A stretch of DNA of 64,000 nt, from NCBI GenBank assembly GCA_025611195.1, contig GCA_025611195.1_4718.1; one strand, given 5' to 3'. The notes beneath the pieces are model-generated. The model saw only the letters and a program-made list of their open reading frames with translations, had not been told where the DNA came from and made no database searches. A program made the position numbers and the translations under genes. Within the stretch, counting starts at the first letter, position 1; every line of letters begins with the position of its first letter. The DNA comes from a phage. Shown in pieces: positions 1 to 64,000 of the stretch.

Positions 1-2
1 TC

Positions 3-39
3 CCTTCCTTCCCTAGCCATCAAGGCCGGGGAAGGAAGG
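3..39. terminator. family-B palindromic hairpin
   Basis: Stem CCTTCCTTCCC/GGGAAGGAAGG, 15-nt loop TAGCCATCAAGGCCG; reverse-orientation copy at 46159..46193. Confidence 0.45.
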
Positions 40-51
40 TTTATGGTTTAT

Positions 52-591
52 TTACTGTTTGTTCTTAGCTTCACGAATGAAAATAACGTCAGGATATTCT
101 TGAGATTCAATGAATTCAGGATTACGATAACGACGAATATGACGCATCGCCGTACAGGCAAGTTTGTAAAGATGTTCCTCCTCACGTTGTGTTAATAGCA
201 TCAGCTGTGTGTCTGGAATCACGAATGGAAGTCTTTCATTCACATATTCCCGGAGGTCATCGAGATCATCATGATGGATACCCTCTGAGAGTTTATATAA
301 CGCTTCCAGCAGTTCTAATCCGCCAAATTGGTAACTTCCTATTGTCGTCTTAAACAATGCGCCAGAACGCGTGGTGGATGCTCTATCGGCAACGTCGTAC
401 TGTTCCAACACATATCCGTAGACCATGCTACGTCGATCCAGTGTATCTGTAACGAGATTACGCCATCGTTCCAGTCTTTTGAGCGCCTTGTCGATAGAGT
501 AAACGATCATGCCATGTTCATCTAACTCTTCCGCGATACCCATCAGTTCGGTGTTGTTCGGTTTTGCTGCGCCGATAAGAAAAACACTCAT
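52..591 (-). CDS. hypothetical protein (179 aa)
   Basis: Complete ORF; start codon overlaps stop of upstream ORF (TAATG). No motif recognised. Confidence 0.55.
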   Translation of the reverse strand: MSVFLIGAAKPNNTELMGIAEELDEHGMIVYSIDKALKRLERWRNLVTDTLDRRSMVYGYVLEQYDVADRASTTRSGALFKTTIGSYQFGGLELLEALYKLSEGIHHDDLDDLREYVNERLPFVIPDTQLMLLTQREEEHLYKLACTAMRHIRRYRNPEFIESQEYPDVIFIREAKNKQ

Positions 592-1043
592 TACTCAAAC
601 TCCTTATTCCAAAACTCGATTAACGAATCAAGCTGTTCCTTACTGGTTATCTCACCTCCCTTAACAAAATGAAATCGTTCTTGAATCGCGATCTTTTCAA
701 GGATATCGGTAAGTAAATGACGATGACAGAAATTTCCTGCAGGACAATAACACCCTAACACCACAACCGGATGGGAGAATAAAGACAACCATTCCGATGT
801 ATGATCAACAAAGCTTTTACGCATGAGCGCGTAGTAGCCTGCGGTATATTCATCCTCGGTTAACGTTTTTGATTTGATTCCTGTAACAAGTTCCCATGAA
901 GGTGCGTAGAGCGGGTTACCTGTTTTCACCGTTGTGTCCAGTAGGAACGCCCGTGTGTCTGAAAGCCAACGATATTTAGCTAATTGAAGGGTGTATAAAA
1001 ACATAGCACTAACCCCCAAAGGATAAAAATAAAACCTTAACAT
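591..1043 (-). CDS. DUF4326-like protein (CxC...CH motif)
   Basis: Contains VVVLGCYCPAGNFCHRHLLTDIL, matching my recollection of the DUF4326 signature (LxCWCxPxxCHxDVL). ORF-track start 1052 is GTG; ATG at 1043 or 1004 (GGGGG RBS) more likely. Confidence 0.5.
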   Translation of the reverse strand: MLRFYFYPLGVSAMFLYTLQLAKYRWLSDTRAFLLDTTVKTGNPLYAPSWELVTGIKSKTLTEDEYTAGYYALMRKSFVDHTSEWLSLFSHPVVVLGCYCPAGNFCHRHLLTDILEKIAIQERFHFVKGGEITSKEQLDSLIEFWNKEFE

Positions 1044-1109
1044 AACCACCACCGCAACCCCATTACAGGGCTACGGTGGGGTCATACAGAGAGACGTGTT
1101 ATGTTACAA

Positions 1110-1589
1110 TCAGTCTTTCAACAGCTCGGCTGCATACGCACTGATGTTGTCGCGAATATGCTTAACCTGAGTTGTCGGGAAAGATTTCTTATACGCGGTG
1201 GTCAGACGTCCGTAAACCTGTTTCTTCTCGTTAGAGCCGAAACCAACTTCAGCGCTACGTTGAACTGTTGCAGACACAACGTCTTTGCCCAGCGGCAGGG
1301 TTACAGAAACAACGTCGACCTGTTTGTTGTCCGCCATGAACTGTGCACCAACGCGGCCAACCGCCAGACCGTGAGCCAGGCCAATGTCGGTGGTCAGTTT
1401 CTGTGCTTTTTCCAGGATTTCTTTTTCTTCCGGTGTTACCAGAGTACCCAGGAAATCACTGCCCAGCTTCTGGCTACCTGATTCGTCCAGTTTAAGACCG
1501 GCGGCGATTTTATCAGAAAGAGCCTGAACTTCCGGACGTACGTTAGAAGTGGTTTCAGTTGCTACGGTGGTTTCTACAGCTTCAGACAT
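1110..1589 (-). CDS. hypothetical protein (159 aa), predicted early gene
   Basis: ORF with GGAG 8 nt upstream of ATG; CTATATTACCT promoter-like motif about 120 nt upstream. Confidence 0.6.
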   Translation of the reverse strand: MSEAVETTVATETTSNVRPEVQALSDKIAAGLKLDESGSQKLGSDFLGTLVTPEEKEILEKAQKLTTDIGLAHGLAVGRVGAQFMADNKQVDVVSVTLPLGKDVVSATVQRSAEVGFGSNEKKQVYGRLTTAYKKSFPTTQVKHIRDNISAYAAELLKD

Positions 1590-1710
1590 GTTAATACTCC
1601 AATTAGTTTTTTCGATCGATCAAAAGGATAAAATCAGAAGATTCTTTCTTCATAGGGAAAACACAAGTCGGTTAAGGTTTACTTCTTAAACTCCTTGCGT
1701 TCTATCAGTT

Positions 1711-1721
1711 AGGTAATATAG
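1711..1721 (-). promoter_or_regulatory. early-promoter-like motif CTATATTACCT
   Basis: Plus strand reads AGGTAATATAG; minus-strand gene start at 1589. Confidence 0.45.
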
Positions 1722-1724
1722 ACC

Positions 1725-2525
1725 TCAACTTTTTTCCAATAATGCCGCAACGTTCCGCGCGAAACGAATCACCTTGTAATTGCGCGTTTGTGTAGCATCT
1801 TCTTCTCCGTCGCTATCTTCTTCGGACGGATCTTCCCACATGAAGTCTTGTTCGTCAGCTTTCTGGATATAGCGATATAGCTGCACCATACAGCGTGCGG
1901 TCGGGGAGATAGCACGAAGCTCATCTAATTCTTCATCGGTCAACAGAACGTTCGGTGAGCGCAGCGGTTCTGTTGTCGTATTACACAACAGACGAATGAG
2001 CAGATCAACACACGGAATAACAGAACCTGGTGATGCGATTTCTGGGTGTAACGTATAGCCCCAATACACGGTGTTAAAATACGTCAAAACAGCAGGTAAT
2101 GACGGATGTTCCATCGCGCGACCAATTTGTTGTCTCACGATAGATGCACGATCGCTCAACACATCGAAAGTAATCTGCTGTGGTTCCATAACCGCAAGTG
2201 AAATACCGTAAGCATCGGCCACGCCCAGGATTTCATGAAGGGTCGAGCGTTCTTCTTCGGTGGATATCGTTCCGATTGCTTTACGTCCCGCAAGGTCAAT
2301 CAGCATCGGTGAAACAGCTTCTTTAACCGCATTAAAAGAAGCCTGGTAAGCGTGTTTGTGGATATACAATGTCCACGCTAATGCGCGCTCAGCTGCGTGA
2401 AGCAGATCGACATAAGACTGTTCTTGATGGCATGGTCCATACACGCTCACAGCAAGCTTGGTGGCTTTCTCAGAAGCTTGCATAATAACATCCGGTGATT
2501 TAGGCATATCGCGTTCTTCTTGCAT
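1725..2525 (-). CDS. hypothetical protein (266 aa)
   Basis: Long ORF with acidic C-terminus; no motif recognised. Confidence 0.55.
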   Translation of the reverse strand: MQEERDMPKSPDVIMQASEKATKLAVSVYGPCHQEQSYVDLLHAAERALAWTLYIHKHAYQASFNAVKEAVSPMLIDLAGRKAIGTISTEEERSTLHEILGVADAYGISLAVMEPQQITFDVLSDRASIVRQQIGRAMEHPSLPAVLTYFNTVYWGYTLHPEIASPGSVIPCVDLLIRLLCNTTTEPLRSPNVLLTDEELDELRAISPTARCMVQLYRYIQKADEQDFMWEDPSEEDSDGEEDATQTRNYKVIRFARNVAALLEKS

Positions 2526-2628
2526 CTTTTAAATTCCTACTTAACAATAAAGTTCATATACGACGTATGTATCCGTAGAATAATGAGTTCTGGTAAGATC
2601 TTACATCAAAATGACGGCATAAAAAGTA

Positions 2629-2654
2629 CCTCCTTACCCACATGGGTAAGGAGG
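2629..2654 (-). terminator. intrinsic terminator
   Basis: 11-bp stem CCTCCTTACCC/GGGTAAGGAGG, loop ACAT, followed on minus strand by TACTTTTTATG. Confidence 0.55.
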
Positions 2655-2805
2655 CTCGTCCATCACGACGGAAGGACGTTATGTGACGCGGTGTCCATAA
2701 CGGCCCTGGTAGCAGGCATTAAAGATAACAAAAAGGATGTAAGTTGAGCTAAACCACCTAAATACGGTAACGATTACTTCCGTACACAATATAACGTAAC
2801 ATCTT

Positions 2806-3615
2806 TTACCATTGATTAAAGCTGCCCGCCTTAACGACATCACAGCGCAGATGGTTACGTAACTGATCCAGGAAGACGACCGGGCTATCACCAGACAACA
2901 TAGCCAGCGCGTGTTGACCGCCGGAACGAACAACGAGCTCGTCAACCATTGGTGCTGTGATTGGGAGATCGTACGCATCCATGATCGCTTTGGCTTCTTG
3001 TTCTACGTCTTTCTGAAACCCTTCCATCGTCGGAGAGTCATATTTGGTTGCAAACTCGATACCAGGCAAGTTGACGTAATCGTAAGTCATGACGCGAGTC
3101 ATAACACGGCGTCGCTCACGTTGCCAGATCTGAGGATCGGTTAACGCTCGAACAGAAAAACACACATTCACCAGCGGTGTTTCAAAATCCTTACGTAATG
3201 GATCACCGTACGGTCCGCAAGGAATAACATCACCCATCACCATCACGACGGGACGACCGCGACGATCGCGTCCAGCTTCTTCTAACCAAATCTTAGAAAA
3301 ACAATGGCTTACCTTCGTTTCTTCGATTCGTAATGCTCGCTGTAAAAAGCTGGTTGCATCCTGACCGATCTCTGGTTTAGGGTGACCGTATTCACCTTTC
3401 AATGAACGGTTACGTGCGTTTGTTTGCAGTAAACTGTTTTCCAGGAACAATGGTTTCGAACGCTCAAGCTCGTAATATTCTTCGGTATTGTTAAAGCAGT
3501 TAAATCCGCCGATAACACAGGTGTAGGCACCGTCAGCATTAGGACGGATAATACCTTTCTTATTCACACCAAGATAACTGGTGCAAACAAGATTACTAAT
3601 TGGTGGTTGCATCAT
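2806..3615 (-). CDS. hypothetical protein (269 aa)
   Basis: Long ORF; AAGGGG RBS upstream. Function not assignable from sequence. Confidence 0.55.
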   Translation of the reverse strand: MMQPPISNLVCTSYLGVNKKGIIRPNADGAYTCVIGGFNCFNNTEEYYELERSKPLFLENSLLQTNARNRSLKGEYGHPKPEIGQDATSFLQRALRIEETKVSHCFSKIWLEEAGRDRRGRPVVMVMGDVIPCGPYGDPLRKDFETPLVNVCFSVRALTDPQIWQRERRRVMTRVMTYDYVNLPGIEFATKYDSPTMEGFQKDVEQEAKAIMDAYDLPITAPMVDELVVRSGGQHALAMLSGDSPVVFLDQLRNHLRCDVVKAGSFNQW

Positions 3616-3694
3616 AACCCCTTTATAAGCAACTGAATGAAAAAAGCGTTACCTTCCCACGTTTACGTCAAGAAGGCGACGCGTAAGCGTTATA

Positions 3695-4426
3695 TCACCA
3701 TTCATACGATCCGGCGCACTGATGCCCCAATAGTACCAACGCGTCGTCTTTGGCCGCCAGATATTTCTCTAACGTTATCCGTGAAACAGACACATTAGAG
3801 AAATCCATCACACCTAAGCGATGATCGTAATGATTAATTTGCATCCGGTAATAACCTTTCTTTACCACCAGAAACTCACCTTGACGCAACCATAGCGGAA
3901 CGTTGTCAACCTCCGCATGGATATAAAACACCGGGCATTCTGTCGTAACAGAGTTTTCCTTTCCGTCGCTATCTGTAATCTTCCCTTTGGGAACAGCCGC
4001 GATAAAACATTCTCCGATACGCTCTGTTTGGTACCCGTTCGGATAACGCGGGTCATGAAATAACCAATGCTCATCGCTAATATCAACATCGGATAACAAC
4101 GTACGATGTGGGCGTAAGGCGATATCAAACGGAACACGATAGATAACGTACCCACCTAACCAATGGGATAAGTGACCACCGGAATAGTACTGCTTGATTG
4201 CGGTACTGTATCCGTATATGCAACCCATCAAACTACTGGATACACAGATCCTTGGAAACGACCCGTCTTCCATACGCAAGGTACGTTGAGGGATACGCGG
4301 CATCATCGTTTTCAGTTCGGTATCGGTGCTAATATGCAATAAACCGAAAGGAAGCGTTTTACTCGGCACCCACGCGCAACGTTCCATAATCGCTCTTGGG
4401 ACAATAGTCTCGATAGACGATAACAT
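3695..4426 (-). CDS. hypothetical protein (243 aa)
   Basis: ORF directly downstream of 4428..5138 in the same operon. Confidence 0.5.
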   Translation of the reverse strand: MLSSIETIVPRAIMERCAWVPSKTLPFGLLHISTDTELKTMMPRIPQRTLRMEDGSFPRICVSSSLMGCIYGYSTAIKQYYSGGHLSHWLGGYVIYRVPFDIALRPHRTLLSDVDISDEHWLFHDPRYPNGYQTERIGECFIAAVPKGKITDSDGKENSVTTECPVFYIHAEVDNVPLWLRQGEFLVVKKGYYRMQINHYDHRLGVMDFSNVSVSRITLEKYLAAKDDALVLLGHQCAGSYEW

Positions 4427-4427
4427 A

Positions 4428-5138
4428 TCACCCCCTCAGAATCGCTTCTGTTTCGCTGATCGTATCCGCAGGATAAACCAAACTACTATCGATTGCGTTA
4501 TTCACGTAACCACCCATTAAGTTGGTGATGGTGTTTGTACCACTATCGATAATGTTTCGTAATCCGATGTCGATGGCTTTTAAGGTACTGCGTTCTTCAT
4601 CCGAAAGCAGACGCCATGCCCGACGACGATCGTTGGGGTCACGCGTGGTGATAGACGCCAGAACAGAATAGATGCTGCTGTCTGCGTTCAGTTTAACGCC
4701 AGCCAATTTCGCTGACGTATACAACAACTGATATTTTTCTTTCTCAGTATACCACCATGGCACTTTACCGAGTGTATAGATCTCGTTATACATCAGCCAT
4801 GGGAAAGAGTTTCGCATCACGACGTCGGTCGACACCAACACCGTGTCACCAGGAAGAAATACGAACTCGTAAAACGGCTGACCATCCATGGTAATCTCAC
4901 GGATGTCAGACGGGTCGATATGGAGCTGGGTCAATGCGTGGCTGACACCATACTGACCATCAGGAAGAATAATCGGGCAGCACGCACAAACCCGGTTCTC
5001 ACTCCCGATGATAGATAAACCCAATCCCTCGTAACGGACGGGCGTCAGAATCGAACACCCGCCACGAGTAACAACAGATTTATCTTCTTGTATGTCCCAG
5101 TCCGCAAGCACCGCAGCACCGTTGCGGACAAGCGCCAT
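4428..5138 (-). CDS. hypothetical protein (236 aa)
   Basis: ORF tightly packed in minus-strand operon. Confidence 0.5.
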   Translation of the reverse strand: MALVRNGAAVLADWDIQEDKSVVTRGGCSILTPVRYEGLGLSIIGSENRVCACCPIILPDGQYGVSHALTQLHIDPSDIREITMDGQPFYEFVFLPGDTVLVSTDVVMRNSFPWLMYNEIYTLGKVPWWYTEKEKYQLLYTSAKLAGVKLNADSSIYSVLASITTRDPNDRRRAWRLLSDEERSTLKAIDIGLRNIIDSGTNTITNLMGGYVNNAIDSSLVYPADTISETEAILRG

Positions 5139-6662
5139 TTACACCTCGCTAATCTGGATAACGTAAAGCTGCTGGGCCACGTAGTCGGTGGTCAGATGCA
5201 TCGTTGCGATGGTCGCTGCTTCGAACACCGTGAGTTCAGGACGTTCACGCATAATCAAATCGATCTCGTCGATGAGACGGTTAACGCCTTGAGCGTCTTC
5301 ATGATGCATCGTTTTCACGTACAGCGTACGGAAATACTGCTGGAAGTTAGCTACGTCGGTATCGGTAAGGGTAGCAACTTCACCACGTACGATTTCCATA
5401 ACCTTCTTACGGGTATCTTCATCGAGGTCGACCGTAATCAGATCGGCGAACACACCCTGCAATGCCAGCGCGTATGCGCGTAAGCGGTTTGCGGCCTGCT
5501 GACTGGCTTTCATGTTGATGTAGTTACGGTAATGCTGCATGAAGCCTGCACCGTTAGCCAGCAGTTCATCTTTACTGATGAGTTCACGCTCTAACAGAAC
5601 GGCTGCGGTTAATGCTTCCGGTGAACCACCTTCTTGCAGATAACCCATGTAAACATCCGCGTTAACGAAAATCGTCATCGTTGACGCATCTTCAGCACGT
5701 TGAATCTGAGAAGCTGATGGCGCAGAAAGAATCAGTTCACCACGCTCCATACGCAGGATACGATCACGACCGACGCGTGCCATCCCGTTGATCGCCGCAG
5801 CGCGAGCTTGTTGCATTTTAGCGCGGTAGTTTTCAAGCATCATGTCGTTGCCGTCCTGGATATCTTCCAGCAGGTTAACGGCCCACATATAGCAGAGGAA
5901 TGCAGGAGTTGCCGCCGTGCGCGAACCGTGGAATGCAACGTTATCGCTATCCGGATACGTAATCAGATAAGCGGTGGTGTTCGAAGAAGGAGCGGAGCCA
6001 CGGAAGAAATAGTTATAGATATCTTCCAGTGACTGATCACTCATTCCTTCCGTTGCTTGCTGCACAAAGCGATCCAGGTTTTCATTACCAGTATACAGCA
6101 ACGTACGCAGCTTATCACCGGTGATAAACGCAAGCTTTCCGGTTGGGGTGAAATCGTTATTAATCGAAATCAAGCCGTTGAGATCGTAATCGCTAACTAA
6201 GGCCTGGTACTCTTCGGAGTTATAAAACTCAGGATAGTAACTCAGACTTACTGTCGGGATCAGTTTCGGTGCCAGGATGATCGAATCGATACGTTTTTCC
6301 AGCTCCGGGTACAGCGCACGGCATTTCGGCAGGATGGTGTTACGCGCCAACTCTTTGGCATACACCACTTTTTCCACCACGTCTTGAACTGCGGTCTGTA
6401 AAACTTCATCATGGATATAAACCTCGCGTTCGCTGGCCGGTGCTACAGCGCCATCTTCGGTTTCATCAAGTGTTTCAGCAACAACCATACGTTCAGCACT
6501 AAGCTGCACCAACGCATCCGCGTCTTCCGGTGGCTGGTTCCAATGCATGGTTTCACAAACCGCGGCTAACGGCGTGCCCGGAATGGCAGCGACGATTTGA
6601 TTACGTTTGATAAACCCTTCGACAATGGGTTCAACAGCATAAACAGTTTTATTGGTGATCAT
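5139..6662 (-). CDS. hypothetical protein (507 aa)
   Basis: Long ORF; start overlaps stop of 6662..6895 (TAATG). No RNAP beta motifs found. Confidence 0.55.
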   Translation of the reverse strand: MITNKTVYAVEPIVEGFIKRNQIVAAIPGTPLAAVCETMHWNQPPEDADALVQLSAERMVVAETLDETEDGAVAPASEREVYIHDEVLQTAVQDVVEKVVYAKELARNTILPKCRALYPELEKRIDSIILAPKLIPTVSLSYYPEFYNSEEYQALVSDYDLNGLISINNDFTPTGKLAFITGDKLRTLLYTGNENLDRFVQQATEGMSDQSLEDIYNYFFRGSAPSSNTTAYLITYPDSDNVAFHGSRTAATPAFLCYMWAVNLLEDIQDGNDMMLENYRAKMQQARAAAINGMARVGRDRILRMERGELILSAPSASQIQRAEDASTMTIFVNADVYMGYLQEGGSPEALTAAVLLERELISKDELLANGAGFMQHYRNYINMKASQQAANRLRAYALALQGVFADLITVDLDEDTRKKVMEIVRGEVATLTDTDVANFQQYFRTLYVKTMHHEDAQGVNRLIDEIDLIMRERPELTVFEAATIATMHLTTDYVAQQLYVIQISEV

Positions 6663-6895
6663 TACTGCGCTCCCTCCAACGCATTACTACCTACGGGTTC
6701 TTTGGTTTCCAGACGGCTGTTTAAACGCGCAGCAACCGCATCTTCCAATCCCAACGGCATAACCTTTTTGTTCACGTCAGGATCGGCGGCATCGTTACCA
6801 ACGGTTTGACGTACGACCTCAGCAACCAACGTTACCGCGTTCGTCAGCGCAACAAAGCTCGCTGCCCGAGCCGTGTTAAGTTGTTCTTGGTTCAT
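6662..6895 (-). CDS. hypothetical small protein (77 aa)
   Basis: Short ORF translationally coupled to downstream gene; AAGGAAAAG RBS. Confidence 0.45.
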   Translation of the reverse strand: MNQEQLNTARAASFVALTNAVTLVAEVVRQTVGNDAADPDVNKKVMPLGLEDAVAARLNSRLETKEPVGSNALEGAQ

Positions 6896-6997
6896 TCACT
6901 TTTCCTTTTTAATGTCAAAGCATCGCATTCTTGACATGCGTCAAGAAGGTATTGCGTTCAGCGAAATAAACGAGCAGGGGCATGACGCCCCATGCTC

Positions 6998-9900
6998 TTA
7001 TTTAGCGTCGTTAAAGTAAATATCAACAGCTCGTTCCGTTGCGTAGAGGAGACCAAGATTCACAGTCCCAACCACTTCCGGTGAACCGATGATACGGTTA
7101 GCGATACTGGTACCACTGAAGATAGCATCAAGGGTGTGCCCGTCTTCGGTTTTGTTCACACCATGACCCACGGAAGAGACAACGGATTTCGCTTGTGCTG
7201 CGAAGGTACCTTTATCACCCATCCCCGCACCAAGGTCGTAACGCATGAAAATACGGATGGCGATCTGGTTCTCGCCTAACGGATTACCGTCTATTCTCAC
7301 GTTACTGTTATTGATACGCCCCGTTGTTGCTTCGTTGAGTTTCAGTTCCTTGACACGTTTAGCTCGCGCTTTATCCGCATCGCCGACGAGCGCCGCCATG
7401 GTTTCACTCATATCCTCAATCTGAGCGCGGTACAGTACATCGATCTGTACAACTTCACCATGAACGTCAGCACGTGGGTTATACTGACTCATACGACGTA
7501 ATGCTTCAACGGCTTCCTGACTCTCATCACTCAGATCGGTTGCAATCGGTTCTTCCAGTGTCGCAAGGATCGTTCGCGGTTCAACGTGATCGCCGATTTT
7601 CACGAGACCGCGAATGTTGAGATGGGCGTCAACGATAAGCGTACGACTCTTAATCGATGGTGTTACGAGACGTTCAGCAAGATTGTCGAAGATATACGAA
7701 CTGTCCTCGTGGGTCTCTGGAATATCCAGAATACCGACAAGAGACAGAACACCAGCGCGCCAAACAACCTGACCTGGGTTCCACCAGTCGCGTTTAAAAT
7801 AAAGACGATGGAAAACCACCACATCCTGATCCTTAACGCGATCCCCGACTTTATAATCGGTAATGAGATCGTGAGGATAATACTTACCCGGTCCTTTCCC
7901 GATTATTGTCCCGAGCTGGAAAACCTCTTCCCCTAACTCTGGATCGTCGTATTGTACCGTAAGCGCAGTTTTAGTGACCTTCTTAACAACACCATCGCCT
8001 TGGGCAGCTGCTGCAAAGAGTTTACCAACACGATGCGCGATAACAGTCTCACCGCCTGTACGCCATGGTTGCACATCGTAACCTTCAGCAGCAATCATGC
8101 GGTTGTGTTGGATTCCGACGAAGACCAGACGTTTTCCATCATCACGGTCTACAGCCGGAACAGCTAACGCCGACGTACTCATTACCGATGAGATACCATC
8201 TGTCTTTTCATCGAATGGTCGTGTTTCACCATACACCGACACGATATTAGCATTAGGTGCAAGGTAAGCAGAGATACCCACATCCCCACTATCTTTCGTA
8301 CCCTCTGACACAATACCAACATCGGACTTGTCGTATTCACGATCGCGTGCGCGTCGAAGCGATGTCTTTGAACGACCCCCGATACCAGTCATCGTCGCTT
8401 CTTCACCCTGCTTGATATCCAACATCGGGTTGGTTTCATCGATCACGATGGAAGCACTGTCGTCAAGAATTTGGTTCCAGACGCTCACCGGACTGATTGA
8501 GATCTTCTGTCGGTTGCCTTGGCTGCTGTTCTCATTCTGACGTATAGCACCAACCAGGTCCTTATACACCAATTCAGCGAACTTATCGTACGTTTTAAAA
8601 CGTTGGTAGTTCACATCGTTCGTGTTAGGAGCCCAATCATCCAGAAGCAGTTCGACGGCACGCAGTAACAACATGGCGAAATCGGTAGGTTCTCCCATGT
8701 TCTGCAACAACGTACGGCTTACTGGATCAACGAAAAGACGCTCCATGAGTTCAAGTTCGCGTAAATGGCGAACCTTAAGTCCAGCCCCATCGACAACGTT
8801 AAAATAGATATCTCGATTGTCAAAAGCGCCGCGAGCGTAACCAATGTAGTTACGGTATTCGTTAAACCCACCCAGCAACAACGTCGTCATGCGGTCGTCT
8901 TTACTGAAAATCAAACTTTCGTCGTCAAAGCTCACCGCGAATTCATCTGCTGCTAAACCCATACGAGAACCGCGAGGTACCGTGCGATAGTTTGCTTTAA
9001 GATGTTCTAATAACGGAGTAAGTCCACCCAGATAACTTAGAACAATACCGACCGGAATACGTACACCCATGAATTCAAGATCGGCGGCTTCGATCGGCAT
9101 CTTAGCCGCATTGATGCCGAAGAAATCAGGGAACGTCCCTACAGGTGTTGGTGTTTGTCCCGACTGACAGATATAGAGCTGATTGCGCTCATCGATCGCT
9201 AGGAATTCGTCAGATGTGTTACGTGCGAACGTCAGGAGTCCTTCGGCTAACTGTTCGTTGAACCGATCTTCCCCAATGAACTCCGGTAGCGTTTTTATAT
9301 CGAGACGTATATCCCAATCGGCAAATTGGATTTGGGTATAATTGCGTGCAAGCACTGCGAAGTAATACGGGACTTTGACAGCCGGATCAAAGACGTTACC
9401 ACGTTTTAACGTGGTTAAGGGTGAGGACTTATCGTAATACATCGCCGTAAGTTGACGTGTTAGCCAACGACCAGCGTTATTAACGACGCGCTCTGAACGT
9501 TTAACAAACACCTTACCGTAGGCGGTACTCAACGCAACTTCGGATGACGATACCTTTCTAATAGGTTTATCGACGCGTTGTTTACGCATCCGGTACTTGA
9601 TACCGTTAACGACATAAATGCCGTCCTTACGAACCTTCGGCAACATCACCGGGAACGTGGTCGGGACACCGCCTACGGGAGCCAGTTTAATCGTGATGAC
9701 TTGATAATCTCCCATCACGTCAACAACATCTTCAACTTTATATCCCGTAACAGGGTAACCCGCCTGTTGTACCGCAACAACAGCAGCTGCGATGTCCTTT
9801 TGCATTACGTGTTCGACGTAATGTTTGTCCCACACCGCAAGCGTCGATTTACACAAGCTCTTATCGACGATAACGTCCGCTTCAGGCATAACCTTTGCGG

Positions 9901-11344
9901 GAGCTAATTTTGCGGCTTTTGGTTTGACTTCAACATACTCGGCGAGCGTGAGTCCAGAACCGTCAGGTGCTTCGATTTCATGGATGGCGTCAGCGTTACG
10001 CATCGCTGCTTTATATTGGACGCCACTTAACTGCCCCGCATCGGCCAGATCGCTCGCGCGCACCAACACCGCATCCGATAACGACTGAATATACTCACCG
10101 TGTGTTTTTGGTAACGTTGCCGCGTCAAAGACATCAACCTTTTCTTCTTCGGTATCGTCGGTAACGACTTCGAAGAGATCGTCGGTAATGTCCTGATCTT
10201 CATCAGGTTGGAAATCCGGTTGTACTTCTACCCCGGGTACTTCACGGACATCTTCGAACGTGCGTTCTACAACGGCGTTCCATGCATCAGCGTCATCGTC
10301 TTCATCCGACCCACCAACCAACTCCGCTTCTAACTCATCGGGGTCAAGAACAGTGGCCAGATCCTCACCGTTAGGAAGCACGACGTCACGATCGTCGTAT
10401 TCCGCATCCGGGTCGTCGGTAAGAATATCTCGCTCTTGACGAAGAACCTGTTCCTCTTCTTGTTTCTGTTCTTCTTCATTCGCGCTCTGCGACCACAAAC
10501 GTGTTACCGCCATCATCCAACGACGCTGGAAGGTTTCAAGTGTCGTTTTATCGAGTTCTTCCCCTTCCTTTACAAGCCCGGTACGCCATTCCTCCAGCAA
10601 GCCGAGATTCAGCGTAAAGAAGTACACACCGTCTGTAAATACAACGTTAAGCTTATCTAGCGTGGCTCTGTCTAACGAAGCCATCGTGCTGTTCTCACGA
10701 TCGGTTCCCAACCAGCGGAAGAAGTCAAAGAACGACAGCTCCTCTGGCGTGGCGAAATTCATGAGGTTGTTGCGGGTCGGTGCCTGTTGCGTGGTGCGCA
10801 TCAACGAAATCTTCGGCAATGTTGTCGGTAAACGGAACAACAAAAAGTGTTGACGATCGCTTTGCTGTGCGATTTCGTTGGCTTTCGACCAAATTGTTTT
10901 ACGTACGTTGAACCATTCATCATACCAACGGGTGAGCGTTGGACGATAGATGTACATGTGGTTAAGATGCGCGTAGTTAGCAACGATCTGAGCGTTGATG
11001 TTTTTCTCCACCGTACTTAGATCGGTAACCAAACGAAAACGACGATGCGATGCACGATAATCCAATTTCGCTCGTGGAAGTTGGAATCGTTGATCACGTC
11101 GAGGTGCGCCTTGTTTGGTTGCGAGATCATCCGCAAACGAAATCCATAGTTGAGCATTTTCTTTACTCAGCATGTATTCGTTTTCTGGAGGACCTATCAA
11201 TGATGGATCCGTTGCGGTGTAATGATAGACAGCATAACGCGGCAGCTGCAATAGCTGCACTAAACGTAATCTTGGTGATAGTAGCTCTTGGTAGCGTCTG
11301 ACACCGAACTGTCGGTAGTAATCAAGGTATTTAAGTTTTGCCAT
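6998..11344 (-). CDS. RNA polymerase beta'-like subunit, C-terminal fragment (1448 aa)
   Basis: NNAGRWLTRQLTAM resembles the beta' bridge helix (ANSGYLTRRLVDV). Roughly 100-aa highly acidic insertion. GGAG RBS lies inside the end of the upstream ORF. Confidence 0.5.
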   Translation of the reverse strand: MAKLKYLDYYRQFGVRRYQELLSPRLRLVQLLQLPRYAVYHYTATDPSLIGPPENEYMLSKENAQLWISFADDLATKQGAPRRDQRFQLPRAKLDYRASHRRFRLVTDLSTVEKNINAQIVANYAHLNHMYIYRPTLTRWYDEWFNVRKTIWSKANEIAQQSDRQHFLLFRLPTTLPKISLMRTTQQAPTRNNLMNFATPEELSFFDFFRWLGTDRENSTMASLDRATLDKLNVVFTDGVYFFTLNLGLLEEWRTGLVKEGEELDKTTLETFQRRWMMAVTRLWSQSANEEEQKQEEEQVLRQERDILTDDPDAEYDDRDVVLPNGEDLATVLDPDELEAELVGGSDEDDDADAWNAVVERTFEDVREVPGVEVQPDFQPDEDQDITDDLFEVVTDDTEEEKVDVFDAATLPKTHGEYIQSLSDAVLVRASDLADAGQLSGVQYKAAMRNADAIHEIEAPDGSGLTLAEYVEVKPKAAKLAPAKVMPEADVIVDKSLCKSTLAVWDKHYVEHVMQKDIAAAVVAVQQAGYPVTGYKVEDVVDVMGDYQVITIKLAPVGGVPTTFPVMLPKVRKDGIYVVNGIKYRMRKQRVDKPIRKVSSSEVALSTAYGKVFVKRSERVVNNAGRWLTRQLTAMYYDKSSPLTTLKRGNVFDPAVKVPYYFAVLARNYTQIQFADWDIRLDIKTLPEFIGEDRFNEQLAEGLLTFARNTSDEFLAIDERNQLYICQSGQTPTPVGTFPDFFGINAAKMPIEAADLEFMGVRIPVGIVLSYLGGLTPLLEHLKANYRTVPRGSRMGLAADEFAVSFDDESLIFSKDDRMTTLLLGGFNEYRNYIGYARGAFDNRDIYFNVVDGAGLKVRHLRELELMERLFVDPVSRTLLQNMGEPTDFAMLLLRAVELLLDDWAPNTNDVNYQRFKTYDKFAELVYKDLVGAIRQNENSSQGNRQKISISPVSVWNQILDDSASIVIDETNPMLDIKQGEEATMTGIGGRSKTSLRRARDREYDKSDVGIVSEGTKDSGDVGISAYLAPNANIVSVYGETRPFDEKTDGISSVMSTSALAVPAVDRDDGKRLVFVGIQHNRMIAAEGYDVQPWRTGGETVIAHRVGKLFAAAAQGDGVVKKVTKTALTVQYDDPELGEEVFQLGTIIGKGPGKYYPHDLITDYKVGDRVKDQDVVVFHRLYFKRDWWNPGQVVWRAGVLSLVGILDIPETHEDSSYIFDNLAERLVTPSIKSRTLIVDAHLNIRGLVKIGDHVEPRTILATLEEPIATDLSDESQEAVEALRRMSQYNPRADVHGEVVQIDVLYRAQIEDMSETMAALVGDADKARAKRVKELKLNEATTGRINNSNVRIDGNPLGENQIAIRIFMRYDLGAGMGDKGTFAAQAKSVVSSVGHGVNKTEDGHTLDAIFSGTSIANRIIGSPEVVGTVNLGLLYATERAVDIYFNDAK

Positions 11345-11347
11345 GGG

Positions 11348-12994
11348 TTAGGCTCCACGAGGTCCCGTTAAGTTGCGTAATAGGAACGCAACCGTATCGT
11401 AACCAATATCAATGTTGAATTTATTTTTACCACTTACCCAGAAAGCTCGCTTCTTGTGCGAGTTGGTAATTTCGTCAATAGCTTCCATGGAATAAAGAAC
11501 GTTAACCGAGACCGTATCACCATCAAAGTCCCCACCAAGTCCGGCAAGGTATGGGGCTGGGACAATCGTCGTTTCTACGAACGATGCATTAGGTAACCAG
11601 TCGGGGTATTCCCATGCGATAAATCGTTCATCCGTTATTGGTTCCCAGTTACTATCCAGTTCGGTTTTCGGTTTTGCGGCAACGGTTGTACGTGCGTAAC
11701 AGGTCAACGGAATGACGGATTGCATACCGGATACCGGATAACGTGTTACCATCGCAGCCAGGTTATTCCAGTATTTATATCCGGCGATGTACACTAATTC
11801 GGTATACGTGATAGGGTGAACATCCGCACCAGGCTTATTCAGCATCTCTGGAGGTAATTCACTCATGCCACGGAATAACCGAAACGAATCATTATTTACA
11901 TAGACGAGACAAAGATAACGTCCATTAACCATGATAGGTTCATTGCGCACACCTGGATCGCTTAAGGTGTTCAATAAACGTTCTATTCCGTCCCACGTTG
12001 TAAAGTCATCGATGGTGTCTGGATCAAGCGTGACGCGCTCACGTTCCATCGTTTCGGTATCGATAAGCTCAACTTCGGTAACATCACGGACAAATATTTC
12101 CTGCAAAATACCGGTACGTAACGCGTGTTGCGTCACGGGTAGGGCGGCTTTGCTCATCTGGTATAACCCTAACTGAACAGCTGTGCAAGAAGGCTGGTTA
12201 GGCGACCCTAGTACCTCCGTTGTGGGGTTAATTGCCGAAATAACGTTACGGGTTGAGTTCCAAACGCGACGTGAGCCGAACTTACCTTGGAAGATCCCTT
12301 TCTTACCCTGGAACATATCCAACAACAAAGCGTAGATATCGTTAAATGTTCTCTGTAAGCTCCAGCGTTGACCGTCGTAAACGGGATCGGAATAATCTTT
12401 TAATCCATCAGGGACGGTGTTAGAAATTGCAAGGAAACGACGATACAACTCCGTGATTTCTTGCTCGCTTTCATACCCGCCTTCTTTTACTTCTATTTCA
12501 CGTAAGCCCGCAGGTAAAACCAGTAAGTGACGGGTCATCGCTTTGAACATGTTCTCTTCGACAACTTTAATTCGTAGCTCTCGTTGAGCTGAACCCGTTG
12601 AAACGAACTTGATATCCGCGACGTGTTGTGCAAAGAACCCGTATCCTGTTTGTCCTGTTAACGCATCAGACGCAACGAAGTCGCGTTGTTCAGGATCCCA
12701 ACGAGCATACGCCTTTCCTGACATGATATCACCATAGAGGTGTTTTAGTCGAATGAGGCGGTCGTAAATGACAGGGTGCAGGATTTCAACTTTGCATTCA
12801 ATCACCGCAAATCGACGATCTCGATCTTCACTACCTGCACTACCAAAGATGGTGTAAGAATAGAAACCATCATCGTGGAAATTACCGGTGCTTGGGTCAC
12901 GAATGCTCATGCTCGTGATCTTGGGGAGAAAACGTAACTGCTGTTTATCGAGGTGCAAAATACTAATATTAAACGGCTCTCTGACTTTAGCCAT
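11348..12994 (-). CDS. RNA polymerase beta'-like subunit, N-terminal fragment with DFDGD catalytic motif
   Basis: C-terminal GGDFDGDTVSVNVLYSMEA matches beta' NADFDGDQMAVHVPLTLEA. Start placed at ATG 12994 (GAGGAG RBS) not ORF-track 13036. Confidence 0.6.
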   Translation of the reverse strand: MAKVREPFNISILHLDKQQLRFLPKITSMSIRDPSTGNFHDDGFYSYTIFGSAGSEDRDRRFAVIECKVEILHPVIYDRLIRLKHLYGDIMSGKAYARWDPEQRDFVASDALTGQTGYGFFAQHVADIKFVSTGSAQRELRIKVVEENMFKAMTRHLLVLPAGLREIEVKEGGYESEQEITELYRRFLAISNTVPDGLKDYSDPVYDGQRWSLQRTFNDIYALLLDMFQGKKGIFQGKFGSRRVWNSTRNVISAINPTTEVLGSPNQPSCTAVQLGLYQMSKAALPVTQHALRTGILQEIFVRDVTEVELIDTETMERERVTLDPDTIDDFTTWDGIERLLNTLSDPGVRNEPIMVNGRYLCLVYVNNDSFRLFRGMSELPPEMLNKPGADVHPITYTELVYIAGYKYWNNLAAMVTRYPVSGMQSVIPLTCYARTTVAAKPKTELDSNWEPITDERFIAWEYPDWLPNASFVETTIVPAPYLAGLGGDFDGDTVSVNVLYSMEAIDEITNSHKKRAFWVSGKNKFNIDIGYDTVAFLLRNLTGPRGA

Positions 12995-13239
12995 GGAGAC
13001 ACTCCTCTTTACCACCACCGGCTGCGGCGGTATCATCTGAACACACGAGAGACGTAATGGGTGACGCCATCACCCATCGCTTCCTTGCTTGAGGCGAGGA
13101 AGTTATTAGGTTACGTACCTGCCTGATTTTATCAGGTGGGCGATGTGTGAAGTTACGCTTCAACATTATCAATGCCGAAGGTAAGCTTCGTGCATCACGT
13201 TCCAACGTAACATGGGAACGTATCGAACTGGAGGTATAC

Positions 13240-16200
13240 ATGGTAGATAAAACCCGTGTTGAGGGTGATGATAATTGGGATAACTGGGATGATGACTTCT
13301 CCCTGGATCTCGATTTTAACGAACCCAAAGACGATCGTAAACCGATAACACGCTTTGCGGTAGGAGCGGTTAAAGGTGCTGCTGAGGATCTTACTTCCTA
13401 CGAAAGAATGAAGGAGATCGCCAGAAACGCATTGCCTAAGGGCTATAGCGACGGTATGGATCTTATTGATTCCGCCGTCGGATCCACGAAGGAACTATAC
13501 AATGAAGCCGTTCGTGACGTTCTTCCTAAGGTCCAAAGCTCAAAACGGTTAGCTGCACAACTGACCAAGAAATACCGTGCAAGCATGCCCGATTTCTCGA
13601 AGAAAATTCTTGAGCAATGGGAGCAAGAAGCCAAGGAAGAAGACGAACGTAAACAAGCTGAAGAAACTCTTCGTCAACGCATGGCGAGCGCGGGGGACGA
13701 TGAGATCGCCCGCAAGGTTGCCGAGGCATTAGGCGAATCAGCAAACCAAAGCGCAGATCAGTTCGCTGAACAGCAAGCGAAAGAAAGTATCCGTGACGAT
13801 ATCGCTGACAAACGGTACGCTGTAACCAACAAACAAATGAGTGCGATGCAAGAAGGCGTCGCCAAGATGGTTGGTTTCAACAATGAATTCGCTGCACGCT
13901 ACATGCGTAAAAGCCTGGAACTGAAATATCGTTCCTTAGCGATTCAACGTGCAAGTTTCGACCAGCATAAAAAGTTAGCCGAAGTCTATATCGGTTTATT
14001 ACAAAACATCCAGAAGAATACGGCTTTACCTGATGCGGCTAAAGCAAAAATGTCGGAAGAATTCCGTCGTAGTGCGTACCAACGTTTCTTTGGTAATGCG
14101 TTAGATGCGATGAGTTCTTTCGAGAACCGTTTCTTTGCTGATGTTAAGAAGAACCTTGCCACCAACGCATTAGGCGCTTTAAAAGGCGTCGTGTCTGGCG
14201 CAAACGATGCGTTATACGGTTTAAACGAAGCACGTGACTCGATGTCCATGATGGACGGGATGGGGTCAGAAGGCGATATTAAGGAAATGCAAGGAAAGAT
14301 GTTGGGTCAGTTCATTGGCTCAACTGTCGCACCATGGATGGCTAATAAAGGTAGGATGGCGTTACGCGATTTAGCAAAACGTCACCCCAATGCTAAATTC
14401 GCTAGCGCGTTAAAAGCCGTGGATCAAGGTGGTGAGGCTGCCGCATACACAACGCGTAATCTCGGTAAACTGCTCCAGGAAGATATTCGTAAGAACGAAT
14501 TCAATCTTAGCGATCCGTTTTACAAGCAATTGTTACGCGGTGCGGGGCGTTGGGCGTTCAACATGGACAGCGGACGTAACTTCCGTGTGATGAACGACAC
14601 CGCTGAAACATTGGCGGAACAAACGTCTTTCGACGGTTTAACCTACCGCAGTATCAATGAAGTTATTCCTGGCTTTCTTGCACGCATTCTGAAAAGCAGT
14701 GAGGGTATCCGCACCGGAAACAGCGATCCAGACTACGAGGTCTATGACGGCATCAGCGGGCAATTCGTGTCTCAGCGTACGCGTGAACAAAGCGTCAACG
14801 ACACACTGTTTAACAAACGTACATTTGGTTATTACGCCAGCCGTTTCAACGAGGTTATCTCGGTCATCGATCCCGATAAACAATTATCGGAAAAAGCCAG
14901 AAAGGCGCTGGCTAAGCAGTTGGCACGAGATAGCGACGCGAACATCGCATTCGACCCGGCTCGTTTTACGGATGAAAGCAACTTCGATCGTAGTATCGAT
15001 CGTGACGCTATTAAGGAACTTTCCGCGTACTTTCGTGACCGTTATGGTATTCGTGACGATATCAACGATAAAGGCGAACGTCATCAGGTCATTGGAAACC
15101 GCGGACAATATTACACGGAACGTAACCGAGCTGATCTTCGCTACGGTAATCTGAAATCTTTACAACCGGATATCCAGCGTAACCTTAACCTACTGAAACG
15201 TACTGGTGACGTCCAATATCTGGAACGTATCGGTATTGTGACGAGAAATAGCGACGGAAGCTACTCGGTTAATCACGATCGTTATTTCTCTGAAATTGAT
15301 CAATACATCGACCGACCAGAGTACGCTGACCGTGGCGATGTCAATACGCGATTAACCTCTCAGGAAACAAGAGCGCTGGCGCTGGGTTACCGTGACGCAA
15401 AACCATCAACAGGCGACGTCCAAAATGCAGGTCTGCCGAACATCGAACGTAAGGTTGCTGGAACAGTAACCATTGATGAAAACATCGGCTACGATAAATG
15501 GTGGAACGACACGGGTGTTATCACCACATCGCTTGAAGAACAGAATCGAGCATGGCAAGAACTCTATCTCGAAGCGCTGTCTGAAGCATCCGAACAACGT
15601 GTTGAAATGCTTACGTTACTGAAAGCCATTTCTGAGAAAGACTGGTCTAATAACGTTTCACTGGATGGCGAAGATGTACCTGAAGGTACGGCACCTATTT
15701 CCTTTATCGATCGCGCCAAACAAAAACTCGGTGCGCGTAACCTCTTTAAAGGCGGCCGTAATCTCCTCTGGAAAGGAATTAAAAATACCGCACGATTGGG
15801 TGTTAAAGGCGCACGTTGGGGTGCAGAACGTACATTAGGTAGTTTGGTAAATTCCGGCCGACGCATTATCAACTTCAACCGATTCGTGTTCGGTGCGTTA
15901 TCCAAAGTCGATCAGGTTCCGTTTGACATTTACGTTAAAGGGGAATCCCAACCACGCATACTGGCTGCCAAACTTCGTCAGGGGTTATACTTCGACGAAG
16001 CGACAGGAAAAGCCGTAAAACGAATGAAGGATATCAAAGGCCCACTCGTTGATGCAGATGGAAACATCGTAATCAGCAACGAGGATATCGAGAAAGGGTT
16101 GGTCACTCGCGCTGGTCGTGCCTTTGAGAATTCAGGACTTAAAGCGTGGGCGCATGAAGGTCTTAATGGAATAACGACGGTCTTAAGTCTGCCGCGGATG

Positions 16201-19200
16201 TTAAAACGCGGTGCGGTTGAGATCTACAAACAGCTTGACAAAACGCCCGACGTTTACGTCAAGGGAGAATCAACGCCTCGTCTATTATCCATGGTGTTAG
16301 CAGCGGGTGGGTATTTCCGTCGCTCTGATGGACAAACCATCAAAAATCTTGAAGACATCGATGGCGATGTTGTTGATGCACAAGGTAACGTCGTACTTAC
16401 GCTTGCCGACATGCAGAAAGGGCTTGTCGATAAATACGGTAAAGCGATTCGTCGCTTAAAAGAAAAGCTCATCAACTTCGGTGTAAAAGCTTTTACATTA
16501 CCGTTAACGCTGCTACGTAAGACAAAGGACATCCTTAAAACCCTTCCAGGTAAAACCGTTAACGGCCTACGACGGATGGGATTAAATTTCCAATCACCTG
16601 ACGCATTATTGGTGGGAACAACGTCGAGCATGGTAGATCGCCTCGACGCTATTTACCAGCTTCTCGACCAACGTATGCCGGGTGGTGACAGGGATTATCG
16701 CGATTGGAATGGGGATGGTGTTCGAGAAGGATCGTTGGAAGACCTGAAACGTAAACGTGCAGCCAAGGAAAACGGTAAGGATGACACCGGCAAAGATTCC
16801 AATAAAGGAGAAGAAAAGGAGAAGAAACGAGGATTACTCGGAAGCCTTTTCGATATGCTTGGCGATACCGCATTAGGTAAACGACTCATGGCGAGTCCGC
16901 TTGGAAAAATTCTAGGTGGTCTTGGGGCGGTGTTAAGCGGCGGAGCATCGTTAACCGGATTGTTGGGCAAGGGTCTCATTAGTGGAACCGGCGCGCTAGT
17001 CAAGGGAGGACTAAGTGCGGCAGGATGGTTAGGCCGTGGTGCGTTAATGGCGGGCGGGGCCGCATTGAACGCTGTTGGTGGTTTATCGGGATTAGGCGCA
17101 TTCCTTATATCACCTGTTGGGCTTGCTATTGCTGGCGGCGCATTGGCTGCTTATGCAGGATGGAAGATCTATCAACATTTCGCCGAGAAGCCCGACCCGA
17201 TGCAGAAGCTCCGTCTTATTGCATACGGTGCAAAAGGGGACGATAAAGACTTCAATAAGAAGCTGCTTGCGACAGAAACATACCTCACCGACCATGTGGT
17301 TATGACCGGGGATACCATCGGATTCGATCCGAAAGCGGATTCTGAAAAGATTCTCGAAATCTGGGAATTGTCCCTGGAAGATTCCGACCGAATGAACGAA
17401 TGGAAACGCTGGTATCTGCATCGTTTTATTCCTGTTTTCGCTCGTGCGTACAAACTCTGGAAAGAGCATATGCCGGACGAGAAGAAATACATGGAAATGG
17501 ATAAATATCCGAACGGTGAGAACAAGGTGAAATGGTCGGAAGCGTTTATCTGGCCTTCTGATAGTCCTGACGGCCCGTATTACGTCGAAGCTAACCCGTT
17601 GGGTTCTTCTGGTGCGACGCGTTATATTGCTGGTCAAGACGTCAAAACCTTGATGCTGAAACAACTCGAAGCCATCAAGAAAGAGTACCAGAATCAGATT
17701 AAGCAATACACTCATGATGAGGCTATTGCTGATTGGTCACGGATGTCTGACACACAACGTAAATCCGTTGCACCTAACGCATTACGTGGTCAGAAAGCGT
17801 CGTTACGTTTTAACGATAAACGTTACAACAGCGCTGGCGCTAAAGGACGACAGAAGCTTGACGCAACCGCCGTTATTGAAAGCGTAGACCGCCGTGGTAG
17901 GAAATGGGTTGCTGGCGGGTACATCGATGAACTCACCAGTCTCCGTGTTCGCGCGTACGGTATCAAGGTTCCGTTGTTAAGTCAGATAAAAGTGCTGATG
18001 GAACTCGAAGACGCTGTGGAACCTGGTGTAGTCGCTGAAGGTAAAGGGGTTAAATACGGTGGCGATCTTGTCGCGCTCTACAAGAAATTCGCGACGAAGT
18101 TCGGAAGAGACGTTAACAGCAAGCAGGATCAGGATATCTGGTTTGCTTGGATGAATAACCGTTTCCTGCCTGTCTTTTTAACCTATTACCAACAAGTTAG
18201 CGACATGGGCGGTCAAGGTCTTCTGTCCGACGTGGTACAGAACCTGAAAGACAGCCAACGTTGGGAAATCGGTGAAGCACTTGTCGCAACGCAATACCGT
18301 GATGAGAAAGGTGCACTACAGCCTGTATGGACCTGGAATAGTTGTGGTTTCTCCGGTACTGAAGCTAACACCACCAGCAGTTCAACAAAGAGCCAACTCG
18401 ATCTGTTAAAAGAATATGCGGATAAAGAGAAGGTTCGTGAGAAGAACGCGGAAGCATCGCAAGAGGATACCGAGAAATTATCGAAGATCCAAGAGCTGAT
18501 GATGAAGCAGGCTGGGTACGAGAAGAAAGACGGTGTTTGGCAGAAGAAATCTCGCATTACCGGTGGGATGAGTAACGCCGAAGCGAATTACAACCCCAAT
18601 GGGAATAGGGTAGGTGCAAGCAGCTTTACTGCTTCGGCTACTTCCAGTGCTGGGTTGGGGTCAACCGGCGATCTTACCGGATTGCCTAACATGGGCTTAC
18701 AGAAACCTGCAACGGGACCAGGTCCTGAAGCTGGGCGACGTACGCTTGTTAAATCTGCTGTGAAACACGGTATTACCGATCCAATGGAAATGGCGATGTT
18801 CCTTGCGAACATCGAACATGAATCGGGGAACTACAGTCACGTACGTGAGGGGAACTATAAGACACCAGAGCGTCTTAAACAGGTCTTCCCTTACAAATTC
18901 CGTGATGTGCAGGATGCCGCACAAACGATCAGCATGGGACCGGAAGCGGTATTCGAACGTGTGTATGGTAATCGTAAAGATCTAGGAAACACACAGAAAG
19001 GGGACGGGGCGAAGTATTTAGGACGTGGCTTCATTCAGGTTACCGGTAAAGCTAACTACGCTCGTCTGTCCAAGACCTTGAATAAGGATCTTGTCAGCGA
19101 TCCGACCTACCTGGAAACGCCGGAAGGTGCGGCGGAAGGTAGTGTCGCATGGTGGCTCAACCGAGGTAACGTGTTACGCGATCCCGCAAAACGGGGTGAC

Positions 19201-19905
19201 GTACGCCAAGTTCGTTATCTGGTTAACGGTGGCTATAACGGATTACGTGATGTTGAACAACGTTCAGCTTATTGGATTCAGGCGGCTAAGAACGGCACCC
19301 TGAAGAAAATGATGGACGAGTTATCAGGGTCAACATCAGACGATCAAGCTGAAGGACCGACCACCGCCGAGCAGGTTAAGAACGAAGCAGCACAAGAGGC
19401 AAACGGAACACCTGCTGTAAGCAACGATCCGCAAGCCCCAGTATCTTCTACTACCCCTGAAGCTAAACCGTCTGCGGCTGCCGGGACGGCCCCAGCACCT
19501 GGAGAAGCATCACCAACGCCTGGAAGTTTCGAAACAGCAAAAGCCGCGGCAGGACAACCGACATCAACACCAGCGCCTAGCGATTTGCCGTCAAACCCGG
19601 GCGCAAATCGAGGGATATCGGTTCCGAATACGCCTGCACAGGTTGCGCAGTCTGCGACACAAACATCGGTTGCAAGTGAGAACTTCTACGGTAGCGCTGG
19701 TGAAATTCTCCGACAGCAGCTGACCACACAGCAGAACATCGAGAAGAACACCGGTAGAACGAATGAACTTATTTCGGAATTAATCCAAGCCGTTAAGGGT
19801 TCTTCTATCGGTAAGGGTTCTGCAGGTCCTTCTCAACAACAGACGATGTCGCTACCTAATCGTCCGCAAGGAATCTCTCCAACACGGACAAGGTACGCAC
19901 AGTAG
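13240..19905 (+). CDS. giant virion-associated protein with C-terminal GH19-like peptidoglycan hydrolase domain
   Basis: 2221 aa from ATG 13240 (GGAGG RBS). Gly-rich hydrophobic segment (GLLGSLFDMLG...AIAGGALAAYAGW). C-terminal FLANIEHESGNY...YLGRGFIQVTGKANY resembles GH19 lysozyme motifs. Confidence 0.65.
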   Translation: MVDKTRVEGDDNWDNWDDDFSLDLDFNEPKDDRKPITRFAVGAVKGAAEDLTSYERMKEIARNALPKGYSDGMDLIDSAVGSTKELYNEAVRDVLPKVQSSKRLAAQLTKKYRASMPDFSKKILEQWEQEAKEEDERKQAEETLRQRMASAGDDEIARKVAEALGESANQSADQFAEQQAKESIRDDIADKRYAVTNKQMSAMQEGVAKMVGFNNEFAARYMRKSLELKYRSLAIQRASFDQHKKLAEVYIGLLQNIQKNTALPDAAKAKMSEEFRRSAYQRFFGNALDAMSSFENRFFADVKKNLATNALGALKGVVSGANDALYGLNEARDSMSMMDGMGSEGDIKEMQGKMLGQFIGSTVAPWMANKGRMALRDLAKRHPNAKFASALKAVDQGGEAAAYTTRNLGKLLQEDIRKNEFNLSDPFYKQLLRGAGRWAFNMDSGRNFRVMNDTAETLAEQTSFDGLTYRSINEVIPGFLARILKSSEGIRTGNSDPDYEVYDGISGQFVSQRTREQSVNDTLFNKRTFGYYASRFNEVISVIDPDKQLSEKARKALAKQLARDSDANIAFDPARFTDESNFDRSIDRDAIKELSAYFRDRYGIRDDINDKGERHQVIGNRGQYYTERNRADLRYGNLKSLQPDIQRNLNLLKRTGDVQYLERIGIVTRNSDGSYSVNHDRYFSEIDQYIDRPEYADRGDVNTRLTSQETRALALGYRDAKPSTGDVQNAGLPNIERKVAGTVTIDENIGYDKWWNDTGVITTSLEEQNRAWQELYLEALSEASEQRVEMLTLLKAISEKDWSNNVSLDGEDVPEGTAPISFIDRAKQKLGARNLFKGGRNLLWKGIKNTARLGVKGARWGAERTLGSLVNSGRRIINFNRFVFGALSKVDQVPFDIYVKGESQPRILAAKLRQGLYFDEATGKAVKRMKDIKGPLVDADGNIVISNEDIEKGLVTRAGRAFENSGLKAWAHEGLNGITTVLSLPRMLKRGAVEIYKQLDKTPDVYVKGESTPRLLSMVLAAGGYFRRSDGQTIKNLEDIDGDVVDAQGNVVLTLADMQKGLVDKYGKAIRRLKEKLINFGVKAFTLPLTLLRKTKDILKTLPGKTVNGLRRMGLNFQSPDALLVGTTSSMVDRLDAIYQLLDQRMPGGDRDYRDWNGDGVREGSLEDLKRKRAAKENGKDDTGKDSNKGEEKEKKRGLLGSLFDMLGDTALGKRLMASPLGKILGGLGAVLSGGASLTGLLGKGLISGTGALVKGGLSAAGWLGRGALMAGGAALNAVGGLSGLGAFLISPVGLAIAGGALAAYAGWKIYQHFAEKPDPMQKLRLIAYGAKGDDKDFNKKLLATETYLTDHVVMTGDTIGFDPKADSEKILEIWELSLEDSDRMNEWKRWYLHRFIPVFARAYKLWKEHMPDEKKYMEMDKYPNGENKVKWSEAFIWPSDSPDGPYYVEANPLGSSGATRYIAGQDVKTLMLKQLEAIKKEYQNQIKQYTHDEAIADWSRMSDTQRKSVAPNALRGQKASLRFNDKRYNSAGAKGRQKLDATAVIESVDRRGRKWVAGGYIDELTSLRVRAYGIKVPLLSQIKVLMELEDAVEPGVVAEGKGVKYGGDLVALYKKFATKFGRDVNSKQDQDIWFAWMNNRFLPVFLTYYQQVSDMGGQGLLSDVVQNLKDSQRWEIGEALVATQYRDEKGALQPVWTWNSCGFSGTEANTTSSSTKSQLDLLKEYADKEKVREKNAEASQEDTEKLSKIQELMMKQAGYEKKDGVWQKKSRITGGMSNAEANYNPNGNRVGASSFTASATSSAGLGSTGDLTGLPNMGLQKPATGPGPEAGRRTLVKSAVKHGITDPMEMAMFLANIEHESGNYSHVREGNYKTPERLKQVFPYKFRDVQDAAQTISMGPEAVFERVYGNRKDLGNTQKGDGAKYLGRGFIQVTGKANYARLSKTLNKDLVSDPTYLETPEGAAEGSVAWWLNRGNVLRDPAKRGDVRQVRYLVNGGYNGLRDVEQRSAYWIQAAKNGTLKKMMDELSGSTSDDQAEGPTTAEQVKNEAAQEANGTPAVSNDPQAPVSSTTPEAKPSAAAGTAPAPGEASPTPGSFETAKAAAGQPTSTPAPSDLPSNPGANRGISVPNTPAQVAQSATQTSVASENFYGSAGEILRQQLTTQQNIEKNTGRTNELISELIQAVKGSSIGKGSAGPSQQQTMSLPNRPQGISPTRTRYAQ

Positions 19906-19916
19906 TCATTAGTTAA

Positions 19917-19935
19917 GGGCGGGAGATTCCCGCCC
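19917..19935 (+). terminator. hairpin downstream of giant gene (terminator or attenuator)
   Basis: GGGCGGGA-GAT-TCCCGCCC followed by TCTTCTT. Confidence 0.4.
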
Positions 19936-19954
19936 TCTTCTTGAGGAATGTTAC

Positions 19955-22096
19955 ATGGGTATTCTTGTTCAAAACGCCCTAATCACCAAACAGGCGTTTT
20001 TATTACCAGGCGATAGCAGCACGCTTAGTGCCGACATGATTAAAGCGAGACATACACCGTATTCCTACGATAACGTCGATGATACCACTTTAGGCGGGAA
20101 CTGGGTGCTTAACCCGCCACCGCAATATACGAAATTTGCTGATATCAAAGAACGTCGGCGTGCGGTTATGCCGGGATCAACGGGCATGGGCCGAGGCTAT
20201 AGTGAAAGCATTAACAGCTTTAAAGAAGTCGTTACATTACGATTCGGTAAACCACGCTTTACAGGCGCAAGTATCTTCTTTACCGATTTCTACGATGCGG
20301 ATGTTGCCGTAACGGTTAAAACCGGTCGGGATCCCGGTATTCTTTATTACGCAGCCAAAGCGTATACCACCGTTCTTTCTTACCTCACACCGCTACCTTA
20401 CTTGTATATGGTTGGACGTATTGGTCGATATTTCCTGGGTAAGCCTACCAGTCAATATTACTATCAAGTACCAACCATGCACGTGTATTGGGCGTCTTTC
20501 CAGACGTTGGTAAACCAAACAGCGATAAACATGGGTCTTATCGCCGGTGCTGGTAAAGATAAAGGCTATGTGGAAGAAGGGGGTACCGTACTCCACCAAT
20601 ATTCGATCGGTGGTCAGAACGTTGAAGAATTCATCAACTACGCCTCTAAGACGCTACCGGGGATTTATAAGAAAGGTGGTGGGATCGATATCTACCAGAT
20701 CGCAACACGACGTCAGCGTATACAGAACGCATGGGTACGTCGTATTCAATCCATGATGGAAAACGATTACTCGTCTTACGAGGAGTTCTGGAACGATCTT
20801 GATAAACGACTTGATAGCGGAGCATTTCCATCGGATGTTACCGGTCGTACGTTAACGCAGTATCTCGCCGACACACAGAAATCTGCTGTTTACAGTGCGA
20901 CAGCTGGTGATAATAAACAAACGATGGACGACCTTTTATTCGGAAGGGCCTCATACACCAACAAGGATGCTGATGCCAATTTCAAAATCTCAGCGGCTAC
21001 CTCCGACGGTGGTACATCAGCGCAAAGCCAGGGTACGACAGCCAATGTCGGTAATTCGACATCAGGGACAACGCAGGCTGCAACAGCAGCATCGACGGCT
21101 GGAGGTGCGAACGTACAGAGCAAAGGAATCGGGCAAACGAACGCAGCCGAAGAAGCTACGTTTCTTGATCTGATGGATGCTGAACTGGCTGACGGTGCTC
21201 AGTTTATCAGTTTTCGTGTCGATTCTGTTACCAGTGTAACCGAAACGTTTTCAAACAGCGCTTCAGAAAGTTCTATCGCGCAGACGATGAATAGCCGTGC
21301 GCAAGCGAACATCGAACGTCGTTTCACCCTCTCCGGTGGTAATACAGGTTGGGCTGTACTAGACGAAGCAATCAAAGCCGGTTCCGATCTCGTCAACGGG
21401 GCTATTTCCGGGATGGGTCTGGATGGTATTTTTGGTGCCTTCATGGGTTCCGGCTTCGCAGACATTCCGAAATTCTATTCCGGATCATCGGTAAGTCTAC
21501 CGCGTGCAGACCTGACGATGGAATTGCGTTCCTGGAGTGGGGATCGCTGGTCGATCTTTACGAACCTCATGGTACCTCTTTTAGCTATCCTTGCAGGTGG
21601 TTTACCTCAAGCTACCGGTAAATCGTCCTACGGGATGCCGTTCATGTGTGAATGTTATATTCCCGGTAAAGTCCAGATTAAAATGGGTCTTATCGATAAC
21701 ATCACTGTGACACGCCATGTTGGAAACGTACCATCGACACGCGAGCGATTACCGTTGGGCATCGATGTCAGCTTCAGCGTTTATGACCTGTCGTCCATCG
21801 TCGCAATGCCAATCACAACGACAGCCGCATCGATCGCAAAATTAGATCCTCGTGGCTTCTTAAGTGATCTTCTTGCTGACGATACTCCACTCAACAACTA
21901 TCTTGCTGTATTATCGGCATTGACGCTTACGGAACAAGTTTACATGATTCCTGATTTAAGTCGTCGCATGCATAAAACCATGGCTGATATCGATAGTTTC
22001 TGGAGTAAAGGTAATTTTGCTAGCTGGTTGTCCGACACCATGCCTGGCAGGATAGCATCAGGGCTGTTATGGAAACGTACAGAACGACCGTTCTGA
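19955..22096 (+). CDS. hypothetical protein (713 aa), possibly virion-associated
   Basis: Long ORF with GAGGA RBS directly after the giant gene. Ser/Thr/Gly-rich middle region. Confidence 0.55.
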   Translation: MGILVQNALITKQAFLLPGDSSTLSADMIKARHTPYSYDNVDDTTLGGNWVLNPPPQYTKFADIKERRRAVMPGSTGMGRGYSESINSFKEVVTLRFGKPRFTGASIFFTDFYDADVAVTVKTGRDPGILYYAAKAYTTVLSYLTPLPYLYMVGRIGRYFLGKPTSQYYYQVPTMHVYWASFQTLVNQTAINMGLIAGAGKDKGYVEEGGTVLHQYSIGGQNVEEFINYASKTLPGIYKKGGGIDIYQIATRRQRIQNAWVRRIQSMMENDYSSYEEFWNDLDKRLDSGAFPSDVTGRTLTQYLADTQKSAVYSATAGDNKQTMDDLLFGRASYTNKDADANFKISAATSDGGTSAQSQGTTANVGNSTSGTTQAATAASTAGGANVQSKGIGQTNAAEEATFLDLMDAELADGAQFISFRVDSVTSVTETFSNSASESSIAQTMNSRAQANIERRFTLSGGNTGWAVLDEAIKAGSDLVNGAISGMGLDGIFGAFMGSGFADIPKFYSGSSVSLPRADLTMELRSWSGDRWSIFTNLMVPLLAILAGGLPQATGKSSYGMPFMCECYIPGKVQIKMGLIDNITVTRHVGNVPSTRERLPLGIDVSFSVYDLSSIVAMPITTTAASIAKLDPRGFLSDLLADDTPLNNYLAVLSALTLTEQVYMIPDLSRRMHKTMADIDSFWSKGNFASWLSDTMPGRIASGLLWKRTERPF

Positions 22097-22112
22097 TATT
22101 CACTGCATAAAC

Positions 22113-22144
22113 CCCTCTCCCTTCCCTTACGGGTTGGGAGAGGG
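22113..22144. terminator. family-A palindromic hairpin at convergent junction
   Basis: Stem CCCTCTCCC/GGGAGAGGG, loop TTCCCTTACGGGTT. Confidence 0.5.
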
Positions 22145-22150
22145 AATATG

Positions 22151-23218
22151 TTAACCCAACGTCACCGTAGGTAAATCGGGATAAAGTTTCTTCAAGCCTG
22201 CCATCGTGGTGGTAGTTGTATAATTCTTACCCATCACGGCAAGAGATGCGTATTTCTTACTGCGTGAGAAAAGGGAATAGAACCCACTGGATGTTTCCAT
22301 CCACATCGTGAGGAGTTCCGCATCATTACCATGATAGTTCGTTTTACCCCATCCGGGTTTAAACGCATCGGCAAAATCAATTAAACGTGATGCTTCAGCG
22401 TCGTATTCTTTAAGAGCGATGTACGACGGAATACGGTAGTTACGAAACAATAACGTAATGAGTTCAGGGACAACGCTACGAGCACGTTCAGCGGTAATAA
22501 GTTCGGTGATGACAGCAGCCGTACGGAAATCGCCGTTAAGGCCAACGCTGCTTAACGATTCCGCTAAAGTGGTCGCCATCGCTACTTTATCTTCCGCTGA
22601 CCCAGAGTCATACAGACTACGTACATCGATATAGTTACCCGCTAATGCAGCCTGACGAATCAACGACGTGACAACCGTCCGGTTCGTCTTATAGTCGTTG
22701 TAGCTGAATTCGGTTCGCGTTTTCCCTTGATCATCGAGATACTGATCAACGATCGTGGACAGCTTATAATACTCATCACCCGACATCAGACTATCGAGAA
22801 GCTTAACGTTTCCATCTTTATCAATAAGCTTCCCTAACGCACCATTGGATTGCTGGTTAATGGTGCTGTAAATCTGGTCTTTTACTTGCGATAGGATGTT
22901 ATCGGTTGACGATATATTCAGGCCTGTAACATCTTTGATCTTATTCATCAATGCGTTTTCATTCAGGGAGATTTTGCCGCCGCTGATATCGATGAAAGAA
23001 TTAAGATCGCTTATGGAAATCAGGTTTCCTGTTAACGCCGATAATGTACTATTGATACTGTTCGTAATACTGCTACGAAAACTGGTTAACGCATCCGCCG
23101 CCGAAACAGCGGTACCGCTAACCGCTTTAAGGAGCGTATCACGCCCTGTCGAAAAATCGCTGGTGATGGTTTTGATCTTGGACGTATCTATACTCGGCAG
23201 TTTGTCGTAAAGACTCAT
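22151..23218 (-). CDS. hypothetical protein (356 aa)
   Basis: Start placed at ATG 23218 (MSLYDKL) preceded by AGGAGG; ORF-track start 23269 lies inside a terminator hairpin. Confidence 0.55.
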   Translation of the reverse strand: MSLYDKLPSIDTSKIKTITSDFSTGRDTLLKAVSGTAVSAADALTSFRSSITNSINSTLSALTGNLISISDLNSFIDISGGKISLNENALMNKIKDVTGLNISSTDNILSQVKDQIYSTINQQSNGALGKLIDKDGNVKLLDSLMSGDEYYKLSTIVDQYLDDQGKTRTEFSYNDYKTNRTVVTSLIRQAALAGNYIDVRSLYDSGSAEDKVAMATTLAESLSSVGLNGDFRTAAVITELITAERARSVVPELITLLFRNYRIPSYIALKEYDAEASRLIDFADAFKPGWGKTNYHGNDAELLTMWMETSSGFYSLFSRSKKYASLAVMGKNYTTTTTMAGLKKLYPDLPTVTLG

Positions 23219-23256
23219 CACGTCCTCCTGAAAAAGAAAAAAGAAATACGGCATAA

Positions 23257-23284
23257 AGCCTACCCACACAATGGTGGGTAGGCT
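23257..23284 (-). terminator. intrinsic terminator
   Basis: Stem AGCCTACCCAC/GTGGGTAGGCT followed on minus strand by a T-rich tract. Confidence 0.55.
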
Positions 23285-23300
23285 AAGATCAACATCGATG

Positions 23301-23813
23301 TTAAACTTCTTCGTTTTCTGAACCTAATGATTCAGCATCTGGATCGTCAACAGGAATTGTTGCATCAAAATACCGTTTCGTGTGCGTGGTTGTATATCCT
23401 ACGCTATCTGTGATGGAAATCGTAAACGTGACTTCTCTTGCACGGATTAAGCGTAGTTTATTCATGAAGTTACGGAACGGCATCGATCCCCGATTCAACT
23501 CCTTAATGACGTTTCCTCGAATACTGGAAATGTCTTTATTCGTTTTATCAGGATGCCGTTTCTTCACATCACGCATATGTCGGGTAATATACGAATTGAG
23601 CTGATTTGCGCCGATCCCTCTCTCCGTATAAATCTGCAACAGGAACTCCGTAAGGAAATCCTGTCTCCCCGTAGGCGTCCAGAAATTGTTACCGTGATTG
23701 TAGTTAGTCGCTCGTCCTCGATTACTTTGAGGATTTTCATCATCGTTTTCGTCACAACGCTTAAGCGGATTAATGCGTGCTCGGAAAGAGACTTCATTAT
23801 ATTTATTTGTCAT
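23301..23813 (-). CDS. hypothetical protein (170 aa)
   Basis: Start ATG (MTNKYN) overlaps stop of upstream gene (ATGA). Confidence 0.5.
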   Translation of the reverse strand: MTNKYNEVSFRARINPLKRCDENDDENPQSNRGRATNYNHGNNFWTPTGRQDFLTEFLLQIYTERGIGANQLNSYITRHMRDVKKRHPDKTNKDISSIRGNVIKELNRGSMPFRNFMNKLRLIRAREVTFTISITDSVGYTTTHTKRYFDATIPVDDPDAESLGSENEEV

Positions 23814-24325
23814 AATACACCAGTGTACTGACTGAGTGCGAAGGTTAGGAGTTCGCAACAGTCTCTCGCTAGTTTCCTTGTTTTGCGTAATCCATAAGCC
23901 GCATCCAAATCGTCACGTTCCGCTAGCGCGTCTAACCACGTCGCAAGTATGCGTCCATACTCGATAACGTCGCGCATGAGAACGTCGAACTGGATAACAC
24001 GACCATCGGCATCAGCAAGCCAACGATTGAATGTGATTTGTGGTGCTAGTATTGCATATGTTCTCTCCTCTAATGCTATTATGTTTATGTTGCCTTCGTT
24101 ATCGAACGCTTGATGCCAACGGCGAAGGTCAAGCATCAACGACTCAGCGTCCATATACCACAACGGTAAATACGTTTTACGCGCAACGCGTATATCGTAG
24201 ATGTTGTGAACCCAGGACGTTGTTTTATAAAGCAACAAGAGTTCGTTTAACCGTTGCCTATCATCTTGAAACGTCTTCCTTTTATAACGTTGGAATGCAC
24301 GCCTCAAGAAAAAGCGATGTAACAT
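23810..24325 (-). CDS. hypothetical protein (171 aa), predicted early gene
   Basis: ORF about 80 nt downstream of a CTATATTACCT motif. Confidence 0.55.
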   Translation of the reverse strand: MLHRFFLRRAFQRYKRKTFQDDRQRLNELLLLYKTTSWVHNIYDIRVARKTYLPLWYMDAESLMLDLRRWHQAFDNEGNINIIALEERTYAILAPQITFNRWLADADGRVIQFDVLMRDVIEYGRILATWLDALAERDDLDAAYGLRKTRKLARDCCELLTFALSQYTGVL

Positions 24326-24406
24326 GGCATCACCTATGTATCATTCTTGCAGGCATCAATGAAACCATCACAAGAAGGTAACGTTATACGTCGCCTTCAT
24401 GACAGT

Positions 24407-24427
24407 CATCATGAAGGTAATATAGTC
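24407..24427 (-). promoter_or_regulatory. early-promoter-like motif (21-nt GACTATATTACCTTCATGATG)
   Basis: Identical 21-mer also at 50903..50923; minus-strand gene start at 24325. Confidence 0.5.
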
Positions 24428-24458
24428 CTGTTATTTTTTTCAATACGGAGAATGTAAA

Positions 24459-25088
24459 ATGAGCGAATACGGTGTTGTCCCCGTAGATGATGAACCGCAA
24501 GAGGCACCCGATAAATTCGAGGTCCGTCTTGACGAAACCCGTAATATCCGTCAACGATTTATTCAACGTCTCGAAATGCTGTTAGATAGCGAATTCAAAG
24601 ATTTTGAGCGTAACCCCGGTGCAGATAATAAAGCCATTGTTGACGTCGAAAACGTCGACCGAATAGGTAAGCTGTTGTTGAAATCGTTGGGTGATAACGA
24701 TAAAGTCGACTTAACGTTAAAACGTATCAGTGCCGACCAGGCTATGAACGACAGCGCATTGAAAACAGCACAGGCCCTAACCGAAACCATGCTGCGCCGC
24801 TTAGGTCAGATGAATGAACATCCTCTCGCAGCAGGGGCTGTTTACGATGGCGAAGTCGTGAAGTCAGTTACGCCTGAAGAACGCGATCGTCGACTTGGTT
24901 TTGCATCGTTGGAAGAGTTTAATAGCAAGGAGTTTTCACCAGGCGTTCTCATACAGGGACGTGTTGAAGAAACCAGTGATGCTTTCTACGCTAGAATGGC
25001 TCAACTGACGGAGTCTGTTCGTGAGGAGGTGTCTCAGAAGATGGTTGCAGATCATCAGTCTTCGGAGGCGTCACACGAGGAGGAATAA
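24459..25088 (+). CDS. acidic hypothetical protein (209 aa)
   Basis: ACGGAG RBS 8 nt upstream of ATG; acidic, Glu-rich C-terminus. Overlaps convergent gene by about 98 bp. Confidence 0.5.
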   Translation: MSEYGVVPVDDEPQEAPDKFEVRLDETRNIRQRFIQRLEMLLDSEFKDFERNPGADNKAIVDVENVDRIGKLLLKSLGDNDKVDLTLKRISADQAMNDSALKTAQALTETMLRRLGQMNEHPLAAGAVYDGEVVKSVTPEERDRRLGFASLEEFNSKEFSPGVLIQGRVEETSDAFYARMAQLTESVREEVSQKMVADHQSSEASHEEE

Positions 25089-25779
25089 AATAACTGAACC
25101 ATTTTATTCCAAAGAACCGCATGAACATCACGGGTGCGTTAGAAAGTTCGATTGCTTCGTAAAGTTTGTCATAAGCCAGATCGGAATCAGGGATGGTTTC
25201 GCTGATTCGTCTGGCTACAACCAACACGTTGCAAATCGGATTGTCTTCTAACAGCATCTGATTGGGGAGATGCCAGCGTTTGAAATCGTAAAAGAACATC
25301 GCATTATACGTCTTACGGATTTCTGATGGATGCAGTGTAGCCGGATGACGATACACAATCTCAACGCTATCTTGCGCGCCGAGGTATTGCTGGATGCCTT
25401 CTTTTAACGCGACAGCGGCATCTCCCACAAATTCAAACGGGTACGTATTCACATGAACCGAAAAATCCGGTGCAGCAATCCCTGTCAAGCGGTCTTTCAT
25501 GTAATCCGCGACCACGTAGCATAATCGCCACATCAACTCCGTCGGAATGCATTTATCGAGAATGGTTTCATCGATATTTGCCAACGCATCCTTAAACTCT
25601 TCGTAAGTATAAGTAACACCCGCCTGCTTCTCCGGCTCCAGGTTATAGGGTCGGTAATGCCATTTCTTCCCCCACTTTCTGATAGCCTCAGGATCCAACG
25701 TTGTTGCTACCGCCATTTCGATATCGAGCAGCGCCTCGAGTTCTACATACACCGTCACTAACGCCGCACTTCCAGTCAT
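24991..25779 (-). CDS. hypothetical protein (262 aa)
   Basis: Long ORF; low-complexity Pro/Ser/Thr C-terminal tail overlaps the convergent plus-strand gene. Confidence 0.5.
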   Translation of the reverse strand: MTGSAALVTVYVELEALLDIEMAVATTLDPEAIRKWGKKWHYRPYNLEPEKQAGVTYTYEEFKDALANIDETILDKCIPTELMWRLCYVVADYMKDRLTGIAAPDFSVHVNTYPFEFVGDAAVALKEGIQQYLGAQDSVEIVYRHPATLHPSEIRKTYNAMFFYDFKRWHLPNQMLLEDNPICNVLVVARRISETIPDSDLAYDKLYEAIELSNAPVMFMRFFGIKWFSYFIPPRVTPPKTDDLQPSSETPPHEQTPSVEPF

Positions 25780-26483
25780 CGTTGCTCTCCAGCTTCACCG
25801 GTTAACATCTGCATATCGGGAGACGTTTTAATTTTCTTCTCGTACTCTTTTGTTTGTTTGAATACCAATTCACCGATTTCTTCCAATTCTTCAACGGTGA
25901 CGGTATGCAAATAAAGCAACGGGATAATCCAGGTATTCGCACGAAGCATATCCTGAATATCGTCAACGGTGGGTAACTCCGTAAAGAACTGTTCGTCTAC
26001 CGCAAATAAATCCCGTGCGATACCATCCACCAGTTTATGATTGCTTTCATGGATCCATGCAAAACTTTCAGCAAGATGGTCAACAAGCATACTGATGTCA
26101 TCGTCCGTTGAGAACACCGTACGGCGAACGTGTGTTGTGAGGTCCATCGTAAAACCCATTAACGAAGGGGTTTCCTCGGAGCGGAGTTCACGCCAAAGAC
26201 GAAGCATGTTTTCGGGGATAAACAAATCATGGATGAACGTTACGCTGAATTTCGTAATCCAATCACGAATTGTCGCACCTCTGGAATACTGCTGCGGTGG
26301 AGAATACAAATACACCCAACGTTTCGTAAACGCGATAACTTCCTTTCGCATCGTCGCATCTAAAACAAGCACGTAACGATCGGAAGCAAGCTCTTCTAAT
26401 AAAAGCTCGAACGCAGTATCGCTCTCTGGAGAGAACGACCGTTTTATTTCTGCGATACGTCGTGATAACCGACCACGTAACAT
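25776..26483 (-). CDS. hypothetical protein (235 aa)
   Basis: ORF with 4-nt overlap to downstream gene. Confidence 0.5.
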   Translation of the reverse strand: MLRGRLSRRIAEIKRSFSPESDTAFELLLEELASDRYVLVLDATMRKEVIAFTKRWVYLYSPPQQYSRGATIRDWITKFSVTFIHDLFIPENMLRLWRELRSEETPSLMGFTMDLTTHVRRTVFSTDDDISMLVDHLAESFAWIHESNHKLVDGIARDLFAVDEQFFTELPTVDDIQDMLRANTWIIPLLYLHTVTVEELEEIGELVFKQTKEYEKKIKTSPDMQMLTGEAGEQR

Positions 26484-26485
26484 AA

Positions 26486-27160
26486 TTAGCCCTCATCAAG
26501 GTTATTCTGGAGATGCATTGCGGTGAGAATAACGCCAACAGCTGTTACCGATTTTGCCTTGCTGTCTTCAGGGAGCTGCTCCAAGCTTACGGTACCTGTT
26601 TCTAACAGCATGCGGTTCATTGCGTTGAACTTCTTATCATCGCCACCACGAGCCTGCATTAACTCTCGGTTCACGTTCGGCATCGATCGTCCTAACGTTG
26701 CCTGCATTTCCGGCTGGCTCCAAGTGGAACCTTTACTATCACCCGTCGGCTGATTGGTGAGCTGGTCCTTGGTGTTGTTGTTTTTCGGAATCGATATTTT
26801 AGCGCTCAACGTTTCGGCTTGTCGGCGGTTTGGAATCAGGTACAATCTGGTTGGACGATCACGAAGCACCAATTGTCCTGTTTTCTGATCGGTGAGATAA
26901 ACGCGTTGGAAGAAAGGGAAACCGTATTTCTTACCGACTTCCAGTGCGCGTTTTATCGTCACCTCGTTTTTGTTCATGTTGGGTACCCAGATGGGTAGAA
27001 TCTCTTTCTTATCCCGACATAAACGCATATACGCATCAAACGTCTCATCATCAATTTCAGCAAAACGTTTTTTGTAAATAGCGTAGGTCGGACTCGATCC
27101 CCCCACCAGGTCTTTGATATACCCAAGAATGAATTTTTCTGCTGCAGCGCGGTTGGACAT
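26486..27160 (-). CDS. hypothetical protein (224 aa)
   Basis: ORF in minus-strand operon. Confidence 0.5.
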   Translation of the reverse strand: MSNRAAAEKFILGYIKDLVGGSSPTYAIYKKRFAEIDDETFDAYMRLCRDKKEILPIWVPNMNKNEVTIKRALEVGKKYGFPFFQRVYLTDQKTGQLVLRDRPTRLYLIPNRRQAETLSAKISIPKNNNTKDQLTNQPTGDSKGSTWSQPEMQATLGRSMPNVNRELMQARGGDDKKFNAMNRMLLETGTVSLEQLPEDSKAKSVTAVGVILTAMHLQNNLDEG

Positions 27161-27169
27161 AAACGTCTC

Positions 27170-27511
27170 CTATTGTCGTGTCTGTTGCGGAAATACCCGA
27201 AACACCTGGACGATGATGTTCTTGTCCTCGCGGTTGGCGATGTCGATCATGTGTTTTGTTCCAGGACTTTTGAAATCCCAGAACGCAACTAGATGCGTAA
27301 TGACATCGCCCATCCACTCGTTGCGTCTGAATCCAGCACCTTTACGATAAGGGCCATCCCAATCAGCAGGAAACGTAGTGTATTTAAACCCGTAATCCTT
27401 CGCATAGCGGCGCACATGCAAATCAGCACCTGAACGCGCACCGCCAGCAATGAGATGAACTTTGTCGTGAGGGAGGTTATGTAACATCTGGTTCATACGC
27501 TTTTCGAACAA
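27170..27511 (-). CDS. DUF2493/SLOG-family-like protein (113 aa)
   Basis: LIAGGARSGADLHVRRYAKDYG ... VAFWDFKSPGTKHMIDIA resembles the DUF2493 pattern (HGGARGADRLA...VAFPGGRGT) as I recall it. Confidence 0.45.
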   Translation of the reverse strand: MFEKRMNQMLHNLPHDKVHLIAGGARSGADLHVRRYAKDYGFKYTTFPADWDGPYRKGAGFRRNEWMGDVITHLVAFWDFKSPGTKHMIDIANREDKNIIVQVFRVFPQQTRQ

Positions 27512-27564
27512 GGGATAATCATCCCAGTAGCGTGATCCTGATACCCCTACACGATAGGGTTCGC

Positions 27565-27885
27565 TTATCTTCCACCGCGCAATGACTTTACGTTGCGTGC
27601 GATAAAGGGTGCAACGTAATCACGGAAATTATGGATCCATCCTTTAATGGGTTGATTGTCTAGTAAGCACTCTCGAACCGAGAACGTACTTACTTCTAAT
27701 ACGCCGAACTGCAGTCGCCAATAACGATTGATTTCGGCTTGGGCGTGTTCTAAGGTCATGTACTCAGGAACACGGGCCAGCAGATCGTGTTTAAATTGCT
27801 CGGCAATCGCTGGTTGATGCGACGCAATTGTCTGTGCGATAACATCAACCAGTTCGTGCGCGTGCTTGATAGCAGGTGCGGTCAT
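27565..27885 (-). CDS. hypothetical protein (106 aa)
   Basis: ORF in operon. Confidence 0.45.
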   Translation of the reverse strand: MTAPAIKHAHELVDVIAQTIASHQPAIAEQFKHDLLARVPEYMTLEHAQAEINRYWRLQFGVLEVSTFSVRECLLDNQPIKGWIHNFRDYVAPFIARNVKSLRGGR

Positions 27886-27897
27886 TTATTCAGCCTT

Positions 27898-29388
27898 TTA
27901 TTTTTTGCTTGGACGATTTAATGCGGGTACCGGGTTCTTTGGTTGCTTCGTCTTTTCATCCATCCAGTACGGGAAGTACTCGCCGGTACGCATACGCAAT
28001 AAGTCCATTGTGGACAGGAACGGCAGCGGGTTAGGATCATCCAGATACGTCCAGTAACCACGCGTGTTTAATAACACATCCCAATCGAACCCTTTTGCTT
28101 TAAGATCGTCGTACAGTTCCTGTGGGGTGCAATACAATTGTGGGTTTTCGTAAACCTCTTGACGCCAGAGATTATGCATCTGGCATAGCTCCGACGTAAT
28201 TTCCAGAGCACGCTGTAAATACTCATCTTCTTCGCAGAGGGAACGAATGGTCGTACGCTGCAACGCAACATCCGGATAAATATCCAAATACACCGTTGAA
28301 GCACCATCAGCTGACTTACCACCTGATGCATGCATACCCCAACCACGCATCCAATCTTTATCGCGCAGGTAGTGGTATTCCGTTAACGATGGCTTAACCC
28401 CTTCGCTCTGACTAACTACAATCGGGAACGGTAAGCCAGTGGGTCCGTTTTTAGCACGCATGTTGAAGACTTGGATCATCTGCAGATCGGTATCGCCGAT
28501 AAGGTTGTCGCCAGGTCCACGCGGATAAAGAACGCGTTTATCGGCGTTCTGAAGAATCGTCAGTTTATCGATTTTCCAGAGGTTATTCGTATAAAACGTG
28601 AAGCGTTCGGGGACGTTCTTAAACTTCTCATCACCCTTAAACCCTTTCAGTTTTCGTACCGGCTGCTGTCCAGGCATACCACCAACGTTTACACCGTCAC
28701 CGAGGTGAGCGGTCATGGTAATGTAGATACCTGCTGACGCTGTAAGTACCGGCATCTGTGATAGAATCTGGCTTTTCGCTGCTGCCGAACGCATCGCTTC
28801 AGCATTCAGTTTTGCACCACCTGCGGTTTCTTTATCAAACAGTGCGTCAACGGCATCGATGGGTAATCCAGAGAAACTGTCGATGAGTACGACGGTCGGT
28901 AACCACCAGGTATAGTTCTCACCATGTTTATTAATGAACGGAACAGCTTTGCGTTGGGATTTATCTTTGACCTTGTCGTCACGGAATTTCTTAATCGCAT
29001 CAAACCAAATGTTACCACTCATCTGAACGGCATCGGTGATAAACACGCGTTCTTCTTCGAAAAGATCGACGCCAGCGATATTAGACATGTTCATCGCAAG
29101 CGTTAAGATACGTGTTGTCGTTAACGACATTTCTGTGTCGTAAACGCTACTATTGCTGTTCGCGTAACGATCGATAACACGTAACAAGCGAAACATTATG
29201 AACGTGGTTTTGTTCATGTTGCCGCGAGCGCCTGCGCCCTCAACAAGCATCATACCGCCGTTACAAATGCTTTCACCGTGTTTACCGACATAGTACCGAC
29301 CACCAGATGTGGGAATATCCATTAAGCAACCAATGTTGAGATTAAAACGCATCTCTTCACCGGGAGAAAGGTACTTATTAAGATTCAT
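27898..29388 (-). CDS. hypothetical protein (496 aa)
   Basis: Long ORF heading a minus-strand operon; no Walker or nuclease motif recognised. Confidence 0.55.
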   Translation of the reverse strand: MNLNKYLSPGEEMRFNLNIGCLMDIPTSGGRYYVGKHGESICNGGMMLVEGAGARGNMNKTTFIMFRLLRVIDRYANSNSSVYDTEMSLTTTRILTLAMNMSNIAGVDLFEEERVFITDAVQMSGNIWFDAIKKFRDDKVKDKSQRKAVPFINKHGENYTWWLPTVVLIDSFSGLPIDAVDALFDKETAGGAKLNAEAMRSAAAKSQILSQMPVLTASAGIYITMTAHLGDGVNVGGMPGQQPVRKLKGFKGDEKFKNVPERFTFYTNNLWKIDKLTILQNADKRVLYPRGPGDNLIGDTDLQMIQVFNMRAKNGPTGLPFPIVVSQSEGVKPSLTEYHYLRDKDWMRGWGMHASGGKSADGASTVYLDIYPDVALQRTTIRSLCEEDEYLQRALEITSELCQMHNLWRQEVYENPQLYCTPQELYDDLKAKGFDWDVLLNTRGYWTYLDDPNPLPFLSTMDLLRMRTGEYFPYWMDEKTKQPKNPVPALNRPSKK

Positions 29389-29486
29389 TGGGTAAAAACT
29401 CCTTCGATTCTTCGACTAATTCTTAGTGTTCAGAGAATAACTATTTTTAGTTAAGACTGACAACCACTATTTCCACGAGGACCATC

Positions 29487-30329
29487 ATGCATAAATTTAC
29501 CATTCCTGAAGACCCGATTACACTGCAGACCCTTTGGGATTCACATCGTGCTCTATCAATGGAAGGCTTCGCACAAGACTTCGCTTCGCTTACCGCAGTA
29601 ACGAATCTTCGTAGTATGTTTACTAACGGTAAGAAGTTCGTTACCGATTGGCTTAAAAAACGTGATGTGACGGTTTATCCTAAAGTCTTCGATGACCTCG
29701 ATACCATCTTTAGCAACAACGCTTACAGCGATCTCATTGGGTATCGTGCTTTTATTCCGAATGGTTTAAACGCACCGATGTCAGATTATGTTGTTGCTTT
29801 AACCCAGAGCCTGGATAGCGTAATTGGCACCATCTTGCCCGATTTGGATAAGTTGACCGTAACGTGCGCTAAAGCCGTCAACGACGTTAACTTCCGTCGT
29901 AGTAGTGGTATGGCTCAAACACTACCTAAAAACGATCCAGAGAACGTTCTAGAGACGTTACGTGCGATGTTCAAACGTGGGACGGTAACACAGACCACTG
30001 TAGGTCGTGCATATAAGAACGAAGACGATATCCGTCAAATCGGAAAAGATCTGGATGTTTCCCGTACCCGTGCGCTTGACGTTAATCCTAAAGACGTGAA
30101 GAAGGCAATTGAACGTTTCATGGAGGTGGCTGACCGCTTAACCGAAATCCTGGTTCAAGACTACAATGAAGGTGCGGTGAGCAACGCGATGATTCGCGAT
30201 ATTAGTGACGCTATCTACCAAACAGCCAAGCAGGCTGAACTGTATGCGTTTCTCGTGAACGCTTTGGCTGAGGCGATCACTGCATATAACGACACTTGGG
30301 ACGCTGTTAAAAAGAACGCGAAAAAATAA
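29487..30329 (+). CDS. hypothetical protein (280 aa)
   Basis: GAGGACC RBS; ends just before a large palindromic hairpin. Confidence 0.55.
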   Translation: MHKFTIPEDPITLQTLWDSHRALSMEGFAQDFASLTAVTNLRSMFTNGKKFVTDWLKKRDVTVYPKVFDDLDTIFSNNAYSDLIGYRAFIPNGLNAPMSDYVVALTQSLDSVIGTILPDLDKLTVTCAKAVNDVNFRRSSGMAQTLPKNDPENVLETLRAMFKRGTVTQTTVGRAYKNEDDIRQIGKDLDVSRTRALDVNPKDVKKAIERFMEVADRLTEILVQDYNEGAVSNAMIRDISDAIYQTAKQAELYAFLVNALAEAITAYNDTWDAVKKNAKK

Positions 30330-30337
30330 CATAATAA

Positions 30338-30373
30338 CCCACCCTACTACCCCGTTAAGGGTGGTAGGGTGGG
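30338..30373. terminator. palindromic hairpin at convergent junction
   Basis: 15-bp stem CCCACCCTACTACCC/GGGTGGTAGGGTGGG (one G-U position), loop CGTTAA. Confidence 0.5.
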
Positions 30374-30380
30374 GTAAGGT

Positions 30381-30812
30381 TTATTTGCCGTATAGCTGTA
30401 CCACTCGTTGTGTCGTAGGAACGCAGACTCTTACCAGAAGCTTTTTAATCTCCTGACGAATCGTTGCCTTATCATCATAATAAAGCCATGGCGGAACGCG
30501 CTGCATTATGCACTGCACGGCTTCATCGTAGTTTGTCGTCCCATTAAGTAACGTCTCACTATCCAGATCTTTCCATGCAGTAATACCGAGCCGCGCAGCA
30601 AACATCAACGCTGAAACCGACTCAGCTATCTCCAATCGCTCATTCATATCCGCAAGACCTTTTAGCATGACGTAATTATCATCATGTTGGTGCAGGGTAC
30701 CAAACAAACTTCCGAAGAGAAGTATACGTTTAGCTTTTGCGGTTAAGAGGAACGACAGGAGAGCGTGTTTCAACGGTTGTTTCTCACGTTCTACCTGTTC
30801 GACCATCACCAT
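30381..30812 (-). CDS. hypothetical protein (143 aa)
   Basis: In-frame with upstream ORF, separated by TAA plus one codon. Confidence 0.5.
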   Translation of the reverse strand: MVMVEQVEREKQPLKHALLSFLLTAKAKRILLFGSLFGTLHQHDDNYVMLKGLADMNERLEIAESVSALMFAARLGITAWKDLDSETLLNGTTNYDEAVQCIMQRVPPWLYYDDKATIRQEIKKLLVRVCVPTTQRVVQLYGK

Positions 30813-30815
30813 TGA

Positions 30816-32354
30816 TTACTCCAACACATAACGTGGGTTACTGTATATGTTAGCCCATATACCAACGTCGTCCCCCGACTCAATAATCACGGCAAAACGA
30901 AACGCAACATCAGACTCGCGATATGTTACCGCGTACGCTTTCGTTTCCGGTGATGCTAAATAGCTCAAGTTCAGACGTTGAGGCAGGTCTAACCCCAAGG
31001 ACATGGTACAGGACGTAACACCCTGCTTATCGGGGGTCAGTCTGTAATTCACATCCACCTTCAGGCTTTTCGTAACCTGCGTAATCGCACTATGCACTTT
31101 GGTAACCGTTTTGCCTTTCTTATCCTTTTCTGTTTCGAAAAGAACGTCGGTAATTTCGGTTACGACCAGACGCGGTGTGGATTCGCGGTTAGCGTCAAGC
31201 CATTCATCCAGTAACGTCTTTAAGAAGTTCAAGGAATCAATCGCACGCCAAGCAAGGTTAGGCGGATTGCATGCTTCCATTAAAATGGCTGTGTTCGATC
31301 CACCTAGCGGAAGATGCACGCTCTTACCGAGGCCTGTTGGACGCATCGTAAGATCGCACTCACCCTCAAGAATATCGCGATGATATTGACGATGATGAAG
31401 GTTATCCGTGTATGCAATATACACTGACTCCGTTGTCCCATGCTCTAATACCCGAGATGCATGCGTACGCATAATCTCAATAGCATCATCCGGCTTGCTT
31501 AAATAGATAACACTATACGCGCTATCGCTAATCCTTTTCCCTAACTCAAGACGTCCCTTGTTGTCTTTATCGGTGTTACCACCGAAATAGATATAGCGGC
31601 CATCTTTCGCACGCTCTTGCTGCTGGTTGGTGGTAAAGTAGCAGCGCGAGAACGTAAAGAACGGGCTTATTTCCGGTTCGGGGCTCCAATACCCCTTGGC
31701 CGGAAGTTCGCGACGTATTTGGGTTCTTACAGCCCAGTCCTGGTTTTGTGATAGATATGTTCCACGCGTTGCCAACATATCCGCACGTTCGTTGCCAACA
31801 TTGCCCTCATGTCCAGGAACGTAGCGCAGCGAAATATCGATAGCGTCGCGCTTCGCATCCCTTATCGCACTATCGAGTTTCCGCCACCGTTCCGCATTCA
31901 TTAACGGTTTATTGTCGGATTTAACCCAGTTGTTCTCTCGCCAGTTAGCAAGATGGTTGGTGGCACCCACAACAACATATTGGCTGTCCGACAACAGCTG
32001 GATCCGTTTTGCCCCCTTTGCTTTTCCAAGTTCAATCGCACGTATTGCAGCATCCAACTCAGCCTGATTGTTCGTTACATTGAAACCCAAAGCCTCTAAC
32101 TCATCCACGTATTCCTTGGGTTCGACAAGCACAGCGTCTTTAGGAAAGTTGAGTTTAGGGTCAACATAACCGTATTGTGTTGGTTTGGGCTTTCCACTTT
32201 TTGAAGGTTCCAAGGTGCCTTTTATTTCTTTCACCATATCGTAGGTGTAGCCATGCACGCCATAGCCACCATACCCACTCGATGTTGGACGGGATCCTCC
32301 ATCACAGTAGAAAACGGCACCAAGCTCAGTATTTCCTGCCATTGTAAACCTCAT
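30816..32354 (-). CDS. rnh: RNase HI-domain protein with about 320-aa C-terminal extension
   Basis: N-terminal motifs CDGGSR...GYGGYG, NQAELDAAIRA, LLSDSQYVV and GHEGNVGNERADMLA match RNase H catalytic signatures. Confidence 0.65.
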   Translation of the reverse strand: MRFTMAGNTELGAVFYCDGGSRPTSSGYGGYGVHGYTYDMVKEIKGTLEPSKSGKPKPTQYGYVDPKLNFPKDAVLVEPKEYVDELEALGFNVTNNQAELDAAIRAIELGKAKGAKRIQLLSDSQYVVVGATNHLANWRENNWVKSDNKPLMNAERWRKLDSAIRDAKRDAIDISLRYVPGHEGNVGNERADMLATRGTYLSQNQDWAVRTQIRRELPAKGYWSPEPEISPFFTFSRCYFTTNQQQERAKDGRYIYFGGNTDKDNKGRLELGKRISDSAYSVIYLSKPDDAIEIMRTHASRVLEHGTTESVYIAYTDNLHHRQYHRDILEGECDLTMRPTGLGKSVHLPLGGSNTAILMEACNPPNLAWRAIDSLNFLKTLLDEWLDANRESTPRLVVTEITDVLFETEKDKKGKTVTKVHSAITQVTKSLKVDVNYRLTPDKQGVTSCTMSLGLDLPQRLNLSYLASPETKAYAVTYRESDVAFRFAVIIESGDDVGIWANIYSNPRYVLE

Positions 32355-32392
32355 TAATCATTGTCCGTATGATAGCCCAAAGTTGTACGGTA

Positions 32393-32944
32393 TTACCGAT
32401 TACCGTCAGTTGACGTTGGTTGATTGCGATCGATTTTCATTGACCGTAATTTTCCACCATTAGTTACACACTGATTGCGCTGTTCGACGGAGGTCAGACT
32501 GTTACAGACATAATAAGTATCGATAAAACGCTCAACGCGTTCTTGAAACTTCCTCCCGGCAACTTGCTCTTTTTCAAAAGTTCGTAACGCACGATCGACC
32601 TCACCTTGGAGAATCCGGTTCTGTTCAACCATACTGTCGATTAAACGGCCTCGCACTTCGTTCGATGTATAGAGTTGATGAATCAGTTCTCGGTTGGTGT
32701 CTCGCGCATAGCGCAATGTTGTATTTTCCTGACGTAAACTATTCGCCTCAGCCATCAAGGTAAAGATTTTTTCGCCAGCAAATAACGTCACGATACCCAA
32801 CACGATGAAAAAACCCGTAATCAAGAATATCGAGGACTGTCGAGCTCCATCTCGACGATAGCGTGTGGGTGGTCGCTTACTTCGCCGAAACAACTCGCGA
32901 AGAAAAGGGAAAAGCCAGGGCAACGCCTTGAGTGTAGTAAACAT
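32393..32944 (-). CDS. membrane/coiled-coil protein (about 184 aa)
   Basis: Start placed at ATG 32944 (MFTTLKALPW); hydrophobic segment IFLITGFFIVLGIVTLFAG then Gln/Arg-rich helix. ORF-track start 33235 would overlap the divergent gene. Confidence 0.45.
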   Translation of the reverse strand: MFTTLKALPWLFPFLRELFRRSKRPPTRYRRDGARQSSIFLITGFFIVLGIVTLFAGEKIFTLMAEANSLRQENTTLRYARDTNRELIHQLYTSNEVRGRLIDSMVEQNRILQGEVDRALRTFEKEQVAGRKFQERVERFIDTYYVCNSLTSVEQRNQCVTNGGKLRSMKIDRNQPTSTDGNR

Positions 32945-32998
32945 GCGTGTGTCCTTGATAGTATGAAATTTCCAATACAACTTAACCGAGGACGTCGA

Positions 32999-34339
32999 AT
33001 GATTAGTATTTTTGGTTTTTATACGTACAAAGGGTACGCTAATAACCACCCAAAAACCACGGCGAAATTCGGTGAGTTCAGCCAGCATAGTGCTACGTTC
33101 AGTCGCGAGATCGGCATCTATACCAACACGGCGTACGCACGTACGACCCTGCTGGTATTGAATGCAGAAAACGAAGCTGGTGAAGCACAAACGCTGGATG
33201 ACAACACCGCAAATCAGATTCTTCAGGTTGGTCAATGGTTGCTGGAAAAAGCCTCATCGGGCGAAATCCAGGATGACAGAGACCAGGTTATCAGCTACCT
33301 AAAAGACGACTTCACAACGTATTTGGATTCTATCGACATCCCGACACCCACCACCGATGGGAAAGTCTATCTACCGGCGTGGATCAGTTTCAAGATAACC
33401 GCCACAGGTGATGTTGTCAAGATATGGCTGTCTGATAGCGTATTCCAAAGTCAATATCCAAAATACGAATATGAAGTCGTTCCTCCTGTTCCTAAGGATC
33501 AGTTAGACACCTTCTTCGAAGATCTGGCAACGTTGAAGAAACTGGTTGACAGTCGAAGTAGCGAGAAACTGACCGAAGAAATCAACGAGGTGCGCGACCA
33601 ATTCCCAGACACACAATTGTGGACGAAAACCTATAAAGCGTACGATTACACCGACGATTCGAAATACATCGATACCGATTGGACGGTGATTATCTACGGT
33701 GCAGCAGGTAACAATATTGATAATATCAAGGAGTTCCTGCAAAACTGGATTCTTAGCAATAGTACGCACGGACGCCCAGACTGGGAAATCGTTCTGCCAG
33801 ATCTTTTTATTCCGACAGAACACATCTTCATCCCGATCTGGAACCGTCACAGCGCTCCGGAGATGACCAATCAGGCACGTATCTATAGTCCCATCTTCGA
33901 TGATTCGTTGATGGATACCTACCTGAAAAACTTTGCTGATGGTTACGGTGAAACCGCCGAAGTCCGTAAATCGCTTCAAGCGGTGCCGACGCTATGGCGT
34001 TCGATCGGTTTCTTAAGTGTTGGTAACTCACGTAACCGTGATGGTAAACTTAAGTTCTACGATCGTTGGCCGCAATACGCGCTCATCAGCACAACCAGTA
34101 TTGATATTAACCGCATCGACGACGCGACACGTGAATTCATCACGTTCACTTACGAAATGCTGAAACTGGCGGAATCGCTTACTGAAGACGACCCGGTACC
34201 GTTGGGTTATAGTCGTGTTACGCGTGGTAGCAATAACTTCTTAGCGAAAAGCCACAACGATGTTCAGTATCTCTTCTTAACAAAAGAAGCGTTCCTGAAG
34301 AAAATGCCGGATGAAGCCGACACACCTGTTGGAGGTTGA
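32999..34339 (+). CDS. hypothetical protein (about 447 aa)
   Basis: Start placed at ATG 32999 preceded by GAGGACG; ORF-track start 32963 is in frame. Confidence 0.55.
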   Translation: MISIFGFYTYKGYANNHPKTTAKFGEFSQHSATFSREIGIYTNTAYARTTLLVLNAENEAGEAQTLDDNTANQILQVGQWLLEKASSGEIQDDRDQVISYLKDDFTTYLDSIDIPTPTTDGKVYLPAWISFKITATGDVVKIWLSDSVFQSQYPKYEYEVVPPVPKDQLDTFFEDLATLKKLVDSRSSEKLTEEINEVRDQFPDTQLWTKTYKAYDYTDDSKYIDTDWTVIIYGAAGNNIDNIKEFLQNWILSNSTHGRPDWEIVLPDLFIPTEHIFIPIWNRHSAPEMTNQARIYSPIFDDSLMDTYLKNFADGYGETAEVRKSLQAVPTLWRSIGFLSVGNSRNRDGKLKFYDRWPQYALISTTSIDINRIDDATREFITFTYEMLKLAESLTEDDPVPLGYSRVTRGSNNFLAKSHNDVQYLFLTKEAFLKKMPDEADTPVGG

Positions 34340-34968
34340 TTATGGCTGTAACACGCATGACGCCAAGTCCCGGTGCGGTCGGGGTATTCACAGTATCCGC
34401 GCCGTTCTCCGTTGGTGCGTCAACGCTTTATACCGTTACAGCGTTGCGTAGATTCAGTGAAGTTATTGGTAGCGGAATCGATCTATTTAAGGAACTGTAC
34501 GAACCGTTATCGATAGACAAACCCACATTCGATGCGCATCTCGAAGCGAATGCTTATCTCGTTACGTTGCAACCGGATTACGGTGCGCCCGTACTGGTAC
34601 CCGATACGTATATCACATCGTACCCAAAGAACGATTCATTGCGGTATCGTCGCATTATTCTGGGTATCGATTTCGGGCCTCTTCCTCCAGGTCTTGACCT
34701 TTCGTATTTAACAACAATATTGAAAGGTAAGGCCAGTGATATTCTTGGTGTCGAACCTGAAGTTAAAATAATGGAAATCACTCTCGATGATACCGTTACA
34801 CAGGAACAACATCAGATAAACGAAGCCCGTCGTCAGGCTGCGATAAAAGAGCGAGATACCATTTACGCACGCTGTGAAACGCAAGAGAAGCAGATAACAG
34901 CTTTACTTGCAACCCAAAAGCAACTTATCAAATTGCTTCAGGACGCCGGAATCAATCCGACACCTTAA
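34336..34968 (+). CDS. hypothetical protein (210 aa)
   Basis: 4-nt overlap with upstream gene; followed by tandem hairpins. Confidence 0.5.
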   Translation: MIMAVTRMTPSPGAVGVFTVSAPFSVGASTLYTVTALRRFSEVIGSGIDLFKELYEPLSIDKPTFDAHLEANAYLVTLQPDYGAPVLVPDTYITSYPKNDSLRYRRIILGIDFGPLPPGLDLSYLTTILKGKASDILGVEPEVKIMEITLDDTVTQEQHQINEARRQAAIKERDTIYARCETQEKQITALLATQKQLIKLLQDAGINPTP

Positions 34969-34974
34969 CATATT

Positions 34975-35006
34975 CCCTCCTCCTTCCCTTACGGGTTGGA
35001 GGAGGG
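34975..35006. terminator. family-A palindromic hairpin
   Basis: Stem CCCTCCTCC/GGAGGAGGG, loop TTCCCTTACGGGTT identical to 22122..22135. Confidence 0.5.
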
Positions 35007-35035
35007 TTATGCCGTCAAGCAAAAAAAAAATGATA

Positions 35036-35068
35036 GTCACGGACCCTCCAATGAAGGAGGGTCGTGAC
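35036..35068 (-). terminator. intrinsic terminator (hairpin plus T10)
   Basis: GTCACGGACCCTCC/GGAGGGTCGTGAC stem; A10 at 35021..35030 gives a U10 tract on the minus-strand transcript. Confidence 0.6.
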
Positions 35069-35076
35069 CGTCAGTT

Positions 35077-35781
35077 TTAGGATGTAGATAATCTCGCGTA
35101 CTTCTGGCGAACATGGTTCTTACGGCGAACTTCGTCATCCTCGTCACGCCATTCGAGGTAAGCAACGAATCGACGTAACTGTGCTGCTGTCATCGTTGAC
35201 GATCGGTCTTCTACATCTAGAACGACGTAACGAACGCCACCAACATCATCGCATTCAACGTAATTGAATACCATAAGACCATCACCGTATTCAACGACGG
35301 TAACTTCGAACCGTTTCTCGAACAAATAAAACAGTTCTGATTCGATGATCATCGGAATGACGCTTATATCAGCACGATCGAGGATTTCCATCATCGCCCG
35401 TAACGCGCGAGGAGTATGGCGAGCGAACTGACCGTTAAAACGTTCTCTCATCGCTTGTTCCACGCCATCTGTTTTTGTTCCAAACCAAGGACGTATTACA
35501 GATTTCGGTGGTGTAAGACGAAAGCGATATGCTTGTATAAACAACAGAATATCAGCGGCGTTAGGAAATTCTTCCTGGTCTTCGTATATCTTGCGGATAA
35601 TATCCGGAATCGTAACCATCAAGTATTTCTTATCGCCTCCCACTTTCTCGAGATTAGCAATATGCCCTTCTACTACCGGCTGGTAAACGAAATTATACCA
35701 ATGACGGTATCTTGCGGCACGCTGGTAGTTCGGGATAAAATTAAGAACAACATTCACTGCACGTTTTAACGGGTTCATCAA
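35077..35781 (-). CDS. hypothetical protein (234 aa)
   Basis: ORF followed on minus strand by hairpin plus T10 tract. Confidence 0.55.
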   Translation of the reverse strand: MMNPLKRAVNVVLNFIPNYQRAARYRHWYNFVYQPVVEGHIANLEKVGGDKKYLMVTIPDIIRKIYEDQEEFPNAADILLFIQAYRFRLTPPKSVIRPWFGTKTDGVEQAMRERFNGQFARHTPRALRAMMEILDRADISVIPMIIESELFYLFEKRFEVTVVEYGDGLMVFNYVECDDVGGVRYVVLDVEDRSSTMTAAQLRRFVAYLEWRDEDDEVRRKNHVRQKYARLSTS

Positions 35782-35792
35782 AAGGATCCTTC

Positions 35793-36227
35793 TTATGTTC
35801 TAATATGCACATCGTCAATCCCCTCGGTAATCCAGCCGATGGGAAGGACAATCGTTGTTATCGTGTTATGGGTGTAGGGATTAAGAAAATGGAAATAGTA
35901 ATTTTTGTTAGACTGTTCGATGCGCAGCTCGAGCTGCGCATCTTCAGGTAACCGCAACCAAGCACCGTACAGTTCATTAAACTTACGCTGAATTTTACCG
36001 GGGTTCATTGGAACCCTACGACCACGGTGGCGTAGCTGGCGTAATGATTCAATCAAACACTCAGAGATACCCATCACCGTTCCGTTATCGCTTGTATCAA
36101 TAACGATGAACTCATGTGACCCACGGCCATGATAGAATCCAGCAACAAGCGCAACGGCGACAACGACAACCGTACCGATACCTACGTACCAATAGTAAAC
36201 GTCCATAACAGCCTCACTTATGCCCAA
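35793..36227 (-). CDS. membrane protein (N-terminal TM helix)
   Basis: N-terminal hydrophobic stretch YWYVGIGTVVVVAVALVAGFY. Confidence 0.45.
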   Translation of the reverse strand: MGISEAVMDVYYWYVGIGTVVVVAVALVAGFYHGRGSHEFIVIDTSDNGTVMGISECLIESLRQLRHRGRRVPMNPGKIQRKFNELYGAWLRLPEDAQLELRIEQSNKNYYFHFLNPYTHNTITTIVLPIGWITEGIDDVHIRT

Positions 36228-36745
36228 TAGTCGGCGAGCGGTTTCACCTTATTAATGGGTAACTGTACTTTACCGATGTTCTCTACATCCGCATCAGCGT
36301 AGAGAACGATTTTATCGTCGTCTCTTTCCCAACGAATAATAAATCGACCAGGAAGAAGATTACCCTGTTCAAGAGATGCTGTAACCTGTTGTGTTAAAAC
36401 AGACAACCAAGCAGGCATCAGTGTTGCAATATCTAAGTCATTTGACCACTCAGCACGTTGCTCCACTGGACGCAACATACGTTGGACGGTGCGTTGAACT
36501 GTTGCGGTGATATAGCCTTTATCTTCGTCACTGATTGGATCCGGACGAGACACGAAACGTTCAGCAGGCTTACGGGAAATATACTCATGTAGTTTGATGA
36601 GTGGTGTTGTCATAGTACTCGCTCCATCAGAATGTAATTGGGTAACCCGCAGGGTTGTCTGCATGTTATTCAGAAGCGCAAAAGCGCCATAAACAACAAC
36701 GATACCAAGTACAGCCAAAACAGAAATCATTAACGTGTATTGCAT
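36218..36745 (-). CDS. membrane protein (N-terminal TM helix)
   Basis: Start placed at ATG 36745 (MQYTLMISVLAVLGIVVVYGAF) after GAGGGG RBS. Confidence 0.5.
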   Translation of the reverse strand: MQYTLMISVLAVLGIVVVYGAFALLNNMQTTLRVTQLHSDGASTMTTPLIKLHEYISRKPAERFVSRPDPISDEDKGYITATVQRTVQRMLRPVEQRAEWSNDLDIATLMPAWLSVLTQQVTASLEQGNLLPGRFIIRWERDDDKIVLYADADVENIGKVQLPINKVKPLADYWA

Positions 36746-36780
36746 TGTCATCTTCCCCTCATACGCATCTTGAAGATTAG

Positions 36781-36840
36781 TTAAAAACAACAAAAGAAAA
36801 AACGATATAAAGCAAGGTCCTCTGATATCAGAGGACCTTG
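36781..36840 (-). terminator. intrinsic terminator
   Basis: 28-bp perfect palindrome CAAGGTCCTCTGATATCAGAGGACCTTG (36813..36840) followed on minus strand by a long T-rich tract. Confidence 0.65.
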
Positions 36841-36846
36841 GATCAA

Positions 36847-37503
36847 TTAGCTTGCAGCATCTTCATTCGTATCAGGTTTGCTTCCCCCTAACAAACCGTC
36901 AAACAGACCCGTATGTTTCAGGTAGAAGAGAGCGATAGCGCCCATCGCTGCTGCGCTCGTCGCCGTTAACGCAACCCCAGCACGATACTGCCATTTACGG
37001 TCAGGCTTTTGATCAAGCGCCATACGACGCATGTATTCAGCCTCTGCTTCATTCCGATGAATTTCGGATTCTGCCAGACGGGCTAAGGTATCGCGGTCCA
37101 GGTTATCATAACGTACGTTCATGGTGGTTTCCTCTTGTTTGGAAGTTGATTGCTTGGTGAATTCTTGATCAACAGTCGTTTCGGTTGGTTCAAACGGCTG
37201 GTTGTTCATTTTCTGATCTTGATTGGTCATGATAGACTCCTTCGATTTTTGAGACGAAATTGATTTAAACCATCGTGGATGGAGGTATTCGGTTTTACAT
37301 GTACAGTTAAGTTTCTCGTGCATGAAAGCGTAAAAACGTTTTGCGCCTACACGTAAGGCTTTCAGCATTATCCATCCACGAGCACTCAAACGGTGTAGCT
37401 GTTGTGGTATATCTAGTTTCCTAGCCAAGCGAAAGTATCTTTCAATCACTTCGATAGGAAACCATTGTTGTTCCACATCGGTGAGACTGAAAGTCTTATC
37501 CAT
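36847..37503 (-). CDS. hypothetical protein with C-terminal TM segment, predicted early gene
   Basis: Start placed at ATG 37503 (MDKTFSL); CTATATTACCT motif 30 nt upstream. C-terminal hydrophobic ALTATSAAAMGAIALFYL. Confidence 0.5.
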   Translation of the reverse strand: MDKTFSLTDVEQQWFPIEVIERYFRLARKLDIPQQLHRLSARGWIMLKALRVGAKRFYAFMHEKLNCTCKTEYLHPRWFKSISSQKSKESIMTNQDQKMNNQPFEPTETTVDQEFTKQSTSKQEETTMNVRYDNLDRDTLARLAESEIHRNEAEAEYMRRMALDQKPDRKWQYRAGVALTATSAAAMGAIALFYLKHTGLFDGLLGGSKPDTNEDAAS

Positions 37504-37532
37504 GATTGAAATCTCGCTGGCTTGCTTCACCT

Positions 37533-37543
37533 AGGTAATATAG
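37533..37543 (-). promoter_or_regulatory. early-promoter-like motif CTATATTACCT
   Basis: 30 nt upstream of ATG 37503. Confidence 0.45.
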
Positions 37544-37652
37544 CCGTGAAAAATGTTGGAGTACATCGAATTCCACCACCGCGGCTATTTTATGGGCTAA
37601 GAGCCTAAACCAATCATCTTCGAAATCATCATCTACGAAACAGGAACCTATC

Positions 37653-38474
37653 ATGGATAAAGTATTTGTTTGTAAGCTGTTTACTAATGGCAATAGCCAA
37701 CCGATGTATCTGACCGATCCTGTTCTGGGTAATCGAAACAGCACCGTATTTAAAGAAGCTATCGATTACGCCAAAAACAAAGCCGTGAGAACACTGACGT
37801 CCGATGACTGTATCAATGGTATCACGTGGGCAGAGTTATTCGGCGATGCTGTTAGACACTTCATTCGGGATGCAAGAAAACAGGAAATCAGCCTCACGAC
37901 TATTGTTGTGCGCGAAAACGCAGAAATTTTATCAAACGTTTTGGTTGATTTTAGTGACGTTTACGTGTTTAATCCAGAGAACACTTTTGAACAATACCTT
38001 GCTGCCCTGAACAAACAGCTCGGTAAAGATATTCATCCCGAATTCGCCAAGTTAACGTATCAAGTACTTTTTAACGACGTCGATCCAAATACGAAGATCA
38101 ATACCAGCTTGTCGCCCCTGGTAAAGAAATACGGATCGGTTCTTGCTACAGCAACACCCGCCATCGATGGCGGTTATGATATCGAATTAGATGGTCCATT
38201 AAAAGAACAAGAACCTACTGGGGTTCGGGCAATACACCATACCCTCGTCGTTAAATCCGATGGTTGTGATGAGCATTACGCTATGACAAACGATGAAAAT
38301 AATCACCGTTTAACTCAAGCGATCGGTGTTCTACGTTATACCGAACCAACCACCGTAGACGATTATACTTCGACAACAACGCACACCACGTGTTTCATTT
38401 TCATTTATCCAAATGAAAGTGTGTACATTACTGACTGCTACGGCAACACTGTAGATAGCTTACGTCGTTATTAA
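37653..38474 (+). CDS. hypothetical protein (273 aa)
   Basis: ORF followed by UUCG-tetraloop terminator. Confidence 0.55.
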   Translation: MDKVFVCKLFTNGNSQPMYLTDPVLGNRNSTVFKEAIDYAKNKAVRTLTSDDCINGITWAELFGDAVRHFIRDARKQEISLTTIVVRENAEILSNVLVDFSDVYVFNPENTFEQYLAALNKQLGKDIHPEFAKLTYQVLFNDVDPNTKINTSLSPLVKKYGSVLATATPAIDGGYDIELDGPLKEQEPTGVRAIHHTLVVKSDGCDEHYAMTNDENNHRLTQAIGVLRYTEPTTVDDYTSTTTHTTCFIFIYPNESVYITDCYGNTVDSLRRY

Positions 38475-38481
38475 TCATCGA

Positions 38482-38505
38482 GCCTGTCCTTCGGGGCAGG
38501 CTTTT
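38482..38505 (+). terminator. intrinsic terminator with UUCG tetraloop
   Basis: GCCTGTCC-TTCG-GGGCAGGC followed by TTTTAT, just after stop of 37653..38474. Confidence 0.65.
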
Positions 38506-38582
38506 ATGCTGCTAAATATCGGGAATAAGAATTAACAAAATAGGAAAATGGTGTGAATATAACACAAAGGAGGGAGATGATT

Positions 38583-38699
38583 ATGTTACTCATTCTAATG
38601 GAGAGGGCGTTGCTGGCGGGTATATGCGCATTCTCTGTTAAACACGCTGTTGCTATCATGACTGAAGAAAGGCGTAATACGCATAATGTATTACGCTGA
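38583..38699 (+). CDS. small hydrophobic peptide (about 38 aa)
   Basis: Below the ORF-track cutoff. AAGGAGGGAG RBS, MLLILMERALLAGICAFSVKHAVAIM..., stop 5 nt before next ATG. Confidence 0.35.
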   Translation: MLLILMERALLAGICAFSVKHAVAIMTEERRNTHNVLR

Positions 38700-38704
38700 A
38701 AACA

Positions 38705-39118
38705 ATGTCTGCATTAGTGTATGACGAGAAATCGTCGAGGCCCCCGTCTTCACGAGGGCCAACACCTATGCGCGACTATTTACCATCTACGAAACAAAGG
38801 GTTATAAACATGAGCAATTTGAATGTTGAATTTACTTCAACAACGCCTGTCATGAATGGCGTTGGTACTGAAACCAAGATCGTATTAGAACCCATTCCGG
38901 GGTTACGTGATCTCGGCGATTTTTACCAACTGATGCCACGTATACGGAAAGCCTTAAACAGCATCGATCTCGATTCTGATAAAGATTTCCAACACGATAC
39001 AGAAAATACCGATCATGTGCTGCTACCATCAGGAGTAGCAAAATTCACCTACACGCAAACATTGAAAGCCTCCGATGGTGAAATCCGTCGTTTTATTGTT
39101 GAAGTAGAAAGCGCATAA
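38705..39118 (+). CDS. hypothetical protein (137 aa)
   Basis: ORF; stop codon sits inside the flank of a family-A hairpin. Confidence 0.5.
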   Translation: MSALVYDEKSSRPPSSRGPTPMRDYLPSTKQRVINMSNLNVEFTSTTPVMNGVGTETKIVLEPIPGLRDLGDFYQLMPRIRKALNSIDLDSDKDFQHDTENTDHVLLPSGVAKFTYTQTLKASDGEIRRFIVEVESA

Positions 39119-39122
39119 AAAC

Positions 39123-39154
39123 CATCCTCCCAACCCGTCAGGGAAGGGAGGATG
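39123..39154. terminator. family-A palindromic hairpin (reverse orientation)
   Basis: Stem CATCCTCCC/GGGAGGATG, loop AACCCGTCAGGGAA. Confidence 0.5.
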
Positions 39155-39171
39155 AAATATGCCGTTATATG

Positions 39172-39801
39172 TTATTCAACAAATCCCGCGTTCAACAAAT
39201 TGTCGTAAACACGATTAGCGACATCAACAGGAGAATGTGTGTTACTGGTGTCTATACACAACGTTTTCGCGTCGCCGAGATAGTCCATAAAATCCATGTA
39301 ACGATAACGTCGTTTATTGAATGTCGCTTCATCGATGTTATCAAACATCTGATGTTTAGCGTGGCGAACACGGAACCGTCTTAAATACGTAGGATAGTCA
39401 ATATCCAGATAAACGTAGTAAGATGGCATGATAATCGACGGTAGGTTCGGCAACAACGCATCAAACAGCTTAACGTTAGCATCATTAACCTGATAAACGT
39501 ACGTCGAAGCAATCGAACGATCGCTAAGCACAGTCTTCCCTTCGTTAAGGGCTGGATGAATCACCTTATTGAAGAGATGATTCCGTTGCGACATCATCGC
39601 CAATAGTTCAGTTTCTGGATCGAATCTGTTCGTTGGCGTCTGATCTTCCAGGATAAGTTTACGAATCGCTTCTCCGTAGAGTGTACCGCCGGGTTCACGT
39701 ACAACACAGACATTGTTTAAACGACTGTGTAAAGACGAGATAACCGAACTCTTTCCTGAATAATCCAGACCTTCAATAACGATATATTTATTACGAGACA
39801 T
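39172..39801 (-). CDS. tmk: thymidylate kinase (dTMP kinase)
   Basis: KYIVIEGLDYSGKSS P-loop, REPGGT and DRSIASTYVYQ align with E. coli Tmk (KYIVIEGLEGAGKTT, REPGGT, DRHDLSTQAYQ). Start at ATG 39801 after GGAGCGGGGA. Confidence 0.85.
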   Translation of the reverse strand: MSRNKYIVIEGLDYSGKSSVISSLHSRLNNVCVVREPGGTLYGEAIRKLILEDQTPTNRFDPETELLAMMSQRNHLFNKVIHPALNEGKTVLSDRSIASTYVYQVNDANVKLFDALLPNLPSIIMPSYYVYLDIDYPTYLRRFRVRHAKHQMFDNIDEATFNKRRYRYMDFMDYLGDAKTLCIDTSNTHSPVDVANRVYDNLLNAGFVE

Positions 39802-39817
39802 TCCCCGCTCCAATTAA

Positions 39818-40999
39818 CTATTTCGTTTTTGCCGTCAACGGTTGCGATACCGTAATCTCGACACGATTCTCATCGGTACGTTTAACGATGATAAGGTTGC
39901 GCTCGTCACCGAATGGTTCTGCTACCTTGGAAGCCTCTTTAAGATTTTCAAGAATCTCACCGAAAGCTTCAAATACCGCAAAACCAGAGCTAACATCAAT
40001 TCTTACTAAATGTACACGCATATCGTTTACGGTAACGGTGTCATCCGTCTTGAACCCGCAACAGGAGGGTAGACAGAACTGACCATTAACGCAGTTATCT
40101 AAGTATGCTTCACCGCCGAACATTTCTATTAACGTCACCGGTTTAAATGTTTTCTCTGGGAAAGCACTATTAAGGGTATCGTTTCCGTTCACGAACCAGA
40201 TCGTTACTTTATCTTCGGAATACGCTAGTCGGTACGGTTGGGTTGCGGACGCTTGCGCTTTATGCTGGTTAAATAACTTTGATTTTGTCGCAATCGCAGC
40301 ACGACCTTCGACGTCGAAGTACAGAACTTCATATCCAACACATCCGATAAACACGCGACGGTTATTAAGTTCCGGAATTCTGACTAATAATGCTTCACCG
40401 TTGTATCCAGTAGGAACAATACCGCGTAGGATGATAGATTCATTGTTCAATACCGAGTTATCTGCAGTGATACTTCGCATTACCGCTGGCGTCACTATTT
40501 TATCTGCGGTAGGTTCAGGTTGCTCAGCAATGCGGTCAAAAGGTTCGATGGTTACCGCGGGAACGAAGTATTCAACTATATGCTTGTTTTCAGCACCAAC
40601 GTCCATGACGGTGATCTGCAAACGCGTAGCATCCGAATTCAATGCCTGTCTCACACGTTCTGCATTAGGAGTATCGCGGTCAATATGAATCAAGGCTTTT
40701 ACCACACCGTCGTCTTCCAACCATCCTGTTAAAACGCGACCGACGATATCATTCACGTCACGAATCGGGAAGCGCAGTTCAGCGCCATCGAGCACTGCTT
40801 CGATTTTACTGCTAGTGACGGGCACCTTACCGTCGTTAAGATGTGCCAACAGACCGGTTAATGCATCTTCACTAACCGGATATTTTGTCGTTGTACTGAC
40901 CAACGGTACGATAAAACGATCTTCGCTGTATTTCTCTGCACCACAGATAACCGGGACTTGAGGGCATTGATCAACTAGGCCCCACTCAACAGTATTCAT
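39818..40999 (-). CDS. hypothetical protein (393 aa)
   Basis: Long ORF between RuvC-like gene and tmk; no phosphoesterase motifs. Confidence 0.5.
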   Translation of the reverse strand: MNTVEWGLVDQCPQVPVICGAEKYSEDRFIVPLVSTTTKYPVSEDALTGLLAHLNDGKVPVTSSKIEAVLDGAELRFPIRDVNDIVGRVLTGWLEDDGVVKALIHIDRDTPNAERVRQALNSDATRLQITVMDVGAENKHIVEYFVPAVTIEPFDRIAEQPEPTADKIVTPAVMRSITADNSVLNNESIILRGIVPTGYNGEALLVRIPELNNRRVFIGCVGYEVLYFDVEGRAAIATKSKLFNQHKAQASATQPYRLAYSEDKVTIWFVNGNDTLNSAFPEKTFKPVTLIEMFGGEAYLDNCVNGQFCLPSCCGFKTDDTVTVNDMRVHLVRIDVSSGFAVFEAFGEILENLKEASKVAEPFGDERNLIIVKRTDENRVEITVSQPLTAKTK

Positions 41000-41031
41000 A
41001 ACGTTTTCCTTCTTGGGTTTTGTACATGTTG

Positions 41032-41646
41032 CTAACGGCGTTTTGTACCAACCTTCCCATTTCGATGGTCGTCAAGAATACGCCATTCTTCGAACAGGAG
41101 TTCAGCTGCGAAATAACCTACGGCGATGCTGTCTATCGCATGCTCATCAAGATTCGCTAACACAACACCGTTTCTGGGTGTGATGTTCATGAGGTTCAAC
41201 ACTTTCTGGCGAACATCGTCCTTACCGACACGGGACGTCATGATCCCAACGGCGCGTTTTGCGCTTCGGTTATCAACCCCTAAGAAAGACACCGTAGGGT
41301 CAAAATCGATAACCGTTGTCTGAATCGCTGAAAACAGTTCACTGAGCGCCATACCGCTTTGCTTGAAACGACCGATAAACGGTGTTTCACAAGCGACCGC
41401 TTGCGGTTGGTACTCTTGCAATAACGATGTCAGCGAACGACGATGTTCTTGGATACGTGCGGCACGGTTACCGTATCCAAGAGCAATATCGCCATCAGGA
41501 TCATATCGGCGTGAGGCGTGCCATGTCCCCGCATAAAGCAGTTCAATATCTTCGACACGCACGTCCAAACGCAGTAACGACGCACCGAGTGTATCGGTGC
41601 CAGGGTCGATTGCCAGAATATCGTAAGCGTATTCTGGTGGGATCAT
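41032..41646 (-). CDS. RuvC-like Holliday junction resolvase
   Basis: ILAIDPGTDTLGA, AVACETPF and EHAIDSIAVGYF resemble RuvC catalytic motifs. Start ATG 41646 overlaps upstream stop (ATGA). Confidence 0.5.
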   Translation of the reverse strand: MIPPEYAYDILAIDPGTDTLGASLLRLDVRVEDIELLYAGTWHASRRYDPDGDIALGYGNRAARIQEHRRSLTSLLQEYQPQAVACETPFIGRFKQSGMALSELFSAIQTTVIDFDPTVSFLGVDNRSAKRAVGIMTSRVGKDDVRQKVLNLMNITPRNGVVLANLDEHAIDSIAVGYFAAELLFEEWRILDDHRNGKVGTKRR

Positions 41647-42458
41647 GGTGTTACAACAGCCTCTACTGACCACGGGAAGGTTTTCGCAATAACGCCTTCC
41701 AGGAAGCGTTCAACTTCGGCTTGCTCATACACCGAAAGCTTTTCAAACGGCGTTTGGTCCTCGGTTAAACCCACCGCATGAATAGGACCCAGATCTTTAA
41801 CCAGGGTAACTTCGCCTTTAACGCCTTCACGTTTAACGATAACCGCATGGTCATTAACCTTAGGGTCGTACAACACACGCATCATGGTTACCGCATCATC
41901 CGGTTCATAACCGAAATCGATCGCAACGCGAGCACTCGTCCCTTCTTCATCCAAGAGCTTGCTCAACGCTTTACAACGGTCTTCAATCCAATCCAACGCA
42001 ACCACGGTTTCTTGGCGTAGCTGAACCTCAACTTCTTTTCCTTGTTCGTCGATACGTTTCACGGTAACAAAATCACGCAATAAGCGGTCAGGAAGAAGGG
42101 AAGCGATAAGTTCAACGTTGGGTTCGGGTTTATCGTTTTCCAGAATGATGGTCGCTTGTGCGTCCAGATGTTCTTTAAAACGGATGTAACGTGTTAATCG
42201 CAGAACTTCATCCTGGGATTTTGCGTCTTCGGGAATAATCTCCGTCATGACGTTATAAATCTTTTCAGCGAACGTTGGAATTACGGTGATTGTAATTCGT
42301 GCTGGTGTACCACGCTCCTGGTACTCATCGGCTAACTTCTTTGCCATCCCGTTAAAGTAGGTCTGGAGAAACGGTTGTTGGGTTAAAAACATTTTCTCCA
42401 GATCGGAATAGCGATGCTTGCGCGCGTGGCCTAGCTTCTTCATGGGCTTTTTCATCAA
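41643..42458 (-). CDS. hypothetical protein (271 aa)
   Basis: ORF between Rad50-like and RuvC-like genes. Confidence 0.5.
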   Translation of the reverse strand: MMKKPMKKLGHARKHRYSDLEKMFLTQQPFLQTYFNGMAKKLADEYQERGTPARITITVIPTFAEKIYNVMTEIIPEDAKSQDEVLRLTRYIRFKEHLDAQATIILENDKPEPNVELIASLLPDRLLRDFVTVKRIDEQGKEVEVQLRQETVVALDWIEDRCKALSKLLDEEGTSARVAIDFGYEPDDAVTMMRVLYDPKVNDHAVIVKREGVKGEVTLVKDLGPIHAVGLTEDQTPFEKLSVYEQAEVERFLEGVIAKTFPWSVEAVVTP

Positions 42459-42476
42459 CAGAAATCCTTATTTATC

Positions 42477-44933
42477 TTAAATAATCGTGACGTGTTCGTT
42501 ATACGTTTCAGGGAGGATGATGTTCGTTTTATCAAGAACCATACACTCAGCTTTACGGAATGATGCATGGTTGATAACATAGTGGCTGATGAACCACACT
42601 TGGCTTACGCGATGACCATCGACCAAACGACGAACAAAATCCATGGCATTAGATTGGTGCTGCGGATCAAATGTTGATGCGAATTCATCTAACATCAACG
42701 GATAATCCGTAAACCCCTTGTAATGCATCATCGCGATGATAAACGCGATATTGATAATTTCCTTTTGTCCCTTACTCCCATAAACAATATCTTTTCGCGG
42801 CGTCGGATACTTCTCAGTTAAAAGCGGAAAACGATAGTTCAATCCTTGCGCGTCGATAGCACACGGAAGTATCTGAAGTTGGTATTCCCAAATACTCGAA
42901 ATGATACCGTTCATGTATTCAACGAACGCGTTGATTGGACCAGCGATTGTTTCGGCAATCAATCCGTTGGATGGACTCAACTCATCCAGAACAAGTTGTG
43001 CGTAACTGAGCTGTTCTTCCACCTCTTTTTGCGTTGTTTCCAACTGAGCCAGAAGCTGCTGGTCGGTTTTAGCTTCCTGTAACTGCTGTTCGACATGACT
43101 TATCCGGCGAACCGTATCAGACATCGCAGCACGTAGTGATTTCGTGTAAAGATGCTGTAGATACTCCAACCACAGTTGCGTTAACGCTTTATCGCTACTA
43201 TCAGAACGTACCTGATCTTCCATAATCGCCGTAATGGTTTCCAATCTACCTTCCGTAGCTGTGATGGCTTGTGTTAACCGTTCAACGGTTGTTAACAACT
43301 CTGTCCTGTTCTTATAAAGCAGTTCTCGACGTTGCTGTAATGGTTCAACATCAACCGCTTGTACACGTTCGAGCATATCCTGAAGATGTTTACGTTCTTG
43401 CTCGGCTTGTGTATAACGCGCGAGTTTCTCGAATGCAAGCAACCAGTCGTTAATGATGCCAATACTGCGGAATCCTAAACCGTTTTTGCGGCCTTCTTCC
43501 AGCAGATTATCCCACATGGGTTTAATAGCGTAATAATCTTTCGTCCAACGCGTTAACTGACGATGCTGTTCCATCCAAAGCGTATAACGCTGCACCTTCT
43601 CATTAAGTTCGGCTAACGATTTCTCCTGTTCTTCAACCCAAGCGCGACCCTTCTGAATACGTTGTTCAATGCTCGCTTTGCTGGTCTTTTCTGTCTCACC
43701 AACATGAAAGCGATAATTGCATTTTGGACAGCTGGTCTGGGGTTGATGGTTAAGATGGTCAAGATGCGCTTCCAAATCGGCTAACGCGTGTTTCGCGTTA
43801 CGCAAACGCATTCGTGCCGCCTCTTCCTCCTTGATGTAAGCTTCAGCATCGTAAACATGATAGGTGTTGTCGGTATCAATCCATTCTTGCAATAGTTCCG
43901 TTAACGGAGCCTGAACTTGCGTGAGCTGTTGTAAACAAACCGCGGCGTCCAGATTCATCGTTAAAAGCTCACCTGGATGATCATGCTGAAGTTGTTCGTC
44001 CAAACAGGCAAGGCGGGCTTTAATCTGATCGATATCGCCTTCTCCAGACTGTTTCAACTGGTCAAGGATATTATCGATACCCAACAGCTCGTCAACCTGA
44101 CTTTCGAGTTTCGCATTCGCATTCGCGAGTTGCTCTCTTAGTTCAGCCAGATTCCGCTGTTCTTGTTGCGATGTTCCTCCTTGGTAACGAACAACCGCAC
44201 GAAGAAGCTCGCGATTAAAATGATGGGCACGTTGTGCGGATTCCAGAAGCTGTCGTTGATCAACATCGCTATCGAATAACGGCAATCCCATCATCGCTTC
44301 GAGCGCCGAGCGTTGCTGCTTTAACTCTGCTTCCAATCCCTGGTGGTCGGTTCCAGTGTATTTCGCTTCAATTCGCTGTGATGTTTCAACCAACTTATTC
44401 AATGTGTGCTCATTCACCGCTTTCAGTGAACGTACCTGTTGCTTAACAACCTGAAACAGCTCAAGCGCATAATCGACGTTAACCGGGCATATCTGCGTTA
44501 ATCGTTCGCGACGTTTCATCGGTCCCATTTCGGTGAACTGGTAAGCTGTTTCGTAACCTAACAACAAACGAATGGTGTCGTCATTAAGTTCGAAATGTTC
44601 TTCGATCAGTTTCCACTGGGCTGGTTGTGTGCCACCACCATTCAAGTTCTCACTGTCGTTAACGTAGAACTCGTGCTTAAACCCTTTTTCTAAACGACTG
44701 ATAAGACGGTATTGCTTATTACGGTGTTCGCAGCGGTACTCGTAATACCCGTCTTTATCAAAATCAGCGCGCTCGGGAACGGTTGGATACAGCAAAGGCA
44801 GTAGACTGCTCTTACCCGAACCATTACTACCTAGAATGAGTTGTACGGGATTATCTGGCCGGATGACCAGCTCCCGAATCATCCCGGTATCAAAACGATT
44901 GAATCCACGTAAGTGGAGATAGGTGCATCGCAT
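42477..44933 (-). CDS. Rad50/SbcC-like recombination ATPase
   Basis: Walker A LILGSNGSGKSSLL, central CPKCNYRF zinc-hook-like CxxC in coiled-coil region, C-terminal LMLDEFASTFD Walker B. Start at ATG 44933 (MRCTYLHLRGF) with AGAAGGA RBS. Confidence 0.7.
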   Translation of the reverse strand: MRCTYLHLRGFNRFDTGMIRELVIRPDNPVQLILGSNGSGKSSLLPLLYPTVPERADFDKDGYYEYRCEHRNKQYRLISRLEKGFKHEFYVNDSENLNGGGTQPAQWKLIEEHFELNDDTIRLLLGYETAYQFTEMGPMKRRERLTQICPVNVDYALELFQVVKQQVRSLKAVNEHTLNKLVETSQRIEAKYTGTDHQGLEAELKQQRSALEAMMGLPLFDSDVDQRQLLESAQRAHHFNRELLRAVVRYQGGTSQQEQRNLAELREQLANANAKLESQVDELLGIDNILDQLKQSGEGDIDQIKARLACLDEQLQHDHPGELLTMNLDAAVCLQQLTQVQAPLTELLQEWIDTDNTYHVYDAEAYIKEEEAARMRLRNAKHALADLEAHLDHLNHQPQTSCPKCNYRFHVGETEKTSKASIEQRIQKGRAWVEEQEKSLAELNEKVQRYTLWMEQHRQLTRWTKDYYAIKPMWDNLLEEGRKNGLGFRSIGIINDWLLAFEKLARYTQAEQERKHLQDMLERVQAVDVEPLQQRRELLYKNRTELLTTVERLTQAITATEGRLETITAIMEDQVRSDSSDKALTQLWLEYLQHLYTKSLRAAMSDTVRRISHVEQQLQEAKTDQQLLAQLETTQKEVEEQLSYAQLVLDELSPSNGLIAETIAGPINAFVEYMNGIISSIWEYQLQILPCAIDAQGLNYRFPLLTEKYPTPRKDIVYGSKGQKEIINIAFIIAMMHYKGFTDYPLMLDEFASTFDPQHQSNAMDFVRRLVDGHRVSQVWFISHYVINHASFRKAECMVLDKTNIILPETYNEHVTII

Positions 44934-44958
44934 GCTATGATAATCCTTCTTCGATACC

Positions 44959-44978
44959 TTCTGAACCATGGTTCAGAA
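44959..44978. promoter_or_regulatory. 20-bp perfect palindrome TTCTGAACCATGGTTCAGAA (operator-like)
   Basis: Perfect dyad in divergent region between Rad50-like gene and 45047 gene, 26 nt upstream of ATG 44933. Confidence 0.4.
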
Positions 44979-45046
44979 TGCGAAGCTGAAGCCATACTTC
45001 AGCGTTATTTTCTATATCGTTATTTAAATCAGTAGGAGATTACAGC

Positions 45047-46135
45047 ATGAGCGATCTGGCAACAGACAACCGCACAAAAGGGAGTCAGTTAGCTCCAGAC
45101 AGCAACGTAAGCGTTTTCCGTATCTTTGCCTTGGGTACCGTTGCTGCCGACTTTTCCAATAAAAGTCTGGAGGAAGATCCGAACCAGGCGCTGGAGGTCT
45201 TTCTTGACGAGATGATGTCAGGTGCTGACGGGAAAGTTGAAGCGGCGGGAAGCGTGAAAGAAGTTAGTGCAACAGACGCTCAAGGGAACAGTTATACCGC
45301 AAAAGCGGCAACAACAACCAGCGTACAGTGTTACTGGTTACCCTTTGGTAGTAACCGGATGACAGCACCTAACTTGAGGAAAGGTCAGCGTGTGGTGGTC
45401 TGGCGTACTGCCGATGAAGAACAACTCTACTGGCAGCCCAAAGGAGGGGATAGTGAGCTGATGACCATGGAATCGGTTATCCTCACCGTCAGTGCACGTC
45501 CTAGCGCTAAGAAGGACCGTAAATCGATTTCAACGGAAGACTGCTATTACCTAATGGTTGATACCTTTCTTAAGAAAGCGGTTATCGGTACAAGCGCACA
45601 GCTTGGTGAAGTTACCCAAGTCTACATGGAACTTAATCTGGACGAGGGTTACTTACAGGTTGCGGACAGCGTCCATCAAAACCTACTATTGCTCCATTTT
45701 GTCGAGCATATGCTGCGATACCAAAACCAGGACGACAGCATTATCGACGTAACAAAAAAGAACATCACATTCCAATGCGAGGATACGCTCAAAGCAATCG
45801 CTAAGAACGATATCCGAATGAAAGCAAAAAATATTTATACGGAATGTGAGAACTTTGAACGTACCAGCAAAACAGAAAGCGTTACGAGTCAGAATGTTTC
45901 TTTGAAATGCGATCGCTACACCGCGCAAGTATCAGGACAAACCATATTCAAATGTCCGAATACGGTATTCACCGGAGCCGTGAGTTTCACTGGTGAAGAC
46001 GGAAACACGATGACATTGAACGGTAACTTCATACACGTCGCGGGATCTTGGCGTTCACCAAGCGGAACAAACGTGTACACTCACGACCACGGTGGTGTTA
46101 AATCCGGTAGTAGTAGAACCGACCCGTTTCAATAA
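45047..46135 (+). CDS. hypothetical protein (362 aa), possible beta-helical spike-like protein
   Basis: GGAG RBS. C-terminal half has alternating beta-like repeats ending in YTHDHGGV, reminiscent of HxH apex motifs of puncturing spikes; weak. Confidence 0.45.
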   Translation: MSDLATDNRTKGSQLAPDSNVSVFRIFALGTVAADFSNKSLEEDPNQALEVFLDEMMSGADGKVEAAGSVKEVSATDAQGNSYTAKAATTTSVQCYWLPFGSNRMTAPNLRKGQRVVVWRTADEEQLYWQPKGGDSELMTMESVILTVSARPSAKKDRKSISTEDCYYLMVDTFLKKAVIGTSAQLGEVTQVYMELNLDEGYLQVADSVHQNLLLLHFVEHMLRYQNQDDSIIDVTKKNITFQCEDTLKAIAKNDIRMKAKNIYTECENFERTSKTESVTSQNVSLKCDRYTAQVSGQTIFKCPNTVFTGAVSFTGEDGNTMTLNGNFIHVAGSWRSPSGTNVYTHDHGGVKSGSSRTDPFQ

Positions 46136-46158
46136 AACAAAAAAGAAATATAACATAG

Positions 46159-46193
46159 CCTCCTTCCCCGGCCTTGGTGGCTAGGGAAGGAGG
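46159..46193. terminator. family-B palindromic hairpin
   Basis: Stem CCTCCTTCCC/GGGAAGGAGG, loop CGGCCTTGGTGGCTA (reverse complement of the loop at 14..28, one mismatch). Confidence 0.5.
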
Positions 46194-46208
46194 ATTATAG
46201 TTTATTTA

Positions 46209-46646
46209 TTAACGCACTGCGTTCTGGATGATTTCTTTTCCGATCTTAACCAAAGCAGGTATCTGCACAGCGGTTGCGCCTCGATGACGAAACGCGGTCG
46301 TTAACGCGGTATCGATACTCACAGCACGTCCGTGGAGACGATCGAAATAGACTTGCGTGATTGCAGCAGCGTAATCCTTTCGCTGTTTCTTGGTTTGGTT
46401 TAATAGCGCCGCACTATGGCTAACGATGAAGTAAGCGATTAAGAAGAACGCCGCCGACCGCGAACCGGGTAGAAAACCTTGTCGCTTAGGAAGCATCTCA
46501 CAATCGCGAACAGTATTATCGTTCGCGAGCTCATCCATGTCAACGCAGCATAATTTTGCATAGGTGTGGAGATAGTGGGTAAAAGTTGAATTTAACATGT
46601 TTCTTTCCTCGATTACAATGAGTTCAATGTATAGCTTAAACGTCAC
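46209..46646 (-). CDS. hypothetical protein (145 aa)
   Basis: ORF downstream of family-B hairpin. Confidence 0.45.
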   Translation of the reverse strand: MTFKLYIELIVIEERNMLNSTFTHYLHTYAKLCCVDMDELANDNTVRDCEMLPKRQGFLPGSRSAAFFLIAYFIVSHSAALLNQTKKQRKDYAAAITQVYFDRLHGRAVSIDTALTTAFRHRGATAVQIPALVKIGKEIIQNAVR

Positions 46647-46704
46647 AGAACGACGTGTAGCGATTTGTTTTAATTTCTAAGGGGTTTCCTTATCTAAGAT
46701 TGAT

Positions 46705-47067
46705 TTAAAGCGTTCTGAAGAGTTCTGTATCGTTCTCGTCACGTAAACACGCTTCGTTCAACAATTCAGCTAACAACTTCGACCGAACTTCAACAAATGT
46801 CCTGAGGCGATGCTTCCATTCTAAACAGACGGTGTATGAACGATCTAACTTTTTGTGCTCGACGATAGATGCCGTGCAGTAGGTTTCGCGTTTATTCACA
46901 TCGTCCCAAACATCACGAATGATCGTCAAGCCTTTCTCAGTACATGTAAACGTTATAACGTAGTGATTGTTCGCTACTTCAACACGAACATCAGTAAATT
47001 CGTTTCGTAACGATGAGGTCTTAGTTAAACGATCAATAGCGAGCGATAAACCAACACGTTGTTGCAT
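46705..47067 (-). CDS. hypothetical protein (120 aa)
   Basis: ORF in operon. Confidence 0.45.
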   Translation of the reverse strand: MQQRVGLSLAIDRLTKTSSLRNEFTDVRVEVANNHYVITFTCTEKGLTIIRDVWDDVNKRETYCTASIVEHKKLDRSYTVCLEWKHRLRTFVEVRSKLLAELLNEACLRDENDTELFRTL

Positions 47068-47068
47068 A

Positions 47069-47494
47069 TCAGATCCCCTCTTTCAGAATCTCATTAAGGC
47101 CGTCAGTAATCCAGTCGAACTTCGTCTTAATCATAGCTGGGGTCAATCCGTATACTTCCCACACAAGCTGTGGTTTATGTGTTCCATCGTCCAAACAAAG
47201 CACATCGATTGAGAGCATCATACCGCCCGTCAGTTTCATGTTCTCACAACTACGAAGATATGCGGATTCTAGCAATACTTTCCCTAACGCGGTGCAAGCA
47301 AACGTTAACCGGGAAGAATACATGTACGATGAAGTTTTACAGTAGGTTGCTGATATCGGTTGAATATGTTTGCGGAGTTTGGCGTCTTCACGTAAAAGCA
47401 GTAACGTGCGATGTAAACGCGTATGCTCGGTAACCGATGGGCTATATTCACCGATACGCTCTTCGACTACTGATTTAGGCCATTTAATTTCCAT
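47069..47494 (-). CDS. hypothetical protein (141 aa), MEIK-start paralog
   Basis: Shares N-terminus MEIKWPKS and 14-nt DNA identity at the start with 47510..47953. Confidence 0.5.
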   Translation of the reverse strand: MEIKWPKSVVEERIGEYSPSVTEHTRLHRTLLLLREDAKLRKHIQPISATYCKTSSYMYSSRLTFACTALGKVLLESAYLRSCENMKLTGGMMLSIDVLCLDDGTHKPQLVWEVYGLTPAMIKTKFDWITDGLNEILKEGI

Positions 47495-47509
47495 GTTATC
47501 TTCCTCGTA

Positions 47510-47953
47510 TTAACACTGTGTTCCATTCGATAAGCGGGTGGTATCAAAACGATCCAGTTGGTGTACAATGCTATCAGCAACACGATGCAAATAGTGTATT
47601 TTGTCCATTCGTGAAATCGCAGAAATCGTCCAGCAAGCCTCTGACGTCCAATAGGTGCCGTCTTCACTAAGGCTAACGTTATAAACTAACTTCGTCATCA
47701 CATTTCTCGCCTTATGCTCAGCAGACCAGAATATGTTTTCTAACACATCCTTCCCCGTTTGTGAAAACACGAACCCAAGCTTCACGTCGAAGTCGGATGC
47801 TTCAAGATTAACGCAGTGAAGATGATTCTCTAACGGCGCAAAAGAGGCTAAACGTTCCAGCGCATGTTGCAGTGTGGGATGATCGAGCTTTTCGAGATCA
47901 TCCACAGGTTGTTCAGGTACAATCGCGATCGATTTACAGAATTTAATTTCCAT
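47510..47953 (-). CDS. hypothetical protein (147 aa), MEIK-start paralog
   Basis: N-terminus MEIKFCKS; AAGAGGAACC RBS; GGGGAC-N6-GTCCCC hairpin 37 nt upstream. Confidence 0.5.
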   Translation of the reverse strand: MEIKFCKSIAIVPEQPVDDLEKLDHPTLQHALERLASFAPLENHLHCVNLEASDFDVKLGFVFSQTGKDVLENIFWSAEHKARNVMTKLVYNVSLSEDGTYWTSEACWTISAISRMDKIHYLHRVADSIVHQLDRFDTTRLSNGTQC

Positions 47954-48065
47954 GGTAGGTTCCTCTTGATAGTGGTTGATGATAGTAACGGGGACGGCGA
48001 TGTCCCCTTGGTTTCTTATTGCCCCGCCCGAACCCGATGGGGTACAGGCGGGTGATGTTGATGCG

Positions 48066-48473
48066 TTATAGCGGCATCAGACGTTCTTTAAGTTGGGTTA
48101 ACTTATTTGCAACGATGTTCTCAACGCCGATCATCTTGTTCATGTTGTCGAGGGTATCCTGCCAGATGAAAATATCCACGGAACCGGTTCCGACTAACGC
48201 GTTCTCAGGACGATGGTCACGGGTCACGTAGCGTGGTCTCTGCGGGCAGGTTTGTAACTCGATCCAAAGCGCATCTAACGGACCACGGTCCGTGACACCT
48301 AAGGCGAAGAATTCACCTCGTACGACCAGAACATCATCAGCCGTCCTGACGCGGGTTGATCCTTCGTACACCAATTCCATCTTTGCTCGACAGGCTGGGT
48401 TCTCGTTCCACGCCTGGACGGCATCGGCAAGGGCTATTGACGTTGCGGTGGTGTTCGTTTGATCATGTTGCAT
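48066..48473 (-). CDS. hypothetical protein (135 aa)
   Basis: ORF. Confidence 0.45.
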   Translation of the reverse strand: MQHDQTNTTATSIALADAVQAWNENPACRAKMELVYEGSTRVRTADDVLVVRGEFFALGVTDRGPLDALWIELQTCPQRPRYVTRDHRPENALVGTGSVDIFIWQDTLDNMNKMIGVENIVANKLTQLKERLMPL

Positions 48474-48550
48474 TCTAAGCTCCTGTAACGCTATCTAAGC
48501 GTCGTTTTAAGTTAAGGTATAGTTTCCCTTCCTTGGGTTCGTTTATTGCG

Positions 48551-48826
48551 TTACACGGCTTTACAGCTTGCGTAAACCACAACTGTTCCGTTGTTGATTG
48601 CCTCAACAACATCCTGGGTCAGTTTGGTCGCGAGTTTATTATCCGCACTCGGTACGTAATAACCTTCCCCTGTTTCAGTGACTAGGCGATAACGTACTAA
48701 TCCTACCGCACGCTCGACGCGTATCACCTTTTCAAGTTTGTATTTGATGATCTTCGTCAGGCTGACGGCGTCTGATGCGTAGATTGCTTTATAAACCTTG
48801 TTCTTTGCTGTCGGTTTCATCAACAT
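48551..48826 (-). CDS. hypothetical protein (about 91 aa)
   Basis: Start placed at ATG 48826 (MLMKPTAK) with AAGGAAAA RBS; ORF-track start 48889 would overlap upstream gene. Confidence 0.4.
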   Translation of the reverse strand: MLMKPTAKNKVYKAIYASDAVSLTKIIKYKLEKVIRVERAVGLVRYRLVTETGEGYYVPSADNKLATKLTQDVVEAINNGTVVVYASCKAV

Positions 48827-48848
48827 GGTTTCTGTTTTCCTTGGTTTA

Positions 48849-49682
48849 TCACGATGCCAGGTCAGCGATATCCCAATGGGTATAACCAACCTCGCGGATG
48901 AGCTCTGCTGTTTCTTCGAACAGTGGGGTAGGGCTAATGACCGGTAACCATTTCCCCTCTCGGGTTATCTTGACTTCGACGGTCTGTAAGTTCGTGTTCC
49001 AACGAACATCATAAACCAGCGCATAGCCAAGAGGATGAACAAGTCCATCTTGGTTAAATGTCTCCAAAAGACCTCGTACGTCTTCTTCGTAGGATGTTTT
49101 CGACAAGACAGCACGTACTCGTCGCAGTCTCTTCGTGATAACCTTTCCCAGCTCGATGCTCTCCCAGCCTGTCATGACGCAAGGATTGTCATCACGACGA
49201 AGAGACCGAGAAATATAAATAGAATCGCTCGCGGTAAGGTGTACCCACCCAAGATCGCAGTATGCGACAGGTCGTGGTGATTCTCCTTCGATAACCGTCG
49301 GTTCATCCAACATCGCCACAACACCGCAGTCTGCGAACTCCGGCGATACTTCATCCAGCATCTTAATACGGCTTTCTTGGCCGGTATGGTCAGGATCAAC
49401 ATGCGCGTAGTAGTAATTAGGCTCTATCGCACGGTATTGCGCAATACGTCTACGGAAGTCAGGATCCTGCATTCCCAGCGGATGGTAATACGCAAGCTGT
49501 TGCTTTATACCATCCTTGATTACCAACAGAAGATCTTCGCGATCTGATGCGGGATCTTCCACCACGATGTATTTAACAATCGCTTTCAGGTTCTTAACGA
49601 TGTTATCCGGAAGTTTCTCGATATCTCGAGCATCGTAGACGCGGTTAACTACAGTGCTTACAAGGTGTTTTGATAGGCTCAT
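48849..49682 (-). CDS. hypothetical protein (277 aa), paralog of 50039..50821
   Basis: C-terminal VHPLGYALVYDVRWNTNLQTVEVKITREGKWLPVISP aligns with VHPLGFAWVSEVRYNPRKKRVEAKVLNERWLPVVQP in the other gene. Confidence 0.55.
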   Translation of the reverse strand: MSLSKHLVSTVVNRVYDARDIEKLPDNIVKNLKAIVKYIVVEDPASDREDLLLVIKDGIKQQLAYYHPLGMQDPDFRRRIAQYRAIEPNYYYAHVDPDHTGQESRIKMLDEVSPEFADCGVVAMLDEPTVIEGESPRPVAYCDLGWVHLTASDSIYISRSLRRDDNPCVMTGWESIELGKVITKRLRRVRAVLSKTSYEEDVRGLLETFNQDGLVHPLGYALVYDVRWNTNLQTVEVKITREGKWLPVISPTPLFEETAELIREVGYTHWDIADLAS

Positions 49683-49724
49683 CGATGATCTCTCTTTGTT
49701 ATTTCTACCGATAACTCGGCATAA

Positions 49725-49742
49725 GGGGACAATGATGTCCCC
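49725..49742 (-). terminator. GGGGAC-N6-GTCCCC hairpin
   Basis: GGGGAC-AATGAT-GTCCCC between stop of 49752 gene and start of 49682 gene; sibling at 47990..48007. Confidence 0.4.
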
Positions 49743-49751
49743 ATGTTCATG

Positions 49752-50042
49752 TTAACTCCCTCTGTGGCATGAAAACAGAGCGTCTAATTGCTCCCGTTGT
49801 TCTTTTAAGTATGCGGGAAGCTGGTCTTCCCGTACCGTTCCGATTTCCAACGTGATGTACCAGCGTTGTTCGGAAGCCTGCCATTGAAAACTGCTCTGTA
49901 ACCTCAGGATGTTGGGATCGTGTACCATGCTTGCGCTGTAACGGTTGAACCAATTCAGGTATTCTGCTTTCCCTTCCTCGTCGGCAACGTAACGCTGCAC
50001 GCTGTTCTTCCCTTTGTTCTCGTATCCTGTTGCACGTATCAT
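49752..50042 (-). CDS. hypothetical protein (about 96 aa)
   Basis: Frame chosen over overlapping Arg-rich frame 49747..50091. Start ATG 50042 overlaps upstream stop (ATGA). Confidence 0.45.
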   Translation of the reverse strand: MIRATGYENKGKNSVQRYVADEEGKAEYLNWFNRYSASMVHDPNILRLQSSFQWQASEQRWYITLEIGTVREDQLPAYLKEQREQLDALFSCHRGS

Positions 50043-50821
50043 GCGAACGTTTCTCCTGTAACGTGTTGTGGGCGTTGTAGCATGGTAGCATCCCATTGTA
50101 CGATCCGGCTCCGGCTTACCCGCATCATGATGGATTCATCGTCAAGCCCTGGTTGCACAACCGGTAACCAACGTTCGTTAAGCACCTTCGCTTCAACCCG
50201 TTTCTTGCGTGGGTTGTAACGCACCTCGCTAACCCAAGCGAATCCAAGCGGATGGACCACCCGTGGATAATACATGCGAAGCAATTGATGCATCCGATCC
50301 AGTACCTCCAGGTCAGCATCGGTCAGGTATGGTTTCACCATGGTAAGCTTTTTGGTGTAATACGTTCCGGTGGTATGATTGATCCAACCAGGAAGCACGT
50401 GATGGAACCCTACCTGTAATGGCGTATCCCCGTTCACCTTCAACCAACCGTATCGCCCTGTCGCACGTCCCTCATCGTAAGCAACTTGTGCAAGCTGATC
50501 GATGAACGCACGATCGGTGATCTCGATGCGTTCCACCCGTTCATCCAACGCACCGCGTACCACGAATCCGCTCGCGCTCATCCGCGCAGGATGCTGGCTG
50601 CGATGCGCGTACCAATTCTTGTTGCCGGTAAGCAGGTAAGGGTACGTGTGAGCACCCCGCCAAACAACCGTTCCGTTCGTCCCATCAACACAGTGTACAT
50701 ACATCCCATCTTGACCGTTGTTGTAGCATGCTACCTTCACGCATTCGTTTTGAACATCGCTCGGTAACGCCAGGTATTCACCTTCGGTAAACATGGTATC
50801 AAAAATGATTTCGTCGTTCAT
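50039..50821 (-). CDS. hypothetical protein (260 aa), paralog of 48849..49682; predicted early gene
   Basis: Paralogous C-terminal block; CTATATTACCT motif about 80 nt upstream. Confidence 0.55.
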   Translation of the reverse strand: MNDEIIFDTMFTEGEYLALPSDVQNECVKVACYNNGQDGMYVHCVDGTNGTVVWRGAHTYPYLLTGNKNWYAHRSQHPARMSASGFVVRGALDERVERIEITDRAFIDQLAQVAYDEGRATGRYGWLKVNGDTPLQVGFHHVLPGWINHTTGTYYTKKLTMVKPYLTDADLEVLDRMHQLLRMYYPRVVHPLGFAWVSEVRYNPRKKRVEAKVLNERWLPVVQPGLDDESIMMRVSRSRIVQWDATMLQRPQHVTGETFA

Positions 50822-50902
50822 CTAAAAAAGATCCTCTGTTTTTCACGTTAATTAAACAACGTATTGATTTCTATTTAACGCAATACGAACATTGTACGTA
50901 TG

Positions 50903-50923
50903 CATCATGAAGGTAATATAGTC
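50903..50923 (-). promoter_or_regulatory. early-promoter-like motif (21-nt GACTATATTACCTTCATGATG)
   Basis: About 80 nt upstream of ATG 50821, at the edge of the AT-rich non-coding region. Confidence 0.5.
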
Positions 50924-51064
50924 GTGAAAGGATTTGCATTAAAGCAAGGGTTTTGTTTTAAGAAGGGATGGATTTAGAAGAGGTGTTTCAAGGAAGGTAA
51001 ACGAGGATAGGTATTTTGATTTAAGTAAGATGTTATCTGTATTTGTTAAAAGTGTATTGTCTAT

Positions 51065-51396
51065 GTTATCTTGTTTATCTTAGGTTATGTCTTATTGTTT
51101 AATCGTTTTATCTTTGTAGGTTAAATTGTTCTAGTTATCTTGTTGTATAAAGTAATTCAATAAGCTTATCTTCAAAATGATAAATAACTTGTGTTTATTG
51201 TACATGCTAATCAAAAAACCATTTGTGATACTCTTCTTCACGTTGTTCATCAGAGTATCTCGTCTATACTCATTGCATTCGTATACGACATAACCGTTAT
51301 ACGCTAACGCTACGCTTATAGCTTGATAACTCTAAGGATAAAAACATAAACTCGCTTCGCTCGTTTAGTTTTTCTTTTTCTTAGAGTTATCTTGTT
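51065..51396. repeat. iteron-like direct repeats (A)GTTATCTTGTT(G) in AT-rich non-coding region
   Basis: Three copies at about 51065, 51134 and 51386; no ORF of 60 aa or more in this region. Confidence 0.4.
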
Positions 51397-51557
51397 GCTC
51401 GTCTCTAAAGGACTTCGCTCCTCCCCCGTCCCCCGAAGGGGCCGAGGTCGTGGAAATTTTACTTTCCAAATACATTTACAACATCTGTAAACTTTTACTC
51501 CAGGTACTTAATCTTATCATTAGAAATTATAAAGAGAAGAATAAACACAAACATAAA

Positions 51558-51589
51558 CCTTCCTCCAACCCAACAGGGAAGGAGGAAGG
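51558..51589 (-). terminator. family-A palindromic hairpin
   Basis: Stem CCTTCCTCC/GGAGGAAGG, loop AACCCAACAGGGAA; T-rich tract follows on minus strand. Confidence 0.5.
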
Positions 51590-51602
51590 GGATTAATTAA
51601 AA

Positions 51603-52496
51603 TTATTCGGAAACGTTGTAACCGAATACCGCTTTACCGTAGGTGTGAGTACCGTCAGCTAATGACAGCACCAACACGTGGTTGTACGTAGCGTTAACGC
51701 CTTTATCGGTGGAATCGGTGGTAGCACCGTTATAGACGAAAGTAGCCGTTTGCAGATTGGCTTTCAGCTCGGTGATGATCTCGTCGCCCACACCCGTCTG
51801 CTCTTTGATCAGCGTGGTCAGGTTACCTGCCAGGCTTTCATCGATCTTGGTTTCGTTACTGGTAATCGCCTGTAAACCTGCGGTGTAGGTACTGAAGTCT
51901 AACGGATAGGTTAACAGACGCGCTGAGGTCTTGGTGCCATCGCCTTCATCAACGTAGGTTAAGTTACCCAGGTTGGTAACCTTGATGATGTTGGACAGAT
52001 CCAGCGTGGTGTTATAAACCTTAACTTGAACAGAACCGTACCAAGCCAGCGAATCTTCTTTGGCTTTCAGGGTGATCGTCTGGATACCATGATCGTCGAA
52101 GGTAACCGGCGTAGCTAACGTATCGGCTTTGATGTCTTTCGCTTTATCCAGGAACTTCTCACCGGAAGGTGTGATCATACCGTAGCGTTGAGCTACAAGG
52201 TCAACCACATCACCGATGGTGGTGTTTTTATTAACGTTAACGCGTACGGCGATCTTCTGGAACCACTTAGCCAGATCCAGACGATGATAGGTAACATCGC
52301 GGTCATTGAAGTAAGGAGTACCTTCACCAGGGCTAAGCGTTAAAGTTGCATCTGGAGCAGAATCGCTTTTGGATTTAAGAACGTATTTAAGGTCGGTGGG
52401 TTTGAAGTTGGCACCCGTATCGGCGTTGAGTGTGTTAATCTCATCAACGATAAGTTGCCAAGGTGTTTTTAAAGTAAGTGATACTTGAGCTGTCAT
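51603..52496 (-). CDS. hypothetical structural-type protein (297 aa)
   Basis: N-terminal region homologous to 52643..53185 (YFNDRDVTYHRLDLAKWF vs FYYDRLALSEVF; TIGDVVDLVAQRYGMITPSGE vs SIKASELVSKLVTKFGLASLTGE). Confidence 0.55.
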   Translation of the reverse strand: MTAQVSLTLKTPWQLIVDEINTLNADTGANFKPTDLKYVLKSKSDSAPDATLTLSPGEGTPYFNDRDVTYHRLDLAKWFQKIAVRVNVNKNTTIGDVVDLVAQRYGMITPSGEKFLDKAKDIKADTLATPVTFDDHGIQTITLKAKEDSLAWYGSVQVKVYNTTLDLSNIIKVTNLGNLTYVDEGDGTKTSARLLTYPLDFSTYTAGLQAITSNETKIDESLAGNLTTLIKEQTGVGDEIITELKANLQTATFVYNGATTDSTDKGVNATYNHVLVLSLADGTHTYGKAVFGYNVSE

Positions 52497-52533
52497 TTTC
52501 TTCCTCGATGGTTGTTACATTACTCTCAAAAGA

Positions 52534-52547
52534 TGTAAACGTTTACA
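52534..52547. promoter_or_regulatory. palindrome TGTAAACGTTTACA in divergent promoter region
   Basis: Perfect 14-bp dyad followed by TATATATAAAATGTAAATACTATG upstream of 52643..53185. Confidence 0.3.
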
Positions 52548-52642
52548 GAAATTAATATATCTTTATATATAAAATGTAAATACTATGGAGAACGACTCCG
52601 ACTCTCCTTTTCGACCATCAAAAAATCAGAGGATACATAATC

Positions 52643-53185
52643 ATGGCCTTAGACTTTAACAAAGCAGCCAAATCCCTTCTGCTTGATCTTATCAACACCA
52701 AAGCAACCCGCCCACTGACTGAAGAAGAACTGCAGTTCGGTACTCCGGGAGCATCTTCCGAACATGAAAAGAACACCGTTATCCAGCTGGATGCTGCAGC
52801 TGAAGCAGCTAACCTGCAGGGTACTCAGCAGTTCTACTACGATCGTCTGGCTCTGTCCGAAGTTTTCGCTGATGTAACCAGCGATGTTACTTTCGAACTG
52901 CCGCACGGCACTGACAGCATTAAGGCTTCCGAGCTGGTAAGCAAGCTGGTCACCAAATTCGGTCTGGCTTCCCTGACCGGTGAAATCAATGAAGAAACCT
53001 TCCAGCTGTCTGCTGGCACTGTTGGTGAAGTAACCCTGACTGCGATCGAGGGTGGTCTGGTATATACCGGCACCCTGCAGGTTGCACTGACCTACGCACC
53101 AGCACCGAAAGACGAACTGGCAACCGTTCTGGCGAATAACGTAGCTGAAGGTTTCGTGAAACCTGAAGTTGCTGTCGTTGGCTAA
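52643..53185 (+). CDS. abundant small protein (180 aa), probably virion-associated
   Basis: Strongly host-optimal codon usage (CTG, GGT, ACC, TTC, GAA) unlike neighbours; GAGGA RBS; strong stem-loop immediately after stop. Confidence 0.65.
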   Translation: MALDFNKAAKSLLLDLINTKATRPLTEEELQFGTPGASSEHEKNTVIQLDAAAEAANLQGTQQFYYDRLALSEVFADVTSDVTFELPHGTDSIKASELVSKLVTKFGLASLTGEINEETFQLSAGTVGEVTLTAIEGGLVYTGTLQVALTYAPAPKDELATVLANNVAEGFVKPEVAVVG

Positions 53186-53194
53186 TAAGCACGT

Positions 53195-53234
53195 AGAGCA
53201 ATAGTATGGGTTTTGTACAGCTCGGCTATTGCTC
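53195..53234 (+). terminator. stem-loop after highly expressed gene
   Basis: 10-bp stem AGAGCAATAG/CTATTGCTCT with 20-nt loop, 10 nt after stop of 52643..53185. Confidence 0.4.
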
Positions 53235-53384
53235 TTCTACAATTTGGTTGTAACAATCTGCGTGGTTGCACGCTTATCTTTCTCAATGAGCGCTTCATAC
53301 GAAGCGTGGTGTTGAAAGGGTTGTGGATCTCCTCAAGCGGCCAGGGACCCAGACCAACCTGAATAAACACAAACACATGTTAAG

Positions 53385-53416
53385 CCCCTCCTCATCCGTT
53401 ATTGGGTGGGGAGGGG
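53385..53416. terminator. CCTCC-type hairpin in convergent intergenic region
   Basis: CCCCTCC ... GGAGGGG stem in the 290-bp non-coding gap. Confidence 0.35.
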
Positions 53417-53479
53417 TCTTATACGTCTTTATGCGTTCCGTTCGTTCTGGAGCGTTTTAGGACGGTTTATGATGGTGTT

Positions 53480-54115
53480 TTACTCAACACTGAACCCGTT
53501 CAAGATGATCGCTTCATAACGCTTACGTTCACGACGTTTGCGTGCCTGCCAACCGTAGATGAATTTCTCATCTTTCTCGCGTCGCTCTGCTAACTCGATG
53601 TAATAAGTGCTCTGCATATCCAGCATCGCATCGATGAGATAATCCTTACCGGTTGCACCACGCTTAGCGATGTATGCGTCGAGCGCGCTTAACGTCGCAG
53701 GTCCCATCAAACCGTCGGCGTTGATATTTTTCCAGTAAGTTTGGCGGTTGTTCATGACGTTCAGATAACGCTGGAGGTTCTTAACCGGAACGGTTTTGCC
53801 TGCGTTGATACCCAGGTCAAAGAGACGATCAGCCAAGAACACGGAACGTTTCATGACCTCATCAAGCTTCATCTTATCCCAGAAGTGGGTCTTGTAGATA
53901 AAGAACGCCATTTCCGTGGTAAGGTTACGCATGTTACCGTCCCAGCCGAATTTCGTTTTCAGCGTGGTTTTGTATTGATCGGCGAGTGTTTTCGTAATGC
54001 CGTGGTTCGTGATTCCGCCCGAATCATCGGGATCGTCGACGTAACCTGCTTCGATGCTAGTTTTGTCACGAATTATGAATTCGCAAGTAAAATCTTTTTC
54101 AGTAATCTTAGCCAT
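53480..54115 (-). CDS. endolysin, GH108-type muramidase with PG_binding_3-like domain
   Basis: SIEAGYVDDPDDSGGITNHGIT matches the GH108 EGGY...GG.T.YGIT signature; INADGLMGPATLSAL matches the peptidoglycan-binding motif. Confidence 0.65.
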   Translation of the reverse strand: MAKITEKDFTCEFIIRDKTSIEAGYVDDPDDSGGITNHGITKTLADQYKTTLKTKFGWDGNMRNLTTEMAFFIYKTHFWDKMKLDEVMKRSVFLADRLFDLGINAGKTVPVKNLQRYLNVMNNRQTYWKNINADGLMGPATLSALDAYIAKRGATGKDYLIDAMLDMQSTYYIELAERREKDEKFIYGWQARKRRERKRYEAIILNGFSVE

Positions 54116-54157
54116 TAGAACTCCTCATTTAAATAACGATTTAGAGGAACAGGAAGG

Positions 54158-54237
54158 GTCTAGAACGCGATAAACGATTTAACCCAGGCAAACCCTAGAT
54201 TAAACTTTTCGAAGCGTTACAACGCGTTCTAGAACGC
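54158..54237. promoter_or_regulatory. inverted repeats TCTAGAACGCG ... CGCGTTCTAGAACGC upstream of endolysin gene
   Basis: 11-bp inverted repeat pair 53 bp apart; the distal copy is a self-complementary 14-mer. Confidence 0.35.
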
Positions 54238-54241
54238 TGAA

Positions 54242-56290
54242 TTAAATACCCTTGGTTCCTTTCACGTGATGTGCAATTTCTTCAACCATTGCACGCAGGG
54301 CACGAAGTTGTTGGTCGTGTTCATACCAACCGCCTAACAGAACCCCGCTATACACCATGGTGTCAAGACTTAACAGCCCTTTATCTGATACGTTGATCAT
54401 TTCCGGGAACTGTTCTTGAACACGCTGTGCGATAACACCGATCTTCTCGACATCAGGATCGTAGTTGTGACGGAAACGAGCGAGTCCGCTATGTGCCATC
54501 TCACGTAAACGATCACTGAAAGATTCCGGATGGTCTTTCAGATAACGGATGTCATGTTTACTGCGTTCATCAGAACGGATGTATGCGTTAGGAACATCGA
54601 TGTTGCTGTTGAAGTACAGCGCACTACCGCCACCGGCAGAGTTCCCCCAATAGAAGCTGGTTAAGATGCTACCCCCGTTACCTGTAACGTGCACCGTGCT
54701 GCCTACACGGGTTCCCCCACTACCATCAACGAAGACAAGCTTGTTCCCGCTGTAAGAACCCCAGAACAAACGGCTGTCGATGATGTTTGTTGCAGCGAGG
54801 CGAGCGTTACGTGGTGTAGAATACACGGTGTTAACATCTTGCTGTGCTTGCGCATCGGAAGCGATACCGTAGTTCTGAACATTCCCTAAGCCTACCTGGG
54901 CTTTGTTAACGGCGTGAGGGTTATCCCGACGGTTAGCGTGAGCATTAACCAGATCGCCCGCCAGTTTTTGAATAGCCCAGTTGGTAGATTGTGGCGTCAT
55001 ATAGCGGTTAGTTGCAGAACCACCTTGCGCTTCAGCTTGGTTAGCAGTTGGATAGTTCTCAACGCTTCCCAACCCTACCTGTGCTTTAGACACTTGGTGC
55101 GGGTTGTTCTTGTCGGCGATGTGCGCATTAAGCGGAACTAACGCGAAGGTCTCAATGGACGCTTTGGTGGTGTTCGGTGCCATTAATCGGTTAGCTGCAA
55201 CACCCGCACGCGCTTCTTCTTCAGAAGCCATCGGATAGTCTTGCACATTCCCTAACCCAACCTGCGCCTTGGTTACTCTGTGTGGGTTGTTGTAATCGGC
55301 TTTATGCGCATTAAGTGGAATCAATGCGAACTGTTCAATCGCTGCAACGGTACGTAGCGGTGTCATGAAACGGTTGTTCGCTGTTCCGGCTTTCGCCTCA
55401 TCATCCGAAGCGGTCGGGAAGTTATCAACGTTCCCAAGGTTAACCTGTGCTTTGGTGACGCTATGTGGGTTATCTCGACGGTTAGCATGCGCGTCGACTA
55501 GATCGCCCGCCAGTTTAGCAATCGCCCATCCAACCGTCTGTGCTGTCATGTATCGGTCAGGTGCGGTACCGGCTTCTGCCTCCGCCTTGTTTGCGGTAGG
55601 ATAGTTCTGTACGTTACCTAGTCCGACTTGGGCTTTTGTTACTTCATGCGGGTTATCGGTACGGTTAGCGTGCGCGTAATGCAGATCGGTCAGATCTTTA
55701 TCCGCTGCTTGCATGTCTTTGCGTAACTGATCGATTGCCGCCCAGAGACGGTTATCGGACGCAGCATCACCGATGAGTATTGCGGCTTTTAGCGAATAGA
55801 TCGCTAAGCAAAGATGTTCGGTACCGTAGATAGCACTAACGTGGTGGATGTGTGGTTCAGGCGGATAAAGTTCCGGTTTGTTCTTGATGTCGTCCCAGTT
55901 GATCGGACGATCGTCAAGTTTGAGTTCTTCGATAGCCTGATACAACGCATCAATAAGACTTACGTAAACACCACCGATGATACGATAGTCGTTAACTAAT
56001 GTACCCTCGATGTCATCGTTGATGATGGCGATGGCCGCACAGATTTCTTTACCAGCGTAAAGCGTAGCGTCCTGATACAAGAAAATGGGTTTGTAATCCA
56101 CGCCGCGTACCAGTGTCTTACCGGTAAGCTTTTCGGTGATAACCAGACTTTCGGTGAAGAACGGTCCGCCATCGAGGGCGTAACATTTATTCTCGGTTCG
56201 TGGAACGGTGTGCTCTTCACCAACGATGTGGTTGCTATCGAGCGTGCCGGTCCAGTCCTCGGGGTACTTCAGGGTAATTGGTGTTGACAT
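54242..56290 (-). CDS. tail fibre protein with NPHxVTKAQVGLGNV repeats and C-terminal S74-like chaperone domain
   Basis: Five tandem repeats of about 57 aa (phage tail-fibre repeat). C-terminal RSDERSKHDIRYL resembles the S74 intramolecular chaperone motif. Confidence 0.75.
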   Translation of the reverse strand: MSTPITLKYPEDWTGTLDSNHIVGEEHTVPRTENKCYALDGGPFFTESLVITEKLTGKTLVRGVDYKPIFLYQDATLYAGKEICAAIAIINDDIEGTLVNDYRIIGGVYVSLIDALYQAIEELKLDDRPINWDDIKNKPELYPPEPHIHHVSAIYGTEHLCLAIYSLKAAILIGDAASDNRLWAAIDQLRKDMQAADKDLTDLHYAHANRTDNPHEVTKAQVGLGNVQNYPTANKAEAEAGTAPDRYMTAQTVGWAIAKLAGDLVDAHANRRDNPHSVTKAQVNLGNVDNFPTASDDEAKAGTANNRFMTPLRTVAAIEQFALIPLNAHKADYNNPHRVTKAQVGLGNVQDYPMASEEEARAGVAANRLMAPNTTKASIETFALVPLNAHIADKNNPHQVSKAQVGLGSVENYPTANQAEAQGGSATNRYMTPQSTNWAIQKLAGDLVNAHANRRDNPHAVNKAQVGLGNVQNYGIASDAQAQQDVNTVYSTPRNARLAATNIIDSRLFWGSYSGNKLVFVDGSGGTRVGSTVHVTGNGGSILTSFYWGNSAGGGSALYFNSNIDVPNAYIRSDERSKHDIRYLKDHPESFSDRLREMAHSGLARFRHNYDPDVEKIGVIAQRVQEQFPEMINVSDKGLLSLDTMVYSGVLLGGWYEHDQQLRALRAMVEEIAHHVKGTKGI
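54850..55660 (-). repeat. intragenic tandem repeats encoding NPHxVTKAQVGLGNV modules
   Basis: Five units of about 170 nt; recurring DNA blocks such as TTCCCTAACCCAACCTG.GCTTTGGT.AC. Confidence 0.7.
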
Positions 56291-56303
56291 AACCTGGAGG
56301 TCC

Positions 56304-58907
56304 TTATAACGTGACTGTACCTAATTTGGTTGTCTTATTGAGATTGATGACAGAAATCTGGGTATCGCTGGTCGTAATCGTCCCGATGTTAACGCGCTGC
56401 CCTTTATCATCTTCTTGCTTGTGGATGGTTAACTCCAATTCTAACTGGTCGCCATTAGGAACAACGGAAACGTACCATGTTTTATTACCTGGTGAGCTAT
56501 TATAGTCTTTTAGGTTATAATGGCCTTTAGGTAGGGTCATGACTTTACCAGCAAACAAGCAAGTGATGTCTTCGTTGATGTAGATATCGTAACCGGAAGC
56601 AGCAACGACCGTAGAAACCATGTAACGGTTTTTAACAGCGAGAGCTTTATATTCCGCAACGGAATTGCCGACAACACTAAAGACTTGACCGCCATTACCC
56701 ATCACCGTAGAGACTGCGGCATCAACATAACCGATTCCCCACACCGGATGTACGTTCCAACGATAGCCGCTTGACTGTAGGTAAGCATACAAACCTTCAA
56801 ATGCGATGGTTGTCCAGTTCCCATCGTTTTGTCGTCCAGCTCGGAACTGATAGGTGTTCTGGTTCCCTGCAGACTGACGTAAATACGGAACATGTCCAGC
56901 AACAAGCCACCCATCACTCACCTTCTTGTAAGCTAATACACCCCAGGCGGCATTCTGACTGTAGATATTTGTTGAATCGGGGTCTTCGACATAACCCAGC
57001 AGTTTGGTTACGCCCGTCACCGTAATAGCGCCTTTACGTGCGGATACGGTAACCTCCGCAGCGATTCGTCCATGTACGCGTGTGCTGGTATTACAGCCAG
57101 CAACAAACAGAATACACGGTGCGTTTGTACCATCTGGAGGTACGGCTAACGCATGCTGCCACCGACTGACGCCAGACACCTTGTTTCCGGTATATGCGTT
57201 CCACACGAGCTGTCCGCCTGCTTGCAGGTTGGCTGCGGTTATGCTGATGGCTTCACCGGAAGGTGCGAGTTTGGTGGCGTCGTATCCGATTTTACCGGAT
57301 AAGTTTGAATCAGTTAAATAAGACCCGCTAACTACCGTATTGTCATCGCTTAAATGTACGGTTAGGAAAGGTCGCGACATTTGACCTGCGCTAACCACCA
57401 CGTTGTTGGAAGGCGGAAAACCGTAAACGTCAATACCTTCTCCCTGATAACGGTAATCGAGATTCCAGTCATAGGTCACTAGACGAGCCTCAAAATTACC
57501 CTGTCCACCACCCGTACGTGAGTTAACGAAAACCTTGTTTTTAGAAAAGAAACCCAGGTAACCATGGGACGCGAGTGCACCTACGATGCGATCCCCGACG
57601 TTTTTCCAGTATGAGTCGTACTGTATTCCACCAGTAGGACCGAGTTTGGCGAGTTCGTCGAACACATTTCCAGAGAAACCGTTGATGGTGTACGATCGCG
57701 CTTGGGGGGCGGATAAATTGTCGTTTTGGATAATGGCTACCTGACCGCGTTCGTTGATTTCGATATTCCCGGTACCGTTACCCGAACGCCATTGCCAGAA
57801 ACCATCGTTATACTCACTTGTTCCATCGGTTGTAGTAGATGGTCCTACCCAGTCTATCCCGCTATCTGTTGACACGTATGTGGATTGTCCAGCGCCCGGG
57901 TTCATGCTGTAACTGTTGTTGGCGGTTTCAAAATCGAGATAGAACTGATGTAGCCCGTTCTTTTGCTGGTTTTTGCGGTTGTTCGTCCACCATGCCGAAG
58001 CAATCAGAATACGTGCTTTAGTACCTTTGGTTGCTGCGAGCATACGAATCTGAGCACGCCAGACGGTTTGACCGATCCCATCAGAAGGGAAATCGTTAGT
58101 AGTTATGCGGTTGCAGACAATCATCTCGGCACTGTTGCTTATCGCCGTTCCTTCTATCGTTCTACCGCTAATATTCGTAAGCTGTGTAGCCGCTACGCTG
58201 CCACCGCTGGGACCGATGGAAGATTTGGTTACGGTATAAACATTTAAGTAGAGTTTATAACTGTTAGTGCCAGCGATAGCGATGTAGATTTTACCGTTAA
58301 TTTCCCAACAGCAGATATGCGGTGATGTATCAACAAAGTTGGCAAGACTACCATCAAGATACATGGCGACATGTTTGGATGCGTCAAACGTTCCGTCTGT
58401 CAACGCGATAAACATTTTAGGGCTGCTACCGTCTTCAAAAGCAGCTTGACCTAACATGATACCGTTCTGGTGACAGTATATCACCGTAGGAATACGATCG
58501 AGCGTTGCGGGCTCATAGCGGCGGCTGGTTGGAATAACTTCAGTGATCTGTCCGTTTTGATTTGTTTTACAGATAACGTAGTAAACCCCTTTCTTTACGC
58601 TGTTCGTTGCCGAACGCAGTAACACGATGGTACCATCGGATTCACGGCATACGCCGTAACGACGGTATTTGTCGTTTAGACAGATAGCACCATCAGCGGA
58701 GCCTTCGATTGCCAGAGGAAAATAACTTTGATCCCCAACCTGTTCGATATCGGTTACGCCGATATCGATGTATTTTTCCATCTCGGTGTCGAACTCAGCG
58801 GTACTATAGGCACCGAGATCGCTCGCCTTTAGTCCCGTTGGGTTGTCGCGACTGGCGATACGTGTATTAACGCTACTCACCAGTTCACTGAACTTTTTCA
58901 TTGCCAT
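56304..58907 (-). CDS. tail fibre / tailspike-like receptor-binding protein (867 aa)
   Basis: N-terminus RDNPTGLKASDLGAYS is a degenerate fibre repeat; Gly/Ser/Thr/Asn-rich body; sits inside the fibre operon. Confidence 0.6.
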   Translation of the reverse strand: MAMKKFSELVSSVNTRIASRDNPTGLKASDLGAYSTAEFDTEMEKYIDIGVTDIEQVGDQSYFPLAIEGSADGAICLNDKYRRYGVCRESDGTIVLLRSATNSVKKGVYYVICKTNQNGQITEVIPTSRRYEPATLDRIPTVIYCHQNGIMLGQAAFEDGSSPKMFIALTDGTFDASKHVAMYLDGSLANFVDTSPHICCWEINGKIYIAIAGTNSYKLYLNVYTVTKSSIGPSGGSVAATQLTNISGRTIEGTAISNSAEMIVCNRITTNDFPSDGIGQTVWRAQIRMLAATKGTKARILIASAWWTNNRKNQQKNGLHQFYLDFETANNSYSMNPGAGQSTYVSTDSGIDWVGPSTTTDGTSEYNDGFWQWRSGNGTGNIEINERGQVAIIQNDNLSAPQARSYTINGFSGNVFDELAKLGPTGGIQYDSYWKNVGDRIVGALASHGYLGFFSKNKVFVNSRTGGGQGNFEARLVTYDWNLDYRYQGEGIDVYGFPPSNNVVVSAGQMSRPFLTVHLSDDNTVVSGSYLTDSNLSGKIGYDATKLAPSGEAISITAANLQAGGQLVWNAYTGNKVSGVSRWQHALAVPPDGTNAPCILFVAGCNTSTRVHGRIAAEVTVSARKGAITVTGVTKLLGYVEDPDSTNIYSQNAAWGVLAYKKVSDGWLVAGHVPYLRQSAGNQNTYQFRAGRQNDGNWTTIAFEGLYAYLQSSGYRWNVHPVWGIGYVDAAVSTVMGNGGQVFSVVGNSVAEYKALAVKNRYMVSTVVAASGYDIYINEDITCLFAGKVMTLPKGHYNLKDYNSSPGNKTWYVSVVPNGDQLELELTIHKQEDDKGQRVNIGTITTSDTQISVINLNKTTKLGTVTL

Positions 58908-58919
58908 TATTCACCTCGA

Positions 58920-59405
58920 TTAAATAGGCGAGTCGGGAAGCTGACCATCATCGATCTCGATGGCGGCCACCTTACGTGTCGCAGCAAGATGTGATGTACC
59001 CTGGACTTTGTTCCAGGTACCGATACGCATGGTGTTTTTGTAGCTGCTATCGCTATCGTTCAGCGTGTAAACAAAACCGCTATCGGTTACGGCAAGATAG
59101 ATCCAGCCTACAGACTCACTGATACCCGACACGTCCAAAGTTGTTGCTGGCACCGTCCCTACCACCGTGTTGTATTCCGCTGTACCTTGGCCAATGCTGA
59201 TCCGCCCGTTGCTGTAACTGGCTGCCGGAAGCGTTTTATTTCGACTGAAGAAAAGAAACGGAAGGTAACGCTGGGTAACAAGCGGTGCAAGTTTAGGAGC
59301 CACTTCGGTCTTAGTGTAGACATCTGTTTGTTCTGGCGTTACCTCGTGAGGGTTCTTTTGGGTAAGATACGTTCCCCATTCAGAAAGCAGTGTTGATAGC
59401 TTCAT
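58920..59405 (-). CDS. short tail-fibre-like protein (161 aa)
   Basis: N-terminus QKNPHEVTPEQ shares the fibre-repeat motif. Confidence 0.5.
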   Translation of the reverse strand: MKLSTLLSEWGTYLTQKNPHEVTPEQTDVYTKTEVAPKLAPLVTQRYLPFLFFSRNKTLPAASYSNGRISIGQGTAEYNTVVGTVPATTLDVSGISESVGWIYLAVTDSGFVYTLNDSDSSYKNTMRIGTWNKVQGTSHLAATRKVAAIEIDDGQLPDSPI

Positions 59406-59409
59406 GCGG

Positions 59410-59919
59410 TTACCCCATGTAACGTTTTTGGCCGAGGATGAAGACTTTGTTAAATACCACCGAAGTGATTCCTGATGCGTTACAGCTTACCTGCCCGACG
59501 CGAATTGCTGTTGACGTATCGACCCCAGCACTACTCTGCCAGCTCCAATCAATCGATCCGTCTTTCTGATGAATGAAAAGATAACCGGTTTTGTTCGCCC
59601 AGTCGGAAGTAAGATTTTTGATGTCTAACGTTCCTTTCGCCAGAATATAGTCGGTACCGGCGATCATGACGGGGATTTCAGGATACGAGATTACCGTACC
59701 GCTAGCGGTAACGTTGCTGATGCGATCACTACGGATATCGGTACAATCACCGAAATACGCTACGGGGAGTATCCCCTTAGGTAGCTTTTTGTCGATTCTC
59801 GTATCGATCGTGCTTTTATCGGGTGCGTCGATTTGCGCTGCAGTGACTTGGTTAGGGTTATCCTTCCTTGCATACCACGTCGTCATGCGAGCACCCAACT
59901 CACTCATTTTTGTGCCCAT
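59410..59919 (-). CDS. short tail-fibre-like protein (about 169 aa)
   Basis: N-terminus RKDNPNQVTAAQ fibre-repeat motif; ORF-track start 59925 is GTG, ATG at 59919 preferred. Confidence 0.5.
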   Translation of the reverse strand: MGTKMSELGARMTTWYARKDNPNQVTAAQIDAPDKSTIDTRIDKKLPKGILPVAYFGDCTDIRSDRISNVTASGTVISYPEIPVMIAGTDYILAKGTLDIKNLTSDWANKTGYLFIHQKDGSIDWSWQSSAGVDTSTAIRVGQVSCNASGITSVVFNKVFILGQKRYMG

Positions 59920-59953
59920 TTTCACGTCCTATCGAAAAATAAAAAGAAGGAAA

Positions 59954-59970
59954 GGTGGGTAGAACCCACC
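59954..59970 (-). terminator. intrinsic terminator after tail-fibre gene
   Basis: GGTGGGT-AGA-ACCCACC followed on minus strand by TTTCCTTCTTTTTATTTTTCG. Confidence 0.55.
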
Positions 59971-59976
59971 CATCCA

Positions 59977-62130
59977 TTATAACGTTTCGAAGTCTTTTGC
60001 CTTGATGACCGCGTTGAAGTTGGCAAGGAATTCCTTAAGTAATGCTTGGAAAACATCGCGGAACGCCGCGTTCGTCTTCAAGCTGGTTAAATAATCGTTC
60101 TTAAGGTAATCACTAAGCTTACCGATCTTCTGCATTGTCACGCCTTCATCGTTCTCTCCGGGTTCCTGGCTATTGATATTAGCCCACTTGATCCCTTCGA
60201 GATCGCCATCAGCAAGGAAGTTAGCTGGCGTCTCATCATCGTTAAGGATTTTGATCGTGTCGCTGGATTCAATACCACCGTAAGCTTCCAGAAGCTGGTT
60301 GACGGTCAACTTATTGACGTTGATTGAACCATTAGCACCATCGATACCGAGTCCGGTACCCGTGATAGACGTTGCTGAAAGATCGATTGGTCCGGTTAAC
60401 TTACCCCCATTGATAGGGAGCGCACCGACTTGTTCGGCTGTGTGCGTGTGATCTGCTAACGCCGCGAACGCTGCAATCGACTTGTAAGTCGAGTACGGTG
60501 TCATGTACGCCGTCTGGTTAGTCCTGTCAGCAGCTTGCACATCGGTGGCGACAGCAAAGTCCTGTACGTTCCCTAACCCCACTTGTACCTTGGTTACTTC
60601 ATGCGGGTTACTCTTATCGACAACGTGTGCTGCAAAACCATCACCTGCTAAAGCGATGATCGCTGCTTTTGTCGCAGCCGGTGTCATATAGCGGTTGGTC
60701 GCTACACCTGTTTGCGCTTCCACATCAGAAGCAACAGGGTAGTTCTCAACACTCCCCAACCCAACCTGGGTTTTCGTTACCCTGTGCGGGTTCTCGGTAT
60801 TTGCGATGTGGCTACTGAACCCTTGACCAGCCATTTGCTCGATCGCGTAACGAACAAGTATTGGTGTCATGTACTTGTTGTTAGCCTGACCGTCGATCGC
60901 TTCTTGGGTAGTAGCAACCCCAAAGTTCTGCACACTTCCCAGACCGACTTGGGCTTTTGTCACCCCATGCGGGTTATTGGTGTTACCGATATGTTCGGTT
61001 ACGGTTGGGGTGATTAACGCTGCGATAGCGGCGGCTGTGGTCGCAGGCGTCATGTATTTGTTGTTAGCAACACCCGCACCAGCTTCCCCATTAGACGCTA
61101 CACCATAGTTCTGTACGTCCCCCAGCCCTACCTGTGCTTTCGTAACAGCATGAGGGTTGTTATTATCCTCGGTATGGGTTGTTAACGTAGCGTTGACATG
61201 ATCGATGCGTGTACTTAAGCCGTCCGTGATTGCCTTGATTGCTGCTCGTACACCCGCTGGAGTCGTGTACAGATTAGTGGCTGTACCGGTAACGGTTGTA
61301 TTATCATCGGCTACACCGTAGTTCTCAACGTCTCCGAGTCCCACCTGGGCTTTGGTCACCTTGTGTGGGTTGTTGCGGTTACTGATGTGTGCGGCGGCAC
61401 TATCACCACTAAGGTTAGCGATCATCTTGCGCGTCATCGCCAACGTCATGTACAGATTTTCACCGACAGTTTCCAGATCGCTCTCAGTCGCTGTTGTGAA
61501 ATTCTGCACATTCCCTAAGCCCACCTGGGCTTTCGTAACGCCGTGGGGATTATCGCGTCGATTCTCATGCTGTACTAACGCAGTCATTGCTTTATTGAAC
61601 CCTTCTTCAAGCGGTTCTTTCAATGACTCGATTGCAGCCACCACATCGTCCCACGTCATTGTGTCGGTTTCGACATTATGTTGGTGGTTGATTGGTGGGA
61701 ATACAGAAGGAACGTCGGCAACCTTTTCCCAGAACGTAACACGAGGATCGTAAAGGTTGTTGGCTAAAACGTTAAGAATTTGTTGTTGATCAAGTGTAAA
61801 CTCACCCCCCAGTGAATAGTAGTTCAGTTGCAACTGTCCACTGAATGCGGTGTCCAACAGCATGATGGAACCGTATAATTCCAGGCCGGTCAGCGCAGCC
61901 ATGGCACGGAAGGGGTGAGTGCATAAAAAGTCAACGCCTTCTTCCAGATACGCGTTTGTTTCAGGGTTGTAGATCTTTAACCCATTACGAAAATAGGGTG
62001 CGTATTTAGGAACGAGAAAGTTAAATCCGGTCCCCGTGGAAGGACGGACAGTGACGAGTTCTTCTGGAACCCATGCGCCATCCAAATTCCCCTGCGGGTT
62101 ATACGGAAGGCGTTTAATTTCATCTGTCAT
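59977..62130 (-). CDS. tail fibre protein with six NPHxVTKAQVGLG repeats
   Basis: Six tandem repeats; N-terminal region similar in layout to 54242..56290; no S74 domain; followed by hairpin plus T-tract. Confidence 0.75.
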   Translation of the reverse strand: MTDEIKRLPYNPQGNLDGAWVPEELVTVRPSTGTGFNFLVPKYAPYFRNGLKIYNPETNAYLEEGVDFLCTHPFRAMAALTGLELYGSIMLLDTAFSGQLQLNYYSLGGEFTLDQQQILNVLANNLYDPRVTFWEKVADVPSVFPPINHQHNVETDTMTWDDVVAAIESLKEPLEEGFNKAMTALVQHENRRDNPHGVTKAQVGLGNVQNFTTATESDLETVGENLYMTLAMTRKMIANLSGDSAAAHISNRNNPHKVTKAQVGLGDVENYGVADDNTTVTGTATNLYTTPAGVRAAIKAITDGLSTRIDHVNATLTTHTEDNNNPHAVTKAQVGLGDVQNYGVASNGEAGAGVANNKYMTPATTAAAIAALITPTVTEHIGNTNNPHGVTKAQVGLGSVQNFGVATTQEAIDGQANNKYMTPILVRYAIEQMAGQGFSSHIANTENPHRVTKTQVGLGSVENYPVASDVEAQTGVATNRYMTPAATKAAIIALAGDGFAAHVVDKSNPHEVTKVQVGLGNVQDFAVATDVQAADRTNQTAYMTPYSTYKSIAAFAALADHTHTAEQVGALPINGGKLTGPIDLSATSITGTGLGIDGANGSINVNKLTVNQLLEAYGGIESSDTIKILNDDETPANFLADGDLEGIKWANINSQEPGENDEGVTMQKIGKLSDYLKNDYLTSLKTNAAFRDVFQALLKEFLANFNAVIKAKDFETL
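60500..61560 (-). repeat. intragenic tandem repeats encoding NPHxVTKAQVGLG modules
   Basis: Six units, homologous at DNA level to those in 54850..55660. Confidence 0.7.
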
Positions 62131-62234
62131 GATGCGCCCTTTACAAGTTGTTAGTAAGTGTGGGATACCCTGGGGTATCCTGTGTTAACAGCGGTAAAAT
62201 ATTACTGTAACTATAAAATAAGGGGGCCTCTCCC

Positions 62235-63515
62235 ATGTATACATTGGTAAAAACTTACGGATTACCCGTAGGTTCCGGCACGGCCTGGACAGCACTTGAG
62301 GCGGGTGAAAGTGTCCTGAGTACGTTGTTCTCAGCGTATCAAAAACTCAAGATCCAGGTTCATGAAAGCTATGCTGACCAGCAACAAGTTATTGATCTGT
62401 ACACATTTCAATCCGAGCTTCAAAACAGCAATGACACGCTCAATGCGTGGTTGAAAGCGAAATCGGATGCGCACACCAACCTTCGAGGACAGCCTGGTGA
62501 GCTGTCGATTAAAACCCACAAGCTTTATTGTCACGACGTTATTACCGTAGGCTTTCTCCCTAAAGTCGGTAATAGCGGTTATCATCCGAGCAACGCGATC
62601 CCTGAGTCGGAACGTACCGATATCCTGTTGACGAAAGCGGATACGAATTACGAAAATATCGGCAAACATTGCTTGTTCACCGTAGGCGGTTATGTTCATC
62701 CTCATGTTTACGGTAAAGACGTCGGTGTCTATATCCAGGGTGGGTTCGAGACAGCACAGCGTAGCCAAGAAAACGATATCGGCATGATTGATTTTAGTCG
62801 TATCGGGAGTTTGGAAATCCACGCTATCACAGAAGAGATGCTTGCTGATTCCACGAAGCTCTTGCCGTATAAGGACGAGATGTACTTACGGCTACCACGC
62901 AAGGTCGCCGAAGATGAAACCGTCGCGCTTGTGTTCGGGGGATATCTACACCTTCTTGACGATTGTTACACGATCGTTAGTGACACGACGGCAAAAATAA
63001 ACTGCAGAAACATGTTTCTGTATGAAAGATACTTCCGCTCCCGCAAATACCTTGATTTAACGTCTCTTGGTATTCTGTTGAACGAAGAAGACCCGCAGTC
63101 CGATATTGTTGCCAATCGTTTACTGTCTGATAAGACTTTAAAAGCATGGGTGACACACCCCTGCAGTTTCTGGGTGTATATCAAAGCAACATCGATTCAG
63201 GTTACACAAGAACCTTTACCACGAAGTGGTGTACCAGGACAATATTTCTTAGGTAAGAAACCGGAAGGACTGATTCGAGCTGACCTCGGTGAGTTACCGG
63301 CTTACGTGCAGACCTATGAAAAACCGTTATGGGTACTTCACTCACGCTGGGGACTTCGTAAGAACATGTTGTTTGAAAACACGTTGTACAAACATACACG
63401 CGTTAAGCGGCTTAACGATACACCTTATCTTCACCAGGTCTGGTTGGAAACGCACGCGACGTTGCAGACAGTACATAAGCTCGAATTGATCGATTCCAGT
63501 CAGAAAAACAAATAA
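62235..63515 (+). CDS. hypothetical protein (426 aa), possibly tail/baseplate-associated
   Basis: ORF divergent from fibre operon; AAGGGGG RBS. Confidence 0.5.
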   Translation: MYTLVKTYGLPVGSGTAWTALEAGESVLSTLFSAYQKLKIQVHESYADQQQVIDLYTFQSELQNSNDTLNAWLKAKSDAHTNLRGQPGELSIKTHKLYCHDVITVGFLPKVGNSGYHPSNAIPESERTDILLTKADTNYENIGKHCLFTVGGYVHPHVYGKDVGVYIQGGFETAQRSQENDIGMIDFSRIGSLEIHAITEEMLADSTKLLPYKDEMYLRLPRKVAEDETVALVFGGYLHLLDDCYTIVSDTTAKINCRNMFLYERYFRSRKYLDLTSLGILLNEEDPQSDIVANRLLSDKTLKAWVTHPCSFWVYIKATSIQVTQEPLPRSGVPGQYFLGKKPEGLIRADLGELPAYVQTYEKPLWVLHSRWGLRKNMLFENTLYKHTRVKRLNDTPYLHQVWLETHATLQTVHKLELIDSSQKNK

Positions 63516-63525
63516 ACAAACATAA

Positions 63526-63557
63526 CCCTCCTCCAACCCATCAGGGAAGGAGGAGGG
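63526..63557. terminator. family-A palindromic hairpin (reverse orientation)
   Basis: Stem CCCTCCTCC/GGAGGAGGG, loop AACCCATCAGGGAA. Confidence 0.5.
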
Positions 63558-63566
63558 AATATGTTG

Positions 63567-64000
63567 TTATGCCACGTATAACGTTAGATAACCGTCGATG
63601 AGCGTATTCATCACACTGAGTTGAAGTACAACAGCTTTACGAGCGTCTGTACGTACACCAAATGGTAGTGTTTTGAAATGCTCTGGATCGGCTATTACTT
63701 TCGCATTCTGCAAGTTGAGCGGTCCAGGTATTGACGACAATACCCAACGATCGTTGGCCGTAAGACCGTCGATCTCTTCAGAGAGACCCAATTGCAGTGC
63801 GTTCATTTCTGCGATTAATGCCTCCGATTGTGTATCACCTGAGGTTAACGTATACCCATCAGTAAGTGACGTTAGAACATCATCAGACATGAACCAGTTG
63901 TACGAAACAATAGCGCCTGGGAGTTTATCACTATCTCGATCGATGAGATAATTCAACCCAGCCAACATATTGTTGCGAATGAGGTTGTTGAGGTCGTTAT
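63567..64000 (-). CDS. hypothetical protein, 5' end truncated by window edge
   Basis: Reading frame stays open upstream of the ORF-track Met at 63968 through to position 64000. Confidence 0.45.
   Translation of the reverse strand, partial: NDLNNLIRNNMLAGLNYLIDRDSDKLPGAIVSYNWFMSDDVLTSLTDGYTLTSGDTQSEALIAEMNALQLGLSEEIDGLTANDRWVLSSIPGPLNLQNAKVIADPEHFKTLPFGVRTDARKAVVLQLSVMNTLIDGYLTLYVA

What the first reader, a model, noticed from the sequence alone, without database searches (positions are those of the whole stretch)
54158..54237. TCTAGAACGCG inverted repeats between tail-fibre stop and endolysin start
Seen: TCTAGAACGCG at about 54158 and its reverse complement within the self-complementary CGCGTTCTAGAACGC at about 54223, 53 bp apart, in the 126-bp gap upstream of the GH108 endolysin gene. 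The core TTCTAGAA loosely resembles the half-site of the Rad50-upstream palindrome. Inference: regulatory site timing endolysin expression, or a terminator for the fibre gene.
Basis: seen in the sequence. Interest (0 to 1): 0.4.

Follow-up and report, generated by a model that had tools for sequence, protein, structure and literature searches.

The report
Conserved RNA hairpin before phage endolysin
The two inverted repeats are the closing stem of a conserved 75-nt RNA stem-loop between a tail-fibre gene and the endolysin gene of a Goslar-like jumbo phage; inside it sits a weak copy of the phage's usual transcription terminator, so it is most likely an ordinary leaky terminator or mRNA-stability element, not a protein-binding switch.

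Summary
TCTAGAACGCG lies at 54159-54169. Its reverse complement lies at 54223-54233, 53 nt away, inside the perfect 14-bp palindrome 54224-54237. Both sit in the 126-bp gap between a gp25-like fibre gene and a GH108 endolysin, which are on the minus strand.

The window is a relative of the nucleus-forming E. coli jumbo phage Goslar (91% identity). The 11-mer occurs nowhere else in the window or in the 237-kb Goslar genome, so it is not a recurring operator or promoter word.

On the sense strand the arms close a ~75-nt RNA stem-loop: -33 kcal/mol, z -5.6, against -20 for the antisense strand. Eight relatives keep this architecture. The arms change through G.U wobbles and one G-C to A-U swap, while the palindrome itself is lost. 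Formal covariation is not significant.

The inner hairpin is followed by TTTATCGCGTT, a good match to the tail of this phage's own phiKZ-type terminators. No early-promoter word (TATATTAC) or late-promoter core (TATG) is present. Published Goslar RNA-seq shows both genes in the late class, with endolysin at about 0.7 of the fibre read density.

Best reading: a leaky terminator nested in a longer stem. An RNA processing or stability role is the main rival. Interest is low to moderate.

The parts
54242..56290 (-). Upstream gene: gp25-like tail-fibre or virion structural protein (682 aa) with a C-terminal Peptidase_S74 chaperone domain. Its stop codon TAA is at 54242-54244.
   Evidence: ORF list. 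Pfam PF13884. PHROGs tail and fibre families. Goslar_00025 homologue. gp25 was detected in Goslar virions.
54224..54237 (.). Perfect 14-bp palindrome GCGTTCTAGAACGC. It contains the 5' arm and on its own can form only a weak 5-bp RNA hairpin (-4.9 kcal/mol).
   Evidence: Not conserved: 12 bp in Goslar, imperfect in L020 and L023, absent in L024.
54223..54233 (-). 5' arm of the closing stem (RNA 5'-UCUAGAACGCG-3').
   Evidence: Pairs with 54159-54169.
54215..54218 (-). 5' half of the 4-bp middle stem (AACG). It is followed by the 9-nt bulge CUUCGAAAA.
   Evidence: Invariant in all 9 sequences.
54177..54205 (-). Apical hairpin GUUUAAUCUAGG-GUUUG-CCUGGGUUAAAU. It is 12 bp and rich in A-U and G.U pairs. 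Energy is -13.5 kcal/mol on the sense strand and -2.1 on the antisense strand.
   Evidence: A variant hairpin sits at the same place in all relatives. In L024 it is a different sequence (UUAAGGU...ACCUUAA).
54164..54176 (-). Terminator-type tail CGTTTATCGCGTT. CGTT is the 3' half of the middle stem. TTTAT-CG-CGT matches the tail that follows this phage's canonical terminator hairpins. It overlaps the start of the 3' arm.
   Evidence: Motif seen. phiKZ consensus ...YTTATKYYGT is in PMC10914365. The PWM score is 10.56 bits, in the top 107 of 474,590 Goslar positions, with this locus excluded from training.
54159..54169 (-). 3' arm of the closing stem (RNA 5'-CGCGUUCUAGA-3').
   Evidence: Becomes CGUGUUCUAGGGC in L020 and L023 and UGUUCUAGGGCUU in L024, still complementary to the changed 5' arm.
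54143..54158 (-). Pyrimidine-rich tract CCCUUCCUGUUCCUCU directly after the hairpin. UUCCUC can pair with the Shine-Dalgarno sequence.
   Evidence: Conserved as CUUCCNNUYCCUYU in all relatives. The SD is predicted to be mostly paired, but the fold is weak at -6 to -8 kcal/mol.
54116..54126 (-). Shine-Dalgarno GAGGAG (54121-54126) and spacer UUCUA. The spacer holds the third GUUCUA copy in the gap.
   Evidence: GAGGAGTTCTAATG is invariant in the 8 relatives where the endolysin is adjacent.
53480..54115 (-). Endolysin (211 aa, GH108 plus PG_binding_3).
   Evidence: Goslar_00024 / HOV27_gp024 is annotated as endolysin.
53385..53416 (-). Canonical CCYCCC-type terminator hairpin downstream of the endolysin gene; the likely end of the operon.
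   Evidence: Sequence. The corresponding Goslar feature is annotated as a terminator at 17603-17637.

Best explanation
The two repeats are the closing stem (11 bp here, 13 bp in some relatives) of a conserved ~75-nt stem-loop in the sense-strand RNA that runs from the fibre operon into the endolysin gene. Inside that stem sits a weak member of the phage's own phiKZ-type terminator design: an A-U and G.U-rich 12-bp hairpin, extended by the 4-bp stem AACG/CGUU, then the tail UUUAUCGCGU. I propose that a minority of RNA polymerases stop at this tail, which would make it a leaky attenuator. Polymerases that read through transcribe the 3' arm, which then zips up with the 5' arm into the long hairpin of the fibre-endolysin polycistronic mRNA. 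That hairpin would act as a structural insulator or stability element ahead of the endolysin ribosome-binding site. Shown: the repeat, its uniqueness in the genome, the strand-specific fold, its conservation, the match of the tail, and the absence of promoter words. Inferred: partial termination, and any role of the closing stem in stability.
For: (1) Fold. The sense RNA of 54155-54237 gives -33.1 kcal/mol, z -5.62, 0 of 200 shuffles as good. The antisense strand gives -20.2, z -2.41. The apical hairpin gives -13.5 against -2.1. The G.U pairs make the structure specific to the transcribed strand. (2) The same three-helix architecture is the minimum-free-energy fold in Goslar, L004, L020, L021, L023 and the divergent L024. 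(3) Substitutions. U-A to U-G, A-U to G-U, G-C to G-U, G-C to A-U (L024) and a U.C mismatch to C-G (L020, L023, L024) all keep or extend the closing stem. Unpaired columns 42, 50 and 73 also vary. In L024 the apical hairpin is replaced by a different hairpin. (4) Constraint. The gap is 94.4% identical to Goslar, against 68% and 81% at third codon positions of the two flanking genes. (5) Tail. This phage's hairpins are followed by TTTATGCCGT-like tails. This is the motif reported for 61 mapped phiKZ terminators (PMC10914365). A PWM trained on 23 other Goslar tails scores the gap tail 10.56 bits, in the top 0.023% of positions and near the training median. (6) The motif is unique to this locus. 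There is no sigma-70-like site or canonical terminator in the gap, no TATATTAC and no TATG. (7) Goslar RNA-seq at 30 min shows gp029 to gp024 all nucleus-dependent. Read density per nt is 0.73 for gp025 and 0.53 for gp024, a ratio of 0.72 (10.1101/2023.09.20.558163, Sup. Table 2). That ratio lies within the 0.53-1.27 range I computed across annotated canonical terminators.
Against: Formal covariation is weak. There are only 8 distinct sequences and 2 pairs with changes on both sides, and the shuffle controls are not exceeded. One basal pair (C.A in L024) and the apical pair 63-79 are broken in some relatives. The inner stem lacks the CCYCCCC/GGGRRGG composition of the canonical terminators. 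The tail departs from the phiKZ consensus at two positions (TTAT-CG-CGT against TTAT-K-Y-YGT). The RNA-seq data are per gene, come from Goslar rather than this phage, and cannot separate 27% termination from length or mapping effects, or from processing. High primary-sequence conservation of the whole gap could reflect a function other than folding.
Confidence: 0.45

Rival explanations
1. RNA processing or stability site. The long interrupted double helix (11-13 bp, internal loop, 4 bp, bulge, 12 bp) in read-through transcripts is cut by host RNase III or another endonuclease. This would separate the endolysin mRNA from the structural polycistron. The fibre mRNA would be left with a protective 3' hairpin, as at the phage T7 intercistronic RNase III sites. 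Alternatively upstream decay would be triggered only in read-through transcripts, as at lambda sib/tI. The T7 and lambda parallels are from my own knowledge.
For: The closing stem lies downstream of the terminator-type tail, so the full helix exists only in read-through RNA. This is the lambda sib/tI layout. The stem is conserved and lengthened to 13 bp in L020, L023 and L024. A second nested case exists in Goslar at 170911-171002, where the outer stem GGAAGAACGUU/AACGUUCUUUU surrounds a canonical terminator. The gene-level RNA-seq ratio of 0.72 is compatible.
Against: There is no direct evidence of cleavage. The helix is interrupted by a 4x3 internal loop and a 9-nt bulge, so it holds no continuous ~20-bp duplex. 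RNase III determinants cannot be scored with these tools. It is not known whether these mRNAs meet RNase III before translation. Most terminators in the genome have no outer stem.
Confidence: 0.2
2. Internal late promoter within the hairpin. The phage non-virion RNA polymerase would start at the TAT(C/G) of the tail, giving a short-leader endolysin mRNA. In read-through transcripts the same sequence is buried in the stem. This is a two-transcript arrangement like T4 lysozyme gene e (own knowledge).
For: The phiKZ late promoter core is TATG with G as +1 (PMC4666361; PMC12809450). The tail motif of this phage's terminators contains TATG. L024 has a perfect TATG at the homologous place (GTTATGTTC). 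In L024 the element stays with the endolysin although the upstream gene is unrelated.
Against: The window, Goslar and five other relatives have TATC. In phiKZ every single substitution in TATG strongly reduced transcription. Endolysin read density is lower than that of the upstream gene, not higher. In L004 the element stays with the fibre gene and is cut off from the endolysin by a 1.17-kb homing-endonuclease insert carrying its own terminator. The ribosome-binding site is not inside the main hairpin.
Confidence: 0.1
3. DNA-level site. The 14-bp palindrome, or the pair of 11-mers, is an operator for a dimeric DNA-binding regulator that times endolysin transcription.
For: There is a perfect 14-bp dyad plus a third half-site 53 bp away. 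CTAG-containing words are retained despite strong CTAG avoidance. The gap is under purifying selection.
Against: There is a single locus in 237 kb. The dyad decays in relatives (Goslar 12 bp, L020 and L023 one mismatch per half, L024 none), while complementarity to the distal arm is kept through G.U wobbles, which mean nothing for duplex DNA. Folding is strongly strand-asymmetric. No promoter word nearby is available for regulation.
Confidence: 0.07
4. No present function for the repeats. They would be a relic of a once bidirectional, palindromic terminator module, or a scar at a mosaic boundary, conserved only because the relatives are close.
For: Canonical modules in this genome are often symmetric (ACGGCATAAA-hairpin-TTTATGCCGT). 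The locus is a mosaic joint: a homing endonuclease is inserted at its 3' edge in L004, and L024 has a different upstream gene. The covariation statistics are not significant.
Against: The gap is far more conserved than synonymous sites. The arms changed in L020, L023 and L024 yet stayed complementary and grew to 13 bp. The antisense strand has neither a good hairpin nor a tail.
Confidence: 0.1

Closest known systems
phiKZ-type conserved intrinsic terminators (5'-BCCYCCCCHWWDGGGRRGGBYTTATKYYGT-3'; Putzeys et al. 2024, PMC10914365)
   Same: A hairpin directly followed by a TTAT-containing tail. The same design recurs throughout this window and Goslar. The gap tail scores like a typical member with a Goslar-trained PWM. 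The element is sense-strand specific and lies 3' of a gene.
   Different: The stem is rich in A-U and G.U pairs instead of CCYCCCC/GGGRRGG. The tail reads TTAT-CG-CGT rather than TTAT-K-YY-GT. The whole unit is enclosed by an extra 11-13-bp stem whose 3' arm begins inside the tail. No transcript ends have been mapped here.
Lambda sib/tI retroregulation site and phage T7 intercistronic RNase III sites (own knowledge, not tested here)
   Same: Intercistronic, irregular long RNA hairpins in phage polycistronic mRNAs. In lambda, a terminator is nested in a longer stem that is completed only by read-through, as here.
   Different: There is no sequence relationship. Cleavage is untested. The helix here is more interrupted. 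The phage transcribes inside a protein nucleus with its own RNA polymerases.
phiKZ non-virion RNA polymerase late promoter (TATG, G = +1; PMC4666361, PMC12809450)
   Same: TAT(G) lies in the tail directly after a hairpin. L024 has TATG at the homologous position.
   Different: The window and most relatives have TATC. There is no rise in downstream read density. No start-site data exist for Goslar-like phages.
T4 lysozyme (gene e) translational control hairpin (own knowledge)
   Same: An RNA hairpin upstream of a phage lysis enzyme gene in transcripts that read in from upstream genes.
   Different: Here the main hairpin ends about 40 nt before the start codon and does not contain the ribosome-binding site. 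Only a weak, non-specific pairing of the SD with a CU-rich tract is predicted.

Membership tests
phiKZ-type intrinsic terminator motif | GC-rich CCYCCCC / GGGRRGG stem | tested here: not met
   The inner stem is GUUUAAUCUAGG/CCUGGGUUAAAU at -13.5 kcal/mol. Canonical stems in the same genome are listed.
phiKZ-type intrinsic terminator motif | TTAT tail immediately 3' of the hairpin, followed by KYYGT | tested here: met
   TTTAT abuts the middle stem. The PWM from 23 other Goslar tails gives 10.56 bits, in the top 107 of 474,590 positions. Against the strict phiKZ consensus, 2 of the 5 positions after TTAT differ.
phiKZ-type intrinsic terminator motif | Transcript 3' ends map at the tail | not testable with these tools
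   Only gene-level Goslar RNA-seq counts were available. The gp024/gp025 density ratio is 0.72.
nvRNAP late promoter (phiKZ) | TATG core with G as the start site | tested here: not met
   No TATG on the sense strand of the gap. The homologous word is TATC in 8 of 9 sequences and TATG only in L024.
Early (virion RNAP) promoter of Goslar-like phages | TTTTCACGGCTATATTACyTA-type word | tested here: not met
   The word was found upstream of 6 Goslar genes and in three window gaps. It is absent from 54116-54241.
Operator for a dimeric DNA-binding protein | Dyad symmetry conserved among relatives | tested here: not met
   The perfect 14-bp dyad occurs only in the window and L003. It is 12 bp in Goslar, imperfect in L020 and L023, and absent in L024.
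Operator for a dimeric DNA-binding protein | Recurrence of the site at other regulated genes | tested here: not met
   The 11-mer and the 9-mer CGTTCTAGA-type words occur only at this locus, apart from coding-sequence chance hits.
RNase III processing site | About two turns of mostly continuous dsRNA, often with an internal loop | tested here: inconclusive
   The helices are 11-13 bp, 4 bp and 12 bp, separated by a 4x3 loop and a 9-nt bulge.
RNase III processing site | Cleavage by RNase III | not testable with these tools
   No end-mapping data are available.
Any curated RNA family (Rfam 15) | Covariance-model match | tested here: not met
   There are no gathering-score hits in the window. The only hit near the gap is a chance hit at E = 3.8.
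Conserved structured RNA (generic) | Statistically supported covariation | tested here: inconclusive
   93.5% of cells are paired, but only 2 pairs change on both sides and the shuffle controls are not exceeded. There are 8 distinct sequences.

The most novel reading that the evidence does not exclude
The element is a two-state RNA switch of the lambda sib/tI type in a nucleus-forming phage. Transcripts that stop at the weak inner terminator keep a stable 3' hairpin and yield fibre-operon mRNA without endolysin. Read-through transcripts complete the 11-13-bp outer stem, which is then recognised by host RNase III or by a phage RNA-binding or export factor. That step would set how much translatable endolysin mRNA reaches the cytoplasm, and when. 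It would be a first example of post-transcriptional control of lysis-gene dosage in a chimallivirus.
Probability: 0.1. Interest if true: 0.55.

Novelty: new member of a known kind. Interest (0 to 1): 0.3.

Why it matters
How transcripts end, and how lysis genes are controlled, is still poorly mapped in chimalliviruses outside phiKZ. No start-site or end-site map turned up for Goslar in my literature searches. This locus shows that the phiKZ terminator design (hairpin plus TTAT tail) is shared by an E. coli chimallivirus. It also shows a weakened, nested variant sitting exactly between a structural operon and the endolysin gene. If it attenuates or processes the message, it offers a simple handle on endolysin dosage in a genetically tractable E. 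coli jumbo phage. If it does nothing measurable, it is just one more intercistronic hairpin. Either way it is a modest, local feature and not a new kind of system.

Tried and rejected
The 11-mer, the 14-mer with up to 3 mismatches and shorter cores were counted in the window and in the complete Goslar genome. There was no excess and no second site. A recurring operator or promoter word is therefore rejected.

Rfam. Gathering mode on the whole window and permissive mode on the gap found nothing. ARAGORN found no tRNA or tmRNA.

Sigma-70 promoter and canonical terminator scan of 53300-54600 found nothing in the gap.

k-mer enrichment in Goslar upstream regions. AAAAGTT, which is present in the gap, looked enriched, but its contexts share no motif, so I treat it as chance.

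Systematic test for outer stems around all hairpin-plus-TTAT sites. Most show none beyond the short GCATAA/TTATGC symmetry, so nesting is not a general design.

Covariance model R1 built from the nine sequences. It found only the homologous loci, plus a weak 20-22-bit hit at window 48473-48566 (+) and Goslar 13499-13592 (+). It found no family elsewhere and nothing upstream of distant GH108 endolysins.

IMG/VR pattern scan for more relatives returned only unrelated coding matches, L037-L042.

The first PWM run used a wrong register and gave meaningless scores. It was redone.

One literature search was too loose and useless.

Folds of L005 and L004 used coordinates that missed the 5' arm. They were redone.

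SD sequestration by the CU-rich tract. The SD is predicted paired in all relatives, but the energies are small and the partners vary, so I do not rely on it.

Full report
**1. What the window is**

The 4 kb around the finding matches Escherichia phage vB_EcoM_Goslar at 91% identity. Goslar is a nucleus-forming jumbo phage, genus Goslarvirus. The whole window aligns colinearly with Goslar 200227-237301 and 1-28220 at 94% overall.

The genes here are on the minus strand:
- ORF 54242..56290 is the homologue of Goslar gp25. It carries a Peptidase_S74 domain and matches tail and fibre PHROGs. gp25 is reported among the abundant virion proteins thought to form the peripheral baseplate or tail fibres.
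- ORF 53480..54115 is a GH108 plus PG_binding_3 endolysin, the homologue of Goslar gp24.
- The gap between them is 54116-54241, 126 bp.

**2. The observation**

- TCTAGAACGCG is at 54159-54169.
- Its reverse complement is at 54223-54233, with 53 nt between the arms.
- The perfect 14-bp palindrome GCGTTCTAGAACGC is at 54224-54237.

An 11-nt perfect inverted repeat arises in 0.4% of dinucleotide shuffles of the gap and in 0.6% of random 126-nt windows. That is unlikely for this gap, but unremarkable once about 35 gaps are considered.

More telling is CTAG avoidance. CTAG is at 0.17 of expectation in the window and 125 against 917 expected in Goslar. Yet the gap holds three CTAGs and two of the window's four TCTAGA sites.

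The suggested likeness to the palindrome upstream of the SbcC/Rad50-like gene does not hold on inspection. That palindrome is GCTGAAG-CCATA-CTTCAGC at 44985-45003.

**3. Not a recurring DNA word**

The 11-mer, the 14-mer with up to three mismatches and the shorter cores show no excess in the window. Neither arm occurs anywhere else in the complete 237-kb Goslar genome. In all fetched loci the word is found only at the homologous position. The other TCTAGA sites are inside coding regions. This argues against an operator or promoter word used at several genes.

**4. An RNA stem-loop on the sense strand**

Transcribed in the direction of the genes, the gap folds into one extended hairpin:
- The two arms form an 11-bp basal stem.
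- A 4x3 internal loop follows.
- A 4-bp stem AACG/CGUU comes next.
- A 9-nt bulge follows.
- The top is a 12-bp apical hairpin with several G.U pairs.

For 54155-54237 the sense RNA gives -33.1 kcal/mol (z = -5.62, no shuffle as good). The antisense strand gives -20.2 (z = -2.41). For the apical hairpin alone the values are -13.5 against -2.1. This asymmetry is hard to reconcile with a DNA cruciform or a duplex-DNA protein site. It fits a structure in the mRNA. Rfam has no matching family.

**5. Conservation**

The gap differs from Goslar at 7 of 126 positions (94.4% identity). Third codon positions of the endolysin and fibre genes are only 68% and 81% identical. The gap is therefore under purifying selection, as are intergenic regions in this phage generally (93.8%).

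IMG/VR and metagenome scans gave eight relatives: L003, L004, L005 (= Goslar) and L020-L024. All fold into the same three-helix architecture.

The informative relatives are:
- **L020 and L023.** The arms are GCUCUAGAACGCG/CGUGUUCUAGGGC, 13 bp.
- **L024.** The arms are AAGCUCUGGAACA/UGUUCUAGGGCUU, 13 bp. Its apical hairpin has an unrelated sequence.

Relative to the window, the changes are:
- U-A to U-G.
- A-U to G-U.
- G-C to G-U.
- One G-C to A-U double change.
- A U.C mismatch turned into C-G.

The 14-bp dyad is not kept. It is 12 bp in Goslar, imperfect in L020 and L023, and absent in L024. So the conserved property is arm-to-arm complementarity, not the palindrome.

The formal statistics are weak. 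With 8 distinct and mostly close sequences, only two pairs change on both sides and the shuffle controls are not exceeded. I treat the structure as well supported by thermodynamics, strand asymmetry and consistent folds. Covariation only suggests it.

**6. Relation to the phage's own terminators**

Inverted repeats and k-mer enrichment show that this genome's intergenic regions are dominated by CCYCCC...GGGRGG hairpins directly followed by TTTATGCCGT-like tails. This is the motif reported for 61 experimentally mapped phiKZ terminators, BCCYCCCCHWWDGGGRRGGBYTTATKYYGT (PMC10914365).

In the gap, the apical hairpin with its CGUU extension is followed by TTTATCGCGTT. A weight matrix trained on 23 other hairpin-adjacent tails of Goslar, with this locus excluded, scores it 10.56 bits. 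That is the top 107 of 474,590 positions, close to the leave-one-out median of the training sites. L020 and L023 score 10.2 and L024 scores 6.6.

The gap therefore contains a sequence-level relative of the phage's terminators, but with a weak A-U and G.U-rich stem. The long stem can therefore form only in RNA that has read through the tail. No U-rich tail follows the complete hairpin. What follows is a conserved CU-rich tract, then the Shine-Dalgarno sequence GAGGAG.

**7. Promoters**

The literature gives TATG, with G as +1, as the phiKZ non-virion polymerase late core. Every single substitution in it was strongly deleterious (PMC4666361; PMC12809450).

The sense strand of the gap has no TATG. 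The tail has TATC, and only L024 has TATG. The early-type word TTTTCACGGCTATATTAC, which I found upstream of six Goslar genes and in three gaps of the window, is absent. No sigma-70-like site is found.

**8. Expression data**

No Goslar start-site or end-site map was found. A per-gene RNA-seq table for Goslar at 30 min is available (10.1101/2023.09.20.558163, Sup. Table 2). It shows gp029 to gp024 all depending on the phage nucleus, with log2 change of -4 to -6 on chimallin knock-down.

Mean control reads per nt, in the order gp029, gp028, gp027, gp026, gp025, gp024, are:
- 0.88
- 0.72
- 0.72
- 0.67
- 0.73
- 0.53

The endolysin is therefore at about 0.72 of the fibre gene. That is consistent with co-transcription and at most modest attenuation. 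It argues against both a strong terminator and a strong private promoter.

Across five annotated canonical terminators between co-directional genes, the same ratio ranges from 0.53 to 1.27. Gene-level data therefore cannot discriminate further.

**9. Mosaic context**

In L004 a 1.17-kb block is inserted between the element and the endolysin Shine-Dalgarno sequence. The block holds an opposite-strand HNH / endonuclease VII-type homing endonuclease and its own canonical bidirectional terminator. The element stays, intact, next to the fibre stop codon.

In L024 the upstream gene is unrelated to gp25, yet a diverged element still precedes the endolysin. The element is thus a discrete module at a recombination joint. 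These two cases pull in opposite directions on which gene it 'belongs' to.

**10. Interpretation**

The best-supported reading is a leaky, weakened phiKZ-type terminator nested in a longer closing stem, acting on sense transcripts of the fibre-endolysin operon (confidence 0.45).

The main rival is that the full hairpin is a processing or stability site. It would resemble the T7 RNase III sites or lambda sib/tI, where a terminator is likewise nested in a stem completed only by read-through (0.2). One further nested case exists in Goslar at 170911-171002, but nesting is not general.

The remaining readings are less likely:
- An internal late promoter (0.1).
- A DNA operator (0.07).
- A functionless relic (0.1).

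No tool here can measure termination, cleavage or initiation. The decisive experiments are listed separately.

**11. Novelty and score**

This is an uncatalogued but unsurprising intercistronic RNA element: a new member of a known kind. A specialist would find the shared phiKZ/Goslar terminator design and the nested variant mildly interesting. Nothing here opens a long-standing question. Interest 0.3.

Noticed in passing
window 3-39, 2626-2657, 22113-22146, 23257-23284, 30335-30376, 34975-35006, 38480-38503, 39123-39154, 46159-46193, 51558-51589, 53385-53416, 63526-63557: A family of CCYCCC...GGGRGG hairpins, usually followed by TTTATGCCGT-like tails and often symmetric (ACGGCATAAA-hairpin-TTTATGCCGT). 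It is the same motif as the mapped phiKZ terminators, so the design is shared between Pseudomonas and E. coli chimalliviruses.
   Followed up: partly
window gaps 1590-1724 (-), 37531-37652 (-), 50822-51449 (-); Goslar 2560, 113790, 142793, 166062, 172971, 201937: A conserved word, TTTTCACGGCTATATTAC(C/T)TA.GTGA, lies upstream of genes. It is probably the early (virion RNA polymerase) promoter of Goslar-like phages. I found no published description of it.
   Followed up: partly
window 36813-36840: A perfect 28-bp palindrome, CAAGGTCCTCTGATATCAGAGGACCTTG, is followed by CTTTATATCG. It lies between two co-directional genes that are both in the early class in the Goslar RNA-seq table. It looks like a terminator with a non-TATG tail.
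   Followed up: partly
window 50822-51602: About 780 bp with no convincing ORF. It is AT-rich, with repeated TTATCTTG-like words, a 20-nt inverted repeat at 51325-51391, an early-promoter-like word and a terminal canonical hairpin. It could be a non-coding RNA region or an origin. No tRNA was found.
   Followed up: no
L004 1837-3000 (IMGVR_UViG_3300045988_173921): A free-standing homing-endonuclease gene (369 aa, HNH / endonuclease VII PHROGs, Stc1-like zinc motif) on the opposite strand, with its own canonical bidirectional terminator. It is inserted exactly between the hairpin element and the endolysin ribosome-binding site.
   Followed up: partly
L024 96-1052 (JACXXQ010002411.1): In this relative the gene upstream of the element is a 318-aa protein with no similarity to the gp25 fibre and no PHROG match. 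The fibre position is therefore a swappable cassette, and its 3' boundary is the hairpin element.
   Followed up: partly
window 48473-48566 (+); Goslar 13499-13592 (+): A weak covariance-model hit (20-22 bits) to the hairpin model. It shares CUGUAACGC...CGUUUAUUGCGUUAC, and its terminator-type tail scores 10.8 bits. It is antisense to the local genes. It may be a distant paralogue or an antisense terminator.
   Followed up: partly
window 45016-45029 (+) and 54127-54140 (-): The identical 14-mer ATCGTTATTTAAAT lies just 5' of the Shine-Dalgarno sequence of two unrelated genes. About 0.06 occurrences are expected by chance. It is not a wider motif in Goslar, where the endolysin copy differs.
   Followed up: partly
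window 11527/11529 junction (Goslar 211754-213798): The window phage lacks a ~2-kb block that in Goslar holds an annotated group I intron and an HNH-type ORF next to an RNA polymerase beta-like gene. The window therefore carries the intron-less allele.
   Followed up: no
window 54116-54241 (- strand): GUUCUA occurs three times on the sense strand: in the palindrome, in the 3' arm, and in the SD-AUG spacer GAGGAGUUCUAAUG. The 5' arm could therefore in principle also pair (6 bp) with the translation start region.
   Followed up: no
Goslar 170911-171002 (-), outside the window: A canonical terminator (GGGAGGGAGGG-CAAC-CCUCCCUCCC plus UUAUACGUCC) is enclosed by an 11-bp outer stem, GGAAGAACGUU/AACGUUCUUUU. 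Energy is -41 kcal/mol, z = -4.4. It lies between the ORF Goslar_00189 (171003..172898) and an RNA polymerase subunit gene. It is the only other nested case seen.
   Followed up: partly
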